Shown: positions 1-64,000 of the stretch, piece by piece | Layout of the letters: each line of letters opens with the position of its first letter | Numbering within the stretch: position 1 is the first letter of the stretch | Source: an uncultured Gemmatimonadales bacterium | GTDB lineage: Bacteria > Gemmatimonadota > Gemmatimonadetes > Palauibacterales > Palauibacteraceae | Length of the DNA stretch: 64,000 nt | NCBI GenBank assembly: GCA_963783385.1 | Contig: CAWANJ010000001.1 | Span: forward strand, 32,001 to 96,000 | Direction of reading: 5' to 3' | Made by a program: the position numbers and the translations under genes | The notes under the pieces: model-generated | Databases searched by the model: none | Told to the model about the DNA's origin: nothing | What the model saw: the letters and a program-made list of their open reading frames with translations, nothing else

Positions 1-427
1 ACGCGAACGCCGCGGCCAGCCCCACCACCGCCGTCCACGTCCCGAGCTGGGCCGGCGACAGCCACCGGAGGGCCGGGAGGGCGCCGGCACCGACCAGGAG
101 GAGCCAGCCGCCCACCACCACGGCCACGTGCACCGCCTGGTCGAGGAGGAAGGCCGACAGCCGGGCGGGCCGCCCCCGGGTCACCACCATCTTGATCCGG
201 TCCACCCCGACGTGGACCACTGCGATCCCGGCGGCCACGCCCGCCACCGGCAGCGACAGGAGCGGCAGGAGCGCCAGGAGGTGGGCGCCCAGCACCGCCA
301 TCCCGTGGCCCGCGTAACCGATCCCGCGCCGCTTGGCCTCCACGGCCGCCCGGGTCTGGAACAGGAAGTCCGCCAGGAAGTGCCCCGCCAGGAGGAGGAC
401 GAGGAGGTCGGCCGCCCGGGCGCTCAC
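1..427 (-). CDS. DUF3307 (SatE-like) membrane protein, 3' part runs off the window
   Basis: Read manually. GTG at 427 overlaps the satD stop (GTGA). Translation MSARAADLLVLLLAGHFLADFLFQT...GYAGHG...HVGVDRIK has the H-x-x-x-D-F-x-x-Q motif and hydrophobic helices typical of DUF3307. Confidence 0.8.
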   Translation of the reverse strand, partial: MSARAADLLVLLLAGHFLADFLFQTRAAVEAKRRGIGYAGHGMAVLGAHLLALLPLLSLPVAGVAAGIAVVHVGVDRIKMVVTRGRPARLSAFLLDQAVHVAVVVGGWLLLVGAGALPALRWLSPAQLGTWTAVVGLAAAFA

Positions 428-1173
428 GTGGTCCTCATGGAGGCGCGGGCCCGGGCGGCGGCCTGCCCCGCCGCTCCGCTCGCCGCTCCGCCCGCCGCGC
501 CCCCTGCCGAACCCTTGGCCGCCGCCTTCCCGCCATACGCGGCCAGGAGGGCGCGGGCCGCCTCCTCGGCCTCGAGCACGTCGTGCACGTGGGCCCGGGA
601 CAGGGTGCGGCTCACCGTCGTCTCGTCGCGGCCGAAGCGCTCCGCCACCTCGCGCTGCGTGGCGCCCCGGAGGGCGCGCACGTAGGCGAACTGGGTGTCC
701 GTCCAGCCGGCGCGCAGGACGCCGAGCAGACGGAAGAGCCCCGACAGCACCCGGTCGTCCACCTCCGAGAAGCCCCGGACCCGGAGCCACACGCCCCCGT
801 CCGCCGCCGCCTCCACGGCGGCCCGGGCGCGGTGGAAGCACGGCCCGTCCATCGCCGACACGTCGTCGGACCGGTCCGTGCTCACGGGGCCGCGCCCCAG
901 GCCCCACGCCAGCCGCGCCGGGCGCAACGCGTCGGAGAGGCGCGTCACGAGGTCGACCGCCACGGCCGGGTCGGCGAGCAGCGCCTGGACCTCGTCGCCG
1001 GTGGTGAGCCGCAGCGCAGCGGCCAGGTCGTCTCCATGATCACGGTTGAAGTCGTCCACCGCCTCCAGCAGCCGGCGCTGTACCGCGGCCCGGTCCGGGA
1101 GGGACCGGGACTCCACGATGTCGCCGATCACAGCGATCGGATGGGTGGGGCCGCTGGCTCGTCCTCCCGGCAT
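424..1173 (-). CDS. satD: SatD family protein (cyclase-like N-terminal fold, C-terminal HTH)
   Basis: Motifs IAVIGDIVESR, GDEVQ, GLGRG, MDGPCF..AR and a C-terminal TQREVAERFG..ETTVSRTL helix-turn-helix; paired with a DUF3307 gene. Confidence 0.85.
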   Translation of the reverse strand: MPGGRASGPTHPIAVIGDIVESRSLPDRAAVQRRLLEAVDDFNRDHGDDLAAALRLTTGDEVQALLADPAVAVDLVTRLSDALRPARLAWGLGRGPVSTDRSDDVSAMDGPCFHRARAAVEAAADGGVWLRVRGFSEVDDRVLSGLFRLLGVLRAGWTDTQFAYVRALRGATQREVAERFGRDETTVSRTLSRAHVHDVLEAEEAARALLAAYGGKAAAKGSAGGAAGGAASGAAGQAAARARASMRTT

Positions 1174-1203
1174 GAACGCCCCCCGTCGATCCGCATTGAA
1201 GAA

Positions 1204-1295
1204 TACAAGTGAGCACTACTTGTACGAAATTGTACACCACGATCGGATGCACGTCAAGGTACATGACATGGCGAGTTGTATATATAAGTACAACT
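1204..1295. promoter_or_regulatory. Two inverted-repeat operator-like sites flanking the satD promoter
   Basis: TACAAGT-N7-ACTTGTA (1204-1224) and AGTTGTA-N8-TACAACT (1274-1295) share the half-site TACAA(G/C)T. Confidence 0.55.
1229..1257 (-). promoter_or_regulatory. Sigma-70-type promoter for satD
   Basis: Minus strand reads TTGACG-N17-TACAAT about 55 nt upstream of the satD ATG, inside an AT-rich island. Confidence 0.75.
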
Positions 1296-1330
1296 GGACT
1301 GTGGGGGAGGAGGGGGCTCTCTTTCGGGCC

Positions 1331-1390
1331 CATGTCAAAGATTGTCAAAGAATGACAATCTCTGCCAAAGATGGACAAAGCTGGACATTC
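1331..1390. repeat. Six imperfect in-phase 10-bp direct repeats
   Basis: catgtcaaag/attgtcaaag/aatgacaatc/tctgccaaag/atggacaaag/ctggacattc. Confidence 0.65.
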
Positions 1391-1531
1391 GGCGCCGAAG
1401 AGCCCTCCGCGCCCCCCGGCCCCTCCTCGACCGGAACGCCCCACCGTCCGGTACGCCCGCGCGCGGCGCCGGAGGGGCCGCACCGCGCCCCGCCGCGGAG
1501 CCGCGCTGCCGGGCTCGGGCGCTCGGCCTTT

Positions 1532-3567
1532 CTATCCCTCCCCGACCACCACCCTCTGCGCCTTCTTCACGGCCTCGGCGGGGCCGACCAGCACCACGTA
1601 GTCGCCGGCCTCGACCCTCGTGTCGCCGCGCGGGACCACGAAGTGGTCGCCCCGGATGACCGCGGCGACGACGCACTCGTTGGGGATGGCCATGTCGCGA
1701 ATGAGGGCTCCGGCGGCGGGCCCGTCCTCGGGGACCGGGACGCTGACCAGGCTGGCCACCCCCGAGCCGATCTCGAACAGCTCGGCCACGCCCGGGCGGT
1801 CCAGGTAGTTCTCGACCATGGCGGCCGTGGCCCACGGGGCGCTGATCGCCAGGATGCCCTCGTCCTCGAGGAGGGACATGTACTCGGGGTCCTGCACGAT
1901 GGCCATCACCCGACCCATGCCGAGCCGCTTGGCCTGCAGGGCCGAGATCACGTTCCGGCCGTCGTCCTCGGAGGCGGCGATGGTGACGTCCACGTTGTCG
2001 GGCCCCACCTGTTCCAGGAGCTCTCGCTTGGTGCCGTCGCCCTGGTAGATGGGAACGTTGTAGCGCTGCTCGAGCTCCCGGCAGCGCGCCTCGTCCTCCT
2101 CGACGAAGGTGATCTGGTGCTCGGCCGCCCGGAACACGAGCCGGTAGTCGTCGGCGGCCAGGAGCCGATCGGCGATGTTCCGGCCCTGCCGCCCTCCGCT
2201 GATGATGAGTACGCGCATGTGCTCCCTGCCCAGGCTACGGATCCACGAGGTAAGCCGGTCGCGGGCGGCCGGCAACGCCTCCGCCGCCCGCCGGCGGTTC
2301 TCCGGTCGGGTGAGATAGATGGCGGCCCCGGCCGCCGTGAGCGCCCCGCCCAGGGCGAAACTCCTCGCCTCCAGGAAGGGCACGAACATCCAGCACGACA
2401 CGATCCCCAGGAGCGGGACCCACGGATACAGGGGGACCGTGAACGGCCGCCGCAGGTTGGGCATGCGGCGATGGAGGGCGAAGACGGCGTAGTTCACGAC
2501 CCCGAGCCCCATGAGGTAGCCGAAGTCGCTCACCGACGCCACGAAGCGCACGATCCCGGTGGCCGCGAATCCCGCCACCACGGCCGCGCACGCGCCCAGC
2601 GCGATGTGGGGCGTGCGGAAGCGGGGGTGGAGACGCGCGAAGGCGGACGGGAAGTGGCCGTCCCGCCCCAGGGCGTACAGCACCCGAGCGCTGGCGCCGA
2701 GGGTGACGCTGAACGCCGACAGGCTGGCCATGATCGTGGCCACGATGGCCGCCCACTTGCCCCACCCGCCCAGGATGTTGCCGGCCATGAGGATGAAGGG
2801 GACGTCGCTTCCGGCCAGGTTCTCGTGCCGGGTCGTCCCCATCATGACGTACACTACGAACACGTAGATGCCCGTGGCGACGAACAGGGTGATGAGGATG
2901 GCGCGTGGGATCGTCTTCCCCGGGGCGATGATCTCCTCGGAGGCCACCGTGATGAGCTCGAAGCCCACGTAGGAGATGTAGACCAGCGCCATGGCCGGCA
3001 CGAAGCCGCCGTAGCCCACCGGCGCCAGGGGACGGAGGTTGGGGGCCTCCACGTGGGAGAGGCCGAGGCGCGGCCACGCCGATCAGCACGGCGAGCTCGA
3101 CCAGGTTCATGACCGTGATGATGCTGATCGCCTCGGAGCCCCCGAAGAGGTTCACGGCCGTGAAGACGAGCGGTGGTGGCCAGCGCGATGACGGCCAGGC
3201 TGGCGTGGGGCCAGAAGTAGCCCCGGATCGTGATCGCGAAGATCACGGCGTACATGGCGCACGCCAGCGTGTTGCCGATCCAGAAGAACCAGCCGGTCAG
3301 GAAGGCGAGGGGCCGAGGGAGCGTGCGGCTGGTGAAAGAGTAGCCGCCGCCGGCGATCGGGATGGCCGCGCCGAGCTCGCTGTAGGAGAGCGCGGTGAGG
3401 AGGGTGACGACGCCCACCAGCAGGTAGACCCCGATCCCCAGGGGGCCCACCAGCCTGGCCACCTCGCCGGGAAGGGCGAAGATGCCGGGGCCCATCATGG
3501 CCCCGATCCCGATCATGACGGCCCCGAACAGGCCAATGGTGCGCCGGAAGGAGAGGTCCTGGCTCAT
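1532..3567 (-). CDS. APC-family amino acid permease fused to TrkA-like RCK_N/RCK_C domains (frameshifts near 3170 and 3075)
   Basis: N-terminus MSQDLSFRRTIGLFGAVMIGIGAMMGPGIF, ELGAAIPIAGGGYSF, SYVGFE and RTPHIAL; C-terminus IYQGDGT, DDGRN, CVVAAVIRGD..VPRGDTRVEAGD. Spread over three reading frames. Confidence 0.85.
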
Positions 3568-3781
3568 CGAGGCCGAACGTAGCCGAACGGGGCCGATCGG
3601 GCGAATGCGATGAACGGAGCGGGGTTGCCGGCCGGGGTCCCGGCCGGCAGTTTGCGCCTCGTCCGTCACGAGGCGCGGCCGTGCCGTCCGCGAGAGCCAC
3701 GGTCCACGCGAGACCGCTTCCCTCACCCGGACCAACGCATGAGCATCGCCGAGAGGCGACGGGACGGAGAAGGAGCTCCCA

Positions 3782-4478
3782 ATGCGAGAAGCTCCACTCC
3801 GTGAGCAGGCACGCCAGGTCCTTCGCCGCTGGCTCATCGAGGGAGAGCTGCAGCCCGGCCAGGACCTCAACGAGCGCCTCATCGGCGACCGGCTCGGTGT
3901 GAGCCGGACTCCCGTCCGCGAGGCGCTCCTCCTCCTCACCCTCGAGGGCTTCGTGTCCATGAGCCCGTACGAGGGCTACTACGTGGCCCCCCTCACCCGC
4001 GAGGAGGGCGAGGACCTCTACCGGCTCATCGCGCTCATGGAGCACCAGGCCCTGGTGCGCTGCGAGCCCCCCGACCGCCGAGGAGCTCGTCCTTCTCGAC
4101 GAGCTCAGCGACCGCCGGCTGGCGGCCCCTAGCCACGACGAGAGCGTCGAGCTCGACCGCGAGTGGCACCGCACCCTCCTGGCCGGAGAGCGGGTGGGCC
4201 GTGTGTACCGCGAGGAGCTGACCCGGCTCCGCAACCGACTGGACCGGTACGAGCGGGCCCTCCTGCTGGACGCGCCCAGCCGGGCCTCGCTCGTCGGCGA
4301 GCACCGCGCCATCGTAGGGGCCCTGCGTCGCGGCGAGTGCGAGGAGGCCGGCCGGCTCCTGGAGGAGCACTGGCTGTGGCCCCTGTCGCGCGGGGTCCGC
4401 TGGCCGACCGACGGGGAGGAGGCCAACGGCGACGGCTCCGCGGACGACGAGGCGACCGGCGAGAAAGCGGCCTCCTGA
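3782..4478 (+). CDS. GntR (FadR/FCD) family transcriptional regulator (frameshift near 4080)
   Basis: wHTH LNERLIGDRLGVSRTPVREALL; the FCD-like tail (EHRAIVGALRRG...LLEEH) is in another frame. Confidence 0.8.
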
Positions 4479-4523
4479 CCCGGCGCGCCTGACGGGCGAG
4501 CCGCCCGGCCGTAGCTTGGCCCC

Positions 4524-4901
4524 GTGCTGAACGAACACCAGCGGCGGCGGCTGTCGGTCCGCATGGGCCGGCTCGTGGAGGAGGGCGAGGCGCTCCTCGA
4601 CCAGCTCCGCGACTCACCCGACGCCTCTTCCGCCGCGCTGCGCACCGAGCTCGAGACGCTGCTCCACACGACCCGGACGGCCGCCGGTCGCCTGGACATC
4701 CGCCTGGACGGGCCCCCTCCCGACCTTCCCCACCGGGTGCTCGTGTGGTCCGCCGCCTGGTGGACCCGCATGATCGACTGCCAGCCCGAGCACCTGGGGG
4801 GACTGGGCGACGTGGCGCCGGAGGACGCGAAGCGGATCGCTCCCGCCGTGGAGGAGATCGCCGGCCACCTGGCGCGCCTCCAGCGGCTGGCGGGCGAGTG
4901 A
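4524..4901 (+). CDS. Hypothetical helical protein
   Basis: 125-aa ORF with GC3-rich codons; its stop overlaps the GTG of the ABC ATPase. Confidence 0.6.
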   Translation: MLNEHQRRRLSVRMGRLVEEGEALLDQLRDSPDASSAALRTELETLLHTTRTAAGRLDIRLDGPPPDLPHRVLVWSAAWWTRMIDCQPEHLGGLGDVAPEDAKRIAPAVEEIAGHLARLQRLAGE

Positions 4902-6388
4902 CCGGGCCTCCCCTCCTCGAGCTGCGTAGCGTCACCAGGCGATTCCCGGGCGTGACCGCGCTCGCCGGCGTGGACCTCGCCGTCCGGGCCGGAGAGGTGC
5001 ACGCCCTCATCGGCGAGAACGGCGCCGGAAAGTCGACCCTCCTCCGTGTCCTGGCCGGCGCCACGGCCCCCGACGAGGGCGAGATCCGCATGGACGGGGA
5101 GCCGGTCGTCTTCCGCGGCCCGCGCGACGCGCTCGCCCGGGGCGTGACCGTCATCTACCAGGAGCTCACGCTCGTCCCCCATCTCACGGTGGCCGACAAC
5201 ATCTTCCTGGGGATCGAGCCGGCGCGCTCGGGGGTCGTGGACCGGGTGGCGGCGCGCGCGGGGGCGACGGGCGCCCTCGGCGAGCTCGGCCTCGAGGTGG
5301 ACCCGGACGCGCCGGTCGCCCGCCTGTCGGTGGCGCAGCGGCAGATGGTCGAGATGGCGCGCGCCCTGGTGCGGAACGCGCGCGTCCTCGCCCTCGACGA
5401 GCCCACCGCCACCCTCACCCCCCACGAGGTCGACCGCCTGTTCGAGCGGGTGGACCGGCTGCGCGATGCCGGGACGGGGATCGTGTTCGTCTCCCACCGG
5501 CTGGACGAGGTGCGCCGGGTCGCCGACCGGGTCACCGTGCTGCGCGACGGTGAGCGGGTGTGGACCGGGGCCGCGGCGGAGCGGGACGACGCGGCCCTGG
5601 TGCGCGCCATGGTGGGCCGCGACGTGGAGTACCCGCGCCAGGCCGCGGCCGGGCCGCCGTCCGAGCCGCCGCTGCTCGAGGCGGAGGGCCTCACCCGCGA
5701 GCCCGCTTTCCGGGACGTGTCGCTGCGGCTGCGGCGCGGCGAGATCGTGGGGCTGGCCGGGCTGGTGGGGGCCGGCCGCACGGAGGTGGCCCGCGTCCTG
5801 GCCGGAGCCGATCGGCCGGACGCGGGCCGGGTGCTGCTGGACGGCGAGCCCTTCCGGCCGCGCTCTCCGGGCGACGCGCTCCGCCGGGGCGTCGTCTACT
5901 TCCCCGAGGACCGGAAGCGGGACGGCCTGGCGCCCCGCCTCACGGTGCGCGAGAACGTGACCCTCTCCGTGCTGCGCCGCTTCTCCCGCCTGGGGGTCGT
6001 GCGGCGCGGGGCGGAGGCGAGCGCGGCCCGGGCCGCGGTGCGGGAGGTGGACCTCCGCCCGCCCGAGATCGAGCGGCCGGCGCGCACCCTGTCGGGCGGC
6101 AACCAGCAGAAAGTCGTGGTGGCCCGGGGGCTGATGGCCCAGGCCCGCGTGCTCCTGTTCGACGAGCCCACCCGGGGCGTGGACATCGGGGCCAAGGCGG
6201 AGCTCCACCGCCAGATCCGGTTCCTGGCCGACGGGGGGCGAGCCGTGCTCGTCATCTCTTCCGAGCTCCCCGAGCTCCTCGCCCTCGCCGACCGGGTGGT
6301 GGTGGTGCGCGAGGGCCGCGTCACCGGGAGGGTGGCGGGCGATGCCATGACCGCCGAGCGCATCATGGCGCTGGCGGTGGCGGGGTGA
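4898..6388 (+). CDS. Sugar ABC transporter ATP-binding protein (RbsA/MglA-like, two NBDs)
   Basis: Walker A GENGAGKST, LSVAQRQMVE, DEPT, second-domain LSGGNQQKV and DEPTRGVDIGAK. Confidence 0.95.
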   Translation: MTGPPLLELRSVTRRFPGVTALAGVDLAVRAGEVHALIGENGAGKSTLLRVLAGATAPDEGEIRMDGEPVVFRGPRDALARGVTVIYQELTLVPHLTVADNIFLGIEPARSGVVDRVAARAGATGALGELGLEVDPDAPVARLSVAQRQMVEMARALVRNARVLALDEPTATLTPHEVDRLFERVDRLRDAGTGIVFVSHRLDEVRRVADRVTVLRDGERVWTGAAAERDDAALVRAMVGRDVEYPRQAAAGPPSEPPLLEAEGLTREPAFRDVSLRLRRGEIVGLAGLVGAGRTEVARVLAGADRPDAGRVLLDGEPFRPRSPGDALRRGVVYFPEDRKRDGLAPRLTVRENVTLSVLRRFSRLGVVRRGAEASAARAAVREVDLRPPEIERPARTLSGGNQQKVVVARGLMAQARVLLFDEPTRGVDIGAKAELHRQIRFLADGGRAVLVISSELPELLALADRVVVVREGRVTGRVAGDAMTAERIMALAVAG

Positions 6389-6395
6389 GGCCCCG

Positions 6396-7430
6396 GTGAG
6401 CGGGACGCGCGGGGGCTGGCTCGAGCGCTACGGCGTGGGGCTCGCCCTGGTGGCGCTCGTCGTCCTCGCCTCGGTCGGCGTCCCGGGCTTCTTCTCGCGC
6501 GGCAACCTGACCACGGTCCTCCTGCACGTGTCGGTGAACGGCATCCTGGCCGTGGGCATGACCTTTGTCATCGTGACGGCCGGCATCGACCTGTCCGTGG
6601 GCTCGATCGTGGGGCTGGCCGGCGTCCTGGTGGCGGCCACCGTGACGGACGCCGGGCTCCTCTCCGCCCTCGGCCCGGGCGGCGCCACCGCCGTGGGGGT
6701 GGCGGTCGGAATCGCCGTGGGGGCCGGCGTCGGGCTCGTCAACGGCGCGGCGGTCGCCTACCTGGGCGTGAACCCGTTCATGGTCACGCTGGCCACCATG
6801 ACCATGGCGCGCGGGGCCGCCCGCCTGTTCACGGGCGGGGTGCCGATCGGCTTCCCGCCGCAGAGCGACCCGCGCTTCGATCTGAAGGTGGCGGGCCTGG
6901 ACGCCCTCCACGCCCTGGGCGGCGGGCGGGTCCCCGTCCCCGGCCTGCCGCGCGGCTTCCCGGTGCCGGCGCTGGTCATGCTGGCCCTGGTGGCCCTGGG
7001 GGGCTTCGTCCTCGCGCGCACCCGCTTCGGACGGCACGTGTACGCGGTGGGCGGGAATGAGGAGGCCTCCCGGCTGGCGGGCGTGCCGGTGCGGCGGGTC
7101 AAGCTCGGCGTGTACGCGATCTCGGGGGCGTGCGCGGGGCTGGCCGCCGTGCTCATGGTGGGGCAGCTGCGCTCGGGCGGCCCCGACGCCGGTCTCCTGT
7201 ACGAGCTCAACGCGATCGCGGCGGCCGTCATCGGCGGCGCGTCCCTGTTCGGGGGGCTCGGCACGGCGTGGGGCGCGCTGGTCGGCGCCCTGCTCATCGG
7301 CGTCCTCAACAACTCGCTCGACCTGCTGGGCGTGCAGGCGTTCTGGCAGGAGATCTCCAAGGGCGGCATCATCCTGGCCGCCGTGCTGTTCGACGTGTGG
7401 ACGAAGCGGGGGAGCGAAGGTGGTGGGTAG
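6396..7430 (+). CDS. Sugar ABC transporter permease (RbsC-like)
   Basis: GMTFVIVTAGIDLSVGS, TRFGRHVYAVGGNEEASRLAG, YELNAIAAAVIGGASL. Confidence 0.95.
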   Translation: MSGTRGGWLERYGVGLALVALVVLASVGVPGFFSRGNLTTVLLHVSVNGILAVGMTFVIVTAGIDLSVGSIVGLAGVLVAATVTDAGLLSALGPGGATAVGVAVGIAVGAGVGLVNGAAVAYLGVNPFMVTLATMTMARGAARLFTGGVPIGFPPQSDPRFDLKVAGLDALHALGGGRVPVPGLPRGFPVPALVMLALVALGGFVLARTRFGRHVYAVGGNEEASRLAGVPVRRVKLGVYAISGACAGLAAVLMVGQLRSGGPDAGLLYELNAIAAAVIGGASLFGGLGTAWGALVGALLIGVLNNSLDLLGVQAFWQEISKGGIILAAVLFDVWTKRGSEGGG

Positions 7431-10400
7431 GGACGAGAGGCAGGACGAGGACAGGGGCGGGCCGAGGGCAACTTCCGGGCGGGGGCGGGTCGCGGCGCGC
7501 ACCCCCGGGGTCGCGACCGCACTCGCCGCCGCCCTCGTCCTGGGTGCCGCGGCGACTGCGGCCATCCCGGTGCGGGCCGCCGCCCAGCAGCCGCAGGGCG
7601 CGCCGCCTCCGTCCCGCGACCTGGGCCAGCCCGTGTCCCGGTGGCTGGTCCGCATCCCGGTCCACGCCGACACGGGCCGGGCCGGGCTCCTGCGGGACTA
7701 TCTGGCGCCGTCGGAGTCGGAGGCGGCGGTCCTCCCCGAGCCCGGCGACCCGGAGACCGGCCCGTGGGTCGAGGTGCGAACGGACTCGACCGGGGCGGTC
7801 GACTTCAACCGGGAGTTCGAGGGCTCGACCGACCACACCGTCGCCTACGCCCACGTCTACCTCTCCTCTCCCGTGGACCGGGACCTCCGTCTCCTGGTGT
7901 CCAGCGACGACGACGTCGAGGCGCTCGTCAACGGCCAGCGCGTGTGGGCGCACGAGGTGGCGCGCGGCCTGGCCTCGGGCACGGACACGGTGGACGTCCG
8001 GCTGGCGAAGGGCTGGAACACGCTGATGTTCAAGGTGCGGAACCGGACCGGCGGGTTCGGGCTGCGCGTCTTCCTGGTGCACGCCCCCGGCGGGCCGGGG
8101 CTGGGCGGGCTCCGCACCTCGGTGGGGCCGCCGCCGGAGATGAGGGGCCACAGCTTCCCCGAGCGCGAGGTGGCGGTGGGGCCGGTCAGGGTACGCGGCG
8201 GCCTCGTGTGGCGGGGCGGCGCCCTGCTCGCGCCCGCCACCCTGCCGGTCACGGCGTGGGGGCCCGACACCCTGCGCCACGCGCGGGTCCGCGTCCGGCA
8301 GGACGGCCGCGACCTGGCGGCGGACAGCTTCCCGGTCCTCGTTCCCGGCCGGCCGGACAGCCTCCGGGTGGAGATCCCGTTCGCGCGGCTGCGGCGCTCG
8401 GCGCTGGGCGACGACCGCATCGAGGGCCGCTCCGACTGGCAGGGCGGCTCGAGCCGGGTGGACGTGGGGGTGAGCCCGGGGCGGCTCCTGCGGCTGGCCG
8501 GCGGGCGAGTGGACCTCGGCTTCGGGCCGATCGACGTCCATGGCCAGCGGGTGGACCGGTTCGCGACGCGGGTCGAGGTGCCGCCGGCGCTGGGCGGGCG
8601 CCCGGTGGAGATCCTGGCCCGGGGCCTCGGCCCGAAGGCCACGTACACCGTCGACGGGCGGGCGCGCGCGTGGTCGGACGGCACCGTGCCGCTGTGCTCT
8701 CCGTGCCGAACGGGCGACACGCTCGACATCACGCTCATCCCCGACCCGGACCGGCCCGTGTGGCTGGCCCCGCAGGTGCGGGTGGCCGAGCCGGGCTTCG
8801 CCGAGTACGAGGACGGTTACGGCTACGCCCGCAGGCTGACCGGCGAAGCCCCGCCCATCGACCGGCCCGACCCGGTCGCGTGGCTGCGGGCCCTGGGACG
8901 GGACGGCCACGACTACGCGGACCTGCTCCAGGAGTACGCCGACGCCTACGCGCCCCTGTCGCGGCGCATCCGGCAGGACACGCTCTTCCTGGTCGGCAAC
9001 TCCCACATCGACGCGGCGTGGCTGTGGCCGTGGACCGAGACCGAGGGGGTGATCCGTGACACGTGGCGCACCTCCCTCAAGCTGGCCGACATCTTTCCGG
9101 GCTACGTGTTCGCGGCCAGCGCGGCCGCCTACTACCGGGCCGTGGACCGGCTGGAGCCGACGCTGGGCGACTCGCTGCGCCGGGCCGTGAAGGAGGGGAG
9201 CTGGTCCATCGTGGGAGGCTGGTGGCTGGAGCCGGACGTGAACCTCCCCTCGGGCGAGTCGCTGGTCCGGCAGGGCCTGTACGGCCAGCGCTGGTTCGAG
9301 AAGCACTACGGCCGCCGGGCCACCGTGGCGTGGACGCCGGACTCGTTCGGCTATCCCTGGACCCTGCCCCAGATCCTGAAGGAGCAAGGCTTCGACGCCT
9401 TCGTGACCCAGAAGCTGCGCTGGAACGACTCCACCGAGTTCCCGCACGACGCCTTCTGGTGGAAGGGCCCGGACGGGACCCGCCTGTTCACCTACATCCC
9501 CTACGGCTACGACAGCCACCTGCGCCCGGACGCGCTCATCCAGAACCGGCTGGCCGACCGGAAGAAGACCGGGCTCCACGACCAGGTCGTGCTGTACGGG
9601 GTGGGGGACCACGGCGGCGGGCCGACCATCGACATGCTGGAGCGGGCCCAGGACCTCCGGCGCGTGCCGACCTTCCCGACCATGACCTACGCCAGGCCCG
9701 GGCCGGCGCTGGACCGGGTGCGCGCCGAGCAGCCCGACTCGGCCTTCCCGACGTGGCCGGACGAGCTCTACCTGGAGTACCACCGCGGCACCTACACCAC
9801 GCAGGCGTGGATGAAGCGGCGGAACCGCCGCGGCGAGGCCCGCCTGCAGACGGCCGAGGCGCTGGCCGCGGTGGACACGGCCGCCTACCCGCGGACCGCC
9901 CTCGAGGCGGCGTGGCACCAGGTGCTGTTCAACCAGTTCCACGACCTCCTGCCCGGCTCCGGGATCCACGAGATCTACGTGCACGCCATGGCGCGCTACG
10001 ACTCGGCGTGGGCCACCCTGGACTCGCTGCAGGCGCGCTCCCTGGCCGACCTCGGCGCGCGCCTGGACACGCGGGGGCGCGGGAGGGCCGTGGTGGTGTT
10101 CAACCCGCTCGGCTGGAGCCGGAGCGGCCGCGTGGCCGTGCCGCCCGCCCCGGGCTCGAAGGCCGACACCACCTGGATCACGGTGGACAGCGTGCCGGCG
10201 CTCGGAGCCCGGGTGGTGCACCTGCCCGCGGACACGATGTCCCGGTCCGACCGCGGCCTGCCGGAGCCCGCCGCCGGGCCCGACTGGATCTCCAACGGCC
10301 GCCTGAGGGTCCGGGTGGACACCACCGACGGAGAGATCACCTCGATCCGCGACCTGGCGACGGGGCGCGAGGTGCTGGCTCCGGGGGAGCGCGGCAACGT

Positions 10401-11322
10401 CCTGCAGCTGTTCGACGACCAGCCGGCCCGGTGGGACGCCTGGAACGTGGTCGACTGGAAGCGCGAGCGGGACGTGACGAAGCTGACGGCCCTCTCGGTC
10501 CACGCCGACGCTCGCGCGGCCGAGGTCCGGATGACGCGCACCTGGGGGAGCTCGACCTTCCGCCAGACCCTGATCCTGCGGCGCGGCTCCCCGGCGCTCG
10601 AGATGCGGAACGACGTCGACTGGCACGAGACGCACGAGCTCCTCAAGGTGGCGTTCGCGCTCGGGGTCACGGCCGACTCGGCCACCTACGAGATCCCGTA
10701 CGGCACCATCGGGCGCTCGGGCTCTCCGCGCACGCAGGCCGAGCGGGCCAAGTTCGAGGTGCCGGGGCAGCGCTGGGCCAATGTGTCGGGCGGCGGGTGG
10801 GGCGTCGCGCTCGTGGACCGCGACAAGTACGGCTTCGACTACCACGGGCACGTGCTGCGCATGAGCCTCCTGCGCTCACCGACCTGGCCCGACTCCCTGG
10901 CCGACCGGGGGCGGCAGCGCTTCCGGTTCGAGCTCTACCCGCACGAGGGCGACTGGAAGGCGGCCGCGGTCGAGCGCCGCGCGGCCGGCTACAACGTGCC
11001 GCTGGTGGCCGCGTCCGAGCCCTCGCACCCGGGCGCTCTGGGGCGGAGCTTCTCGCTGGCCTCGGCCGCGCCGGGGAACGTGCACATCGCGTGGCTCAAG
11101 AAGGCCGAGGCCTCGGACGCCTACGTGCTGCGTCTGGTCGAGTGGCACGGAGAGCCCGCGGATGCATCGGTCACACTGGGCTGCCCGATCGCCTCGGCGC
11201 GGAAGACGAACCTCCTGGAGGACCCGGGCGAGGCGGTGCCGTTCACGGGCCGCACGGCCCGGCTCCACCTTCGTCCCTACGAGATCGCGACCCTGCTCGT
11301 CTCCTGCGCGACGGGCCGCTGA
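7420..11322 (+). CDS. Secreted GH38 alpha-mannosidase with long N-terminal accessory region
   Basis: NSHIDAAWLWPW metal motif, GESLVRQ, WTPDSFGY, GVGDHGGGP, ELYLEYHRGTYT, NQFHDLLPGS; signal-like ALAAALVLGAAATAA near the start. Start codon uncertain. Confidence 0.92.
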   Translation: MVGRDERQDEDRGGPRATSGRGRVAARTPGVATALAAALVLGAAATAAIPVRAAAQQPQGAPPPSRDLGQPVSRWLVRIPVHADTGRAGLLRDYLAPSESEAAVLPEPGDPETGPWVEVRTDSTGAVDFNREFEGSTDHTVAYAHVYLSSPVDRDLRLLVSSDDDVEALVNGQRVWAHEVARGLASGTDTVDVRLAKGWNTLMFKVRNRTGGFGLRVFLVHAPGGPGLGGLRTSVGPPPEMRGHSFPEREVAVGPVRVRGGLVWRGGALLAPATLPVTAWGPDTLRHARVRVRQDGRDLAADSFPVLVPGRPDSLRVEIPFARLRRSALGDDRIEGRSDWQGGSSRVDVGVSPGRLLRLAGGRVDLGFGPIDVHGQRVDRFATRVEVPPALGGRPVEILARGLGPKATYTVDGRARAWSDGTVPLCSPCRTGDTLDITLIPDPDRPVWLAPQVRVAEPGFAEYEDGYGYARRLTGEAPPIDRPDPVAWLRALGRDGHDYADLLQEYADAYAPLSRRIRQDTLFLVGNSHIDAAWLWPWTETEGVIRDTWRTSLKLADIFPGYVFAASAAAYYRAVDRLEPTLGDSLRRAVKEGSWSIVGGWWLEPDVNLPSGESLVRQGLYGQRWFEKHYGRRATVAWTPDSFGYPWTLPQILKEQGFDAFVTQKLRWNDSTEFPHDAFWWKGPDGTRLFTYIPYGYDSHLRPDALIQNRLADRKKTGLHDQVVLYGVGDHGGGPTIDMLERAQDLRRVPTFPTMTYARPGPALDRVRAEQPDSAFPTWPDELYLEYHRGTYTTQAWMKRRNRRGEARLQTAEALAAVDTAAYPRTALEAAWHQVLFNQFHDLLPGSGIHEIYVHAMARYDSAWATLDSLQARSLADLGARLDTRGRGRAVVVFNPLGWSRSGRVAVPPAPGSKADTTWITVDSVPALGARVVHLPADTMSRSDRGLPEPAAGPDWISNGRLRVRVDTTDGEITSIRDLATGREVLAPGERGNVLQLFDDQPARWDAWNVVDWKRERDVTKLTALSVHADARAAEVRMTRTWGSSTFRQTLILRRGSPALEMRNDVDWHETHELLKVAFALGVTADSATYEIPYGTIGRSGSPRTQAERAKFEVPGQRWANVSGGGWGVALVDRDKYGFDYHGHVLRMSLLRSPTWPDSLADRGRQRFRFELYPHEGDWKAAAVERRAAGYNVPLVAASEPSHPGALGRSFSLASAAPGNVHIAWLKKAEASDAYVLRLVEWHGEPADASVTLGCPIASARKTNLLEDPGEAVPFTGRTARLHLRPYEIATLLVSCATGR

Positions 11323-12609
11323 GCTCCGGCGGCCTCCGGCCACCGGCCCTCTTCCGCCTCGGCGACCGGCTCCCCGGAGAAGCGCGCCAGGAGGACCGCG
11401 GCGGTCATGTCCCCGGTGACGTTGACCAGGGTCTTGAAGATGTCGGGGATGGTATCCACCGCGCGGAGGATGATCACCCCCTCGATCGGGATGCCGAGGG
11501 CCATGTAGGCGGGCAGCGAGGTGAGCCCCAGGTGGCTGGGAATTCCCGGCACCGCGACCGTCACCGGAAACAGGATGAGCACGAAGGTGAGGATCCCGGC
11601 GGGCCCGATCGGGATCCCGTACAGCCGGCCCAGGAACAGCGCCGTGAACAGCGTGGAGACCATCATGTTCACGCGGAACGTGGTCACGGCGAGCGGCAGC
11701 GCGAAGCCCGAGATCGAGGACGACATCCCGAGCCGCTCCTCCGCCCCCTCCATGAGCGCCGGCAGCGAGGCCAGGGAGGATCGGGTGCTCAGCCCGACGA
11801 CCTGGGCCGGGAGGAGCGCCCGGGCGAAGCGCCGCAGCGGGACGCGCGCCACCACGACCGCGATCCCATAGAACACCAGGGTGAACGCCAGCAGCAGCCC
11901 CGAGACGATCACGATGAAGTCGAGGAGCACCCGCGCCGCGCCCAGGCCCGACCCGGCGGCCATCTCGTAGGTGAGCACGAAAGCGCCCAGCGGCGTCAGG
12001 ACCAGGATCCAGTGGATGAGCACGAAGGTGGCGTCCGAGATCCCCCGGAACACGGCGTCCAGGGCGGCGCGGCGCTCGGCGGAGATGTGCCGGACGGCCA
12101 GGGCGAACAGGACGATGAACAGGATGAGCGGGAGCATCTTGCCGTCGGCGGCCGCCTCGAACACGTTCGAGGGCACCAGGCCCAGGAGCCAGTCCGCGGC
12201 TCCCGGCGAGCCCGCCTGCGCCTGGCGCGCCAGGTCGGAAGTGCCCGCCGCCACCTGGCGGAAGTGCTCCAGGGTGGCGGGCGGAAACGAGATGCGCGAC
12301 AGGATGGCGGGGCCGACGAGGGCCGTGAAGCCGGCGGCCGCCGCCAGGAGAAGCAGGAGGATCGCGCAGGCGCGCACGCCCAGCCGGCCGACGCCCGGGC
12401 CCGGCCGATCCGCCGTGATCGTCACGAACAGCTGGGAGACCACGAGCGGGATGACCGTCATGCGCAGCGCGTTGATCCACAGGCCCCCGATCGGCTCCAG
12501 GACGGGGACGGCGCCCAGCAGGAGCCCGCTCTGCAGCCGGAAGGCCAGCGTGCCGAGCCCCAGACCCGCGACCAGCCCGATGAGGGAGGCCGTGGTCAGG
12601 GACGGCATG
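11277..12609 (-). CDS. Dicarboxylate/amino acid:cation symporter (DAACS/GltP family)
   Basis: ALRMTVIPLV, STRSSLASLP, FALPLAVT, DIFKTLVNVTGD. Start may extend to 12677. Confidence 0.9.
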
Positions 12610-12847
12610 TGGTACCGGCGCGACACTTTCGTGGGGGATTCGCGCATGCGCGGACGCTCCTCCTGCGGGTCGGACACTCGTCGTAGGGGTGAAGCTACTT
12701 CATTGATCTATAAAGACATCCGCGGTAAGGCGCGAGGATCGATGCGGCTCGCGGAGCGTGGGCCGGGCCAACACGGGGACGGCCGACCACCGGCCGGAGA
12801 GGGGCAACCGACGTGCCGCAGGGCCGCGGAGCGGAAGGGATGGAGCC

Positions 12848-13837
12848 ATGGGTGAGTCGAGGATCGCTCGGACCGTGGTCGTCGCCGCGGCGGTGGCCGT
12901 GGCCGCGACGGTCGCCGGCTGTGCGGGGCGGGAGACGACGGGGCGTCCGCAGGTGGGGGTCACCCTCCTCACCCAGGCGCACGTGTTCTACCAGGACCTC
13001 CAGAAGGGCCTCGAGGCCCGGGCCGACAGCGACGGGATCGACCTGCACGTCGTGGCCGGCGAGTGGGACCTGTCCCGGCAGACGAGCCAGGTGGAGAACT
13101 TCATCACCCGCAACATGGACGCGATCGTGATCGCACCGGTCAACTCGAGCGGGATCGTGAGCGCCGTGCAGGAGGCCAACGAGGCCGGGATCCCGGTGTT
13201 CACGGTCGACATCGCGGCGGACGGGGGCCACGTGGTCTCCCACATCGCCAGCGACAACCGGCAGGGGGGCCGGCTCCTGGCCCGCTACCTGGGCCAGCGG
13301 CTGGGCGGCCACGGGTCCGTGGCCATCCTCGACCAGCCCACCGTGACCAGCGTGCAGGACCGGGTGGCGGGCTTCCGCGAGGGGCTCGCCGACTACCCCG
13401 ACATCCACGTGGTGGCCGACCCCGCCGTCGAGCGCGGCCTGCGGGACGTGGCCAAGGACAAGACCGACAACCTCCTGGCCACCGGCAAGAAGATCGACGC
13501 GATCTTCGGCTCCAACGACGACTGCGCGCTGGGTGCCCTCGCCTCCGTCGAGGCGTCCGGCCGAACCGGCATCCTCATCGTGGGCTTCGACGCCACGCCG
13601 GAGGCCAGGAGCGCCATCGCCCGCGGCACCGCGTTGGTGGCCGACGCCGTCCAGCACCCGGTCGACATCGGGCGCCGCGCCATCGACGTGATCGCCCGCC
13701 GGCTGCGGGGAGACAGCGTGCCGGCGCGGGTCGCCGTCCCGGTGGGCATCGTGACGCGCGACTCGCTGACGGCCCCGAGCGGAGCCGCGGACAGCGGCTC
13801 GGCGTCCGCGAGCGGACCGGCCGGAGGACGCCCGTGA
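12848..13837 (+). CDS. Sugar ABC substrate-binding lipoprotein (RbsB-like)
   Basis: Lipobox VAGC; GIPVFTVD, SDNRQGG, NDDCALGA, VGFDA. Confidence 0.92.
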   Translation: MGESRIARTVVVAAAVAVAATVAGCAGRETTGRPQVGVTLLTQAHVFYQDLQKGLEARADSDGIDLHVVAGEWDLSRQTSQVENFITRNMDAIVIAPVNSSGIVSAVQEANEAGIPVFTVDIAADGGHVVSHIASDNRQGGRLLARYLGQRLGGHGSVAILDQPTVTSVQDRVAGFREGLADYPDIHVVADPAVERGLRDVAKDKTDNLLATGKKIDAIFGSNDDCALGALASVEASGRTGILIVGFDATPEARSAIARGTALVADAVQHPVDIGRRAIDVIARRLRGDSVPARVAVPVGIVTRDSLTAPSGAADSGSASASGPAGGRP

Positions 13838-14541
13838 CGGCCCCCTCGGCCCCGGCCGGCCGCGCCGCCCTGCTCGACATGGACGGAGTCCTGGTGGCCA
13901 CCGAGGGGCTCAAGGAGCAGGCGCACCTCAGGACCCTGGCGTCGTTCGGGTTCGAGGGGACGCCGGGCCGCGCCTTTTACCGCTCCGTGATGGGGCAGCC
14001 CCAGGACGCGGTCGAGCGCGCCTACCTCGAGGAGGCGGGGCTCACCGGGCGGGTGGCGCCGACCCGCTACCGGGAGCGCTTCCGGCGCGACTACCAGGAG
14101 CTCCTGCACGAGCGCCTCGAGCTGGTGCCCGGCGCCCGGGCGCTGCTCGTCCGGCTGTCGGAGGAGGGCTGGAAGCTGGCCCTGGTGAGCTCGAGCCTGC
14201 GGTGGATGGTGGAGCTGGTCCTGGCCCGGGCCGGCCTGGCCTCCTTCTTCGACGCCGTGGTGACCGGGGACGACGTGGAGCGAGAGAAGCCCGCGCCCGA
14301 CCCCTACCGGGCCGCCTTCGAGGCGCTCGGGGGACCCGAGCACCTCCGCGCGGTCGTGCTCGAGGACACGGGCGCCGGGATCGCCTCGGGCCGGGCCGCC
14401 GGCTTTCCGGTGGTGGCCCTGCGACACGGGTGGAACGAGGAGCTCGACCTGTCGGGTGCCGGCACACTCCTCACCGGACTCGAGGACACCGGCGCCGTGG
14501 TCGGGGCGCTCGAGACGGCGCTGGAGGCGGGCGCGGCGTAG
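13834..14541 (+). CDS. HAD-family phosphatase (beta-PGM/CbbY-like)
   Basis: DMDGVL motif I, VSSS motif II, EKPAPDPY and LEDTGAG motifs; GTG overlaps the upstream stop. Confidence 0.9.
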   Translation: MTAPSAPAGRAALLDMDGVLVATEGLKEQAHLRTLASFGFEGTPGRAFYRSVMGQPQDAVERAYLEEAGLTGRVAPTRYRERFRRDYQELLHERLELVPGARALLVRLSEEGWKLALVSSSLRWMVELVLARAGLASFFDAVVTGDDVEREKPAPDPYRAAFEALGGPEHLRAVVLEDTGAGIASGRAAGFPVVALRHGWNEELDLSGAGTLLTGLEDTGAVVGALETALEAGAA

Positions 14542-14578
14542 CCGCTCCCCCGGCGGCGGGCGGTCCCGGACCGGCCGC

Positions 14579-15850
14579 CTAGACCGCCGCCGCGGACCCG
14601 AGCCGGTCCTTCACCGCCCTTCCCTCCTTGAGGACCAGCTCGATGACGGCCGGGTCCGCCAGCCCTGCCGGGTCGGCGAGCGGGTCCACGCCCGTCACCA
14701 CCACATTGGCGCGCTTGCCGGGCTCGAGCGTTCCGATCTCGTCCTGGAGCCCCAGGCAGCGGGCCGCATCGCCCGTGGCCGCGACCAGGGCCTCCATCGG
14801 GGAGAGCCCGGCGAGCTCCACCATGAGACCGATCTCCCGCAGGTTCGTCCCGTGCGGAGCCACCCCGCAGTCGGTCCCCATGGCGATGCGAACCCCGGCC
14901 CGGTGCGCGCGCGCAATGCTCTCCCGGTGCGCTTCGACCACCTCGCGCGCCTTGCGCACCGCCCACTCGGGCACCGTGCCCTTCGTCTCGGCCGCCTCCA
15001 GGGCCCCGAGCGGGGCGACCAGGGTGGGCACCAGCCAGGTGCCGCGCTCGATCATGAGCTCGATGGCCTCGTCGTCCAGGAAGATTCCGTGCTCGATGGA
15101 GCGGATACCGGCGCGGACGGCGTTCTTGATCCCCTCGGAGCCCTGGGCGTGCGCCATGACCGGAATCTCCTTCCGGAACGATCCTTCCTGCACCATGACC
15201 TCGAGCTCCTCCTGCGTGAACTGGGTGAACAGGGGATGGTCGGTGGGACTCATGACCCCGCCCGTGGAGCACACCTTGATCCAGTCCGCGCCGGCCCGCA
15301 GCACCTCGCGCACCTTCTTCCGCACGCCGTCGATCCCGTCGCACACCGGGTCCGGCCGGCCCGGGTGGGCGCCGAACAGGGCCAGCTGCTGCCCGGAGGG
15401 GAGCCAGAAGTCGATGTGCCCGCCCGTGATCGTGAGAGCGGTGATGCTGATCTGCATGCGCGGGCCCTCCACCATCCCCGTCTCGACCGCCGTCTTCATC
15501 CCCAGGTCGGCCCCGCCCGCGTCGCGCACGGCGGTCACGCCCGCGTCCAGGGTCTTCCGCATGTAGCCGATGGCCTGGTAGAAGGGCAGCGAGAAGGGCG
15601 TCGCCAGGAGCCGCATCATGTCGTCCACCTCGACCGTGAGGTGGACGTGGCAGTCGATGAAGCCGGGGAGGATCCAGCCGCCCCCCGCCTCGATCTCGCG
15701 CACCGCCTCGCCCGAGGCCGAGGCCCGAACCCCGGCGGCCGGGCCGCACGCCACGATGCGGCCATCCTCGACCAGGAGGGCGGCCTCCGGCACCGGCTTC
15801 GCGCCGGTGCCGTCGATGAGCGTTCCGTCGTGGATCAGGGTGAGGGCCAT
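14579..15850 (-). CDS. Metal-dependent amidohydrolase (Xaa-Pro dipeptidase-like)
   Basis: PGFIDCHVH, GVTAVRDAGG, IKVCSTGG, MAHA, SIEHG, MGTD. Confidence 0.92.
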   Translation of the reverse strand: MALTLIHDGTLIDGTGAKPVPEAALLVEDGRIVACGPAAGVRASASGEAVREIEAGGGWILPGFIDCHVHLTVEVDDMMRLLATPFSLPFYQAIGYMRKTLDAGVTAVRDAGGADLGMKTAVETGMVEGPRMQISITALTITGGHIDFWLPSGQQLALFGAHPGRPDPVCDGIDGVRKKVREVLRAGADWIKVCSTGGVMSPTDHPLFTQFTQEELEVMVQEGSFRKEIPVMAHAQGSEGIKNAVRAGIRSIEHGIFLDDEAIELMIERGTWLVPTLVAPLGALEAAETKGTVPEWAVRKAREVVEAHRESIARAHRAGVRIAMGTDCGVAPHGTNLREIGLMVELAGLSPMEALVAATGDAARCLGLQDEIGTLEPGKRANVVVTGVDPLADPAGLADPAVIELVLKEGRAVKDRLGSAAAV

Positions 15851-16031
15851 GGCTCGTCCGCCTCCGGTTCGGCTGTGGTTCGGATCCGTGCTCCGTGCGT
15901 CGACCGGGTGGAACGGTAGCCGCGCTGGAGGGGCCCGGAAAGGCGCCGCGGCCGGCGCGGCGCGATCTATCGGAGCTTCGTCGCCCGCCTTAGCTTGACC
16001 TGTCCCGATTCCACCCTCAGGAGCGACCGCC

Positions 16032-19000
16032 ATGCGTGCCAGCCGTTCCGCCTCCGTCCGTGCCCTGGCCGCGGCCCTCGCGGCCCTGGCGACCTTCGCC
16101 CTCGCGCGGCCCGCGCCCGCCACGGCCCAGGAGCTGAGCCGACAGGAGCTCTCCGGCCTCCGCTTCCGCTACATCGGCGTGGTCGGGAACCGGGTGGACG
16201 TGGCGGTGGGCGTACCGAGCCAGCCGCTGGTCTACTACGCCGGAGCGGCCGCGGGCGGCATCTGGAAGACCACGGACGGCGGGTCGCGGTGGCGGCCCGT
16301 GTTCGACAGCGCCGGGGTGCCCTCGGTGGGCGACCTGGCGGTGGCGCCCTCGGCCCCCAACGTGGTGTGGGCCGGCACCGGCGAGCCGTTCATACGCTCC
16401 AACATCTCGATCGGCGACGGGGCGTGGAAGTCCACCGACGGGGGCGAGACCTGGACGCACATGGGCCTCGACGCCACCGGCCGCATCTCGCGCATCGTCA
16501 TCGACCCGCAGGACCCGGACGTCGTGTACGTGGCCGCCCTGGGGAATACATACGTCCCGCAGGCGGAGCGCGGGATCTACCGGACGCGGGACGGCGGCCG
16601 GACCTGGCAGAAGGTGCTGTTCGTGAACGACTCGACCGGCGCCTCCGACCTCATCATGGACCCGCACAACCCGGACGTCCTGTTCGCCGGCACGTGGCAG
16701 ATCGAGGTCCACACCTGGGGGCGGGTGAGCGGCGGCGGCGGCAGCGGGATCTGGATGACCCGCGACGGAGGCGACCACTGGACCCGGCTGGAGGGACACG
16801 GCCTCCCGGACGGTCCCATCGGCAAGATCGGTCTGTGCAACACGCCCGCGAGCTCCGACCGCATCTACGCCCTCATCGAGACCTCCGACGGCGTCCCGTG
16901 GCGGGGGAAGACGAGCGAGGGCGAGCTGTGGCGCTCCGAGGACGGCGGGTACGACTGGACGCTGGTCAACCACGACCAGAACCTGGCCGGACGGCAAGCC
17001 TACTACACCCGCTGCGCGGTCACGCCCGACGATCCCGACGAGGCCTACTTCATCTCGGCCGACTGGGTTCAGACGCTGGACGGCGGCGAGCACGTCAAGA
17101 CGCTGGGCGGCCAGCGGGTGCCCAACTGGGACCACCACAACATGTGGATCGACCCCACGGACGGGGACCGCATGGTGGCGGCCGGCGACGGCGGCGTGTC
17201 GATCTCCCACGACCGCGGGAAGACCTGGTACAGGGTCCAGCTCCCGGTCGGCCAGCTCTACCACGTCACGGTCGACAACCAGGTCCCCTACTGGGTGTAC
17301 ACGAACCGCCAGGACGGCCCCTCGATGATGGGGCCCTCGAACAGCCGCCTCGGCGGCGGCGAGGAGGGCGGCGGCGGCATCCCGCGCGGGATGTGGCACG
17401 AGCTCGGCGGCGGCGAGAGCGGCTTCGCCACGCCCGACACGATGGCGCCCGGGATCGCGTGGTCCACGACCTCGGGCTACGGCCCCGTGGACGGGATCGT
17501 GGTTCGCTACGACGAGCAGGCGCGTCAGTACCGGAACGTCGAGGTATGGCCGATGAGCATCATCGGGCACCCCGCCGACGAGGCGAGGTACCGGTGGCAG
17601 TGGACCTTCCCGCTCGAGATCAGCCCCCACGACCACAACACCGTATACGTGGGGAGCCAGTACGTGATGCGGACCACGAACGGCGGGCAGAGCTGGGAGC
17701 GCATCAGCCCGGACCTCACCACCGACGACTCCACGAAGATGGGGATCTCGGGCGGCCTCACCCCCGACAACATCCAGGTCGAGACCTGCTGCGTGGTGTA
17801 CGCCATCGACGAGTCGCCCGTGGAGGCGGGAGTGATCTGGGCCGGGACCAACGACGGCCTCGTCCAGGTGACGCGCGACGGCGGCAAGTCGTGGACGAAC
17901 GTCACCCGGAACATCCCGGGCCTGCCTCCCCTGGGCGTGGTCCGGAACATCGACGCCTCGAGATACGACTCCGCCAGGGCGTACGTGACCATCGACCGCC
18001 ACCAGATGGGCGACTTCGCGCCCTACGTCTACAAGACGTCGGACTTCGGGCAGCACTGGACGAAGATCACCGCAGGCGTGCCTCAGAGCCCGCTGTCCTT
18101 CGCCCGCAACGTGCGCGAGGACCCCGTGCGCCGGGGGCTCCTGTACCTGGGCACGGAGAACCGGCTCTACTTCTCCATGGACGACGGCGGACACTGGCAG
18201 TCCCTGATGACCGACCTCCCCCCGGCGCCCATGTACTGGCTCACGGTGCAGCCGCACTTCCAGGACCTGGTGGTGGGGACCTACGGGCGCGGCATCTGGA
18301 TCCTGGACGACGTCACGCCGCTCCAGCAGCTCACCCCGAAGGTGGCGGCCGAGTCCGCTCACCTGTTCGCGCCGCGGGAGGCATGGCGGTTCCACGCCAT
18401 CACGGCGCCCAACGCCATGTTCGACGACCCCTCGGCGGGGGAGAACCCGCCCTACGGGGCGTCGATCTCCTACTGGCTGAAGAGCGCGCCGGCGGGGACC
18501 GACAGCGTGCGCCTCCTCATCACGGACGCGGCCGGGGACACGGTACGCACCCTGTCCGGCCCGGCGAAGGCGGGGATCAACCGGGTGTGGTGGGACCTGG
18601 AGACCGAGAAGACGATGGAGATCCGGCGGCGGGTGCCGCCCGAGAACGCGACGTGGATGGACCTGGGCAAGAAGGGCTGGTTCGCCATGCCGTGGGGCCG
18701 CCAGTTCTCGATCCTGTCGCCGCCGGGCACCTACACGGTCACGTTCGAGGCGGGCGGCAAGAGCTTCAGCCAGCCGCTCACGGTCAACAAGGATCCCCAC
18801 TCCGAGGGGAGCCTGAAGGACATCGATGCCCAGGTCACCATGCTCCGCTCCCTGTATGCGGACATGAACCGGGTGGCGAGCATGGCGAACCGGATCGAGT
18901 GGATGCGCCGCCAGCTCGCCGACCTGAGGCCGGTGCTGGAGAGCGCCGACGCCGACGACCTGATCGCGGCCGGCGACTCCCTGGAGTCGAGGCTCCGCGA

Positions 19001-19280
19001 CGTGGAGGGCGAGCTCATCCAGCTCAAGCTCACCGGCACGGGCCAGGACGACGTGCGCTGGCCCTCGCGCCTGGCGGGCCGGGTGGCGTGGCTGGCCGGG
19101 GAAGTGGCCTCCAACGACTTCCCGCCCACCGACCAGGCCCGGGAGGTCCAGGGAATCCTCGAGCAGAGGGTCGAGGGCATGAGCCAGGAGCTGGAGACAG
19201 CCCTGGCCCAGAACCTCCCGCCCTTCAACCAGGAGCTGGCCCGCCGCGGCCTGGGCGGGATCGTGAGCCAGCTACCGTAG
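16032..19280 (+). CDS. Secreted VPS10/sortilin-like BNR-repeat beta-propeller protein
   Basis: Signal peptide plus many Asp-box repeats (KTTDGGSRW, KSTDGGETW, RTRDGGRTW, RSEDGGYDW, TRDGGKSW) and a C-terminal coiled region. Confidence 0.9.
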   Translation: MRASRSASVRALAAALAALATFALARPAPATAQELSRQELSGLRFRYIGVVGNRVDVAVGVPSQPLVYYAGAAAGGIWKTTDGGSRWRPVFDSAGVPSVGDLAVAPSAPNVVWAGTGEPFIRSNISIGDGAWKSTDGGETWTHMGLDATGRISRIVIDPQDPDVVYVAALGNTYVPQAERGIYRTRDGGRTWQKVLFVNDSTGASDLIMDPHNPDVLFAGTWQIEVHTWGRVSGGGGSGIWMTRDGGDHWTRLEGHGLPDGPIGKIGLCNTPASSDRIYALIETSDGVPWRGKTSEGELWRSEDGGYDWTLVNHDQNLAGRQAYYTRCAVTPDDPDEAYFISADWVQTLDGGEHVKTLGGQRVPNWDHHNMWIDPTDGDRMVAAGDGGVSISHDRGKTWYRVQLPVGQLYHVTVDNQVPYWVYTNRQDGPSMMGPSNSRLGGGEEGGGGIPRGMWHELGGGESGFATPDTMAPGIAWSTTSGYGPVDGIVVRYDEQARQYRNVEVWPMSIIGHPADEARYRWQWTFPLEISPHDHNTVYVGSQYVMRTTNGGQSWERISPDLTTDDSTKMGISGGLTPDNIQVETCCVVYAIDESPVEAGVIWAGTNDGLVQVTRDGGKSWTNVTRNIPGLPPLGVVRNIDASRYDSARAYVTIDRHQMGDFAPYVYKTSDFGQHWTKITAGVPQSPLSFARNVREDPVRRGLLYLGTENRLYFSMDDGGHWQSLMTDLPPAPMYWLTVQPHFQDLVVGTYGRGIWILDDVTPLQQLTPKVAAESAHLFAPREAWRFHAITAPNAMFDDPSAGENPPYGASISYWLKSAPAGTDSVRLLITDAAGDTVRTLSGPAKAGINRVWWDLETEKTMEIRRRVPPENATWMDLGKKGWFAMPWGRQFSILSPPGTYTVTFEAGGKSFSQPLTVNKDPHSEGSLKDIDAQVTMLRSLYADMNRVASMANRIEWMRRQLADLRPVLESADADDLIAAGDSLESRLRDVEGELIQLKLTGTGQDDVRWPSRLAGRVAWLAGEVASNDFPPTDQAREVQGILEQRVEGMSQELETALAQNLPPFNQELARRGLGGIVSQLP

Positions 19281-21675
19281 GGGGGACGCCGCGGGCGGCG
19301 TGACCAGGGGCGCGCCCGCGGCCAGGCGCGCCTCGACCTCGCCGGCCGGCATGGGCTTGGCCAACACGTAGCCCTGCACGAGGGCGCAGCCCGAGCGCCG
19401 CAGGTGCTCGAGCTGCGCCGTCGTGTCCACGCCCTCGGCCACCGACACCATCCCCAGGTTCCGCGACAGCTCGAGGACGGTGTCCAGGATCCTGGCTCCG
19501 TCCGAGCCCCAGGTGGCCGCCCGCACGAAGGTCGCGTCGATCTTGAGGACGTCCAGCGGATACTGTCCCAGGTAGGCCAGGGACGAGTACCCGGTGCCGA
19601 AGTCGTCGACGCACAATCGGACGCCCCGTGAGCGGAGCGCGTCCACGATGCCGATCGCGTCCTCCGTGCGGTGGAGGAGAGTGCGCTCGGTGATCTCCAG
19701 CACGAGGCTGCGCGGCTCGACCCCGCTGCGGGCCAGGATCCCCTCGATCCGCCCCAGGAGCTCCGGGTGGGCGAGCTCTTCCACCGACAGGTTGACGTGG
19801 ACGTTCAGCGTCGCGGACGCGGGGTGGCGCTCGCGCCACGCGGCCAGGCGGCCGAGGGCCGCCTCGAGGACCCACCAGCCGATCCGCGGCAGGATGCGCG
19901 CCTCGCGTGCCACGTTCAGGAAGGCGGCCGGAGCCAGGAGTCCGCGCCGGGGGTGGCGCCAGCGCAGCAAGGCCTCGAGGGCCACGACTTCGAGGTCCGC
20001 CACCCGGGAGATGGGCTGGTAGTGGAGCTCGAACTGACCATCGGCGAGCGCCCTCCGCAGGTCGCCGGCCATCTCGAGGGCGCTCACGGCGTGCTCCCGG
20101 ATGCCGGGGGCGAAGATCGTGATCCGCTCCCGCGTCTGTCCCTTGGCCCGGCTGGCGGCCGCCTGCGCGTCGCGCAGCAGCTCGGCCGGGTCGTCGTAAT
20201 CGGGGCGTGACACCGCGATCCCGACCGAGCCGCTCGGGAACACGGCCCGGTCCCGCAGGGTGAGCGGGGCTTCCAGCTCCGCCAGGATGCGCAGGGCCAC
20301 GTCGCGGGCCTCCCCCGCCCCCACCACCGGTTCCACGAGCACACCGAAGCGGTCGTCGTCGATGCGGGCCACCGTGTCGTCGTCGCGGACGGCCCGCCGC
20401 AGTCGGGTCGCGACGGCGGCGAGGAGCTGATCGCCCGCCTCGCGCCCGAACGCCTCGTTCACCCGGTGGAAGTCGTCCAGTTCCAGGCACAGCACGCCGA
20501 AGCGCTCTCCCGCGCGCTGCACCCGGGAGCCGGCCATCCGGATCCGGTCGAGGAGGAGCGCCCGGTTGGCCAGGCCGGTCACCTCGTCGTAGAAGGCACG
20601 GCGGGCCAGCTCCTCCTGCATCCGCCGCTGGAAGCGGATGTCCCGGGCCAGGAGGGCCGTGCCCACCCGGAAGCCGTTCCGGTCCCGTAGCTCGCACGCG
20701 GACAGGCTGACCGGGACGACCTCGCCGTCCCGGCCCCGCAGGTCCGCCTCCTCGTTGCCGATGCGGTCCCGTTCGAGGGCGTTGCCGAGGGTGATCTCCG
20801 AGATTTCCGAGGCGGCCAGCTCGGACGCCGGCCGCCCCACGAGCTCGTCGGGGCTCGCGCCGACCAGCGTGCACAGGGCCGGGTTGACGAAGCGGAGAAG
20901 GCCATCACGGTCGCACAGCGCCACCAGCTCCGAGGTCGTGCGCACGAGCTGCTCCGCGGCGAGCGCCGGCGAGAGGTCGGTCAGACGGTGACGCCAGAAT
21001 GGCCCAGGCCGCGATGAGCGCGAACGCCGCCACGGCCTCCCAGCCGGCCGGATGGACCGGGATGCCGTAGGCCGGAAGGAAGTCGACCAGCGCCAGGTCC
21101 CCCACCAGGAAGGCCACGAGGAACGCGCGTGCGCGGCGGCGTGCCGTCCCGGGCGGCGAGCTCCTCCAGGCCCGCCACAGCTCGACGGGCGTGAGCAGCA
21201 GCAGGGCCGCGAACGGGACCGTGAACAGGAGACTGCGGGAGCCCAGGATCGGATAGGGACCCCACGGCCACGCACGGATCCCCGTGAGGAAGAGCCCCGA
21301 CCCTACGAGGACCGACGCGCAGACCGCGAAGTACACCCACGCGGCCCGCACGACCGCGGAGCGGCGCTCCTCCAGCTCGAGGACGCGCACGGCGAACTGG
21401 TAGGTGGCCGGCGCCAGGAAGGGAATCCCGAGATTCGCGAGTCGTGCCCAGGCGAGCGCGGTGGCCGGGTCGGCCGCCATGAGCATCCAGGAGGAGGCGA
21501 ACATCCACCACGCCGCCACGACCGTGAACAGGCCGAAGGCGCGGCTCTCCCGCGAGCGGTGCTCGCGGACCAGCGTAAAGGTGCCGACGCCCAGGAGGAG
21601 GGCCGAAACCATGAACGTGGGAATGGCGGCGGGCCGGGCCACGTACGCGCCCGCCAGAAGCAGCGTGTCTGCCAT
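19272..21675 (-). CDS. 7TM-PAS-GGDEF(degenerate)-EAL c-di-GMP phosphodiesterase (frameshift near 20990)
   Basis: Hydrophobic 7TM-like N-terminal ORF (20905-21675) continues in another frame into PAS, YDEVTGLANR, DDDRF in place of GGDEF, EALLRW, DDFGTGYSSL and AEGVD. Confidence 0.88.
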
Positions 21676-21970
21676 CGAGCCTCCTCACACCTCGCCGCGC
21701 GCGTCCCGAGCGCCGGCGGCCCATCCCTCCCCCTCCCGGACCGAAGGCAAGCCCCGTACCCCGGGCGACCGGGATTCACGGGCCGTGCCAAGACCTGTCC
21801 CTGCATAGCGTTAGGACCAGCATTGTCACCCGGAGGCTGTGGCGCCCACCCCACGCCCCGTGGTGACTTCTGTTCAGGACGTTGAAACGATTTCCGGGCG
21901 TTGACCGGCGGCACCGGCCGCGGCAGTATGGGCCCGTTCGACACACTCACCCCGGCACGGAGACCCGGCC

Positions 21971-24071
21971 ATGTCCAGCCGTCCAGTCCCGATCGTCGCG
22001 GCGCTGTGCGCAGTAGCCGCCCTCGCCCTCCCGACGCGGGCCCGTACCCAGGAGGTCGCCGGAGCCCCCAGCTTCCGGCACGTGCTCGGCCTGCGCTCGG
22101 TGGGAGCGGTGGCCATCGCGCCCGACGGGTCGACCGTCGCCTACGAGGTGCGGGGGGCCGACTGGGACGCGAACCGGTACGACACCGAGATCTGGCTCGT
22201 GCGGCCGGGCGCGGCGCCCTTCCAGCTCACCCGGACGGCGAAGGGGAGCTCCACGAGCCCGGCCTGGTCCCCCGACGGCAAGTGGATCGCTTTCCTCTCC
22301 TCCCGGGAGGAGGGGAAGACGCAGGTGTGGCTCATCCGCCCCGACGGGGGCGAGGCGCGGCCGCTGACCGACGTGGCCGAGGGCGTGCGCTCCTTCGCCT
22401 GGAGCCCGGACGGCGCGAGCCTGGCGGTCTCGATCCAGGAGACCGAGAGCGCCGCCATGAAGGCGCGGAAGAAGGACTACGGGGACTGGAGGGTCGAGAG
22501 TGAGACCGCGCCCCCCGTCCACCTGTGGGTGATGGACGTGTCGAAGGCGCTGGCCACCGAGGCCGGCGCGAAGCTGCCGGGTGACTCGGCGGGGACCGAC
22601 TCGGCAGCCTACATCCTCCGCGCGCGGCGCCGCTTTTCGGGCGCTGACCCCGGGCGCCGCCTACACGGTCGTCGGCTTCCGCTGGTCACCCGACGGGTCA
22701 CGGATCGCTTTCTCCCACCAGCCGGACGGCCGCGTGCCCTCGTTCACGCACCGGGACCTGTCGGTGGTCGACGTGGCCACGGACTCGATCCGAACGCTGG
22801 TGGACTGGCCGGGCGCGGACGCGGGGCCCGTGTGGTCCCCGGACGGCCGCTGGATCGCCTTCTCCACCGGCGCCGGGGACACCGCCTACTACACCACGGA
22901 CGAGATCGCGAAGGTCCGCGCCTCCGGCGGGAAGCCGGAGCTCCTCACCGGCTCCTACGACTCGAACGCCGACCCGGTGGCGTGGCTCCCGGACGGGCTC
23001 GTCGTGGCGGGGTGGCGGCAGGGGCAGACGGTGCTGTATCGCATGGATTCCGAATCGACGAAGATGACGGTGATCACCGACGCGCCGCGAGCCTTCCGCT
23101 CGGTGGACTACACGCCCGATGGGAAGTCGGCGGCCTTCGTGGGCGCCACCCCGACCGAGCTGTCGGAGGTCTACCTCACATCGGCCGGCGACTGGAGGCC
23201 GCGCAAGCTCACCGACATGACCGCCCAGGTGGCCGGCTGGCCCGTCGGCACCGAGCGCGACATCGCCTGGAAGAGCAAGGACGGGGCGGTCGTGCACGGC
23301 GTGCTCATCACGCCGCCGGGCTTCGACTCCACCCGCCGGCACCCGCTCGTGGTGCGCATCCACGGCGGTCCCACCGGCATCGACCTCCCCATCCTCTCGA
23401 GCCAGGTCGAATCGTACGTGTACCCGCTCACCCAGTGGCTCGCCCGCGGCGCCGTGGTGCTCATGCCCAACTACCGCGGCTCCCTCGGCTACGGACAGGG
23501 GTTCGAGAAGCTCAACGTCGGCAACCTGGGCGTGGGCGACGCGTGGGACGTGATGTCGGGCGTGCAGGCGCTCATCGACCGCGGGATGGTGGACCCCGAC
23601 AGCATGGTGGCCATGGGCTGGAGCGAGGGCGGCTACATCTCGGCCTTCCTCACCACCACCACCCACCGCTTCAAGGCCATCTCGGTGGGCGCCGGGATCT
23701 CCGACTGGATGACCTACTACGTGAACACGGACATCCACCCGTTCACGATCTCGTACCTGGGCGGCACCCCCTGGGACCTGCCGAAGGTGTACGCGAAGAC
23801 CTCGCCCATCACCTACCTCAAGCAGGCCTCGACCCCGACCCTCATCCAGCACGACGACGGCGACCCGCGGGTGCCCCCGCCCAACGGGTTCGAGCTCTAC
23901 CAGGGGCTCGAGGACGTGGGCGTGCCCGTGAAGTTCATCCTCTACCACGCCGACAGCCACGGCGTCCCGACTCCGAAGCAGCGCCTGGCCGCGACCTGGC
24001 ACAACTGGGCCTGGGTGGCGAAGTGGCTGTACGGGGAGGACGTGAAGCTGCCGTTTCCGGAAGGGGGCTGA
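21971..24071 (+). CDS. Secreted S9 prolyl oligopeptidase/acylaminoacyl peptidase (frameshift near 22620)
   Basis: Signal peptide, WSPDG PD40 repeats, IHGGP, PNYRGS, nucleophile GWSEGG, D-PRVP and SHG. Confidence 0.9.
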
Positions 24072-24119
24072 CCACACGAAGACGGTGCGCTCCGGGGCTC
24101 AGGGGCGGAACGCAGGGCC

Positions 24120-24229
24120 ATGAGCGTGTTCATGGTGGACCGAAACCTCCCCGGCATCACACTCGACCCGCTGGCCGACGCGCACAAGCCAGCCATCGAC
24201 ACGAGCCGCCGCTTCACCGAGGCCGGTCA
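24120..24229 (+). pseudogene. Truncated DUF4242-like gene fragment
   Basis: MSVFMVDRNLPGITLDPLADAHKPAIDTSRRFTEAG resembles the DUF4242 N-terminus; the resemblance ends where the convergent ctaB stop lies. Confidence 0.5.
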
Positions 24230-25165
24230 GGACGACACGAGCCGTCCGACCGCGAGGAGACCCAGCACGAGGGGAAGATACGCGAGCGAGACCAGGAAGA
24301 GCCGGCGTGACCGGCGCGCGGTCACCCCGGCCAGGAGCGGCACGGCGGCCGCCAGGTAGAGGCTCCCGAGCAGGAGGGCACCGGCCAGGTAGAGCCCGCC
24401 CCCCAGGTCCAGAACGACCGGCAGCGCGCTCACCAGCAGGAGGAGAGCCGCCGATCCCGCCGCCTGCCACGCCGTCCACCGGCCCGTCGGGTCGGCCACG
24501 GCCACCGTGCGGTAGCCGCCCCTGCGGTAGTCTTCCCGGCACAGCCAGTCGAGCCCGGCGAAGTGCGGGATCTGCCACAGGAACACGAGCGCGAACAGCG
24601 CCCACGCGCCGGGGTCCAGCGAGCCGGTGGCCGCCGCCCACCCGCCCATCACGGGCAGGGCTCCCGGGGCGCTCCCCACCAGGACCGCCGCGGGGGAGAC
24701 TCGCTTCATCGGCGTGTACACGAATGCGTAGGCGACGAGCGTCAGGGCCGCCAGGGCGGCCGTGAGGATGTTGAGCACGGCTCCCAGCAGGCCGATCCCC
24801 GCCAGGGAGACGATCCCGACGAAGGCCGCGGCCCGCATCGGTGTCACCCGTCCCGAGGGGATCGGGCGGCCCCGCGTGCGCGTCATGCGCGCGTCCTGCT
24901 CGCGCTCCAGCAGCTGGTTCAGGCCGTTGGTGCCCGACGCGGCCAGGTAGGTCCCCAGGACGAGGGCCGCCAGCCGTAGCATCCCGGACCCCGGGGCGGT
25001 CGCCAGCCCCCCGCCGCCCCGGGCCGCTACGTAGCCCGCCGCCGCCGTCAGCGTGGCCAGCAGCGAGATCCCCGGCTTCCCCAGCTCGAGGTAGGCCCTG
25101 GCCGCCCCCGCGGACGGTGCGGACGGCCGCACGTGAGAGCCGGGTCGATTCCCTGGTGCTGGCAT
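24227..25165 (-). CDS. ctaB: Protoheme IX farnesyltransferase (heme o synthase)
   Basis: NQLLEREQDARMTRTRGRPIPSGR, YTPMKR, GALPVMGGW, LWQIPHF, REDYRRGG. Confidence 0.95.
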   Translation of the reverse strand: MPAPGNRPGSHVRPSAPSAGAARAYLELGKPGISLLATLTAAAGYVAARGGGGLATAPGSGMLRLAALVLGTYLAASGTNGLNQLLEREQDARMTRTRGRPIPSGRVTPMRAAAFVGIVSLAGIGLLGAVLNILTAALAALTLVAYAFVYTPMKRVSPAAVLVGSAPGALPVMGGWAAATGSLDPGAWALFALVFLWQIPHFAGLDWLCREDYRRGGYRTVAVADPTGRWTAWQAAGSAALLLLVSALPVVLDLGGGLYLAGALLLGSLYLAAAVPLLAGVTARRSRRLFLVSLAYLPLVLGLLAVGRLVSS

Positions 25166-25174
25166 GATCCCCCC

Positions 25175-25212
25175 TTGACGCCGTATACCTCATAACATCA
25201 TGATTTATTCAT
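25175..25212 (+). promoter_or_regulatory. Putative promoter and AT-rich operator in the ctaB / heme-copper operon divergence
   Basis: TTGACG at 25175 followed about 18 nt later by CATGAT; imperfect palindrome ATAACATCATGATTTAT overlaps the -10 region. Confidence 0.4.
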
Positions 25213-25272
25213 CTGCTCGCCGCAAGCCGGCGAGAACGACCCACTTCCGAGCCACCACCGCGGGAGGTCCGC

Positions 25273-25429
25273 GTGGACGATCCGCACGTGCAGTCCGAAG
25301 AGGTGCCATGGCAGCAGCGGGTGATGAACAGCATCTCGGATGCTGGCCCTGGCCGCCGTCGTGTTCTTCTTCCTCTCCTATGTGGTGTGGGGGCTCATCG
25401 ACCTCCTGAGCGTCCGCGCGGGAGGCTGA
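25273..25429 (+). CDS. Small single-TM protein, probable accessory subunit of the heme-copper enzyme (one extra base near 25336)
   Basis: GGAGG RBS. Removing one base gives MDDPHVQSEEVPWQQRVMNSIWMLALAAVVFFFLSYVVWGLIDLLSVRAGG, ending 1 nt before subunit II. Not in the ORF track. Confidence 0.65.
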
Positions 25430-25430
25430 G

Positions 25431-25967
25431 ATGAGCTCTCCGCTGAAGTCCCCCGAGGGCGTGTGGTGGAACTGGACCGTGAGCCGCCAGGAACGGACCT
25501 GGCTCGGCATGGCCCTCCTCTGGTGCATCATCCTGTTCGGCTGGATGATCGGCTGGCGGGAGCTCGGCGCCCAGAACCCGGTCGGTCCGACCACGCGGAT
25601 CAGTCCCGATCGGTACCGGGCCGAGGTCCAGGCCTACGAGAAGGAGGCCCGGCACACCGACGAGGGCCTGGTGCCCGCCGGCGCGGACGTGTACGTCGAG
25701 GCGCAGCAGTGGACCTGGAACGGCCTCCCCGTCGTGCTCCAGGCCGGCAAACCGTACCGCCTGCACCTCAGCAGCTACGACGTCCAGCACGGCTTCGGGC
25801 TCCACCGCGAGGCCCGGATGATCGAGCAGTTCAACCTGCAGGTCCTGCCCGGATACGAGTGGGTCGTTCCCATCGAGTTCGAGCACCCCGGCACCTACGA
25901 TGTCCAGTGCAACGAGTTCTGTGGCGTGGGCCACCGGACCATGCACGGACAGATCATCGTCAAGTGA
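25431..25967 (+). CDS. Heme-copper oxidoreductase subunit II (CuA), B-family/eNOR type
   Basis: Single TM helix, DVQHGF and CuA motif CNEFCGVGHRTM. Confidence 0.93.
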   Translation: MSSPLKSPEGVWWNWTVSRQERTWLGMALLWCIILFGWMIGWRELGAQNPVGPTTRISPDRYRAEVQAYEKEARHTDEGLVPAGADVYVEAQQWTWNGLPVVLQAGKPYRLHLSSYDVQHGFGLHREARMIEQFNLQVLPGYEWVVPIEFEHPGTYDVQCNEFCGVGHRTMHGQIIVK

Positions 25968-25982
25968 GGGAGGGCTAGAAAC

Positions 25983-27689
25983 ATGGCGATCGGCCTCCTG
26001 GACGCACCGTACGGCGAGGACGGCTTCCGGACCTGCGAGGTGACGGGCCTTCGCATCCACCGCTCCGCCGAAGTGCCCGTCAAGATGTTCGGTCTCACGG
26101 CCGTCGTGGCCCTCATCGTGGGCGGGATCGCCGCTCTCCTCGTGGCGCTCACTCGCTGGGAGGCGGTGGGCATCCTGCAGCCCACGGCGTTTTACAAGTA
26201 CCTGAGCCTGCACGCCTGGAACCTCCTCATCTTCTGGATGGTGTTCATGGAGGTGGCCATCCTGTACGTGGGGGGACCCATGGTGCTGGGCCGGAAGCTT
26301 CCGGCGCCTCGCCTCGCGAAACTCGGCTGGGCGGTCATGGTCGCCTCGGCCGTGCTCATCGAGTACGCGATCTGGACGACCACCTACCCCAACCAGGAGC
26401 CGCTGCTCACCTCCTACGCGCCGCTCAAGTCCTCGGCGTTGTTCTACCTGGGGGTGGACACGTTCATCCTGGGAACCGTGGTCGCGGCCCTTCCCTTCTT
26501 CGCCTGCATTTGGCAGGAGAAGAGCGAGCACCCCGACCGCACCCTTCCCCTGGTCACCTTCGGCGCGTTCGTGACCGGCATCATCGCCGTCGAGGCCCTC
26601 CTGGGCGGCCTCATCACCTACGTGCCGACCTTCCTGTGGCGGATCGGGCTGGTGGGACACATTGACGCGGCCTGGTACCGGCAAATGTACTGGATCATCG
26701 GCCACGGCACCCAGCAGATCAACCTCGCCGCCATGGTCACGGTGTGGTACTTCATGACCCATCTCACCGCCGGGGCCGAGGTGGTGAGCGAGAAGGTCTC
26801 GCGGGGCGCCTTCATCCTCTACCTGTTCTTCATCAACATGGGCGCCGCCCACCACCTCATGGCGGATCCGGGCGTCTCGGCCAGCTGGAAGATGTGGAAC
26901 ACCTCCTACGCCATGTACGGCGCCGTGCTGGCCAGCCTCATCCACGCCTTCGCCATCCCGGCGGGCCTGGAGGCGGGTCGCCGCAAGCGCGGCCTGGGCG
27001 GGGACAGCTGGTTCGGCTGGCTGAAGACGGCCCCGTGGCACGACCCCGGCTTCTCGGCCACGGCGCTAAGCATCGTCCTGTTCGGCTTCCTGGGCGGCAT
27101 CACGGGCGTCCTCATGGGGCAGATGCAGCTCAACACCATGCGGCACAACACGCTGGCCGTACCCGGCCATTTCCACGGCACCGTGGCGGTGGGGACCACG
27201 CTGGCGTTCATGGGCCTCGTCTACTACGTGATCCGACTCATCTTCCGGAAGGAATGGGTGTTCGAGCGGTTGGCCCGGCTGCAGCCGTATCTGTACGGCT
27301 TCGCCATGAGCATCGCGGCCATGGCCATGATGGAGGCGGGCATCCTGTACGGCGTGCCCCGGAGAGACCCGATCACCACGTCCATTCCCGGCACGCACTT
27401 CAGCTTCTCGGCCGCCAGCCCCATGCTGGCCGTGCTCGGGATCGCAGCATCGGTGGCCGTGCTGGCCGGCGCGATCTTCGTGCTCGTGGCCGTGGGCTCT
27501 CTCCTGTTCGGGAAGGAGGCGCGTATGCGGGTGCCGGTGCCGCTATCCCTGACCGGGAGCGATGCCCCGGTGCACCGGTACTCGATGCGGGGCACGCTGG
27601 CCATGTGCGGATTCTTCCTGGCCGTGTTCGCCCTGTTCTACGGCATGGACTGGATGTGGCTGTCACGGCTGTGGATGTTCGGCGGATGA
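25983..27689 (+). CDS. Heme-copper oxidoreductase subunit I, probable eNOR-type nitric oxide reductase
   Basis: His ligands present (SLHAW, GHGTQQ, AHHL, GHFHG), but the H-x3-Y cross-link Tyr is Gln (YWIIGHGTQQINL, 26703-26717). Confidence 0.85.
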   Translation: MAIGLLDAPYGEDGFRTCEVTGLRIHRSAEVPVKMFGLTAVVALIVGGIAALLVALTRWEAVGILQPTAFYKYLSLHAWNLLIFWMVFMEVAILYVGGPMVLGRKLPAPRLAKLGWAVMVASAVLIEYAIWTTTYPNQEPLLTSYAPLKSSALFYLGVDTFILGTVVAALPFFACIWQEKSEHPDRTLPLVTFGAFVTGIIAVEALLGGLITYVPTFLWRIGLVGHIDAAWYRQMYWIIGHGTQQINLAAMVTVWYFMTHLTAGAEVVSEKVSRGAFILYLFFINMGAAHHLMADPGVSASWKMWNTSYAMYGAVLASLIHAFAIPAGLEAGRRKRGLGGDSWFGWLKTAPWHDPGFSATALSIVLFGFLGGITGVLMGQMQLNTMRHNTLAVPGHFHGTVAVGTTLAFMGLVYYVIRLIFRKEWVFERLARLQPYLYGFAMSIAAMAMMEAGILYGVPRRDPITTSIPGTHFSFSAASPMLAVLGIAASVAVLAGAIFVLVAVGSLLFGKEARMRVPVPLSLTGSDAPVHRYSMRGTLAMCGFFLAVFALFYGMDWMWLSRLWMFGG

Positions 27690-27788
27690 TCGGCGCGGCG
27701 GTGGGATCGCGGGAGGGACCGGCGACCCGGATTCGCCCCTGGAGCCGGAACGAAGCGCGGGCTCGAACGGTAGAGAGGAGGCGACTCG

Positions 27789-27956
27789 ATGTCCGATGAG
27801 GCGGGTGTCGCACGGAGCCCGGACGGCGGGGTCTCGAGCGACCCGAACGTCGAAGACAACGGCCCCTGGTTCGGCGTCTTCCTGTTCGTGGTCGTGACCC
27901 TGTTCGCGGCCGCAGCGGCCGCCGTCATACACTCTCTCGTGGCCACGTTCGGTTGA
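27789..27956 (+). CDS. Small single-TM hypothetical protein (55 aa)
   Basis: AGGAG RBS; MSDEAGVARSPDGGVSSDPNVEDNGPWFGVFLFVVVTLFAAAAAAVIHSLVATFG. Not in the ORF track. Confidence 0.6.
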   Translation: MSDEAGVARSPDGGVSSDPNVEDNGPWFGVFLFVVVTLFAAAAAAVIHSLVATFG

Positions 27957-28018
27957 GGCCCCCGGGCCGGAATCTCCGGTCCCGCGCACCGCCGGGGCGT
28001 GGGAAGGGCGAGCGCAGG

Positions 28019-28432
28019 ATGCTGTCCCAGACCGCCGAATACGCCCTCCGGGCCGCCATCCGGCTCGCCTCCCGACCCGACGCGGACCCCGTCCGCGTCG
28101 AGGACCTGGCCGCGGAGCTCGACCTGCCTCGCAACTACCTCTCCAAGATTCTGCACACGCTGGCCCGGAAGGAGGTGCTGGAGTCCGTCAAGGGACCGGG
28201 CGGCGGATTCCGGCTGGCGGGACCACCCGCGGAGCTCACGCTGTTCGAGGTGGTAAGCCAGTTCGACGACCTCTCGCCCGGCCGAACCTGCGTCCTGGGA
28301 CGGCCGTGCTGCAGCGACACCGACCCCTGCCCGGTCCACGAGCGGTGGTTCCCGGTGTCCGAGAGGATCGCGCAGTTCTTCCGCGAGACCACCCTGGCGG
28401 ACGCCGCAGCCGGGGTGAGCGAAGTCCGGTAG
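28019..28432 (+). CDS. Rrf2-family transcriptional regulator with Cys-rich C-terminus
   Basis: MLSQTAEYALRA, YLSKILHTL, SVKGPGGGFRLA, CVLGRPCCSDTDPCPVH. Confidence 0.93.
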   Translation: MLSQTAEYALRAAIRLASRPDADPVRVEDLAAELDLPRNYLSKILHTLARKEVLESVKGPGGGFRLAGPPAELTLFEVVSQFDDLSPGRTCVLGRPCCSDTDPCPVHERWFPVSERIAQFFRETTLADAAAGVSEVR

Positions 28433-28493
28433 CGCACCCCGGAGCGTCCGGGTCGGGCGCCCGGCCCGGTCGGCCGACCGACCCTGCCTCACC

Positions 28494-29483
28494 TCAGCCC
28501 AGGATCGCCTCCACTCCGGCGCATACGAACGCCCACTGGAGCCGCATCTGGTCGGCCACCGGGACGGGACGGAGCTCGTCGGCGTCGGCGTCGCGGGAGG
28601 CTCCCAGGAAGAGCGGCACCTCGGACACCAGCGTGAGGGGGTCGCCCCCCAGGGCGCGGATCGTCTCCATGGAGCTCGGCCGGAAGCGGGCGGCCGCCTC
28701 CGGGTCGCCGGCGGCCAGAAAGTGCTCGCGCATCGACACGTGGTTGGGCCGGGTGGCGAAGCCGGGCGCCAGCCGGTGGAAGCCCTTCTCCCCGGCCCGC
28801 TCCACGTCGTGCAGCGCGTAGCCGGAGTGCTCCGCCGACGCCCGACAGCGCTCCATGAGCCGGTCCAGCGCCGCCCGGCCGCGCCACCCGGGCTCGACCA
28901 GGTACCAGGCCCCGCCGGCCACCGACATCCCGTGCAGGGAGGCGTGCAGGGCGAAGGAGCCCGCCTCCCGCCACCAGGCCCACGCGGCACGGTTCTCCGG
29001 CCGCGCCCCGTCGTCCTCGTCCCGGAAGGGGAAGCCGAACTCAATGTCGTCTCCGGGGAGCTCCCGGACGACGTGAAGCCGGTAGAGCGCGGGGTCGTAG
29101 GCGTCCGGACCGTCGGCGAGCGCTCCCGGCCCGGTGGCGCCGGAAGACCGCTGCCACGCCGCGTTGGCGGCGTCTCCGTCCGGATTGAGGTGCGGGAGGA
29201 TCCACCACTCCGCCGCCGTGAGGAGCGGGTCCGCCGCCGGTAGCTCGGCCAGGTGCGCCGCGAGCCGCCGCAGGAGCCGGGGGCCCACGGGCTCGTCCGC
29301 GTGGCAGCCGGCCACGAGGCTCACGCGACGCGGTCCCTGGCCCATCCGGAAGGCACACACGGGGCGCCCCTCACGCGACCGACCGATGAGGTCGCCCTCG
29401 TCCGGGCCCACCGGCTCGCAGGCGAGGATCTCCTCGAAGCGGCCCTCGAGGGTGTCGTAGCCGGGCGGTCGCGGGCCGCTCAC
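28494..29483 (-). CDS. M14 zinc carboxypeptidase-like protein
   Basis: IGRSREGR, GCHADEP (HxxE), LNPDG, SLHG. Confidence 0.85.
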   Translation of the reverse strand: MSGPRPPGYDTLEGRFEEILACEPVGPDEGDLIGRSREGRPVCAFRMGQGPRRVSLVAGCHADEPVGPRLLRRLAAHLAELPAADPLLTAAEWWILPHLNPDGDAANAAWQRSSGATGPGALADGPDAYDPALYRLHVVRELPGDDIEFGFPFRDEDDGARPENRAAWAWWREAGSFALHASLHGMSVAGGAWYLVEPGWRGRAALDRLMERCRASAEHSGYALHDVERAGEKGFHRLAPGFATRPNHVSMREHFLAAGDPEAAARFRPSSMETIRALGGDPLTLVSEVPLFLGASRDADADELRPVPVADQMRLQWAFVCAGVEAILG

Positions 29484-32025
29484 CGCGGCCCGCCTCCGGC
29501 CCGCGCCGCGCCGGAGTCTCTCGTGCCGTCACCGCCGGTCGGCCCCGTGTCCTCCCCCTCCGGCAGCAGCTCCAGGCGTGCCACGGTCGCCGCCTGCACG
29601 TTCGCCTCCGACCAGGGGATCGGCACGCCCGTACCCTCCAGCCAGTGCCGCAGGAGGTCGTCGTAGTTCGGGGAAAAGGGGTTCCCCGACTGGCCCCCGG
29701 GGAGGCAGAAGCGCGCCTCCTCCCAGTCCCCCAGCGGAATGACGGCCCGCAGCGACGGGACGGCAGAAGCCGGGGCGAGCGGGTCGTCGGGGAGCGCGGC
29801 GCACTGGGCGACCGTGTGCGCATCGCCTCCGATGCGCAGCGGGCCCCGGTCGAACACCCGCCCCAGCGGACCCACCTGGCCCAGCGGGTGGCGGAGCCAC
29901 ACGGGCCGGATGTGTCCCCACGCCCACGCCGCCGGATCCGGGCCGAACTCCCGCCGGAGCCGGCCGACGGCGTCGCGCGCCGCCCCGGCCACCGCGTCCG
30001 CCCACGGCTCCTCGAGCCACCCCTCGGCCCGCTCCCCGAGGAGGCGGGTGAGGAGCGCGTGGCCCTTCCGGCCGAAGAAGCTGCGCGGCGTGAGCACGTG
30101 GAAGCCGCGGCCCAGGGCCCACGCCGAGGCGGCGGGCGCCCGGCCCCGGATCAACCGGCTCACGAGGCCGCCCAGGACGAGCTCGTACACCGTCGCGGCC
30201 GGCGAGTCGGCCGCGGCCCTCCCATCCCAGCCCCGCAGGAGCTCGAGCCCGAGGGCCAGGTCGGGGTCGCCGCCCTCCGGCGATGCCGAAGCCCCCGGGT
30301 CGCCATCCGACGCGGCCCGGCCCGCCAGCTCGAGGAGGTCCTCGCGCAGGTCGCGCCACGGCAGGCAGGCCACGTCGACCTGGAGCCGCAGGGTCGCCGC
30401 CACGTCCCAGTCGCGTACGCTCGCCGAGCACCTCCTCGATGCGCGCGGCGCGGTAGCCGTCGATCCAGTCGGCCCCGAGCCAGGGGACGCCCGGGCCGTC
30501 CTCGGCCGGCTTGTTGTTGGCCGAGACCAGGTAGCCGGTCTCCGGGTCCTCGCGCGCGGGCATGGCCTCGAACGGGACGTGCTCCTCCTCCCAGCCCGCG
30601 GCCGGATCCCACCCCGGCGCCGGTAGCGTGCCCCAACCCCGCCGCCGGACGGGGGCCTCGCCGACCAGGCGCCAGCCGATCGTCCCCGCGGTGTCCGCGG
30701 CCACCACGCTGAGCGACACGGTGGGCCAGTGACGGAAGAGCTCGCCGAGCTCCCCGACCGTTCGCGCCCGCTGGGCCAGCAGGAAGCCCTCGAGCGGCCG
30801 CGGCTCCAGCCACGTGGCACGCAGCGCGAGGGCCAGGCGGCCGCCCTCCGAGCCGAGCGACCCGGCCTCCGGTCCCGCACGAGCCCCCGGCTCTCCCGGC
30901 GCCGGGGACCCGCCACGCCCCAATCCCGCCGGCTCCGTCCCGCGCAGGGCCGCGCCGACCACGGGGCCGCGGGGCGTCTCGATCACCTCCTCCTCGACCG
31001 GATCGCCGCCCTTCACCCGGATGGTCTCCGTCCACCGTCGGCACGGCTCCCAACCGTCCCCGCGGCGCACCCGGTCGCCGTCGATCGCCTCGAGGAAGAA
31101 GTCCGTGTTGTCCACGAGCCCTGCCGTCACGCCCCAGGCCACGTGCCCGTTGTGGGCGGACAGGAAGGCCGGCATCCCCAGGAAGGCGGCGCCCGCCACC
31201 TCCCACTCGGGCGTGCGCACGTGCGCCAGGTGCCAGTGGGGCGGGAGTTGCGGCGCCAGAATGCGGATCGTTGGCCAGCAGCGTGCGGCCCGTGGCGGTC
31301 CGTGACGCCGACAGCGCCCAGGCGTTGGACGCCCCGCCCGTTCCGACCCGTTCCGCGAGCGCCTCCAGGTCCTCCTCCACGCGGTCCAGCACGGCGCGGA
31401 GCGGCGCCCGCCCCGTCTCCTGGAGAGGCAGCCAATCGGGATAGGGCCCCGAGAGGTCGCTCACGGCTTCCGGCCCGTCGTCCAGCAGCATGCGCAGGCG
31501 GACGAGCTCCGTGTCCCAGTTGGCGGGCAGGACGAAGCTCACCAGCCGGTGCATGGCGACGGCGTCGGCCGCCTCCCACGGGGTCGGGTCGATCCGGAGG
31601 AGAGCGTGCCCGTGGGGCCGGCGAGGAAGCCCCCGCTCGAACGCCGCCCCCACCCCCCGGCAGTAGGCCCGCAGGGCCGTTCGGACCTCCGGGCGCGAGG
31701 CTTCGAGCTGGGCCTCCGTCCCGCGCCGGAAGCCGATGCGGCGCGCCAGCCTGTCGATGGCCAGGCCCTCCTCGCCGATCGCCTCGGCGACGGTGCCCCG
31801 CACGGTGCGCAGCAGCAGCTCGAGCTGGAAGGGGCGGTCCTGGGCCTGTACGAAGCCGAGCGAGAAGGCGGCGTCCTCGTCGCACCCGGCCGTGATGTGG
31901 GGGATTCCGTAGCCGTCGCGCCGCACGGTCAGCGGCCCGTGCAGCCCCCGGACCCGCAGGGTCCCCGAGGTGCGCGGCAGGCGCCGGCCGAGCAGGAGAC
32001 GGAAGAGGGCGCGCGTCGGGTTCAC
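29480..32025 (-). CDS. Penicillin acylase / S45 Ntn-hydrolase (frameshifts near 31260 and 30420)
   Basis: RDGYGIPHI, GFVQAQDR, GASNAW (Ser nucleophile), LLANDPH, SANNKP, PGGQSGNPFSPNYDD over three frames. Confidence 0.9.
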
Positions 32026-33641
32026 GATCGTCCCCCGGGTCCGGCGGCCAGGTGGTGGCGGATGAGCGGGCGCGTGCCGGGAGCCAGGTAGTCCTCGGCC
32101 CGGGCCTCGGCGGCCTGGTCCAGGGCCGTGACCCGCGCGTGCTGGCGCAGGTGCTCCGCCCACGACTGGACCAGGAAGAGCTCCACGTAGCGGTCCGGAT
32201 CGGAGGAGTCGGCGAACAGGTCCCAGTAGTAGGCTCCGCTCCGGCGCCGGCGCCTGCCCACGTCGGCCATCGCCGCCTCGAAGGCCTGGTGGCGGCCCGC
32301 CGCGACGTGGTAGTCGACGGTCACCAGGACGGGGCCGCGGTCGTGCTCCACCTCCTCGGAGAGGATCGGGGCCGGCCAGTGCCGGGTCGGCGACAGGTCG
32401 AGGCCCTCGGTCTCCCGGATGCGGAAGCGCCCCCCGACCACCACGCCCAGGACCACCACGGCCCCGGCGGCGGCCAGCGCCCCGGGTAGACCGACGCGGC
32501 CCGCGACCACGCCCCACAGGATGCTGCCCACCGTCGTGCCCCCGAAGAACACGAGCACGTAGAGCGACATGCCCCGGGCCCGGACCCAGGAGGGGAGGAC
32601 GGTCTGGGCGGCGGTATTGAAGCCCGACAGGAGGTTGAGCCACGCTCCGCCCGCCGCGAACACGATCGCCAGGAAAGGCCCCAGGTCGCGCACCTGGCCC
32701 ACGGCCGCCAGGCAGACGCCGAACACGACGATGGACACCGTCACCACGCGGTCCAGGGTGAGCCGCCGGCGGAGCGGGCCCAGCACCACGGCGCCCGACA
32801 CGGCCCCGATCCCGAACGCCGTGACCACGAGGCCGAAGCCCCCGGCCGAGAGTCCCAGCCTCTGGCGCGCCACGAGCGGCAGGAGGGCCCACAGCGCGCT
32901 TCCCGCGAACACGAACAGGCCGACCCTCACGAGGACCGAGACCATCTGCGGCGTGTGCCGGACGTAGCGCACGCCCGTTCGGACGGCTCCCGGGAACGGC
33001 TCCCGCGGGAGCTCGCGGCTCTCCGCCGGCCGCTTCCAGCGACCGAGCACCCCGACCAGCCCGAGGTAGGAGGCGGCGTTGGCCAGGAAGGCCACTCCGG
33101 CGCCGGCCGTGGCCACCAGCACCCCTCCGAGGGCCGGGCCGACGGCGCGGGCGATGTTGACACCGACGCTGGACGACACGATGGCCGACGGGAGCTCGTC
33201 GCGGGGAACCAGCTCGGGGAGAATGGCGGTCCAGGCGGGCTGGTTGACCGCCGCCCCGAAGCCCAGCAGCAGCGTGAACAGGAGGAGGCTCCACGGGGTG
33301 ATCCAGCCCAGCACGGTGAGCACGCCCAGGGTTCCGGCCGCGAGCAGCTGCCATACCTGCGCCCACAGGAGGACGCGCCGCCGGTCGACCAGGTCGGCCA
33401 GCGCCCCCGCGGGGACCACCAGCGTGAACATGGCGAGGCCGGTGGCGGCCTGGACCAGCGCCACCATGATCGGCCGCGGCGCCAGATCGGTCATGAGCCA
33501 CTGGGCCGCCACCTGCTGCACCCACGTGCCGACGTAGGAGACCACGTTGGCAGCCCAGATCGCCCGGAATACGGGGTGACGGAACGGCGTCCACGGCGAG
33601 GTCGGAGCCGTCTTGCCGCTCCCGGTGGCCCGGTCTACCAT
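32022..33641 (-). CDS. MFS transporter (MFS_3/DUF894 type with C-terminal soluble domain)
   Basis: GALADLVDRRR, NIARAVGPALGG, C-terminal GPVLVTVDY...SWAEHLRQHARVT. Confidence 0.9.
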   Translation of the reverse strand: MVDRATGSGKTAPTSPWTPFRHPVFRAIWAANVVSYVGTWVQQVAAQWLMTDLAPRPIMVALVQAATGLAMFTLVVPAGALADLVDRRRVLLWAQVWQLLAAGTLGVLTVLGWITPWSLLLFTLLLGFGAAVNQPAWTAILPELVPRDELPSAIVSSSVGVNIARAVGPALGGVLVATAGAGVAFLANAASYLGLVGVLGRWKRPAESRELPREPFPGAVRTGVRYVRHTPQMVSVLVRVGLFVFAGSALWALLPLVARQRLGLSAGGFGLVVTAFGIGAVSGAVVLGPLRRRLTLDRVVTVSIVVFGVCLAAVGQVRDLGPFLAIVFAAGGAWLNLLSGFNTAAQTVLPSWVRARGMSLYVLVFFGGTTVGSILWGVVAGRVGLPGALAAAGAVVVLGVVVGGRFRIRETEGLDLSPTRHWPAPILSEEVEHDRGPVLVTVDYHVAAGRHQAFEAAMADVGRRRRRSGAYYWDLFADSSDPDRYVELFLVQSWAEHLRQHARVTALDQAAEARAEDYLAPGTRPLIRHHLAAGPGGRS

Positions 33642-33851
33642 CGTCCGGCTCGCTTCACGTCCATCGCGGCTGGAGGTTCGCATGGGTCCTGCCACGACGC
33701 TCGTACGCCGAGCCTTCGGGGCCCGGGGCCCGTGCCCCGTCTCTCGTCGCCGGCCAGAACGCCTCCTTCGCCCTGGACGTGCTGCACTGGCTGTCGGGCC
33801 TCCTGCCGTGAGGCGGAGCGCCGGCCGGGCCGGCGCCCGCCGCTCACCGCG

Positions 33852-35843
33852 TCAGCTGCGGCCCGCCTTCGGCGCGGCCACGCGATACAGGCCCCACGCG
33901 ACCAGGGCGAGCAGGAAGAGTCCCGGGAGTGCCGACTCGTGCACGCCCCAGAAGGCGAGCACGTTCGAGCGTCCCGAGAGCACGATCGGGATGGCCATGA
34001 AGATCCCGACCAGGGCCTCGCCGGTGATGAAGCCCGAGGAGAGCAGGAGCCCGCGCTGCGCGGCGTCCTTGCGGTCGTCCTCCGAGTCGAAGCTCCGCTT
34101 CCGCAGGGCCCGCTTGACCAGCGGCGCAACGACGCCCCCGATGAAGATCGGGGTCGACAGCTCGACCGGCAGGTAGATCCCCACCGCCACGGCCAGCACC
34201 GGGGTCCGGAAGGGGGCGTCCCGCTTCTCGAGCCACATGTCGAACGCGATGATGGCCACCGCCACCCCCATCCCGATGAACACCATGGTCCACGGGAGGC
34301 CGCCCTCGAACACCCCCTTGGCCACCGATGCCATGAGAGTGGCCTGCGGAGCGGTGAGGGACTGCGGGTGCGCCGGCGACTGCGGACCGATTCCGTAGGC
34401 GTTGAGGAGCAGGTTCAGCACGGGGGCCATCACGAAGGCCGACACGCCGGTGCCCACGATGAGCATGACCTGCTGCTTCCAGGGCGTGGCGCCCACCAGC
34501 CAGCCCGTCTTCAGGTCGTGGAGGTTGTCGCCGGCGATGGCCGCGGCGCACGCCACCACCGCGCCGATGAGGATGGCGGCCGCCGCCCCCTTCCCTCCCG
34601 CCTGCCCGAACACGACCAGGAGGAGGAGCGAGGCGAACAGCAGGGTGGCGATCGTGACCCCGGAGACCGGGTTGTTGGATGATCCCACCAGCCCGGTCAT
34701 GTAGCCGGAGACGGCCGAGAACACGAAGCCAGCGATCACCATGATGATCGCCATGGCCAGGCTCATGGCCAGATGCCCGACCAGATAGTGGTACAGGAAG
34801 AAGAGGGGGATGATGGAGAGAGCGATCACCAGCAGCACCCACTGCATGGGCATGTCGCGCTCGGTGCGCAGGGTGGACTCGACGCCCCCCTCGCGCAGCG
34901 CCCGGTAGGCGTCGAAACCGGAGCGAATCCCCGTGACCACGCTCCCGCCCATGCGGATCAGGGCCCACAGGCCGCCGACCACCATGGCCCCCACGCCCAG
35001 GTAGCGGGTCTGGGTCGACCACACCGTGAGCGCGTGCTCGGCGGCCGTCTGGCCCGCCGGCAGCCCTCCGTGTAGCCAGGTGTAGATCGGAATGGCCACC
35101 CAGAAGTTGAGGATGCCCCCGCCGAACACCAGGCAGGCGATGTTGAGCCCCACGATGTAGCCCACGCCCACGAGAGCGGGCGACAGGTTCGTTCCGATGT
35201 AGAACAGGCTCTTGCCGCCGAAGATTCCGACGGCCCACTCCGCCGTCTCCTTCCACAACCGAAGGCCCGTCTGCGAAAACTTGAACAGGGCGGACACGAT
35301 GGCGGCGCCGGCCACGAACCAGACGCCCGTCCCGCCGCGCTCGCCCGTCTCCAGGACCTCGGCGCAGGCCACGCCCTCGGGGAACTGGAGCGGGTTCTCG
35401 ACGATGAGCGCGCGCCTGAGGGGGACCGTGAACAGCACGCCGAGGATGCCGCCGAAGCCGGCGATGAGGGTGGTCTGGACGAAGTCGAACTGCGTCCAGG
35501 TCCCCAGCAGCACGAGCGCGGGGATCGTGAAGATGACGCCGGCCGCCAGTGATTCGCCCGCGCTGGCGCACGTCTGTACGATGTTGTTCTCGAGGATGTT
35601 CGAGCGCGGGAACAGGCGCAGGATCCCCATCGAGATCACGGCGGCCGGAATGGAGGCCGACACCGTGAGACCGGCGAACAGCCCCAGGTAGGCGTTGGCC
35701 CCGGCCAGCACGAGGGCCAGGATGACGCCCAGGATCACGGCCTTGACGGTGATCTCGGGCAGGGACTGCGAGGCCGGGATGAAGGGGCGGTGGGACTCCG
35801 ATCCGGACGCGCTTGCGCGGGCTGAGGGTCGGGCGCTCGCCAT
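33852..35843 (-). CDS. OPT-family oligopeptide transporter
   Basis: NAYLGLFAGLTVSASIPAAVIS, ENNIVQT, FPEGVACAEVL, GSSNNPVSG, DLKTGWLVGATP. Confidence 0.95.
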   Translation of the reverse strand: MASARPSARASASGSESHRPFIPASQSLPEITVKAVILGVILALVLAGANAYLGLFAGLTVSASIPAAVISMGILRLFPRSNILENNIVQTCASAGESLAAGVIFTIPALVLLGTWTQFDFVQTTLIAGFGGILGVLFTVPLRRALIVENPLQFPEGVACAEVLETGERGGTGVWFVAGAAIVSALFKFSQTGLRLWKETAEWAVGIFGGKSLFYIGTNLSPALVGVGYIVGLNIACLVFGGGILNFWVAIPIYTWLHGGLPAGQTAAEHALTVWSTQTRYLGVGAMVVGGLWALIRMGGSVVTGIRSGFDAYRALREGGVESTLRTERDMPMQWVLLVIALSIIPLFFLYHYLVGHLAMSLAMAIIMVIAGFVFSAVSGYMTGLVGSSNNPVSGVTIATLLFASLLLLVVFGQAGGKGAAAAILIGAVVACAAAIAGDNLHDLKTGWLVGATPWKQQVMLIVGTGVSAFVMAPVLNLLLNAYGIGPQSPAHPQSLTAPQATLMASVAKGVFEGGLPWTMVFIGMGVAVAIIAFDMWLEKRDAPFRTPVLAVAVGIYLPVELSTPIFIGGVVAPLVKRALRKRSFDSEDDRKDAAQRGLLLSSGFITGEALVGIFMAIPIVLSGRSNVLAFWGVHESALPGLFLLALVAWGLYRVAAPKAGRS

Positions 35844-35962
35844 GCTTACCCCTGGAGCGAGGGTCTCGGGATGAGGAGGGACGTGTTGCGCGACGCTAGG
35901 AAGCCCATGCCGGGCGCGCAAGAGCGGGCGCCACGGAAGAGGTCGCGGGGGACGACGCGCGG

Positions 35963-36772
35963 GTGACCCATCCGTGGTGGTCCTACCCGGCCCTGGCGGC
36001 CGTCGGCCTGGTGGCCGGCGCCCTAAACGTCATCGCCGGCGGAGGCTCCTTCCTCACCCTTCCGGCCATGATCTTCCTCGGCCTGCCGCCCACGGTGGCC
36101 AACGGCACCAACCGAATCGCCATCCTGGTGCAGAACGCCGGCGCCGTGTGGGGCTTTCAACGCCGGCGCCTGGTGGCGTGGCGCTGGGTGGTGCGGGCCG
36201 CCCTGCCGGCCGTGCTCGGCGCGATCCTGGGGGCGTGGCTCGCCGTGCGGATCGGGGACCGCTCCTTCGAGCGCATTCTCTCGGTCCTCATGGTGGTGGT
36301 CTCGCTGGCGTCGCTGTGGCGCCCGGGGAGCGGAGCCGCGCGCTCGGAGAGCAGCGGAGAGCGGCCCGAGGAGCCCGGCCTCGGGCCCGACGCGGTGCCG
36401 GCGCCCCCCGCCGCGGCCGGGGCCAGGCTCGCGCTGGCCGGCGGCTTCTTCCTGGTCGGCGTCTACGGCGGATTCGTCCAGGCCGGCACCGGCTTCCTGT
36501 TCCTGGCCGTGCTGACCTGGGCAGGCTTCGACCTGGTGCGGGGCAACGCCCTCAAGGTGCTCGTCATCCTCCTGTGGACGCCGCTCGCCCTGTGGCAGTT
36601 CGCCGCGGGCGGACAGGTGGACTGGCTGCTGGGGCTGGCGCTCGCGGCGGGGAACTTCTCGGGGGCGCTGGTCGGCGTGCGGCTCACCGTGCTCAAGGGG
36701 AGCCGCTGGGTGCGGCGGGTGGTGACGATGACGGTGATCGCGTTCGCGTTGCTGCTGTGGGTGCTGCCCTAG
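35963..36772 (+). CDS. TauE/SafE (TSUP) family exporter
   Basis: AGGGSFLTLP, ANGTNR, GVYGGFVQAGTG. Confidence 0.9.
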   Translation: MTHPWWSYPALAAVGLVAGALNVIAGGGSFLTLPAMIFLGLPPTVANGTNRIAILVQNAGAVWGFQRRRLVAWRWVVRAALPAVLGAILGAWLAVRIGDRSFERILSVLMVVVSLASLWRPGSGAARSESSGERPEEPGLGPDAVPAPPAAAGARLALAGGFFLVGVYGGFVQAGTGFLFLAVLTWAGFDLVRGNALKVLVILLWTPLALWQFAAGGQVDWLLGLALAAGNFSGALVGVRLTVLKGSRWVRRVVTMTVIAFALLLWVLP

Positions 36773-36924
36773 GGGGAATCGGGCCCCGTGACGCACCGGG
36801 GGGCTTCACTATTAGGGCCGACTAATCTACCTTGCAGGTGGTACTCGGCCGGCCCGGGATGGCCGGTCCGTCGGGGGGCGGAGCTCCGCCCCCGCGTCCC
36901 TCTCCAGGCCTCGAGGAGGCACCC

Positions 36925-37506
36925 ATGATGCCACGCTCGCCCCGACGACGAATCGGCGGCCCGGCCGTCGGCGCCGCCGGCCTGCTCGCCCTGCTGCTCC
37001 TGGCGCCGGTAGCGGCCGGAGCCCAGGTCGACCCGGCGGCTCGAGACGCGATGATCCGGAGCGCCATGAGCGCCGCGCCCGCCGAGGTGTCGCTCGCCGC
37101 CACCGTCCGGGACTGGCAGGGCAACATCCTGCGCGAGGGCACCAACGGATGGACGTGCATGCCCGACATGGCCGACCAGCGGGGCGACTCGCCCATGTGC
37201 CTGGACGCAGTCTGGATGGCATGGGTGGACGCGTGGCAGAACAAGAAGCCCTTCCGCGCGGACCGGATGGGCTTCGGCTACATGCTCCAGGGCGACTTCC
37301 CGACCAGCAACACCGACCCCTACGCACAGAAGGCGACGCCCGACAACCAGTGGCTCGAGGACTCGGGTCCGCACGTCATGATCCTGGTGCCGGACGCCAC
37401 GGCCCTGGCGGACCTCCCACGGACGCCGCATGAACAGGGACCCTGGGTGATGTGGGACGGAACACCCTACGTCCACATCATGCTCCCGGTGTCCCGGAAG
37501 CCCTAG
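36925..37506 (+). CDS. Secreted hypothetical protein
   Basis: GGAGG RBS, signal peptide, SAMSAAP, REGTNGWTCMPD, PMCLD, GYMLQGD, GPHVMI, PWVMWDGTPYVHIM. Confidence 0.8.
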   Translation: MMPRSPRRRIGGPAVGAAGLLALLLLAPVAAGAQVDPAARDAMIRSAMSAAPAEVSLAATVRDWQGNILREGTNGWTCMPDMADQRGDSPMCLDAVWMAWVDAWQNKKPFRADRMGFGYMLQGDFPTSNTDPYAQKATPDNQWLEDSGPHVMILVPDATALADLPRTPHEQGPWVMWDGTPYVHIMLPVSRKP

Positions 37507-37572
37507 GGAGAGCAGATCACGACTCGACCGGAGGGGGCCCTTCCCCGCGGCCCGCCGGTCCGGCCGATTCGT

Positions 37573-38964
37573 TCAGCCGCGCGGGCTCCGCCTCCGCTCG
37601 CGATAACGCTCCATGCGGCGCGCCAGGGTGCGCCGGTGGACCCCGAGGATCTCGGCCGCCCGGGTCCGGTTTCCCCCGGCCTCCTCGAGCACGCGGAGGA
37701 TGTACTCGCGCTCGAGCCGGTCCAGGTCCCAACGCTCGTCCTCGGCCCGGCTCAGGAGATCGCCCGCCTTCCCGCGCCCGCGGCGCGTGGTGGGCTCGAA
37801 CCGGATGGCCGGCTGGCCCGCGTACAGGAGCATGGCCCGCTCCACGAAATGCTCCAGCTCGCGCACGTTTCCGGGCCACGGGTATTCCTGCATGCGTACG
37901 AGCGTCTCGGGCAGGATGGCGGGCGCCTCGACGTCGTTCTCCTCGGCGAAGCGTCGCCGGAAGTGCTCGGCCAGGAGAGCGATGTCCTCGCGGCGCTCCC
38001 GCAGGGGCGGCACCCGGATCGGAAATACGTTGAGGCGATAGAACAGGTCTTCCCGGAAGCGGCCCTCCTCGACCGCCTCCTCGAGGTCCTCGTTGGTCGC
38101 CGCCACGAGGCGGAAGTCCACCGGCACCGTCCCCCCGCCGCCGACCCGACGGATCCGCCGCTCCTCGAGCACCCGGAGGAGCTTGACCTGCACGTCCACC
38201 GGGACCGTGGCCAGCTCGTCGAGGAAGAGCGTGCCGCCGTGCGCCTCCTCGACCAGACCGGGACGATCGGCGTGCGCCCCCGTGAAGCTCCCCTTGCGAT
38301 GCCCGAACAGCTCCGCCTCGAGCAGACTCTCCGGGAGCGCCGAGCACACCACGGCCACGAACGGGCCCTCGGCCCGCGGCGAGATCTCGTGGATGGCGCG
38401 GGCGACGAGCTCCTTCCCCGTCCCGGTCTCTCCGGTCACCAGCACGGTGGAGCGCGTCGGGGCGACGCGCCTCACCAGGCCCAGGGCGCGCCGGATGGCC
38501 GGAGAGCGACCGATGATTGGGACGCGCAGGTCGTCCTCGCCCTCCTCGCGGCGGCGGAGAGACCGGCGCCGCTCCGACTCCGCCGCGGCCCGGGTGACGG
38601 CCTCGATCAGGCGGTCGGTCTGAATCGGCCGGGCGAGGCAGTCGGCCGCGCCCCGGTGCATGGCCTCGACCGCGTCCGCCACGTCCCCTTCCTCCGCGAC
38701 CGCCACCAGGCGGGCATCCGTCTCGAGGGGATCGATGCGGGAGAGCACCTCGAGGCCCGAGATTCCCGGCAGCCGGGCCGCGAGCACGGCGGCGTCGAAG
38801 CGGCCCTCACGCAGGCGAAGAAGCCCCTCGTCCCCGCGACCGCACGCCTCGACCCGGAAGCCGCGCTCGCCCAGGACGGCGGCGAGAGCCGCGCGCAGGC
38901 GGGGGTCGGCCTCGACCACGAGGACCCTGTAGACACTGCGCCCGTCGGCAGGCTTGTGTGGCAC
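37573..38964 (-). CDS. Sigma-54 enhancer-binding protein (NtrC-like) with degenerate receiver domain
   Basis: GETGTGKE, ELFGHRKGSFTGA, LFLDE, REDLFYRLNV, WPGNVREL, Fis-type HTH GNRTRAAEILGV. Start uncertain. Confidence 0.92.
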   Translation of the reverse strand: MPHKPADGRSVYRVLVVEADPRLRAALAAVLGERGFRVEACGRGDEGLLRLREGRFDAAVLAARLPGISGLEVLSRIDPLETDARLVAVAEEGDVADAVEAMHRGAADCLARPIQTDRLIEAVTRAAAESERRRSLRRREEGEDDLRVPIIGRSPAIRRALGLVRRVAPTRSTVLVTGETGTGKELVARAIHEISPRAEGPFVAVVCSALPESLLEAELFGHRKGSFTGAHADRPGLVEEAHGGTLFLDELATVPVDVQVKLLRVLEERRIRRVGGGGTVPVDFRLVAATNEDLEEAVEEGRFREDLFYRLNVFPIRVPPLRERREDIALLAEHFRRRFAEENDVEAPAILPETLVRMQEYPWPGNVRELEHFVERAMLLYAGQPAIRFEPTTRRGRGKAGDLLSRAEDERWDLDRLEREYILRVLEEAGGNRTRAAEILGVHRRTLARRMERYRERRRSPRG

Positions 38965-39117
38965 CGCGGCGTCCCTCGCTATGTTCGCCTCGTCCGGGGT
39001 CCGCCGCGGGGCCTCGAACGGCCGGGTGGGCGTCGCCCTCACTTCAGGGGATTGTCCAAGATATGCGATGCGGAGAGACGCGAAACGGGAAGAAACGCCG
39101 AAGAGGGGGAATTTCCG

Positions 39118-39161
39118 AAAAAGTCGAAACCCCCGACCGGACTCACGGGTCCGATCGGGGG
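39118..39161 (-). terminator. Intrinsic terminator
   Basis: Minus strand: CCCCCGATCGGAC-ccgtga-GTCCGGTCGGGGG followed by TTTCGACTTTTT. Confidence 0.7.
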
Positions 39162-39417
39162 CCTCGTTGCGTCGGCGAGCCAGAGTCAGTCGGTTTGGCG
39201 TCACCCCGTGTGGTGACCTGACTTGAGGCTCTTTCCCTCGTCGTCACTCGAAAGTCACGACTCAGGCGTCCCCGTTCCCGGGACTACGGCTGCGGCCGAC
39301 GACCTTGCAGCCGGTCTGGGCGGGCCAAACTCCCGCCAGACGAGACGCCCTCCGGCCCGAACCGTCGGGCGTCGCATCCCACATCGTGGTCGCCGAAGCG
39401 TCCTCGTCGTGGGCGGA
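39118..39417 (-). ncRNA. Candidate ~300-nt structured sigma-54-dependent non-coding RNA
   Basis: Bounded by a -24/-12 promoter and a terminator; a run of consecutive hairpins including C(UUCG)G and U(UUCG)A loops; no credible ORF. Confidence 0.55.
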
Positions 39418-39428
39418 GGAATGATAGA

Positions 39429-39443
39429 GCAACGCCCGTGCCC
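39429..39443 (-). promoter_or_regulatory. Sigma-54 (-24/-12) promoter
   Basis: Minus strand GGGCAC-GGGCG-TTGC matches TGGCAC-N5-TTGC apart from the first base. Confidence 0.75.
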
Positions 39444-39544
39444 GGCCGGGCCACCTGCCGACCGCATCCGGCGCGCGCCGCGCACCGTATGGGCTCCGGC
39501 CGAATTTCGGGGGCCACGGGCTCGAAGCGAGAAGCCGCCGCTCG

Positions 39545-39593
39545 CGACAAAGTGTCACGAACGACGGCTCCCGGGCCCCGACAGAGTGTCACG
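39545..39593. promoter_or_regulatory. Tandem upstream activator-like sites
   Basis: CGACAAAGTGTCACG (39545-39559) and CGACAGAGTGTCACG (39579-39593), 14/15 identical, each with palindromic core GACA-N3-TGTC. Confidence 0.65.
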
Positions 39594-39801
39594 CCAGGGG
39601 CGAGGCGCGGCCCCGGAGACGACCCTCCGGGTGCGCCCGCCCGGGGGCTACGCCTGCGACGTCACGGTGCGGCGCGACGTGCCGCGCCAGGCCATCAGCC
39701 GGAAGATGGCCGGCACCCCCGGCGACCTGGCGAACCTGCGCGAGATTCTCAGGACGCTCGCTCCCGCCGCCTGAAGCGTCCCGGTCATCGGCCGGTGGGC
39801 C

Positions 39802-42800
39802 TCAGCCGCCCCCCTTCTTCCCATTGCCGGCCGCGCTCTTGTCGGGATAGGCCGGCGCGGGCGGCACCGGGTTCGGGTGCTCCCGCATCTCCTTCCGGAG
39901 CTCCTGCACGGCGGCGCGGAGCTGCGCGTCGTGGCCCCCGAAGGTCTGGTGCGGCGCGTTGTCGACCTCGATGTCGGGATCGACCCCGTGACCCTCGATG
40001 AGCCACTGCCCCTTCGGGCCGTACACGCCCATCTCGGCCGCCGAGGCGATGCCGCCATCCACGAGCACGTTGTCGAAGCTGAGCCAGATCTCCCCGCCCC
40101 ACGTCCGGGTGCCGAGCAGCTTGCCCAGCCCCAGCCGCCGAAAGCCCGCGCTGAACGCCTCGCCGTCGGATGCGGTGTGCTCGTTGATGAGCGCGATCGT
40201 GGGCCCGCGGAAGGCCTCCTGCATGTTCCAGCGTGGGCGCCTCCTTGCGAGCCTTGAAGTACATCCAGGCGCGCCGCATGAGTTTCTCCAGGATCCAGCT
40301 GTCGATGTTGCCGCCCCGGTTGTTGCGCACGTCGATGATGAGGGCCTGGCGGTCGAACACGGGGTAGAACTGGCGCTCCCATGCGGCGATGTCCGAGGAG
40401 CCCATGGCGCGCAGGTGCACGTACCCGATCGAGTCGTGGCTGAGGCTGTCGACCTCGAGCCGGCGCGTGTACTCCCACTCGTCGTAGCGCAGGTCGGCGG
40501 CCTGCCGCTCGCCGATGGGCGTCACGATGGCCCGGCGCTCCGCGCCGCCGGCCGCCGGCCGGATCGACAGCAGGATCTGCTTGCCCGCCTTGTGCCGCAG
40601 GAGGGCGCGGTAGTCCGGGACGGACAGCGTCGAGACGCCGTCGATGGCCGTGAGCACGTCGCCGTCGCGCGCCTCGACGCCCGGCCGGGCCAGCGGCGAG
40701 AGCTGGTCGGGAAGGTCGGGGTCGGCGCGGTAGATGTGCTCGACCCTGTAGCCGCCGGCCTTCGGATCCCGCTGCAGCCGCGCCCCGAGCGAGGCCACCT
40801 GGATGGTGTCCTGGCCCGGGCGCATGTCGCCGCCCACCACGAAGGTGTGGAGCGCCGAGAGCTCGGCCACCATCTGGCCGATCACGTCGGACAGCTCCTC
40901 GCGGTCCGTGACCCGCCGCGCCAGCGGGAGGTACTTCTCCTCCATGGCCGGCCAATCGACGCCGTGCATGCCGGGGTCGTAGAAGTAGTCACGGTGCAGC
41001 CGCCAGGCCTCCCGAAACATCTCCATGTACTCGCGCCTCGGGTCCACCTGCAGGGTCCAGTCCCCCAGGTCGACCTGGTCATCGGCCAGCTTGGAAGGAG
41101 GCTTGGGGCCGGCGCCGAACACGTACAGGTCGTCCCCCTTCCGCACCAGGATCTTCTTCCCATCAGCCGACAGCTCGTAGCTGCGCACGCCCTCGACGAG
41201 GGTGGTGGGCTCGGGCTCGTGGTTGGTGATCTCGAGCGCCTCGAGCTTCCTGGTGCGCCGCTCCCCGTTCTCCGACGAGAGCCAGAAGAGCGTCCCGTCC
41301 CCCGCCGACAGGTCGGCGTAGTTGCCGGGCGGGACCGGGACCTCCTCCAGGCGGTCCTGGATCCCCTGAAGCTGGACCCGTACCCGCGGGGGGCGTCGAG
41401 GTCGTGTCGGACCCACCCTTCCCCCTCGCCGTGCGATCCGCCCCCGCCTTGCCACCGCGCTCGCCGGACGCCGACGGACGCGGGCTCGAGCTCGTCGTCG
41501 GGCCGGAAGGGCGAGCGCGTGCCGGGCTCGAGGGCGAGCGCGTAGATCCTGGTGGTGCGGGTGAAGTAGGGCTCGGGCTGCCGGGCGCCCCACGGCGAGC
41601 CCACCGAGGACACGAAGTGCCGGTCGGAGAGGAGGTACAGCCACTTCCCGTCCCGGCTCCATGAGGGCGAGTAACTGGCGTAGCGCGTCGTCGTCACGGG
41701 TGTCGTCGAGCCGTCGTCCACGCCGTACAGGACGACCCGCTCGAACCCGTTCTCGAGCGGCTCCACGTAGGCCAGCCAGCGCGAGTCGGGCGACCAGGCC
41801 AGGTCCCCGAAGTCCCCGTACTCCGAGCGGGCGATCTCCTTGGAGCGCCCCGTGGAGGTGTCCAGGATCCAGAGCCGGTGGTCCTTGTCGTAATGGGCGA
41901 CGCGACGCCCGTCCGGCGCGGGAACGGCGTCCCAGCGCATGATCGTGCCGTCGTGGGTGAGCTGACGTGGCTTGCCGACGCCGTTGGCCGGCAGCTTCCA
42001 GATCTCGACCTCTCCGGTGGAGTCCGACAGCGCAATCAGCGAGTCGCCGCCGGGAGTGAAGCGGGCCCGCCGGTAACGCACGCTGTTGGTGCGTGTCGCT
42101 TCCACGAAGCGGCCCTGCCGCGCGGGGGCCACGAACAGCTGCCCGCGGGCCGTGAGGACGACCCGGTCGCCCGTGGGGGAGAGGTGGACGGCGGTCAGGT
42201 AGTCCATCGGGTCGTGGACCCAGTGGGGCCGAAGCTGGTCGAAGTCGGAGGCCAGGCGAATGGGAACGGTCCGATCCTGGCCGGAGGCGATGTCGAGCAC
42301 GTGGAGGTCGGCGCCGGCCTGGTACACGACGCGGCCGTCGGAGAGGGAGGGTGACTCGAGGTTGTAGACCTCGTGGTGCGTGAGCTCGTTAGGTCTCCGC
42401 CGTTCTCGTCCATGGACCACAGGTTCATGACGCCGTCGCGGTCCGAGGCGAACACGACCCGGCCCTCCCACAGCATCGGGTCCTTGCTCGTGCCCGGATA
42501 GTCGGTGGTCAGCGGCGTGGCCTCCTTCGCTCCCGTCTCGTACTTCCACAGCTGCTGCACGCTCCCGCCCTCGTAGCGATCGGTGTGGCTGCCCTGGAAG
42601 GGGAGGCGCGTGAAGTACAGGACCTTGCCATCGGGGCCGTAGACGCCGTCGGAGGCCTGCGCCAGCGGGAGCACCGTGCGATCGTGCGTCGCCGTGTCGA
42701 GAGCCACGAGCTGCGCGTTGGGAAGGGTCGAGTAATGACGCGTCGTGTACAGGATCCGTCCGTCGGGCGTCCATCCGACCACGGTCGCCCCGCCGCCGTC

Positions 42801-43230
42801 CCAGCTCCGCCTCACGGGCACGCCGCCCGCGATCGGCATCGTGTACACCTCGGTCGGGCCCTCGTAGGAAGCCGTGAACGCGAGCGTGCGGCCATCGGGC
42901 GAGAAGGCCGCGTCCCGCTCCTCCCGCAGCCCGGTCGTGAGCCGTCGTGCCTCGCCGCCGTGGATCCCGACCGACCACAGGTCGCCCTCCGCCGTGAACA
43001 CGATCGTCGTGTCGTACAGGGCCGGATACCGGTAATAGCCCGGCTCGTCGGCGCTGTCGGGCGCCGGCCGCCCGGACGGCGCGCGGCCCGGCGCCCGGTG
43101 GCCGGGGCCGCGCTGTGGCGAAGGCGGTCGGCGAGGAGGCGGCGATCGCGGGGGCCGGGGCGGTCGCGGTCAGCGAGGCGACGAAGATCAGGACGGTGGA
43201 GAGCACCGACGAACGGCGGGCGGTCATCAC
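39802..43230 (-). CDS. Tricorn-like S41 protease, secreted (about four frameshifts)
   Basis: FTAEGDLW propeller start, DYFYDPGMHGVDW, ELSALHT, PDZ, IIDVRNNRGGN, ASDGEAF, GTRTWGG, IEGHGVDPD. Frame changes near 43050, 42390, 41400 and 40230. Confidence 0.92.
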
Positions 43231-43299
43231 GGGCTCCTTGACGCGGGTGGTCGTGCGCGCGGCCCCGGCCCGGCACGGCCCGGCGAGGCCGGCCCAACG

Positions 43300-44736
43300 C
43301 TAGAGGAGATCACCCTCCCCGGCAAGGCGCTCGGCGCGGCGCGCGATGGCCCGCACCAGTCCTCCGAAGATCACCGCGTGCGCCGGATACAGCCCGTACC
43401 AGTACAGGAGCCCCGGCAGGCCCCGCGGCGCGAAGTAGGCGGTCTGCACCAGGCGCGTCCCCTCGCCTTCGCCGCGCGTCTCCCACTGGAGCCAGGCCCG
43501 ACCGGGGAGCCTCATCTCGGCGTGCAGCCGCAGTCGCTCCGGCGGCTGCACGACCTCCGCGCGCCAGAAGTCGACCGCCTCGCCCACACGCAGCTCGTCG
43601 GGATGGCGCCGGCCGCGCCGCAGCCCCGGCCCCCCGGCCACCCGGTCCAGGAGCCCCCGCAGCCGCCACGCCCACGACCAGGCCGGCCAGCCCCGGTCGC
43701 CTCCCAGTCCCGAGAACACGCGGTACACGACCTCGGGCGGGGCCGCCACGCGTAGCTCGCGCGCCTCGCGTACGAGCCCCTCCCGCTCCTCGAGCACACG
43801 GGGGCCGGGCCGTCCGAGCGCGTCGGACCAGCGCGTGATCACGGCCCCGGACACGGTCTCGTCCAGCGCCCGGCGGACCGCCTCCCGGTAGGGAAGCGGC
43901 TCGATCCCGGGATACAGCCGGCGCGCCCGTTCGACGTCCGCGGTCACCGGCTGGAGGACGCCCTCGATGAGGGGGACGGCCAGCCGGTTGGGGATCGGCG
44001 TGACGAGGCCCACCCAGCGCGCGGCCAGGCTCGGCGCCAGGACCGGAACCGGGAGGATGATCCGCTTCAGCCCCCGGACCTCGGCGTACACCTCCATCAT
44101 GCTCCGGAAGGTGAGGACGTCGGCTCCCACTTCGATCACCTCGCCCGGTCTCCCCTCGCCGGCCTCCAGCAGGTAGGAGAGAATGTCGTCGACCGCGATC
44201 GGCTGCACCGGGTTTCGGATCCAGCGCGGCGCCACCATGAGCGGGAGCCGCTCGGTCAGGTAGCGCACCATTTCGAAGGACGCCGAGCCGGAGCCGATGA
44301 CCGGTCCGGCCCTCAGCTCGGTGGCGTCACACCCCCGGCGGAGGACGGCGCCGACCTCGGCGCGGCTGGACAGGTGCTCCGAGCGGACCGCTCCCCCCGG
44401 GACCAGTCCCCCCAGATAGACCACGTGGCACGCGGCCTCCCGGGCGGCCGCGGCGAACGCGGCCGCGCCACGGCGGTCCCGCTCGGCGAAGTCGCCGCCG
44501 GCCCCCATCGAGTGGACCAGGTAATAGGCGACGTCGCACCCGGCGAGCGCCGGCCCGAGCGACGCCGGTTCGAGCACGTCCCCGGCGACCACCTCGACCT
44601 CGGACGCCCAGGGCGCGCCCGCGGCCCGGTCCGGGTCGCGCACGAGGGCCCGGACGCCGTGGCCCCGCGCCAGGAGCAGCGGTAGGAGCCGGCCACCAAT
44701 GTAGCCGGTGGCTCCGGTGACCAGGATGCGCACCAC
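43300..44736 (-). CDS. YbjT-like atypical SDR with DUF2867 domain
   Basis: TGATGYIGG, YYLVHSM, GSGSASFEM, RGLLDRVAGGPGLRRGRRHP, AEMRLPGRAWL. Confidence 0.92.
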   Translation of the reverse strand: MVRILVTGATGYIGGRLLPLLLARGHGVRALVRDPDRAAGAPWASEVEVVAGDVLEPASLGPALAGCDVAYYLVHSMGAGGDFAERDRRGAAAFAAAAREAACHVVYLGGLVPGGAVRSEHLSSRAEVGAVLRRGCDATELRAGPVIGSGSASFEMVRYLTERLPLMVAPRWIRNPVQPIAVDDILSYLLEAGEGRPGEVIEVGADVLTFRSMMEVYAEVRGLKRIILPVPVLAPSLAARWVGLVTPIPNRLAVPLIEGVLQPVTADVERARRLYPGIEPLPYREAVRRALDETVSGAVITRWSDALGRPGPRVLEEREGLVREARELRVAAPPEVVYRVFSGLGGDRGWPAWSWAWRLRGLLDRVAGGPGLRRGRRHPDELRVGEAVDFWRAEVVQPPERLRLHAEMRLPGRAWLQWETRGEGEGTRLVQTAYFAPRGLPGLLYWYGLYPAHAVIFGGLVRAIARRAERLAGEGDLL

Positions 44737-44756
44737 GTTCGTCCTCCGCCGGGGCC

Positions 44757-47183
44757 TCAGACCGCGCGGCGCCGCGCGAGCCGCGCTTCCATGGCCTCGG
44801 GCGGGAGCGGCGCGTCGAAGAAGAAGCCCTGCGCCCACTGGCAGCCGACCGAGCGCGCCGCGTCGCGTTGCGGCTCCGACTCAATGCCCTCGGCCACCAC
44901 CGGGAGACCCAAATGCTGTCCCAGGGTGGCCACCGCCCGGCAGATGGCCAGGTCCGAGGGATCGCCTGGCAGACCGTGCGTGAAGCTCATGTCGAGCTTG
45001 AGCACGTCCAGCGACAGCGTCTTCAGGTACTGGAGGCTGGCGTAGCCGGTCCCGAAATCGTCGAGCGCCACGCGGCAGCCCAGGCCCCGCAGCCGGGCCG
45101 TGTGCTCGGGCCGGAGCATGGCGCCCGTCTCGGTGACCTCGAACACGAGGCGGGCCGGATCCATGCCCGTTTCGTCGAGGACGTGACGCACGCGGCCCAT
45201 GAGGTCCGGGTCGTCGAACTGACGCGGACTCAGGTTCACGAAAAGGGTCACGGCGTCCTCTCCGACGCGCCACGCCGAGCTCTCGCGGCAGGCTCGACGC
45301 AGGATCGCCTCCCCCAGGGAGAGGATGAGGCCCGTCTGCTCCGCCACCGGGATGAACTCGGCGGGCGGGCACAGGCCGCGCCCGGGATGCTCCCACCGCG
45401 CCAGCACCTCCGCCCCCACCACCTCTCCCGTCTGGAGGGAGACCACGGGCTGATAGTGGCATACGAAGGCGTCGGTGAGGATGCCGCGGCGGATCTCGTT
45501 CTCGAGCTCGAGGCGGCCCTGCTCCCGCCAGGTCCAGTCCTCCTCCGGATGGAACAGCCGGTACGCGGGACCCGGCTCCCGCTTGGCCCGGTAGAGAGCC
45601 AGATCGGCCGCCCGCACCAGCCGGTCCACGTCCGGCAGCTCCCCCTCGATCCAGCTCGCTCCCGGCCCCACGTACACCAGGCCGACGCTGGCCGAGAGGT
45701 GGATCTCCTGGTCGTCCGCCAGGAGCGGCCTCCGGAACAGGCCCGTGAGACGCTCGCCGGCGGCGGTCGCCTCCGCCTCGCTCTTCAATCCGGCCAGAAG
45801 GACCATGAACTCGTCCCCTCCCACCCTGGCCACGGTGTCGTGGCCGCGGAAGGCGTCCCGGAGTCGGGCAGCGGCCCGCTGGAGCACCGTGTCCCCGGCC
45901 TGGTGCCCCAGACTGTCGTTCACCCGCTTGAACCCATCCAGGTCCACGAACAGGAGAGCGAGCCCCTGCCCGTTCCTGTGGTGGTGCTCCAGCGCCATCG
46001 CGGCCCGGTCGTGGAAGAGGGTGCGGTTGGGCAGGTCGGTGAGGGAATCGTGCAGAGCCCGCCGCCGCAGCTCCTGCTCGAGAGCGCGCTGCCGGGTGAC
46101 GTCCCGGACGATGCCCTGGAAGCCGATCGGCCGACCGTCGACGTCGCGGACGACGGTGGCGCTCAGGAGCGCCGTGATGGCGCGACCACCGCGTCCCCGG
46201 AGCGCGACCTCGAAGTCGCGCACCGAACCGTGCTCCAGGATGACCCTGCGGAAGTCGGCCCGATCCTCCGGGTCGGCGTACAGGGTGAGCGCATCCGCCC
46301 CGACCGCCTCCCCCGGACGGAATCCGAACAACTCGCGAAACGCCCGGTTGGCCTCGACGATCGTCCCGTCCAGCTGGCTGAAGTAGACCGCCTCCTGCAC
46401 CTCCTCGAACAGGGTAGCGTAGCGGGACTCGGTGGCCCGCGCCGTCTCCTCGGCCCGGAGCTGGTCGGTGATGTCCAGCGCGAGTCCGACCGCGCCCACC
46501 AGGACGCCGTCGGGGTCACGCTGCGGCTCGACCCGAACCCGGTAGTGCCGTCCGGCCCACTGGGTCGCGTAGCTCACCGGCTCGCCCGTCTCGAGGACGG
46601 TCCGGTGCGCCGCGATGGACTCGAACCCGGGCTCGTCGGTGCCGAAGAACTCCTGCAGGGTCACGCCGACCGTCTGACCCGGGTCGAGGCCGAGCGCCTG
46701 AAGACCGGCGCCAATGCTCTGCGTGAAGCGCAGGTCCCGGTCCACCGCCCACAGGATGGCCGGCACCTGCTCCAGGAACAGGCCCAGCCGACGTCGATCG
46801 GTCCGGAGGCCCTGGAGGGCCCGGGCGTGCTCCTCCGCCGTCACGCTGGCCCGGCGACCGCGCCACACCAGCCAGGCCGAGGCCCAGATGACCAGGCCGA
46901 TCACCAGCCGGTTCACCAGGAGAACGTGGCTGTAGCCATGCTGTCCGAGCACCGGCCCCAGGGCGGCCAGAGTCGTGGACAGAGCCGCGATGGCGAAGGG
47001 GAACAGGGCCCCCGGATACCAGGATCCGACCAGCACGGCCAGCACGTAAGGCACGACGCCCAGGGCGCGGAACGGCGGGCTGGAGACGTCGTAGGCGAAG
47101 GTGAGCGCGCACACGAGGACGGCGAGCGCCACGGGCATCACCCGGGCCCGGCGGCCGGCGGACTGCAATGCGGGGCGGCTCAA
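44757..47183 (-). CDS. Membrane-anchored PAS-PAS-GGDEF-EAL protein
   Basis: N-terminal TM helices, two PAS domains, intact GGDEF, EVLARW, DDFGTGYASL, AEGIE. Start uncertain. Confidence 0.93.
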   Translation of the reverse strand: MSRPALQSAGRRARVMPVALAVLVCALTFAYDVSSPPFRALGVVPYVLAVLVGSWYPGALFPFAIAALSTTLAALGPVLGQHGYSHVLLVNRLVIGLVIWASAWLVWRGRRASVTAEEHARALQGLRTDRRRLGLFLEQVPAILWAVDRDLRFTQSIGAGLQALGLDPGQTVGVTLQEFFGTDEPGFESIAAHRTVLETGEPVSYATQWAGRHYRVRVEPQRDPDGVLVGAVGLALDITDQLRAEETARATESRYATLFEEVQEAVYFSQLDGTIVEANRAFRELFGFRPGEAVGADALTLYADPEDRADFRRVILEHGSVRDFEVALRGRGGRAITALLSATVVRDVDGRPIGFQGIVRDVTRQRALEQELRRRALHDSLTDLPNRTLFHDRAAMALEHHHRNGQGLALLFVDLDGFKRVNDSLGHQAGDTVLQRAAARLRDAFRGHDTVARVGGDEFMVLLAGLKSEAEATAAGERLTGLFRRPLLADDQEIHLSASVGLVYVGPGASWIEGELPDVDRLVRAADLALYRAKREPGPAYRLFHPEEDWTWREQGRLELENEIRRGILTDAFVCHYQPVVSLQTGEVVGAEVLARWEHPGRGLCPPAEFIPVAEQTGLILSLGEAILRRACRESSAWRVGEDAVTLFVNLSPRQFDDPDLMGRVRHVLDETGMDPARLVFEVTETGAMLRPEHTARLRGLGCRVALDDFGTGYASLQYLKTLSLDVLKLDMSFTHGLPGDPSDLAICRAVATLGQHLGLPVVAEGIESEPQRDAARSVGCQWAQGFFFDAPLPPEAMEARLARRRAV

Positions 47184-47363
47184 GACGGGTCACCTCGTAG
47201 AGAGCGGTCGACGGCGCACGCGCGGACCGGCCGCTCAACATAGCGAGAGCGGTGCGCCGGGGACACGACCGCCGGCACCGCCCCCGGTGCGGACGCCGGC
47301 ACTCGAGACCGGTTCGGGGTACATTCGGGGTGCGCCGACCGACGATCCCCGTACCCCGGACCC

Positions 47364-49565
47364 ATGGCACCCCTGGATCCCCTGGACAGACTGAACCCCG
47401 AGCAGCGGCGGGCCGCAGAGCACGTGGAGGGCCCCCTCCTCGTGCTGGCCGGCGCCGGGAGTGGCAAGACGCGCGTGCTCACGACCCGGGTGGCCCGGCT
47501 CATCGACGAGCACGGCGTGCCGCCCGAGCGCATCCTCGCCGTCACCTTCACGAACCGGGCGGCCGCCGAGATGCGCGAGCGCATCGAGCGTCTCCTCGGG
47601 GGGCCGCCCGCCGGCCTGTGGGCCGGCACCTTCCACGCGTTCGGGGCCTGGCTGCTGCGGCGGCACGCCCCGTCGATCGGCCACTCTCGCCGCTTCTCCA
47701 TCCACGACGCGGACGAGTCGCTGGCCCAGGTGGGCCGGGCCCTGGACGACCTGGGGCTCGACCGTCAACGGTGGCGCCCGCGGGCCATCCGGGGCCGGAT
47801 CGCCGCCGCCAAGCACTGGCTGCTCACGCCGGACGCTCACGCCGCCATGCTGGGCGCCGATCCGAAGCCGCTCGAGCGCGTGGTTCGCGACGTCTACGCC
47901 GCCTACCAGTCGGCGCTGGCCCGGCAGGACGCGCTCGACTTCGAGGACCTGCTCATGAAGGCGGTCGAGCTCCTGCGGGACGAGCCCGAGATCCTGGAGC
48001 GCTACCGTCGCCGGTTCGCGTTCATCCTGGTCGACGAGTACCAGGACACGAACCACGCGCAGTACCGTCTCGTCCAGCTGCTGGCCGCCGGGCACCGGAA
48101 CCTCATGGTCGTGGGCGATGACGACCAGTCGATCTATGGATGGAGGGGCGCGGACATCCGGAACATCTTCGAGTTCGAGGAGGACTTCGAGGGCTGCCGG
48201 ACCGTTCGACTGGAGCAGAACTACCGTTCCACGGGCCGCATCCTGGCCGCGGCGAACGCGGTCATCGCCCACAACCGCAAGCGCAAGGCGAAGACTCTCT
48301 ACACCGACGGGCCCGAGGGGGAGAAGCTCCTCGTCGTGCGGGCGTCCGACGACCGGACCGAGGCGCGCTGGATCGCGGACGCGATCGAGGAGGGCGTGAC
48401 CTCGGCCGACGGCCACCGCTACCGCGACTTCGCCATCCTGTACCGGACCAACGCGCAGTCCCGAGCTCTGGAGGACGCGATCCGCCGGCGCGGCATGCCC
48501 TACCAGATCGTGGGCGGCGTCCGCTTCTACGAGCGACGGGAGATCCGGGACGTCCTCGCCTACCTGCGCCTGATCTCGAACCCGCGCAATGTGGCCGCGT
48601 TCGAGCGGGCGGTGCGCTGGCCTCGCCGCGGGGTGGGGGAGGTCACGCGCGGGCGCCTGCTGGCCTGGGCGCGGGAGACCGACCTCACACCCGTCGAGGC
48701 GGCCACGAGGGCCCGGGAGGCCGCGGACGTCCCGGCGGCCGGCGCGCGCGGGCTCGAGGCCTTCGGCGAGATGATCGGCCGCTACCGGTCCCTGGCGCGG
48801 GCGGTGCCGGCCGCGGAGCTCCTCCGGCGCCTCGTCGAGGAGCTCGACCTGCTGCAGGCCCTGCGCGAGGAGGGGCCCGAAGGGGAGGAGCGGGCCGACA
48901 ACGTGTCCGAGCTGGTGGGGGCGGCGGCCGAGGTCGACGAGCGCGGCGCGCGGCCGCGGGAGGGCGCCGCCGTGCCCCTCACGCCGGAGGCCGAGCTCAC
49001 ATCGCTGGATCGGTTCCTCCAGGAGGTCGCGCTGGTGGCGGACGTGGACCGCGCGGATCCGGACGCCGACGCCGTGCTGCTCATGACGCTCCACAACAGC
49101 AAGGGCCTCGAGTTCCCACGGGTCTTCCTGGCCGGCATGGAGGAAGGGCTGTGCCCGCACTCGCGCTCAGCCGGCTCGGAAGACGACCTGGAGGAGGAGC
49201 GGCGCCTGTTCTACGTGGGGCTCACGCGTGCCCGCGAGCGGGTCGTTCTCACACACGCCGCTTCGCGGCGCCGGTTCGGCCGCCGGAGCTGGTCGGCGCC
49301 CTCGTCCTTCCTGCGCGAGCTGCCGGCCGAGCACGTGGAGGAGCTCCGTACCGGGCTCGCCGGGACACCGGACGTCGAGGACGCCCGCTCCGTCGACTGC
49401 CCCTTCGAAGTCGGCGACGCGGTTCGCCACCCGCGGTTCGGCGAGGGAACGGTGGTCGAGGTCCATGCGGAGGGAGGCGATCCCCGGCTCGTCGTCACCT
49501 TCGCGGACGGACGTACGCGTCACCTCATCCTGGCGTACGCGCGGCTGGAACCCGTCTCCGACTAG
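47364..49565 (+). CDS. pcrA: UvrD/PcrA superfamily 1 DNA helicase
   Basis: AGAGSGKT, TFTNRAA, VDEYQDTN, GDDDQSIYGWRGA, LEQNYRS, EEERRLFYVGLTRA, C-terminal Tudor-like HPRFGEG. Confidence 0.95.
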   Translation: MAPLDPLDRLNPEQRRAAEHVEGPLLVLAGAGSGKTRVLTTRVARLIDEHGVPPERILAVTFTNRAAAEMRERIERLLGGPPAGLWAGTFHAFGAWLLRRHAPSIGHSRRFSIHDADESLAQVGRALDDLGLDRQRWRPRAIRGRIAAAKHWLLTPDAHAAMLGADPKPLERVVRDVYAAYQSALARQDALDFEDLLMKAVELLRDEPEILERYRRRFAFILVDEYQDTNHAQYRLVQLLAAGHRNLMVVGDDDQSIYGWRGADIRNIFEFEEDFEGCRTVRLEQNYRSTGRILAAANAVIAHNRKRKAKTLYTDGPEGEKLLVVRASDDRTEARWIADAIEEGVTSADGHRYRDFAILYRTNAQSRALEDAIRRRGMPYQIVGGVRFYERREIRDVLAYLRLISNPRNVAAFERAVRWPRRGVGEVTRGRLLAWARETDLTPVEAATRAREAADVPAAGARGLEAFGEMIGRYRSLARAVPAAELLRRLVEELDLLQALREEGPEGEERADNVSELVGAAAEVDERGARPREGAAVPLTPEAELTSLDRFLQEVALVADVDRADPDADAVLLMTLHNSKGLEFPRVFLAGMEEGLCPHSRSAGSEDDLEEERRLFYVGLTRARERVVLTHAASRRRFGRRSWSAPSSFLRELPAEHVEELRTGLAGTPDVEDARSVDCPFEVGDAVRHPRFGEGTVVEVHAEGGDPRLVVTFADGRTRHLILAYARLEPVSD

Positions 49566-49690
49566 CGGTCGGCACCGGCCCCGCCGCACCCGTCCCCCCG
49601 CCGCGCTGTCGGGCCGGCAGGCTCCCTGCCGAGACGGCCCTAGGCGACCGCCAGAGCCCGCAAGAATGGCGGGTTTCGGGCCCCTGGACC

Positions 49691-49705
49691 GGGCACGCGG
49701 ATTGC
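49691..49705 (+). promoter_or_regulatory. Sigma-54 (-24/-12) promoter of hsp20
   Basis: GGGCAC-GCGGA-TTGC about 85 nt upstream of the hsp20 ATG. Confidence 0.65.
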
Positions 49706-49790
49706 GACCCCGAAAGGGGTGCGTTCCGGTGGCGGAGGCCCCGGGACGGGACATCGATGACTGGAAAGCGAGACACGAGGGAGGTGCACG

Positions 49791-50246
49791 ATGCTTCCGG
49801 AGACGACACGGAGGGAACGGGGAGTCGTACGTCGCCCGTGGACGGGGACCCTGCGTCCCGATCTGGCGAACCTGTTCGATGACTTCTTCGGCCGTCCGCT
49901 CAGCACCTGGAGCGCGTGGACGCCGGCGGCGGACCTGTACGAGACGCCCGAGGCCTTCGTCCTCGAGATGGAGCTTCCCGGCTTCGATCTCGACGACATT
50001 GAGCTGACGATGGAGAAGGGCGTGCTCACGGTCGCCGGCGAGCGCAAGACGGAGGAGAAGGAGCAGGAGAAAACCTATCACCTGCAGGAGCGGTCGGTGG
50101 AACGGTTCACCCGCAGCTACGCGCTGCCGCGCTCCGTCGAGGTCGATCGGGTGGACGCCAACTTCTCGAACGGGGTGCTCAAGGTCTTGCTGCCCAAGGC
50201 GGCCGAGGCCAAGCCCCGCCGGATCGAGGTCAAGCCCAAGAAGTAG
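49791..50246 (+). CDS. Hsp20/alpha-crystallin small heat-shock protein
   Basis: PAADLYET, ELPG, LTVAGERK, FTRSYALP, ANFSNGVLKVLLPK, C-terminal IEV. Confidence 0.95.
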   Translation: MLPETTRRERGVVRRPWTGTLRPDLANLFDDFFGRPLSTWSAWTPAADLYETPEAFVLEMELPGFDLDDIELTMEKGVLTVAGERKTEEKEQEKTYHLQERSVERFTRSYALPRSVEVDRVDANFSNGVLKVLLPKAAEAKPRRIEVKPKK

Positions 50247-50287
50247 GGTCGCGGACCGCGGCGACGCCGCGCGTTCGAGGTCGTAGG

Positions 50288-50318
50288 AGGGGGGGCCGCA
50301 GGATCGGCCCCCCTTTCT
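50288..50318 (+). terminator. Intrinsic terminator after hsp20
   Basis: GGGGGGCCG-caggat-CGGCCCCCC followed by TTTCT. Confidence 0.6.
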
Positions 50319-50443
50319 CACGTTCTCCACCCGGCCCCTTCCCGTGCGGTGGCGATGCCGGGCCGGGGCTCGTCTATTGTATGCCGTCGTCGCGCGTGGG
50401 CCGGGTCGCCCCGGCCGACGCTTCCCAGCCACGGAGGCAGGAG

Positions 50444-51133
50444 TTGGAGAGCCACATCTCACGCGAGCCGGTGCGGGACGCCGTGCGCCGGGTTCTGCTG
50501 GAACGACTCCTGGCTCGCGAGCTGGCACCGGGCGAGCGTCTCAACGAGTCGCGGCTGGCGAGCGAGTTCGGTATCAGCCGAACTCCGCTGCGGGAGGCCC
50601 TCCTCCAGCTGGCGTCGGACGGCCTGGTCGAGAGCCGTCCGGGCCGCGGCTTCTTCGTGGCCGGCATGGAGCCGGCGACGGCCCACGACCTGTACGTGCT
50701 CGTCGGCGAGCTCGAGGCGCTCGGCCTCCAGCGCACCGGTCGACCGGACGAGGACACCCTGGAGACCCTCCGGGACCTCGACGCGCGGCGGGCGCGGCGG
50801 CCCGAGGACTACGACGGCGCCCACGCCGTCGACCTGGACATGCAGTGGCACCACGAGCTCCTGGCCGGTTGCCCCAATCGGCCGCTCCTCGACCTGCTGG
50901 AGGTGTGCCGGCGACGCCTGTACCGTTACGTGTACGTCCACGCCGCCGACTTCGGGCTCGTGGGCACGACCGGGCTCGAACAGCACGGGCGCATCCTCCG
51001 TGCGCTGGAGACGGGGCTCGTCGACGAAGCCACCGGCCTGCTCAGGCAGCACTGGCGGTACGCGGCCGACGTGATCCTCCGGCGGCTCGAGGATGCCGAC
51101 CTGTCCCCCGTCCGAAACGGTGACCGGTCCTGA
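50444..51133 (+). CDS. GntR (FCD) family transcriptional regulator
   Basis: PGERLNESRLASEFGISRTPLREAL, DMQWHHEL, EQHGRIL. TTG start chosen from the RBS. Confidence 0.9.
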   Translation: MESHISREPVRDAVRRVLLERLLARELAPGERLNESRLASEFGISRTPLREALLQLASDGLVESRPGRGFFVAGMEPATAHDLYVLVGELEALGLQRTGRPDEDTLETLRDLDARRARRPEDYDGAHAVDLDMQWHHELLAGCPNRPLLDLLEVCRRRLYRYVYVHAADFGLVGTTGLEQHGRILRALETGLVDEATGLLRQHWRYAADVILRRLEDADLSPVRNGDRS

Positions 51134-51149
51134 CCGCCGGGACGACCGC

Positions 51150-52046
51150 TCAGTCGGGGCCGGGCTGCGGCACCGGATGGCCCGCCTCCGCCAGCAGGCG
51201 CTCGCTGACCTCCCACAGCCGTGAGGCGAGATCCCGATCGTAGGCCGCCGCCGCCGCCCGGGCGGGTTTCTCCCCCATCACGTACAGCTCCCGCACCCTC
51301 GCCAGCTCCGGATCGATCACCAGTCGCTCGACCCGCTCGCCGCCCCTGTCGGGCGATCCCATGAACGGCTTGGCGAGGCGCGCCACGAGGCTGGCGAAGT
51401 CCCGGTTCCCGTTCCAGATCCGCGTGGCCAGCATGCCGGGATGGAGGGCGAAGACGCCCACGCCCGGATCGGAGAGGCGCCGCCCGAGCTCGAACGCGAA
51501 CAGCACGTTGGCCAGCTTGGAGTCGGCGTAGGCCTGCCAGCCCGAATAGCCGTCCGTTCCGCGGAGGATCTCATCGAGGGGACGCCGCTGCAGCCGGCCG
51601 GCCCGGTGCGCCTCCGAGCTCACCACGACCACGCGGCCCTCGGCGGCCCGCACGCGGTCCAGGAGGAGGCTCACGAGCTGGAAGTGACCCAGGTGAGTCA
51701 CGGCGAGCGTGCGCTCGACCCCGATCCCGGTGCGTTCCAGCGCCGCCCGGTACACGCCGGCGTTGGCCACGAGAGCGTCGAGGCCCTGGAGCCGGTCACT
51801 CACCTCGCCGGCCGCGCGTCGCACCTGGTCCGGCTTCTCCAGGTCCGCCAGCACCAGGGTCGGCTCCGGGCCGCGGGCCCGCCGGGCCACCGCGCGGCAT
51901 GCGGCCTCCCCCCGCTCCGGATCCCGGCACAGCATCAGGACGTGCCACCCGCGCCCGGCCAGGCGCTCTGAGGCGGCGCGTCCCACGCCCGAGTTGGCAC
52001 CGGTGACGAGCACGGTGCGCACACGGTCCCGGTCCAACATCGCCAT
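51150..52046 (-). CDS. SDR oxidoreductase (retinol dehydrogenase-like)
   Basis: TGANSGVG, NAG, VSSEAH, YADSK, HPG. Confidence 0.92.
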   Translation of the reverse strand: MAMLDRDRVRTVLVTGANSGVGRAASERLAGRGWHVLMLCRDPERGEAACRAVARRARGPEPTLVLADLEKPDQVRRAAGEVSDRLQGLDALVANAGVYRAALERTGIGVERTLAVTHLGHFQLVSLLLDRVRAAEGRVVVVSSEAHRAGRLQRRPLDEILRGTDGYSGWQAYADSKLANVLFAFELGRRLSDPGVGVFALHPGMLATRIWNGNRDFASLVARLAKPFMGSPDRGGERVERLVIDPELARVRELYVMGEKPARAAAAAYDRDLASRLWEVSERLLAEAGHPVPQPGPD

Positions 52047-52376
52047 GGCCTTCCCTTCCGTGCGGGTCGAGGTCCCCGGGATCCGCGGATCTCGGGCCCG
52101 GGGCCGTGACGCTCGTCTTCCCGGGCACCCGGGGGTACATCGATGCCTCCACTCGGAGGCATCGCCGCCACACCTGCCTGCAGGTCTCGTACGAGGGACG
52201 CGACGTCGCGGCCTCCATCGCGCACGGCGGCATGGAGCGGGTCGGGCGCTGACCCCGCCGCCGGGCCTTGCCCGGGCACCGGCCGCGCCGCTACTAAGAG
52301 GCCCGACGGAACGTCGCACTGCGGGGCGGTCCCGCGTCGCCCCGACCGGCCCAGGGATCCCTCAAGGAGATGCACT

Positions 52377-54533
52377 ATGCGCCTCATCGCCGTCATCGCC
52401 TCCGCCCTCACGCTGACGGCTGCTCCGGCCCACGCTCGGACCACGCTCCCCGCCGCGAGACCGGGGGCCGTCATGAGGACGGCCGCCCGCGGAGCGGAGG
52501 GGCTACGCAGGGCCCCGGCGGCCGCCGACACCACGCGCTTCGGCTACCTGGATGTGTTCGACCTGGAGTGGGCCGGGGACCCGCAGATCTCGCCGGACGG
52601 GTCCCGGGTGGCGTTCGTGCGCACGGGCTTCGACATCATGAAGGACCGGGAGCGCGCGAGCCTGTGGGTCGTGAACGCCGATGGCACCGGTCTCCGAGCC
52701 CTCACGGACGGCTCGCGGCACGCCTCGTCGCCGACCTGGTCGCCGGACGGGTCGCGCCTGGCCTACGTGGCCCACGGGGAGGAGGGCGCCGAGATCCGCG
52801 TCCGGTGGCTGGACACGGGCCAGGAGGCCGTGCTGGCGCGGCTCCAGCACGGGCCGCGGGGCCTCGCCTGGTCGCCCGACGGCACCCGCCTGGCCTTCGC
52901 CACTTTCGTCCCCGGCGAGCCGCCGCCCGCCATCGCGCACATGCCGCCCAAGCCCGAGGGGGCGGACTGGGGTCCACCCATCCACGTGGTCGACCGGGTC
53001 ACCTGGCGTCTCAACGGCCAGGGGCTCCTGCCACGCGGTCACACCCACGTGTTCGTGCTGACCGCCGAGGGCGGCACGCCCATGCAGGTCACCCTGGGCC
53101 CCTACGACGACGGCGCCCCCGCATGGTCGCCGGACGGAAAGACGCTGTACTTCTCGGGAGACCGGCACGCGGACGCGGACTACGACCCGTCGAACTCCGA
53201 GGTGTACGCCGTGCCGGCGGCCGGTGGGCCGGTGCGGGCGCTCACCGACCGGCACGGTCCCGACGGGAGTCCGGCCGTGTCACCCGACGGCTCGAAGGTC
53301 GCCTACGTCGGCTACGACGAGCACTACCAGGGCTACCAGGTCCGCCGCCTGTACGTCATGAGCTCGGACGGCAGCGGCTCGCGTGTCCTGACCGGTGACT
53401 TCGACCGCAGTGTCGGGAGTCCCACCTGGGCCGCCGACGGCAGCGGGCTGTTCGTCCAGTTCGACGACCACGGCGACACGAAGGTGGGCTTCGTCGGCCT
53501 GGATGGGAAGGTGAGCGTCCTGGCGGACCACGTCGGAGGACTCTCCATCGGTCGGCCCTATCCGGGCGGCAGCTTCAGCGTCTCGGCTTCGACGGGCCGG
53601 TTCGCGTTCACCCAGACGCTGTACGACCACCCCGCCGACGTGGCGGTCGGGAGCCGCAAGGGCGGGCCCGCCTCCGCGCGCCGGGTGACCCGTCTGAACG
53701 ACGATCTCCTCGCCCACCGCGCCCTGGCCACCGGCGAGGAGATCACCTTCGAGTCCTCCTACGACGGCAAGGAGATCCAGGGATGGATCCTCAAGCCGCC
53801 CGGCTTCGACGCCGCCCGCAAGTACCCGCTCATCCTGGAGATCCACGGCGGTCCCTACCTGAACTACGGGGACCGCTTCGCGGCCGAGGACCAGCTTTAC
53901 GCCGCGCACGGCTACGTGGTGCTGTACGTGAACCCGCGCGGCTCGACCAGCTACGGTCAGTCGTTCGGCAACGCCATCCACCTGGACTATCCGGACCACG
54001 ATTACGACGATCTCATGTCGGGCGTGGACGCGGTGACCCGAAAGGGCTACGTGAGCGCCGACAGCCTGTACGTCACCGGCGGGTCGGGCGGCGGCGTCCT
54101 CACGGCGTGGACGGTGGGGCACACGACCCGCTTCCGGGCCGCGGTCGTGGCCAAGCCGGTGATCAACTGGTACAGCTGGGTGCTGACCGCGGACATGTCG
54201 CTGTTCGGGCTGAAGTACTGGTTCTCGGGATATCCCTGGGACAACCTGCAGAACTACATGGAGCACTCCCCCATCACCTACGCCGGCCACGTGAAGACCC
54301 CGACCATGATCATGACCGGCGGTCAGGACCTGCGGACGCCCGATGGCGAGGCGGAGCAGTTCTACCAGGCGCTCAAGCTGCAGAAGGTCCCCTCGGTCAT
54401 GGTGCGCATCCCGGACGCCTCCCACGAGATCGCCGGCAAGCCCAGCAACATGATCGCCAAGACGGCCTACATCCTGGGCTGGTTCGAGCGCTACCGGGAT
54501 GGGTCGGCCAGCGAGGCGAACGGAGGCCAATGA
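52377..54533 (+). CDS. Secreted S9 acylaminoacyl peptidase
   Basis: Signal peptide, WSPDG repeats, EIHGGP, NPRGSTSYG, GGSGGG nucleophile, DLRTP, SHEI. Confidence 0.93.
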   Translation: MRLIAVIASALTLTAAPAHARTTLPAARPGAVMRTAARGAEGLRRAPAAADTTRFGYLDVFDLEWAGDPQISPDGSRVAFVRTGFDIMKDRERASLWVVNADGTGLRALTDGSRHASSPTWSPDGSRLAYVAHGEEGAEIRVRWLDTGQEAVLARLQHGPRGLAWSPDGTRLAFATFVPGEPPPAIAHMPPKPEGADWGPPIHVVDRVTWRLNGQGLLPRGHTHVFVLTAEGGTPMQVTLGPYDDGAPAWSPDGKTLYFSGDRHADADYDPSNSEVYAVPAAGGPVRALTDRHGPDGSPAVSPDGSKVAYVGYDEHYQGYQVRRLYVMSSDGSGSRVLTGDFDRSVGSPTWAADGSGLFVQFDDHGDTKVGFVGLDGKVSVLADHVGGLSIGRPYPGGSFSVSASTGRFAFTQTLYDHPADVAVGSRKGGPASARRVTRLNDDLLAHRALATGEEITFESSYDGKEIQGWILKPPGFDAARKYPLILEIHGGPYLNYGDRFAAEDQLYAAHGYVVLYVNPRGSTSYGQSFGNAIHLDYPDHDYDDLMSGVDAVTRKGYVSADSLYVTGGSGGGVLTAWTVGHTTRFRAAVVAKPVINWYSWVLTADMSLFGLKYWFSGYPWDNLQNYMEHSPITYAGHVKTPTMIMTGGQDLRTPDGEAEQFYQALKLQKVPSVMVRIPDASHEIAGKPSNMIAKTAYILGWFERYRDGSASEANGGQ

Positions 54534-55876
54534 GCGAGATCGTCACCGTCGTCGGGGGCGGGCTGGCCGGGCCCGAGGCCGCCTGGGGCCTGGCCGAGCG
54601 CGGACACGCCGTCCGGCTGGTGGAGATGCGTCCCGGCGCCTCCACCCCCGCCCACCGCACCGGGCTCCTGGGCGAGCTCGTGTGCTCGAACTCCTTCAAG
54701 AGCGAGGATCCGGCCAACGCGCACGGGGAGCTGAAGCGGGAGATGGAGGAGCTCGGCTCCCTGTTCCTGGCCTGCGCCGAACGGGCCCGGGTGCCGGCCG
54801 GCTCGGCGCTGGCGGTGGACCGGGAGCTGTTCGCGCGTGCAATGTCCGGGGCGGTCGCCGAGCATCCCCGCATTGAGAGGGTCCGGGAGGAGCAGCGTGC
54901 TCTGCCGGAGGGCCCGGCGATCGTGGCCACGGGCCCGCTCACCTCGGATGCGCTCTCGGCGGCGATCCGAGCGCGGCTCGGGGACGAGGGGCTCGCCTTC
55001 TTCGACGCGCTCGCGCCCATCGTGGCGCGCGACTCACTGGACGAGTCGATCGTGTTCGCGGCAGGTCGCTACGGCGAGTCGGACGACTACCTCAACTGTC
55101 CCATGGGGCCGGAGGAGTACGAGCGCTTCATCGACGCGCTCCTGGTTGCGGATGTCTACCCGGGCCACGACTGGGAGAACGTGCCCTACTTCGAGGGCTG
55201 CCTCCCGATCGAGGTGATGGCGTCGCGCGGCCGGGAGACGCTCCGCTTCGGCCCCATGAAGCCGATCGGGCTCGCCGATCCCCGCACCGGGAACCGGCCG
55301 CACGCGGTGGTCCAGCTCCGCCGGGAGGACCGGGAGGGGCGCATGTGGAACATGGTCGGCTTCCAGACCCGACTCCGGCACGGGGAGCAGGACCGGGTGT
55401 TCCGGCTCATCCCCGGCCTGGCCGAGGCGGAATTCCTGCGACGCGGCGGGATCCACCGCAACAGCTACCTGAACTTCCCGGGCTGCCTCACGCCCTGGGG
55501 GTCACCGCCCGATCGGCCCGACCTCGTGTTCGCTGGCCAGCTCACCGGGGTGGAGGGCTACGTCGAGTCGGCCGCCAGCGGCCTCCTGGCCGCCGTGACC
55601 ATGGACCGCGTGCTGCGCGGCCTCGAACCCGCGCTCCCGCCGGGCACGACGATGCTCGGCGCGCTCATGCGCTACCTGCGCGAGGCCAAGCCCGGCCGGT
55701 TCCAGCCCATGAACTCGAACTGGGGCCTGGTGGACGCCCTCCCCGAGCGCATCCGGGACCGGAGGGAGAAGCGGCGACGGCTGTCGGAGCGGGCGATCGA
55801 GGACCTCCGCGCGTGGATGGCAGCGCACGGAGTCGAGGCGATCGAGGCCCGGGCGCCGGCCGCGACGAGCCAATGA
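54530..55876 (+). CDS. trmFO: Folate/FAD-dependent tRNA m5U54 methyltransferase
   Basis: GGGLAGPEAA, ELVCSNSF, PAGSALAVDR, YFEGCLPIE, FGPMKPIGL, AGQLTGVEGYVES, FQPMN. Confidence 0.96.
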   Translation: MSEIVTVVGGGLAGPEAAWGLAERGHAVRLVEMRPGASTPAHRTGLLGELVCSNSFKSEDPANAHGELKREMEELGSLFLACAERARVPAGSALAVDRELFARAMSGAVAEHPRIERVREEQRALPEGPAIVATGPLTSDALSAAIRARLGDEGLAFFDALAPIVARDSLDESIVFAAGRYGESDDYLNCPMGPEEYERFIDALLVADVYPGHDWENVPYFEGCLPIEVMASRGRETLRFGPMKPIGLADPRTGNRPHAVVQLRREDREGRMWNMVGFQTRLRHGEQDRVFRLIPGLAEAEFLRRGGIHRNSYLNFPGCLTPWGSPPDRPDLVFAGQLTGVEGYVESAASGLLAAVTMDRVLRGLEPALPPGTTMLGALMRYLREAKPGRFQPMNSNWGLVDALPERIRDRREKRRRLSERAIEDLRAWMAAHGVEAIEARAPAATSQ

Positions 55877-56529
55877 TCCGGTCGGGCGAGGCGGGAGAGT
55901 CTCCGGCGGGCCAAGGCGGGGCGCCCTCGGCCGACGAGGCCACGCCGCCCCGCCTGGTGCTCGCCTCCGGTTCTCCGCGGCGAGCGGAGATCCTGCGCAG
56001 GCTGGGGCTGACGTTCGAGGTCCGACCGACCGGCGTGGACGAGACCTTGCTGCCGGGTGAGTCGGCACGCTCGGCGGCCGAGCGACTGGCGGGCCTCAAG
56101 GCGGCCGCGGCGGTCCGGCCCGGGGCCCTCGTGCTGGCCTGCGACACGGTGGTATCGCTGGACGAGGCGGTCCTCGAGAAGCCGGGCTCCTCGGAGCAGT
56201 CGATCGCGATGCTGGGACGCCTCTCGGGCCGCGAGCACCTTGTATACACCGGGATCGCCCTGGCCACGCCCCGACGCACGGAGACGGCGGTGGAGGCCAC
56301 GCGGGTCCGCTTCCGGGACCTGGGCGAGCGGGAGCGCCAGGAGTACGCGGCCACCGGCGAGCCGTTCGACAAGGCGGGGGGCTACGGCATCCAGGGCCTG
56401 GGCGCGGCGCTCGTCGAAGGGATCGAGGGCGACTTCTTCAACGTCATGGGTCTGCCGGTGCAGCGGCTGCTGGAGCTCCTGGAACGCTTCGGCTGGAGGT
56501 ACGCCTTCGGGAGCCTGCGGCCCCGCTGA
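55873..56529 (+). CDS. maf: Maf-family nucleoside triphosphate pyrophosphatase (YhdE-like)
   Basis: LASGSPRR, DTVV, EKP, DKAGGYGIQ, NVMGLP. Confidence 0.93.
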   Translation: MIRSGEAGESPAGQGGAPSADEATPPRLVLASGSPRRAEILRRLGLTFEVRPTGVDETLLPGESARSAAERLAGLKAAAAVRPGALVLACDTVVSLDEAVLEKPGSSEQSIAMLGRLSGREHLVYTGIALATPRRTETAVEATRVRFRDLGERERQEYAATGEPFDKAGGYGIQGLGAALVEGIEGDFFNVMGLPVQRLLELLERFGWRYAFGSLRPR

Positions 56530-56668
56530 CCGACCCAATGGACCCCCGCGGCACGGTTCTCGTATGGGACACGGCGGGTCCCGCCCGGGGTACAGGGCGC
56601 GGCCCGTGAGAGCCACGACCGGCGGACGGAGGGCCCCCGCCGAAACGAACCCCCGGATTCGAGGCTGG

Positions 56669-57679
56669 ATGACAGACGAGCTGCTGGACCTGGCGGTGAT
56701 CGGTGCCGGACCCTGCGGGTTGGCCGTGGGCGCGGCGGCGCGGGAGGCAGGGATGCGATGCGTGCTGTTCGACCGCGGTCCGCTGACGGCGACCATCGTG
56801 CGGGAGTACCCCCCCTACGTGAGCTTCTTCAGCACCGCCGACAAGTTGGAGATCGGCGGCCTGCCCTTCCCGATCGAGCGAGGCAAGCCCACGCGGGAGG
56901 AGGCGCTGGTCTACTATCGCCGGGCCGCCGAGTTCTTCGATCTGGACGTGCGCCAGTTCGAGGAGGTCCTGGCCGTCGAGGGCACGGAGGGAGACTTCCG
57001 CCTCCTGAGCCGACGTGCCGCCGGGGAGGAGCGCTCCACCCGAACGCGCGCCGTCGTCGTGGCCACCGGGAGCTTCGACGCCCCCAACCCCCTGGGCGTG
57101 CCCGGAGAGGAGCTCCCCAAGGTCAGGCACCGCTACGACGAGCCCCACCCCTACTGGCGGCAGGACGTCGTCACGGTGGGGGGCGGGAACTCCGCGGTCG
57201 AATCGGCGCTCGAGCTGTGGCGCGCCGGCGCCCGGGTGACCTTCGTGCACTTCGCCCACGAGCTCGACAGGGGCGTCAAGCCCTGGGTCCTGCCGGACAT
57301 CCGCAACCGGTTCGAGAAGGGCCAGATCCCCGTGCGCTGGGGTACCCGGGTCGAGCGCATCACCCCCGCCACGGTCGTCCTGCGCGACGTGGAGACGGGG
57401 GCCACCGACGTGATCGCCAACGACTGGGTGCTCGCCATGACCGGCTGGCACGCCGAGCCCCGGATCCTCCGGGACCTGGGGGTGCCCGTCGACGCGGACT
57501 CGGGGGTGCCGGAGCACGACCCCGACACGCTCGAGACCCCGGTCGCCGGCGTGTACATCGCGGGCGTGCTCACGGCCGGCAACGACGCCAACCGCATCTT
57601 CATCGAGAACGGCCGGCACCACGGCCGGTGCATCGTGGACTCAGTGCAGGACACCGGAATCCGGCTCGCCGGCTCCTGA
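56669..57679 (+). CDS. ypdA: YpdA-family putative bacillithiol disulfide reductase
   Basis: GAGPCGL, FFST, KPTREEALVYYR, GGGNSAV, VKPWVLP, IFIENGR. Confidence 0.85.
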   Translation: MTDELLDLAVIGAGPCGLAVGAAAREAGMRCVLFDRGPLTATIVREYPPYVSFFSTADKLEIGGLPFPIERGKPTREEALVYYRRAAEFFDLDVRQFEEVLAVEGTEGDFRLLSRRAAGEERSTRTRAVVVATGSFDAPNPLGVPGEELPKVRHRYDEPHPYWRQDVVTVGGGNSAVESALELWRAGARVTFVHFAHELDRGVKPWVLPDIRNRFEKGQIPVRWGTRVERITPATVVLRDVETGATDVIANDWVLAMTGWHAEPRILRDLGVPVDADSGVPEHDPDTLETPVAGVYIAGVLTAGNDANRIFIENGRHHGRCIVDSVQDTGIRLAGS

Positions 57680-57732
57680 GGGGCGCGCGCGGCGCCCCGG
57701 AGCCGACGAGCGGCGGTGGGTGAACCGGGCGC

Positions 57733-58050
57733 CTAGCCCTCCGCCGGGGCCGCGGCCGAAGACCCGTCCAGCCGGTTCGCCAGCGCCGCCTGGTCCTCGG
57801 CCGCCCGCTCCCGAAGTCGAGCCAGGAACGGGTTAAGGGCCTGCAGGATGCGGGACGCGTCGGCGGGCTGGAGGTCCGAGACGGCCACGTGCGTTCGAAA
57901 CGTGACCGGCCCGTCCGCTGGACCGATGATCGTGTACATGCTCGGGCTCCCGTATCGACTCACTCGCAGACCCACCGTCTTTCCGGGGATGTTTCCCCGG
58001 AGAGACGACTCCGCGCCGACCCGCGTCACCGTCGTCGCGCCACTGGCCAT
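57733..58050 (-). CDS. Hypothetical protein
   Basis: Short ORF filling the ypdA-mgtE gap with a helical C-terminus; start and coding status uncertain. Confidence 0.35.
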   Translation of the reverse strand: MASGATTVTRVGAESSLRGNIPGKTVGLRVSRYGSPSMYTIIGPADGPVTFRTHVAVSDLQPADASRILQALNPFLARLRERAAEDQAALANRLDGSSAAAPAEG

Positions 58051-58249
58051 GCCGGGCACGCCCCTCTTCGGAGGCCAACCTCCCCGGTCTCCCGGGTGTT
58101 CCGGCTGCATCATCGGTATTGCATGATCGAGGCCGGACGAACGACGCCCAATGCGTCCTCACCTTTCCTCCCATGGCAGGGCCATCGATCTTCCGTGGTC
58201 GAGCCCGAGGCGCGGACGCTGACACTTCGAGGACGGCCGGGAGGCACCC

Positions 58250-59587
58250 ATGATCGGCACGCAGATCCCGACCCCCGACACCGAGCGTGGCGAGGCGATC
58301 GAGCTGTGGGAGGCCTGGCCCGCGCTGGACGCCGAACAGCGCGTCGCGGCCTTCCGTCGACTGCCCCGGGCGGTGGCCGACGACTTCTTCCTTTCGCTGG
58401 ATCCACGGGAGCAGGCCGAGCTGGTGACGGGCCTCCCGGCCGGCGAGCGCATGGTGTGGATGCGGCTACTGCCACCGGACGACGCGGCCGACCTGGTGCA
58501 GGAGGCCCCGCCCCAGACGGCTCAGGGACTCCTCGGCCTGCTCGACCCGACGACCGGCCGCGAGGTCACGGCCCTGCTGGCCTACGGGGAGGACGTGGCC
58601 GGGGGTCTCATGAGCCCCCGGTTCGCCCGCGTCCGGCCGGACATGACCGTGGGCGAGGCCTTCGCCTACCTGCGGCGGCAGGCGCCCCAGCTGGAGACGA
58701 TCTACTACATCTACGTCCTGGACTCGGCGCAGCGCCTCCTCGGCGTGCTCTCCTTCCGGGACCTGTTCGAGTCGCCCACCGACCGGCGGGTCGACGAGAT
58801 CATGCAGCGCGACGTCGTGGCCGTGCCCGAGACGATGGACCAGGAGGACGTGGCGCACCTGTACCGCGAGCACGACCTCCTCGCCCTCCCCGTCGTCAGC
58901 GAGGAGGGGACGCTCAAGGGCATCGTGACCTTCGACGACATCGCCAATGCCATCCGCGAGGAGCAAACGGAGGACATCCAGCGAATCGGCGGCTCGGAGG
59001 CCCTGGACACCCCCTACATGGCGACGCCCTTCTTCCGCATGGTACGCAAGCGGGCGGGCTGGCTGTCGGCGCTGTTCATCGGCGAGATGCTGACGGCCAC
59101 CGCCATGGGGCACTTCGAGGGGGAGATCGCCCAGGCCGTGGTACTGGCGCTGTTCGTGCCCCTCATCATCTCGAGCGGCGGCAACTCGGGCTCGCAGGCC
59201 ACCACCCTCGTGATCCGAGCCCTGGCACTGGGCGAGGTGAGGCTACGCGACTGGTGGCGGGTGGCGTGGCGCGAGCTGCGCTCGGGCTTCACGCTGGGCT
59301 CGATCCTGGGAACGATCGGGATCCTGCGGATCCTGGCGTGGCAGGTCGGCGGTCTCTACGACTACGGTCCCCACTACTCGCTCGTCGCCCTCACGGTGGG
59401 ACTGGCCCTGGTGGGTGTGGTGACCTGGGGCACGATGGCCGGGTCGATGCTGCCCTTCGTGCTCCGCCGGCTGGGCTTCGACCCGGCCAGCGCGTCGGCG
59501 CCCTTCGTGGCCACCCTCGTCGACGTGACCGGCCTGGTGATCTACTTCACCGTGGCCAGCCTCATCCTCCTGCACGTGGGCGTCTGA
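58250..59587 (+). CDS. mgtE: Magnesium transporter MgtE
   Basis: CBS pair, SSGGNSGSQ, DPASASAPFVATLVDVTG. Confidence 0.96.
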   Translation: MIGTQIPTPDTERGEAIELWEAWPALDAEQRVAAFRRLPRAVADDFFLSLDPREQAELVTGLPAGERMVWMRLLPPDDAADLVQEAPPQTAQGLLGLLDPTTGREVTALLAYGEDVAGGLMSPRFARVRPDMTVGEAFAYLRRQAPQLETIYYIYVLDSAQRLLGVLSFRDLFESPTDRRVDEIMQRDVVAVPETMDQEDVAHLYREHDLLALPVVSEEGTLKGIVTFDDIANAIREEQTEDIQRIGGSEALDTPYMATPFFRMVRKRAGWLSALFIGEMLTATAMGHFEGEIAQAVVLALFVPLIISSGGNSGSQATTLVIRALALGEVRLRDWWRVAWRELRSGFTLGSILGTIGILRILAWQVGGLYDYGPHYSLVALTVGLALVGVVTWGTMAGSMLPFVLRRLGFDPASASAPFVATLVDVTGLVIYFTVASLILLHVGV

Positions 59588-59644
59588 GAGCGGCGGGCGC
59601 GCCCCGCGCCCGCGAGACGGCCCCTCCGGAGCTCCGCGTGGCCC

Positions 59645-62600
59645 CTATTCCCGCTCCCGCACCCCGGCGGCCACGCCGACCGGGTCCTGCCCCAGCCAGT
59701 ACACGCCGTCCGGCTTCACCTGCCGGGGCCACACTTCGTCGAGGGTGTTCCCATCGTACAGGCGGCCGTTCTTCATCACGTAGCGGATGGAGTTCGTGTT
59801 GTGAATGTCCTCCAGGGGGTTCCGGTCCAGCACCTGCAGGTCGGCCAGCTTGCCGGGCTCGATCGAGCCGAGGTCCCCGTTCAGCCCCAGGTCGTCGGCC
59901 CCCATGATGGTGGCCACCCGCAGAGCCTGCATGGGCGTCATCCCGCCCGAGGCCACCATCCACAGCTCCCAATCGTAGCCGAGGCCATCGAGCTGGCCGT
60001 GACTTCCGATCCCGAGCCGTCCGCCGGCCTCCATGATCTTGCGGGCGTAGGTCGCGATGTGGGAGAACACGTGCTCGTCGTCCCGGAACCAGCCGCCCGG
60101 CCCGGGGCCCGTGCCCTGGCCCCGCCGACGCGTCTTGGAGTCCAGCTCCTGGTGCGGCGTGAAGTGCCGTAGCTTCGCGTCGTCGTGGGGGTTATGGCGC
60201 GTGTAGTAGTAGTTCTCCCCCCAGGGGCCGCCGTACGCGACGATGAGGGTGGGCGTATAGGCGCTCTTCGTGTGCGCCATGAGCTGGATCACGTCATCGT
60301 ACAGCGGGAAGATCGGCAGGGCGTGCTCGTGCCCCGGGTAGCCGTCCAGGACGTGCGTCATGTCCAGCTTGAGGTCCAGGCCACCCTCGGTGGTCGGCAG
60401 GAGGTGCTGCTCGCGCGCGGCCATGATGACCCACTGCCGCTGCTGCCGGTTCCCGGTCATGTACATCTTGATGTACCGGGTGTGGTAGTACTCGCTGTAG
60501 CGATCGAGGACGTCGCGCGCCTCGTCCAGGCTCGAGATCATCTCCGAGCTGAACACCCCGGGTCCGGTCGAGAAGATGCGCGGACCCAGCATGCGGCCGG
60601 CCTCCACCCGGTCCGCGTAGGTGAGGACGTCGGTGGTGGACGTCTGGGGGTCGCGGGTCGTCGTCACCCCGTACGCCAGGTTGGCCATGTACTTGGGGAC
60701 CTGCGTCTTGTGGAGACCCCACACCGGCCACGGATGGGCGTGGGTATCGACGTAGCCCGGGATGATGGTCTCTCCGGAGACGTCCATGATGTTCGCGCCC
60801 TCGGGAATCGTGACCTGCCCGCGGGCCCCCACGCCCTCGATGCGAGCGTCCCGGATGACCAGGTCCGCGTTCTCGATGACCTGGTCGCCCTTCATGGTCA
60901 CGACCCGGGCGCCCCGGAGGACCAGCGTGCCACGGGGAATGTCGCGTGGGGCCCGAACGACGACCCGCTTCTCGACGGGCCGGTAGGCGGGCTCCTCCTT
61001 CTCGTCCTTGCCCTCCTCCTCGGTCGCTTCGGGCTCCGTGGCCTCCGCTCCGGCGCCCTTGTCTTCGCCGGCTTCCTCCTCGCCCTTCTCGGCCGCCTTC
61101 TCCCGGGCCTCGGCCCGCTTCGCCGCCTTCACGCTGTCCTCGGCCGCGCGCGCGGCCACGAGATCGTAGGCGAAGTGAGCGTTCCCGATGGACCAGTGGA
61201 CGGTACCGCCGTCCGCGCCCCAGGCGATGAACTGGCCGCCCACGTCCGTGAGCTTCTTCACGGGCACGGCCGCCTTGTCGGGGGTCCCCACCGAGACCGT
61301 GGGGGTCTCCCCGCCGACGAAGGGCACGGTGACCACGTACACCTGGTGGTTGACGTGGGCGAGGGCGCGCTGCTCGTCCGGGCCCATGTAGACCTCGTCG
61401 GCCCGCAGCGGCTGGCGCGACCCGGGCGGGGTGGCGCCCGTGACCTTCAGATAGCTGCGCGAATCGGTCCCGTCCCAGCGGATGGAGACGAGACCGTCCC
61501 GGACGCTGTACAGAAAGATCCGGTCCGGCTCGGCCCGGGTGAAGTGCGGGTTTCCGCGACCCTCGGTGGGAGCGATCACGGTCGCCGTGCCCCCCGACGC
61601 CGGGACCCACACCAGGTCCTCGCGCGCGCCGGGCTCGAACGGTCCCTGGTGCTCGAAGTAGGTGCGGGCCGGCCCGCGCACGGCCACGATCCGCTCCCCG
61701 TCCGGGGACCAGGCCGGCTCCTGGTAGAGCGCGTCCATCGTGGTCAGCCGCTGCGGGCGGCCGCTCCCGTCTGAGCGTATCCGGTACAGGTCCCCGCCGG
61801 CGCTGTCCGACCACGTGGCGTAGGCGATCCAGCCGCCGTCCGGCGACCAGGTCGGCTCGGCCTCAATGAGGTCCTCCGACGACGTGAGCCGCTTCGGCTG
61901 CCCATCGGGCCAGTCCATCACGTAGAGTCGGTCGAGCGCCGTGAACGCCAGCCGCGTCCCGTCGGGCGAGGGTACGGCGTCCCGGATCTGGCGCACCACG
62001 AAAGTGGCCGAATCGGGGATCGGGTACTCGAAGTCGAGCCTCGGTCCGAGCGGCACGTCGGTGTGGACGGTGAACGGGATCTCGGAGGGCGCCGACCCGT
62101 CGACGGGAACCCGCCAGATCTTCCCGCCGTAGGTGACCACCAGGGCCTTCGAGTCCGGCGTGAAGGACATGCCCGGATAGACGTCACGGCTGGCGCTCGA
62201 CTCCTGGTCGTCGCGCTGCACCGGGTAGGCGAGCCACTTCTCCTGCCCGGTGGCCAGGTCACGGATCCGAAGGCCGGTCTGCGCGTCGTGACGCGTGCCG
62301 TACACCAGCCAGCGACCATCCGGGGAGAGGGTGGGTCGGAACGCCGAGCCGTAGCGGTCCGTGCGCGTGAAGGTCTCGCCGGTCTTCCGATCGTACTCGA
62401 CCAGCTCGTACTGCGGGAAGATGGCGTTGTATTGCCAGGTGCCCTCGCGCTGCGCGAACCAGATGTAGCGAGGGTCCTTCCCGAAGGCGGCGCCCGTGAG
62501 CCGGAGGCCGCGCGATCGGCCACCGCCCGATCCCTCCGGGTCCTTGACCAGCTGGATGCCGGTGCCACCCTCCACGTGGTACATCCACGGCTTGGCGGGT

Positions 62601-63145
62601 GCGAAGCCGTTCTGCTTGGAGGCGACCAGGTAGTGTCCGTCCGGCGTCCACTCCGGGGACTGGTAGAGGTCGTGCTTCCCCTTCGTCACCTGCACCGTGT
62701 CCCTCCCGTCCACCGACACGATCCAGAGGTTCTCCGAGCCACTCCGGTCCGACACGAAGGCCACCCGCTTCCCATCGGGGCTGAAGCGCGGCTGCCCGTC
62801 GAACGCCTGGCCGGTGGTGAGGGGCGTGGCCTCGCCCCCGTCGATCGGTAGGACGTAGAGGTCACCCAGGTAGTCGAACACGATCCGGCGGCCGTCGGGG
62901 TTCACGTCCAGTGACATCCACGAGCCCTCCGACTCGGTCAGCCGCAGCGTGTCCGCGGTCTGCAGAGGCAGCGGCTTCCCGGACGCCCGGTCCTTCGTCC
63001 CCTTCCCGGGCGTGGTGTCGGGTGCGCTAGCCGCCCGGCGCGCGGCTTCGGCCACCGCCGTCGCCGCCCGGGCGGAGGAGGGGGCCCGCAGCCAGCCCGC
63101 GAGCGCGACGAGGAAGAGGGACGGAAGAAGCCTGGCGAGGCGCAT
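59645..63145 (-). CDS. Secreted TolB-like propeller plus amidohydrolase fusion protein
   Basis: EGSWMSLDV, PD40 repeats, PGYVDTHAH, YGVTTTRDP, GSHGQL, GSIEPGKLAD. Confidence 0.92.
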   Translation of the reverse strand: MRLARLLPSLFLVALAGWLRAPSSARAATAVAEAARRAASAPDTTPGKGTKDRASGKPLPLQTADTLRLTESEGSWMSLDVNPDGRRIVFDYLGDLYVLPIDGGEATPLTTGQAFDGQPRFSPDGKRVAFVSDRSGSENLWIVSVDGRDTVQVTKGKHDLYQSPEWTPDGHYLVASKQNGFAPAKPWMYHVEGGTGIQLVKDPEGSGGGRSRGLRLTGAAFGKDPRYIWFAQREGTWQYNAIFPQYELVEYDRKTGETFTRTDRYGSAFRPTLSPDGRWLVYGTRHDAQTGLRIRDLATGQEKWLAYPVQRDDQESSASRDVYPGMSFTPDSKALVVTYGGKIWRVPVDGSAPSEIPFTVHTDVPLGPRLDFEYPIPDSATFVVRQIRDAVPSPDGTRLAFTALDRLYVMDWPDGQPKRLTSSEDLIEAEPTWSPDGGWIAYATWSDSAGGDLYRIRSDGSGRPQRLTTMDALYQEPAWSPDGERIVAVRGPARTYFEHQGPFEPGAREDLVWVPASGGTATVIAPTEGRGNPHFTRAEPDRIFLYSVRDGLVSIRWDGTDSRSYLKVTGATPPGSRQPLRADEVYMGPDEQRALAHVNHQVYVVTVPFVGGETPTVSVGTPDKAAVPVKKLTDVGGQFIAWGADGGTVHWSIGNAHFAYDLVAARAAEDSVKAAKRAEAREKAAEKGEEEAGEDKGAGAEATEPEATEEEGKDEKEEPAYRPVEKRVVVRAPRDIPRGTLVLRGARVVTMKGDQVIENADLVIRDARIEGVGARGQVTIPEGANIMDVSGETIIPGYVDTHAHPWPVWGLHKTQVPKYMANLAYGVTTTRDPQTSTTDVLTYADRVEAGRMLGPRIFSTGPGVFSSEMISSLDEARDVLDRYSEYYHTRYIKMYMTGNRQQRQWVIMAAREQHLLPTTEGGLDLKLDMTHVLDGYPGHEHALPIFPLYDDVIQLMAHTKSAYTPTLIVAYGGPWGENYYYTRHNPHDDAKLRHFTPHQELDSKTRRRGQGTGPGPGGWFRDDEHVFSHIATYARKIMEAGGRLGIGSHGQLDGLGYDWELWMVASGGMTPMQALRVATIMGADDLGLNGDLGSIEPGKLADLQVLDRNPLEDIHNTNSIRYVMKNGRLYDGNTLDEVWPRQVKPDGVYWLGQDPVGVAAGVRERE

Positions 63146-63307
63146 ATGGGGTCGCTCCGGTCTCGGGTCATCATGGAGGGTGACCTGCGGCCGGCTGGCC
63201 CGCAGGGGGCCGACCGGGCGGCGCGCCGGGGCGACCGGCGCCGCGTGGCCGGGCAAGATGGTGGAGAGGGCCCGACACGTCCAGCCCACTCCGGGGCGAG
63301 GTCCGGC

Positions 63308-63791
63308 TCAGCCCTCGCCGGCCAGGAGGGACGGCGTCACGAACCAGGTCAGGCGCCAGCGACGACCGTCGTCCGCGCTCACCAGCCGCAGCACGGCGCC
63401 GGTCGGCACCTCGACGACTTCGGCGTTCTCGTCACCGGTGAGCAGGAGTGACACCAGCCGCTCCACGTGCGGGAGGTGGCCGACCAGGAGGAGCGGGCCA
63501 TCGGACTCGTGCTCCCTCACGGCGTCACGAACGTCGGACGGATCCGCCAGGGGCGACAGGTCGGAGCGCTCCGTCAGAATGCGACACGCCCCCGATCGCC
63601 CCGGCCAGGAGGTCGGCGGTCTCGCGGGCCCGAAGCTTGGGGGAGTGCCACACCTCGGGGATCCGCGCGCCCGCGGCCGCCATGGCCGTCCCCACGCGCC
63701 GGGCGTCGTCACGCCCCGCCTCCGTGAGGGGACGATCTCCTCCACGACTCTCGTCGGCCGCCCGGGCGTGCCGGGCCACGTACAGCTCCAT
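63308..63791 (-). CDS. sixA: Phosphohistidine phosphatase SixA (frameshift near 63600)
   Basis: MELYVARHA, DRPLTEAG, HSPKLRARETA, then LLVGHLP in another frame. Confidence 0.85.
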
Positions 63792-63909
63792 CGTCCTCTC
63801 CTCCCCTTGTATCTCTGCTTCAGTGCGCTACAAATGGAGAGGGGGCGGCAGCTCGAAATCCCCTGGGTCCTCGAGACCGTGACTGAGCATGAGCGTCGCT
63901 CCCTCCTGC

Positions 63910-64000
63910 TCAGGCCGCCGCGCCCGCGGACAGCCGGCGCTTCATCCACTCGATCTGGCCGCCCTGGCGGAGGATCTCGATCTGCCGCTCCGACAGGTCG
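63910..64000 (-). CDS. C-terminal end of a probable aconitase-family protein (gene enters from the right edge)
   Basis: Manual translation DLSERQIEILRQGGQIEWMKRRLSAGAAA* resembles the swivel-domain tail L-S-x-R-Q-x-E-I-L-x-x-G-G. Confidence 0.55.
   Translation of the reverse strand, partial: DLSERQIEILRQGGQIEWMKRRLSAGAAA

Follow-up and report, generated by a model that had tools for sequence, protein, structure and literature searches.

A 'cytochrome c oxidase' locus of a salt-marsh Gemmatimonadota bacterium probably encodes an eNOR-type nitric oxide reductase

Does a locus that reads as 'cytochrome c oxidase' in the genome of a salt-marsh Gemmatimonadota (92% complete) code for an O2 reductase or for a nitric oxide reductase? 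We analysed this locus in its window, i.e. the whole stretch of 64,000 nucleotides of DNA, and in the genome. Its sequence features indicate that it most likely encodes a heme-copper nitric oxide reductase of the eNOR family (2 NO + 2 e- + 2 H+ → N2O + H2O) rather than an O2 reductase, with a probability that we put at roughly 0.87. The eNOR family is already known and biochemically characterised, and the enzyme described here is a further member. The gene positions agree with those of the original prediction, and inspection of 22 further ORFs of the window revealed no other nitrogen-cycle gene.

The catalytic subunit I is encoded at positions 25983-27689 of the forward strand (PF00115, 187.7 bits). 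The six His ligands are all kept, as had been claimed (H77, H241, H290, H291, H396 and H398), and they align with those of the Thermus thermophilus ba3 oxidase (PDB alignment, E 7e-43). Helix VI reads GHGTQQIN, and the Gln that the original prediction had placed at the Tyr position, Q245, indeed lies opposite the cross-linked Tyr237 of ba3. Subunit I also has the K-channel set Y256, S318 and H321. Residues H241, G242, Q244, Q245, N247, Y256, S318 and H321 are kept in 120/120 homologues (59-96% identical) among the matches listed, and thus this pattern is not due to chance. For the eNOR of Rhodothermus marinus, Dataset S1 of Murali et al. 2024 (PMC11214002) gives Q245, Y256, S318, H321 and Glu21 of subunit II. 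All these signature residues are present here with identical numbering, which supports the eNOR-type reading.

The identity of the residue at the Tyr position also distinguishes the other families. B-family O2 reductases have a Tyr four residues past the first CuB His, bNOR and sNOR have an Asn (N-245 and N-243), and cNOR, qNOR and nNOR have a Glu, as the fourth FeB ligand in this position, versus Gln245 in this subunit. The combination found here, six His, Gln for Tyr, the K-channel set, a CuA subunit II and the tree grouping described below, is that of eNOR. Annotation does not reflect it, as had been anticipated: the source names of the homologues, among those shown, are all 'cytochrome c oxidase subunit I/1' or 'cbb3-type cytochrome c oxidase subunit I', and the only NCBIfam match of subunit I is to CtaD, with 48.6 bits vs a cut-off of 670.75. 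The accompanying concern that norB/norZ screens would miss such enzymes is dated, since eNOR is routinely included in the screens of studies from 2025 and 2026.

A Glu in the motif PAGLEAG (E330) had been put forward as a ligand of a non-heme iron. We rejected it as an eNOR-specific metal ligand because ba3 has the same Glu (ASLEFAG) and because E330 sits nine residues past the K-channel residue H321, near the cytoplasmic end of helix VIII. The active-site metal of eNOR is not established in the text of PMC11214002.

A tree of 45 rows (quick IQ-TREE search, SH-aLRT support) placed the query in a 13-row clade with support 100, together with proteins of Halovivax asiaticus, N. altunense, Rhodothermus sp. 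and Salinibacter. With the representative P0122, the clade comprises 14 rows (support 99), and HxxQQ occurs in 14/14. The canonical B clade (17 rows) includes two Tyr-bearing enzymes of H. asiaticus and one of Rhodothermus sp. Subunit I thus groups with eNOR, as the original prediction implied, separately from the Tyr-bearing B and A enzymes. An H. asiaticus protein is labelled ENOR in Dataset S4 of PMC11214002, and the counts for this organism in Dataset S6 are A=1, B1=2, QNOR=1 and ENOR=1. Five PF00115 matches were found in the H. asiaticus genome. Three of them, one of A-type and two of B-type, bear the Tyr; the fourth lies in a 768-residue open frame that we assumed, with its sequence unread, to be the qNOR, and the fifth, an HGTQQ protein, shares 62% identity with the query. 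Homologues with 67-68% identity are encoded in 6/7 genomes of the genus Rhodothermus. According to PMC11214002, NO but not O2 is reduced by the enzyme of R. marinus, and the function proposed here is transferred from this one characterised enzyme, which is ~67% identical.

These data bear on two other readings of the active site. A true B-family O2 reductase might borrow its Tyr from elsewhere in subunit I, or from Tyr36 of the small protein described below. Tyr can move to another helix in the C-family (PMC11214002), and the nearest outgroup representatives, P0124, P0127, P0130 and P0146, retain H-x2-Q-Y. However, the R. marinus member reduced no O2 with a range of donors and its authors report no migrated Tyr in such families (PMC11214002). 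Moreover, H-x3-Q is invariant in 120/120 homologues among the matches listed, and a node with support 99 splits the query from the Tyr-bearing B enzymes. We therefore find a borrowed Tyr very unlikely. It is still less probable that the enzyme performs other nitrogen-oxide chemistry, NO dismutation or N2O reduction. Such activities have been proposed for other Tyr-less heme-copper families, but those branch with qNOR and cNOR and not with the B-family (PMC11214002), whereas our query shows the above-mentioned identity to the Rhodothermus homologues, and the R. marinus enzyme makes N2O (PMC11214002).

Subunit II of the eNOR is encoded at 25431-25967 (forward strand) and has one membrane helix followed by a CuA cupredoxin domain; it is not a cytochrome c. 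It scores 21.5 bits with PF00116, just below the cut-off of 22, and 43.7 bits with TIGR02866. The CuA centre that had been proposed is borne out by the pattern H120 ... C160-x-E162-x-C164-x3-H168-x2-M171, invariant in 17/17 aligned homologues. Glu21, at the position of the K-channel entrance, is likewise invariant in 17/17. Subunit II was found in 79/80 close loci.

Immediately upstream of subunit II, we identified a gene that the original prediction had overlooked. It covers positions 25273-25429 of the forward strand, starts with a GTG at 25273 preceded by GGGAGG, and codes for a 51-residue single-helix protein that we propose as a third eNOR subunit. In the window, a single additional base at 25337 disrupts this gene, the last 29 codons of which lie at 25340-25429. 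The split of the 51-codon frame might be taken to indicate that the locus is decaying. However, the extra base is missing from the aligned contigs of 4/4 sequencing runs, three of them from other studies, and there are no indels in ctaB, subunit II, subunit I or the Rrf2 gene. In addition, the protein collection contains a 51-residue protein (P0356) that is nearly identical to the window reading. Relative to the contigs of the likely source run, the window shows three differences in 6.6 kb, namely single-base differences at 25337, 22611 (in the neighbouring peptidase gene) and 24094, which indicate an assembly error. Decay of the locus is thus extremely improbable.

A profile of the small gene located it 4-19 nt ahead of subunit II in 77/80 close loci, and it is also found in 63/80 distant eNOR loci. 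It occurs as a conserved gene in both deep branches of eNOR, in bacteria and archaea. W22 and Y36 are invariant in 78/78 sequences of the small protein, and the invariant Ser35-Tyr36 pair would lie within the membrane, level with the catalytic His ligands. No Pfam family matched above its cut-off, and a search of all PDB chains with the profile returned nothing significant (best match PetN, E 0.44). In the Atlas, the protein occurs in 'hypothetical protein' clusters only.

We modelled the complex using our own alignments. The model puts the small protein against subunit I with a score of 0.93 vs 0.01 for the best control; the score expresses model confidence and is not a measurement, and its calibration holds only roughly because our own alignments were used. 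The modelled contacts involve helices V-VIII of subunit I and residues 10-14, 54-61 and 142-143 of subunit II. There is no confident contact with the membrane helix of subunit II (residues 24-42) in the contact list, which is not proof of absence. Tyr36 is modelled against I238, N285, M286, A289 and N306, beside the His ligands. This position is what would favour a Tyr borrowed from the small protein by an O2 reductase, the reading found very unlikely above. As part of an eNOR, Tyr36 could conceivably have a catalytic role, delivering protons or electrons to the Tyr-less active site, or a gating role in NO access between helices V and VI, but we regard either as doubtful. That the small protein is a real eNOR subunit is likely in view of its conservation and the model, and it probably packs on helices V-VIII of subunit I. 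No mention of a third or small eNOR subunit was found in the literature searched; a 2026 preprint describes eNOR as a two-subunit enzyme. If the small gene is real, the composition of eNOR needs to be revised, and the protein lends itself to study by mass spectrometry and mutagenesis.

The divergent ctaB and the Rrf2 gene following the eNOR genes, both part of the original prediction, were confirmed. The heme o synthase gene ctaB (24227-25165, reverse strand; TIGR01473, 240.2 bits, cut-off 210.3) is transcribed away from the eNOR genes. It is the second and more divergent paralogue in this genome, the other ctaB (C9:762457-763284, 329.7 bits) adjoining ctaA. ctaB-like genes are located <=7 kb from eNOR in 43/80 close loci. 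The divergent intergenic region contains, at 25175-25207 on the forward strand, a TTGACG that resembles a promoter element and, after it, an AT-rich box, ATAACATCATGAT(y)TA, a possible operator. This box is conserved between the window and its two closest loci (L012 and L013), and the Rrf2 gene is present at both of these loci too. With up to 2 mismatches, the box has 11 other matches in the genome, none with such a promoter context in the sequence printed. As no second promoter-like site was found in the genome, the box gives no evidence of a regulon. No pairs of long inverted repeats were detected in either intergenic region.

The Rrf2-family regulator is encoded at 28019-28432 of the forward strand (PF02082, 103 bits; TIGR00738, 117.3 bits, cut-off 73.3). 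Its ORF spans 27953-28432, and the Pfam match begins at residue 24, so that the likely start is the ATG at 28019. The protein has the Cys/His cluster-binding motif C-x5-CC-x5-C-x2-H and aligns with Escherichia coli IscR at C98, C104 and H107. It scores 72.4 bits with IscR TIGR02010 and 43.3 bits with NsrR NF008240, under the respective cut-offs of 207.55 and 182. A tblastn search of the genome found no other Rrf2 gene. Linkage to eNOR is partial: an Rrf2 gene lies beside eNOR in 4/80 close loci and in 19/39 distant loci with at least 2.9 kb of upstream sequence. This protein is a candidate NO-responsive regulator of the locus.

We propose the following mechanism. Electrons would enter at the CuA centre of subunit II and be transferred to the low-spin heme (H77/H398), then to the high-spin heme with its ligand H396 and to the metal site of three His (H241, H290 and H291). 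Four-electron reduction of O2 is not expected, since Gln245 replaces the Tyr that oxidases require. Protons would probably be taken up from the cytoplasm through a K-channel analogue comprising Glu21 of subunit II and H321, S318, Y256 and Q245, in which case this step would be electrogenic. The adjacent extra ctaB, with the ctaA of the genome, probably supplies a prenylated heme precursor. The small protein would probably act as a third subunit that sits against helices V-VIII of subunit I, and the Rrf2 regulator probably couples expression to NO or Fe-S status.

The gene content of the genome places this enzyme in a short pathway. Among the companion genes named in the original prediction, nirK (350.8 bits vs a cut-off of 296.3) and ctaA, along with two ctaB genes, are present, and nirS and nosZ were not found. 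Neither were narG or napA; as the genome is 92% complete, these four genes are to be considered not found rather than absent. nirK is located <=7 kb from eNOR in 26/80 close loci. Given nirK and eNOR, and since the searches turned up no nar, nap or nos genes, nitrite would be converted to N2O by this organism. Alternatively, and differing in physiological role only, eNOR might serve NO detoxification, i.e. defence against nitrosative stress, in an aerobe rather than respiration. The genome has a normal A-family oxidase with GHPEVY, an Fe-S Rrf2 regulator adjoins the locus, narG, napA, nosZ and nirS were not found, and the eNOR of R. marinus has a low reported turnover (0.68 NO per s; PMC11214002), all in keeping with this role. 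In contrast, the presence of nirK and its linkage to eNOR in related loci argue for respiration, and the conserved K-channel residues suggest energy conservation. We hold detoxification to be possible but on the unlikely side, and the two roles are compatible.

In the literature consulted, Gemmatimonadota are discussed mostly as N2O consumers. With this genome, the phylum gains a lineage that has a nirK-plus-eNOR module and for which no N2O reductase was found. Its DNA occurs in salt-marsh, sediment and soil metagenomes, and the lineage is thus likely a net N2O source. The locus is a clear case of a 'cytochrome c oxidase' label masking an enzyme that produces a greenhouse gas.

Compared with known systems, the Rrf2 protein resembles NsrR and IscR in fold and in its Cys/His ligands and differs from them in missing both equivalog cut-offs. 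cNOR and qNOR share the reaction and the superfamily with eNOR. They differ by a Glu four residues past the first metal-site His, an FeB with a Glu ligand and C-family ancestry, as well as by a cytochrome c or fused subunit and the lack of a cytoplasmic proton channel (PMC11214002). bNOR (qCuANOR of Bacillus azotoformans) and sNOR are closer, being Tyr-less, B-family-derived enzymes that have K-channel residues and subunit II homologues of the CuA type. Dataset S1 of PMC11214002 lists Asn for them where oxidases have the Tyr, and Thr in place of H321; for nNOR it gives Glu at the former position.

The best solved relative is the T. thermophilus ba3 oxidase (PDB 1XME and others, E 7e-43), with which the enzyme shares the six His, a one-helix CuA subunit II and the K-channel layout. 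In contrast, the positions of Gln245 and His321 are occupied in ba3 by Tyr237, which is cross-linked to His233, and by Thr312, and the clades are separate. Subunit IIa of ba3 is a very small, single-helix protein. The small protein resembles it in being tiny, in having one helix and in its gene lying just upstream of that of a B-type subunit II. Unlike subunit IIa, it has no PDB sequence match and is modelled on helices V-VIII of subunit I, with no confident contact to the helix of subunit II.

The eNOR of R. marinus DSM 4252 comes from another phylum, in an organism with nap, nirS and nosZ, which were not found here (genome 92% complete). The neighbours also differ from those of the R. marinus eNOR locus, with ctaB, not ctaA, alongside and Rrf2 downstream. 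The two enzymes are alike in Gln245, Y256, S318, H321 and Glu21 of subunit II, in their CuA subunit II and B-family derivation, and in their linkage to heme-synthesis genes.

Judged by its sequence, the locus is an eNOR locus, a member of a known and characterised enzyme family encountered here in a new host, as the original prediction had correctly called it. The gene order proposed there is present in full, with a heme o synthase gene, ctaB, on the minus strand (24227-25165; TIGR01473, 240.2 bits for a cut-off of 210.3) and, on the plus strand, genes for subunit II with a CuA pattern (25431-25967), subunit I (25983-27689; PF00115, 187.7 bits) and an Rrf2 regulator (open reading frame from 27953, likely start at 28019, end at 28432). 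The window has a G+C content of ~72%, and the host genome, of 3.54 Mb in 9 contigs, is rated 92% complete. The nearest public relative of the locus, whose subunit I is 98% identical, comes from an uncultured Gemmatimonadota bacterium.

Among proteins of solved structure, subunit I comes closest to the B-family ba3 oxidase of Thermus thermophilus (E 7e-43). Alignment with it bears out the predicted active site: the six ligand His residues of ba3 are matched by H77, H241, H290, H291, H396 and H398, and the GHGTQQ motif lies opposite GHPIVY of ba3, which places Gln245 on the position of the cross-linked Tyr. Residues H241, G242, Q244, Q245, N247, Y256, S318 and H321 are kept in all 120 homologues among the matches listed (59-96% identical); the Gln-for-Tyr pattern therefore characterises the family as a whole rather than being peculiar to a single sequence. 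The CuA site expected in subunit II is complete, and its pattern is invariant in 17 of 17 homologues. The Glu residue of PAGLEAG, suggested as a candidate ligand of a non-heme iron, was dropped as an eNOR metal ligand, as the ba3 oxidase has the same Glu. Murali et al. [quoted passage not shown]

Among 1.84 billion cluster representatives searched, we found 31 proteins of 440 residues or more, which differ in helix VI. The query subunit I, P0121 and P0122 have an HxxQQ motif together with S..H in helix VIII, P0124, P0127, P0130 and P0146 have HxxQY, and further groups comprise proteins with a canonical GHPxVYFW motif and S..T, and others. We built a tree of 45 rows by a quick IQ-TREE search with SH-aLRT support, rooted on three A-family enzymes including that of the host genome and omitting P0125, P0129, P0214 and P0225 (short, or broken or atypical near helix VI). 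Subunit I falls into a 13-row eNOR clade (support 100) with proteins of Halovivax asiaticus, Natrinema altunense, Halorubrum, Halopenitus, Rhodothermus sp., Salinibacter and other Gemmatimonadota, and P0122 is the sister of this clade (support 99). The B enzymes that carry the Tyr, two from H. asiaticus and one from Rhodothermus sp., belong to a separate 17-row clade. The four HxxQY proteins, which also have S..H in helix VIII, form the nearest outgroups to the eNOR clade; they retain the eNOR-like Gln244 plus Tyr, and from these motifs their type may be intermediate between B-type oxidases and eNOR.

The clade can be anchored to labelled proteins. Dataset S4 of Murali et al. labels an H. asiaticus protein as ENOR, and their Dataset S6 counts A=1, B1=2, QNOR=1 and ENOR=1 for this organism (PMC11214002). 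We found five PF00115 matches in its genome, three of which have the Tyr (one A-type and two B-type). Another, in a 768-residue open frame, was taken as qNOR from its length only, and the remaining match is the HGTQQ protein, which shares 62% identity with the query. Halorubrum amylolyticum, counted as ENOR=2 (PMC11214002), has two eNOR loci in our analysis. In the genus of the Rhodothermus sp. locus, six of the seven genomes have a homologue 67-68% identical to the query.

Directly upstream of the subunit II gene lies a 29-codon frame (25340-25429), which in relatives extends over ~50 codons with a conserved N-terminal part. In the window, this N-terminal part is found in another frame, from a GTG codon at 25273, the two parts being put out of frame by a single extra base at 25337. 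This base is missing from the contigs of all four public runs compared: one run that may represent the source sample, and three salt-marsh metagenomes of other studies. No insertion or deletion relative to the run contigs was seen in ctaB, the subunit II and subunit I genes or the Rrf2 gene. The frame break is therefore an assembly error, and the small gene (25273-25429, plus strand, GTG start after GGGAGG) encodes 51 residues. The protein collection includes a near-identical protein of the same length. Other frame breaks occur nearby. The S9 peptidase gene (21971-24071) is split over two frames, and the contigs of the likely source run lack one base at 22611, within this gene, and one at 24094, two differences that show against this run alone and indicate single-base errors in the window assembly. 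The penicillin amidase gene (about 29480-33594) is likewise spread over two frames, which overlap.

A profile detected the small gene in 77 of 80 close eNOR loci, on the same strand and ending 4-19 nt before subunit II; the three others have no upstream DNA. We also examined 80 loci of a distant branch (P0122 type, with 41-47% identity to the query); of the 64 in which 800 nt or more precede subunit I, 63 have the small gene. All 78 sequences compared of this predicted one-helix protein have W22 and Y36, and 77 have S35 and W39. At E ≤ 0.001, 609 proteins match it; it has no Pfam family, no sequence relative in the PDB and no name other than 'hypothetical protein'. A model of subunits I and II with the small protein as partner reached 0.93, compared with 0.01 for the best of three controls. 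Of 157 solved complexes, 116 attain this mark, as do 2 among 215 mismatched pairs; with self-made alignments, this calibration is only roughly valid. The model runs share at least 91% of contacts, with a pLDDT of at least 79 for the small protein. In subunit I, the modelled contacts involve residues 176-204, 228-238, 271-289 and 297-310; in subunit II, they lie in parts other than its helix. Tyr36 is placed in contact with I238, N285, M286, A289 and N306. The model lends support to a predicted binding of the small protein. A 2026 preprint describes eNOR as an enzyme of two subunits.

The Rrf2 protein is the sole one detected by tblastn in the host genome. Its Cys/His motif aligns with the cluster ligands of IscR. 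It scores below the IscR cut-off, and below that of NsrR as well. Conservation of an AT-rich box upstream of the eNOR genes (25192-25207) extends to the two closest loci. The genome has no other promoter-like copy of the box, and no long inverted repeat was found in its region; that it might serve as an operator is only an idea.

The host genome also encodes an ordinary A-family oxidase (550 bits, GHPEVY). Of the genes to be looked for alongside eNOR, nirK (350.8 bits, cut-off 296.3) and ctaA were found. There are two ctaB genes, the higher-scoring of which adjoins ctaA. No nirS, nosZ of either clade, narG or napA scored above cut-off, which in a genome 92% complete means not found rather than absent. 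A third, weak PF00115 match (22.6 bits) lies on contig C9 (G000:C9:914441-914797). A second CtaA-like match, on contig C5 (G000:C5:5041-5880; 44.7 bits), contains one internal TGA.

Of the 80 close loci, 79 encode subunit II and four have an Rrf2 gene; within a distance of 7 kb, 43 carry a ctaB-like gene and 26 carry nirK. A divergently oriented Rrf2 gene occurs in 19 of the 39 distant loci with at least 2.9 kb upstream. According to the 2026 preprint, eNOR operons very commonly include a heme o synthase gene. In three distant loci (L114, L126 and L144), the divergent Rrf2 gene and the small gene flank a ~500-codon gene (at about 570-2290) that shows weak or no similarity to COX1 (L144: PF00115, 50.2 bits); downstream, L114 also has a Sco1 gene and a cytochrome b/4Fe-4S fusion. 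One Bacteroidota contig carries the whole locus twice (L023 and L024), ~114 kb apart, with nirK upstream of each. A haloarchaeal locus (L047) resides on a 525 kb plasmid. The eNOR tree intermixes bacteria and archaea from saline habitats, a hint of gene transfer.

Recent surveys already include eNOR in their screens and report high abundance, and the finding is therefore of limited surprise; its potentially novel part is the conserved small gene. The characterised enzyme of Rhodothermus marinus reduces NO at 0.68 per s and does not reduce O2 (PMC11214002). Dataset S1 of the same study lists for it Q-245 (Y-237 in ba3), S-318, H-321, Y-256 and E-(II)21, all of which the query carries with identical numbering. 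In contrast, ba3, bNOR and sNOR have Thr at the position of H321, and where the query has Gln245 at the Tyr position, bNOR and sNOR have Asn and nNOR has Glu (PMC11214002).

Follow-up and report, generated by a model that had tools for sequence, protein, structure and literature searches.

A structured RNA family of Gemmatimonadota and its candidate sigma-54 module in one genus

What is encoded by a stretch of apparently non-coding DNA that precedes the gene of a sigma-54 activator: a long leader of that gene, or an RNA gene in its own right? The question arises in the window analysed here, a stretch of 64,000 nucleotides from the genome of an uncultured Gemmatimonadales bacterium, in which every feature discussed below lies on the minus strand. 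Modules made of a sigma-54 activator and an RNA are established, for example GlrR-GlmY, CbrB-CrcZ and NtrC-NrsZ. LuxO with Qrr1-5, in the part of the published account on which we draw, joins a sigma-54 activator to base-pairing sRNAs. The original prediction proposed an undescribed module of this kind or, alternatively, an attenuating leader.

The activator is a 463-aa protein encoded at 37573..38964. It is an enhancer-binding protein of the NtrC family, in which a degenerate receiver is followed by an AAA+ domain and then by a Fis-type HTH (Pfam: Response_reg 14-123, Sigma54_activat 150-316, AAA_lid_14 322-384, HTH_8 414-454). The Sigma54_activat match has an E value of 3e-69, and its loop reads GSFTGA. 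The genome, which also carries rpoN at C9:573158-573634, encodes 10 strong sigma-54 activators, this protein among them. When the receiver is aligned with NtrC1 (1ny5, 4l4u), Ala stands in the column of the phospho-acceptor Asp, and the same position is Ala in 4/4 members of the genus (alignment A6). The acidic pair of the genus receivers reads EAD, ETD or DRD, and Ala and Arg occupy the Thr and Lys columns, whereas two relatives of the activator (56-57% identity) retain EDD, Asp, Thr and Lys. By these positions, the activator's receiver is not of the phosphorylatable kind. No kinase gene is adjacent to it. It had been described as an orphan activator before, at a stage when the loss of the phospho-acceptor was not visible.

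Upstream of the activator gene lies a sigma-54-type promoter that matches the consensus. The element, GGGCACGGGCGTTGCT (39443-39428), consists of GGCAC (39442-39438), five bases and TTGCT (39432-39428), with GG and GC doublets ten bases apart within TGGCAC-N5-TTGCW; the -24/-12 promoter predicted at 39429-39443 was recovered as GGCAC-N5-TTGC at 39429-39442. Perfect GGCAC-N5-TTGCW occurs at 4 sites on both strands of the genome, of which this is one, and ~12 are expected from base composition. With up to one mismatch, GGCAC-N5-TTGC has 8 matches in the window against 15.1 expected, an unimpressive count.

Two enhancer-like sites lie farther upstream, with the spacing, coordinates and strand already predicted for two near-identical palindromes. 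The distal site, GTGACACTCTGTCG with the core GACA-N3-TGTC, lies at 39579..39593, centred ~-169 from the predicted +1, and the proximal site, GTGACACTTTGTCG, at 39545..39559, centred at ~-135 and 34 bp from the distal one. The two 15-nt sites are 93% identical, and both are exact matches to GTGACACTNTGTCG. The 3.54-Mb genome holds 54 GACA-N3-TGTC sites, and the only two that fall within 80 bp of each other are this pair. In the window alone, at up to 2 mismatches, the count is unimpressive, as 42/100 shuffles also give at least 2 matches. For both motifs, it is the genome-wide counts that stand out clearly against chance.

The distal enhancer-like site is retained in the three other genus genomes (G003, G001 and G002), and both sites with their 34-bp spacing are kept in 4/4 genomes while the flanks drift. 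In these four members, 114-124 bp separate the start of the proximal site from the -24 element downstream of it, and the sigma-54 element itself lies 92-93 nt upstream of the RNA core. Promoter, both sites, RNA and activator are held together in 4/4 genus genomes; in the two that are more distant, the sequence in between has diverged so far that blastn no longer detects it. The module also occurs in 5 further metagenome contigs from the same or very close species. Together with rpoN, the complete activator, the lack of an Rfam match and the RNA-library contigs described below, this conservation makes the predicted undescribed module of activator and sigma-54-dependent RNA probable.

The predicted RNA is ~300 nt long (39118..39417), its +1 placed by the -12 element and its 3' end by the terminator; genus-level sequence conservation begins at ~39413. 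It does not appear to encode a protein. The core in the window has 2-3 stops in each of the three sense frames, no open frame is common to all 24 members of the RNA family compared, and length changes of the variable hairpin cover all residues modulo 3, all of which agrees with the earlier view that no credible ORF is present. By blastn, the window's own genome holds no second copy.

The RNA is present in RNA libraries. Metatranscriptome contigs of 85-279 letters from four runs in four studies fall on 39155-39406 with a word depth of 179-1947, and such contigs cannot give strand, ends or level. They start at 39406 or 39402, 11-15 nt inside the predicted 39417, positions by which contigs cannot define a start. 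Adapter letters abut 39406 in two runs that used different kits, and also abut 39166 and 39172. The contig start lies 23 nt from the GC of the -12 element, which is farther than expected for a sigma-54 start and would mean that library making loses the outermost 5' nucleotides or that the RNA undergoes processing. At the other side, contigs end at 39155-39172, ahead of or just within the terminator stem. The flanks (38700-39143 and 39440-39800) have no contig cover in the four RNA runs, an observation that carries no evidential weight.

A 230-nt core of the RNA defines a family with 41 aligned copies across the Gemmatimonadota, out of 60 or more in all. Its layout comprises helices P1, P2 and P3, a variable P4, P5/P6 and a terminator hairpin. 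Models of the RNA match 16/114 genomes of the window's taxonomic family, 14/145 of the order and 21/151 of the phylum sample. Pattern matches in the genome collection were confirmed in 21/26 cases, all of them labelled Gemmatimonadota or its orders and families, and those in metagenomes in 21/27, the strict filters of these large searches losing weak matches. Spread is patchy. The RNA is missing from many genera of the window's own taxonomic family (114 genomes searched), and the largest family has it in 1/71 and 1/101 genomes.

The family matches no known one, as had been supposed. Rfam 15 gives 0 matches at the gathering threshold over the whole window; at E <= 10 the RNA region returns only microRNA-type noise of at most 21 bits, and at E <= 1 nothing falls on the RNA in 10 diverse members. 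RNase P, tmRNA and SRP RNA are all located elsewhere in the genome, so the RNA is none of these. No report of a structured RNA from this phylum turned up in the literature searched; 'Gemmatimon' and 'Longimicrob' occur 0 times in the main texts of PMC11109978, PMC8632094 and PMC5737381, whose supplementary motif lists could hold an unnamed candidate. We therefore take the RNA as a member of a complex-folded family that is so far undescribed and that we found nowhere but in Gemmatimonadota.

The fold is well supported. For the single sequence, the MFE is -168.8 kcal/mol compared with -138.7 +/- 6.1 for shuffles (z = -4.96), with 0/100 shuffles as good, and alignment folds return the same hairpins, so that the consecutive hairpins first noticed by inspection are reproduced by both. 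A MAFFT alignment of 10 copies pairs in 95.7% of cells versus 35-49% in slid controls, with double changes at 27 pairs versus 2-4. In the phylum-wide alignment of 41 copies, 91.3% of cells pair versus 33-43% in slid controls, and 59/63 pairs show double, compensatory changes versus 20-27. G-U pairs are frequent (e.g. 11 at pair 13-39), and therefore the minus strand alone fits.

From the 5' end, the first hairpin is H1 (39378..39413), which has the cap CGC-UUCG-GCG (39391-39400) and in which, among genus members, A-U changes to G-U and G-U to G-C. It is followed by P0 (39344..39373), a hairpin of the lineage-variable 5' domain, in which pair 49-76 changes from A-U to G-C in 2/4 sequences. In P1 (39314..39341) 6/6 outer pairs covary across the 41 sequences, and the loop, GUUUGG (39330-39325), supplies the 5' strand for a first pseudoknot, PK1. 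P2 (39288..39312; 97.6% of cells paired, 5/6 pairs covarying) has a 13-nt loop with CGUCGG (39301-39296), the 5' strand of a second pseudoknot, PK2. P3 (39268..39284) is a GUCCC/GGGAC stem with the loop GGGAACG, 98.5% paired and covarying in 5/5 pairs. The UUCG-capped P4 (39240..39261) varies in length from 12 to 103 nt in the family and is nearly absent in one tandem copy. Next comes a purine-rich joiner, GAGGGAAAGAG (39229..39239), in which GGG-purine-AAG-purine-G is kept phylum-wide and whose last three bases also open P5. The P5/P6 domain (39177..39231) contains P5a (39231-39227/39181-39177), P5b (39223-39218/39189-39184) and P6 (39217-39200), the last 96.7% paired with 6/6 pairs covarying across the 41 sequences.

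The two long-range loop pairings were absent from the original prediction. The 3' strand of PK1, CCAAAC (39198-39193), lies in the P5/P6 internal loop and is 90.2% paired, covarying in 6/6 pairs. That of PK2, CCGACG (39170..39175), pairs with the P2 loop; its six inner pairs are supported, one being C-G in 37 and U-A in 4 sequences and another U-A in 31 versus C-G in 6. The outermost PK2 pair (A5 columns 54-331) is unpaired in 25/41 sequences and lacks support. Both pseudoknots covary although they are absent from the search model. The RNA is predicted to end in an intrinsic terminator (39118..39166) with an 18-bp stem, a 6-nt loop and a U run (39122-39118). The predicted terminator was borne out by its G+C-rich stem (39166-39125; 18 pairs, 12 of them G-C) followed by the T run, and by covariation in 14/15 stem pairs.

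This architecture bears on what kind of RNA it is. If it were a regulatory sRNA that acts by base pairing, like Qrr or NrsZ, its conserved unpaired stretches would target mRNAs, and base-pairing sRNAs are among the known sigma-54-dependent RNAs encoded beside NtrC-type activators. Such stretches do exist here, namely the purine-rich joiner and the P6 loop, but nearly all of the core is taken up by covarying helices and two pseudoknots, unlike in seed-type sRNAs, and 300 nt is an unusual length for the class. The main unpaired stretch is purine-rich and would pair with pyrimidine tracts, not with ribosome-binding sites. Hfq, moreover, was not found in the genome, which is 92% complete. On balance we consider a base-pairing sRNA unlikely. 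A CsrA sponge, raised by the GGA-containing loops, was rejected: CsrA was likewise not found in the 92%-complete genome, and the GGA loops are not conserved outside the family.

The fold also speaks against a 6S identity, be it as a strongly diverged 6S RNA of the phylum or as a functional substitute that binds RNA polymerase. The RNA shares with 6S RNA (RF00013) a free-standing gene, a length of a few hundred nt and a high word depth in RNA libraries, and RF00013 has no match in the window's genome or in 5 near-complete RNA-carrying genomes of the phylum. This silence means little, since RF00013 was detected in just 5/14 control genomes. The fold that covariation supports is not a rod but has several branches, two pseudoknots and a local terminator at its 3' side; the 5' and 3' ends do not pair with each other in a closing stem, and there is no central bubble. 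The distribution is also patchy, the RNA being missing or undetected in 130/151 sampled genomes of the phylum and multi-copy in some. We regard a 6S identity as scarcely credible.

Patchiness and copy number would in turn be accounted for if the RNA were part of a mobile element or defence system, as a guide, retron-like or phage RNA. Up to 5 copies occur in one genome and 2-3 in others, one genome carries a tandem pair in which each copy has its own promoter and terminator, and within two genera the RNA is sparse (1/8 and 1-2/36 genomes). Against this, there is no conserved protein neighbour, the neighbours are ordinary chromosomal genes, synteny is stable inside genera, and no match was found in phage or plasmid collections or in viral contigs. 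A mobile or defence role is thus very improbable.

The genomic neighbourhood also bears on the choice between a leader and an RNA gene. If the structured stretch acted in cis, as a leader or attenuator for the activator gene, the sigma-54 promoter would provide positive autoregulation through terminator read-through. RNA and activator are indeed on the same strand and co-occur throughout the genus, the terminator lies 155 nt upstream of the activator's GTG, and any terminator may allow some read-through. But the terminator is strong, with its 18 pairs and U run; activator relatives of ~55% identity have no such RNA upstream; and homologous RNAs elsewhere precede unrelated or convergent genes. 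The genes that follow the RNA in other lineages encode a CBS-domain protein, DUF5117, PolA, a YbaK-type protein, a nucleotidyl transferase, chorismate mutase and RNase H. Neighbouring genes vary by lineage and are often convergent, and the activator lies downstream of the RNA solely in the window's genus. An all-against-all comparison of flanking ORFs returned within-genus synteny only, plus spurious frames across the RNA itself. The RNA does not keep the constant same-strand position before a recurring gene family that marks riboswitches and 5' leaders.

Between the terminator and the activator gene, moreover, there are promoter-like boxes, found by eye: TTTCGC (39085-39080), 16 unconserved bases and TATCTT (39063-39058). 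Both boxes and their 16-nt spacing are kept in 4/4 genus members (the window, G003, G001 and G002), and we infer from this that the stretch 39058..39085 may be the promoter of the activator gene. The attenuating leader offered as an alternative in the original prediction is therefore improbable in the light of the unrelated or convergent neighbours elsewhere and the conserved boxes behind the terminator.

Across the RNA family, promoters are mostly of the sigma-70 type. A crude scan of 44 loci found sigma-70-type boxes in 18 and neither type in 19. Two other lineages (L050 and L051) carry a GACG-N3-CGTC palindrome ~115 bp upstream of promoters that read GGCAC-N5-GTGC or -CTGC. Candidate sigma-54 promoters of three metagenome members (L152, L136 and L153) were read by eye and rejected, as their -24/-12 spacing is unconvincing. 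Sigma-54 control is not a property of the whole RNA family. Sigma-70-type promoters and unrelated, often convergent neighbours outside the genus point to a free-standing gene rather than a leader of the activator.

Based on these observations, the reading we prefer, with a probability of about 0.6, is a free-standing ~300-nt non-coding RNA of an undescribed Gemmatimonadota family, which in one genus has a sigma-54 promoter and a putative activator of its own and which acts via its fold. In this RNA, the P1 loop would pair with the P5/P6 internal loop (PK1) and the P2 loop with the segment that directly precedes the terminator (PK2). The gene would have been brought under the sigma-54 promoter in the window's genus, most other lineages using sigma-70-type promoters. 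The neighbouring NtrC-family activator, itself probably expressed from its own promoter-like boxes, would bind both GACA-N3-TGTC sites (~-135 and ~-169) and drive open-complex formation. Because its receiver has lost the canonical Asp as a site of phosphorylation, the activator would be controlled by a non-kinase input or by its own level. By analogy and from the degree of structural conservation, a structure-dependent role is favoured, in which the RNA would bind a protein or small ligand in trans through its fold rather than act via a base-pairing seed. A bolder and doubtful version is a new class of ornate self-contained RNA, such as a ribozyme, a trans ligand sensor or a self-assembling RNA, captured in one genus by a kinase-deaf sigma-54 activator. 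Self-assembly through the two loop pairings is conceivable because covariation cannot separate intramolecular from intermolecular pairing.

The preferred reading has much in common with known systems. As in LuxO-Qrr, GlrR-GlmY, CbrB-CrcZ and NtrC-NrsZ, the gene of an NtrC-family activator adjoins a short RNA gene, and this RNA gene carries a terminator, a -24/-12 promoter and upstream activator sites between about -100 and -170. The genome seems to hold no other such site pair, which is what a regulator that serves a single RNA would lead one to expect. Unlike the small seed-type or repeat-motif RNAs of those modules, the RNA described here is ~300 nt long, with at least 6 helices and two pseudoknots. 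Its family is older than the module, with sigma-70-type promoters elsewhere, and the receiver without phospho-acceptor, the missing adjacent kinase gene and the failure to find Hfq or CsrA set it further apart.

A second comparison is with the raiA motif, OLE, ROOL and GOLLD, which the excerpts of PMC10861870 and PMC12286853 used here present as orphan complex-folded bacterial RNAs. As far as these excerpts describe them, the Gemmatimonadota RNA resembles them in being lineage-restricted and free-standing, in its covarying multi-helix fold with long-range pairings, in its high depth in RNA libraries and in neighbours that give no function. In contrast, their Rfam models are unmatched even at E <= 1-10 and the phylum is different; the RNA is smaller than OLE, ROOL and GOLLD; and in one genus it is tied to a putative dedicated transcription activator.

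The family supplies a well-defined 230-nt core with two pseudoknots, seen in salt-marsh and sediment RNA libraries. To our knowledge, large bacterial RNAs whose tertiary pairings have strong support are seldom newly found today, and almost no RNA biology has been done so far in the Gemmatimonadota. Members occur in complete genomes of the phylum, as single copies in those of family f6; should cultured strains be among them, experiments in culture may be feasible. The family would also offer a natural promoter exchange, from sigma-70 in most lineages to sigma-54 with a private activator in one lineage or more. This dead-receiver activator provides a handle: its trigger would tell when the RNA is needed, which may be the shortest route to its function.

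The roughly 820 non-coding minus-strand bases between the end of a tricorn-type protease gene (39785) and the GTG start of an NtrC-family activator gene (38964) contain, read on that strand, two 15-nt sites with a GACA-N3-TGTC core (39593-39579 and 39559-39545; 93% identical and 34 nt apart), a motif match to a sigma-54-type promoter, GGCAC-N5-TTGCT (39442-39428), a run of hairpins downstream of it, and an intrinsic terminator (stem 39166-39125, U run to 39118). Rechecking of the minus strand placed the sites, promoter, hairpins, and terminator exactly where the original prediction had them. The fold of 39420-39110 reaches -168.8 kcal/mol, compared with -138.7 +/- 6.1 in shuffles (z = -4.96). 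Motif counts within the 64-kb window alone are unpersuasive against chance. Counts across the 3.54-Mb genome are persuasive: GACA-N3-TGTC occurs at 54 sites, among which the window's two are the only ones less than 80 bp apart. The perfect GGCAC-N5-TTGCW element occurs only four times on both strands, below the expectation from composition, and one of the four is at the RNA locus. The genome encodes sigma-54 together with ten strong sigma-54 activators. Another of the four perfect elements (contig C2 of the same genome, ~29514, plus strand) follows shortly after the gene for a different sigma-54 activator (C2:28567-29067), and may mark a second activator-plus-target pair.

With blastn against relatives, the region was recovered in the genus's three other genomes, and only its 3' 230 nt in other genera. 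This core folds into helices P1 (39341-39314), P2 (39312-39288), and P3 (39284-39268), a variable P4 capped by UUCG (39261-39240), a joiner rich in purines (39239-39229), and P5/P6 (39231-39177), after which the terminator follows. The original claim of a structured RNA is borne out by covariation in relatives. In a MAFFT alignment of 10 copies, fitted to no model, 95.7% of cells pair, against 35-49% in slid controls, and 27 pairs have changed on both sides, against 2-4. The corresponding values for 20 copies are 96.4% against 34-47% and 35 pairs against 4-8; for 41 phylum-wide copies they are 91.3% against 33-43% and 59 of 63 pairs against 20-27. Many of the pairs are G-U, which identifies the minus strand as the RNA strand. 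The 5' domain, formed in the window by hairpins H1 and P0, differs between lineages and shows compensatory changes within the genus.

Two pseudoknots, absent from all covariance models, join distant parts of the core. PK1 pairs the P1 loop GUUUGG (39330-39325) with CCAAAC (39198-39193) in the P5/P6 internal loop; 90.2% of its cells are paired and all six pairs covary. The loop appears as GUUUGG, GUUCGG, GUGUGG, GUGCGG, GUCUGG, CUUGAG, or GAUCAG, and the partner strand matches each variant. PK2 pairs the P2 loop CGUCGG (39301-39296) with CCGACG (39175-39170) just 5' of the terminator; its six inner pairs are conserved with C-G/U-A exchanges. The outermost PK2 pair, as first drawn, is unsupported by the 41-copy alignment and was dropped. 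None of the reading frames stays open throughout the family, and the lengths of P4 cover all residues modulo 3, in agreement with the earlier view that the region has no credible ORF.

A structure was derived from the ten aligned copies, partly by alignment folding and partly by inspection, and the covariance model built on it was iterated (R1-R3). With the models, the RNA was detected in 16 of 114 genomes from the window's family, in 14 of 145 genomes of its order (none in the order's second family), and in 21 of 151 genomes of a phylum sample, where it clusters in families f4 (9/31) and f6 (9/16) and is almost lacking from f3, the largest (1/71); blastn from the sole f3 member of the sample gave 1/101. 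The filters in these large searches were strict and may have excluded weak members. One degenerate P2-P3 pattern matched 26 loci in a genome collection, 21 of them model-confirmed and labelled Gemmatimonadota, Longimicrobiales, Longimicrobiaceae, Gemmatimonadales, Gemmatimonadaceae, or uncultured bacterium; the five from other phyla were unconfirmed by the model. The same pattern matched 27 metagenome contigs (21 model-confirmed) and no viral contig. Several genomes hold more than one copy: five in G078, two or three in G012, and two each in G027, G077, and G013. The G013 copies (contig C11, L014/L049) stand in tandem at a distance of ~430 nt; both have TTGACA-type boxes and a terminator, and the second lacks nearly all of P4. 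Those of G077 (contig C86, L048/L057; 2174-2420 and 8518-8764) score identically 6.3 kb apart and have unlike flanks, a DUF5117 protein and a nucleotidyl transferase.

Rfam 15 gave no match at the gathering threshold, none on the region at E <= 10, and none on ten diverse members at E <= 1, in agreement with the earlier view that no known RNA family is recognizable. RNase P, tmRNA, and SRP RNA are each found elsewhere in the genome and were rejected as identities. 6S RNA went undetected in this genome and in five further ones from the phylum that are near-complete; as an identity it was rejected because the fold has no 6S-defining feature. A full-text literature search with term look-ups, covering main texts, returned no description of such an RNA.

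The stretch also occurs in RNA libraries as short molecules. Six metatranscriptome runs contain part of it; in each of the four mapped, which come from four salt-marsh and sediment studies, short contigs (85-279 letters, word depths 179-1947) fall on 39155-39406. Adapter sequence directly adjoins the contig at 39406 in two runs, which were prepared with different kits; further such junctions are at 39166 and 39172. Such edges are at most a weak hint about RNA ends. Position 39406 lies 11 nt inside the predicted start (39417) and the 3' contig ends lie at the foot of the terminator stem; at either end, loss of a structured terminus during library preparation or genuine processing may be the cause. 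The RNA gene and its family are almost certainly real.

The original prediction also allowed that the RNA is a long leader of the activator gene downstream of it. Outside the genus its neighbours include a CBS-domain protein, a DUF5117 protein, a convergent PolA, a YbaK-type editing protein, a nucleotidyl transferase, and a GIY-YIG protein; one neighbourhood has ribosomal protein L27 upstream and a convergent chorismate mutase, and another a RelA/SpoT-domain protein upstream and a convergent RNase H. Synteny is confined to within genera, and the tandem copies of G013 have separate promoter boxes and terminators. By eye, TTTCGC-N16-TATCTT recurs between terminator and activator gene in all four genus members while its spacer sequence drifts, which points to a separate promoter for the activator. 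On these grounds the leader reading is unsupported, and the RNA gene is free-standing.

Within the genus, both sites, their 34-bp spacing, and the 114-124-bp distance to the -24 element are retained. Similarity detected by blastn extends only over the RNA in G002 and from the promoter onward in G001; sites and spacing kept despite drifted flanks constitute a phylogenetic footprint. Five metagenome contigs carry the entire module with activators 85-100% identical; they probably derive from the same or sister species, and their support is not independent. In G003 similarity begins at 39719, within an intact 71-aa DUF378 ORF (L123:3572-3784, Pfam E 2e-21); window positions 39649-39719 (minus strand) are what is left of the 3' end of such a gene. 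Upstream of 39719 lies the tricorn gene end, likewise in G002; remnant and break thus set the left border of the RNA-activator module near 39719. The protease itself (39785-43230, minus strand) is read as a pair of ORFs that overlap in different frames: 40882-43230 contains a PD40 repeat, and 39785-41662 contains Tricorn_C1, PDZ_Tricorn, and Peptidase_S41. A frameshift, breakage of the gene, or an assembly error could each account for this. Beyond the activator gene, ORFs 36832-37506 and 35974-36825 (plus strand) are convergent with it and have no Pfam match.

The activator (463 aa) has Response_reg, Sigma54_activat, AAA_lid_14, and HTH_8 domains, with NtrC1 of Aquifex as its closest solved relative and with Walker A and the GSFTGA loop intact. 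No histidine-kinase gene is present among the neighbouring ORFs. The receiver's phospho-acceptor column is Ala in all four genus members, and the acidic pair, Thr, and Lys columns are altered too. In relatives from other genera (56-57% identity) all these residues are intact, and one of these relatives follows a histidine-kinase gene. The orphan activator first described beside the RNA is therefore a full sigma-54 activator with a pseudo-receiver. Its recognition helix is unlike that of the 56-57% relatives, in keeping with an activator that would have its own site.

The main interpretation first put forward, an undescribed module of activator and sigma-54-dependent RNA, holds at the level of sequence; it gains from the rpoN-bearing genome, the rare motifs, the conservation in four of four genus members, and the lack of an Rfam match. 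We put the probability that the neighbouring activator controls the RNA through sigma-54 at about 0.7. Activator dimers would occupy the two sites (~-135 and ~-169) and contact sigma-54 holoenzyme at 39443-39428, and transcription would start near 39417 and end at the terminator; the activator would be controlled other than by phosphorylation at the canonical Asp. The RNA would act in trans via its fold. Hfq and CsrA were not found in the 92% complete genome, which argues against the two commonest sRNA modes; a structure-dependent mode of protein or ligand binding is a tentative suggestion, somewhat short of even odds.

Control differs among lineages. In a crude promoter scan of 44 RNA loci, all four genus members showed a sigma-54-type element, positioned 92-93 nt ahead of the core; two other lineages (L050, L051) had weaker versions, each with a GACG-N3-CGTC palindrome ~115 bp further upstream. 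TTGACA-N16/17-TAnnnT boxes precede 18 loci, one more has a weak sigma-70-type match, and 19 have neither promoter type. At f4 loci (L094-L104, L108, L111) an inverted repeat was seen by eye ~90-110 nt upstream of the core, GGGAATTCCC in L104, TTCAAGG-TTT-CCCTGAA in L095, and looser elsewhere, with no sigma-54 element or canonical -35 box in that region; the repeat resembles a regulator site of a third kind acting on the same RNA. Metagenome contigs L141 and L152 have a perfect 17-bp palindrome, TGCGACAG-C-CTGTCGCA, 171 nt upstream of the core of a divergent family member. It contains the GACA-N3-TGTC core of the window's sites, and no convincing -24/-12 element was found there. Transcription of the RNA appears to have been rewired in one genus, and the RNA itself belongs to an undescribed, phylum-restricted, pseudoknotted family, a larger finding than the one first stated.
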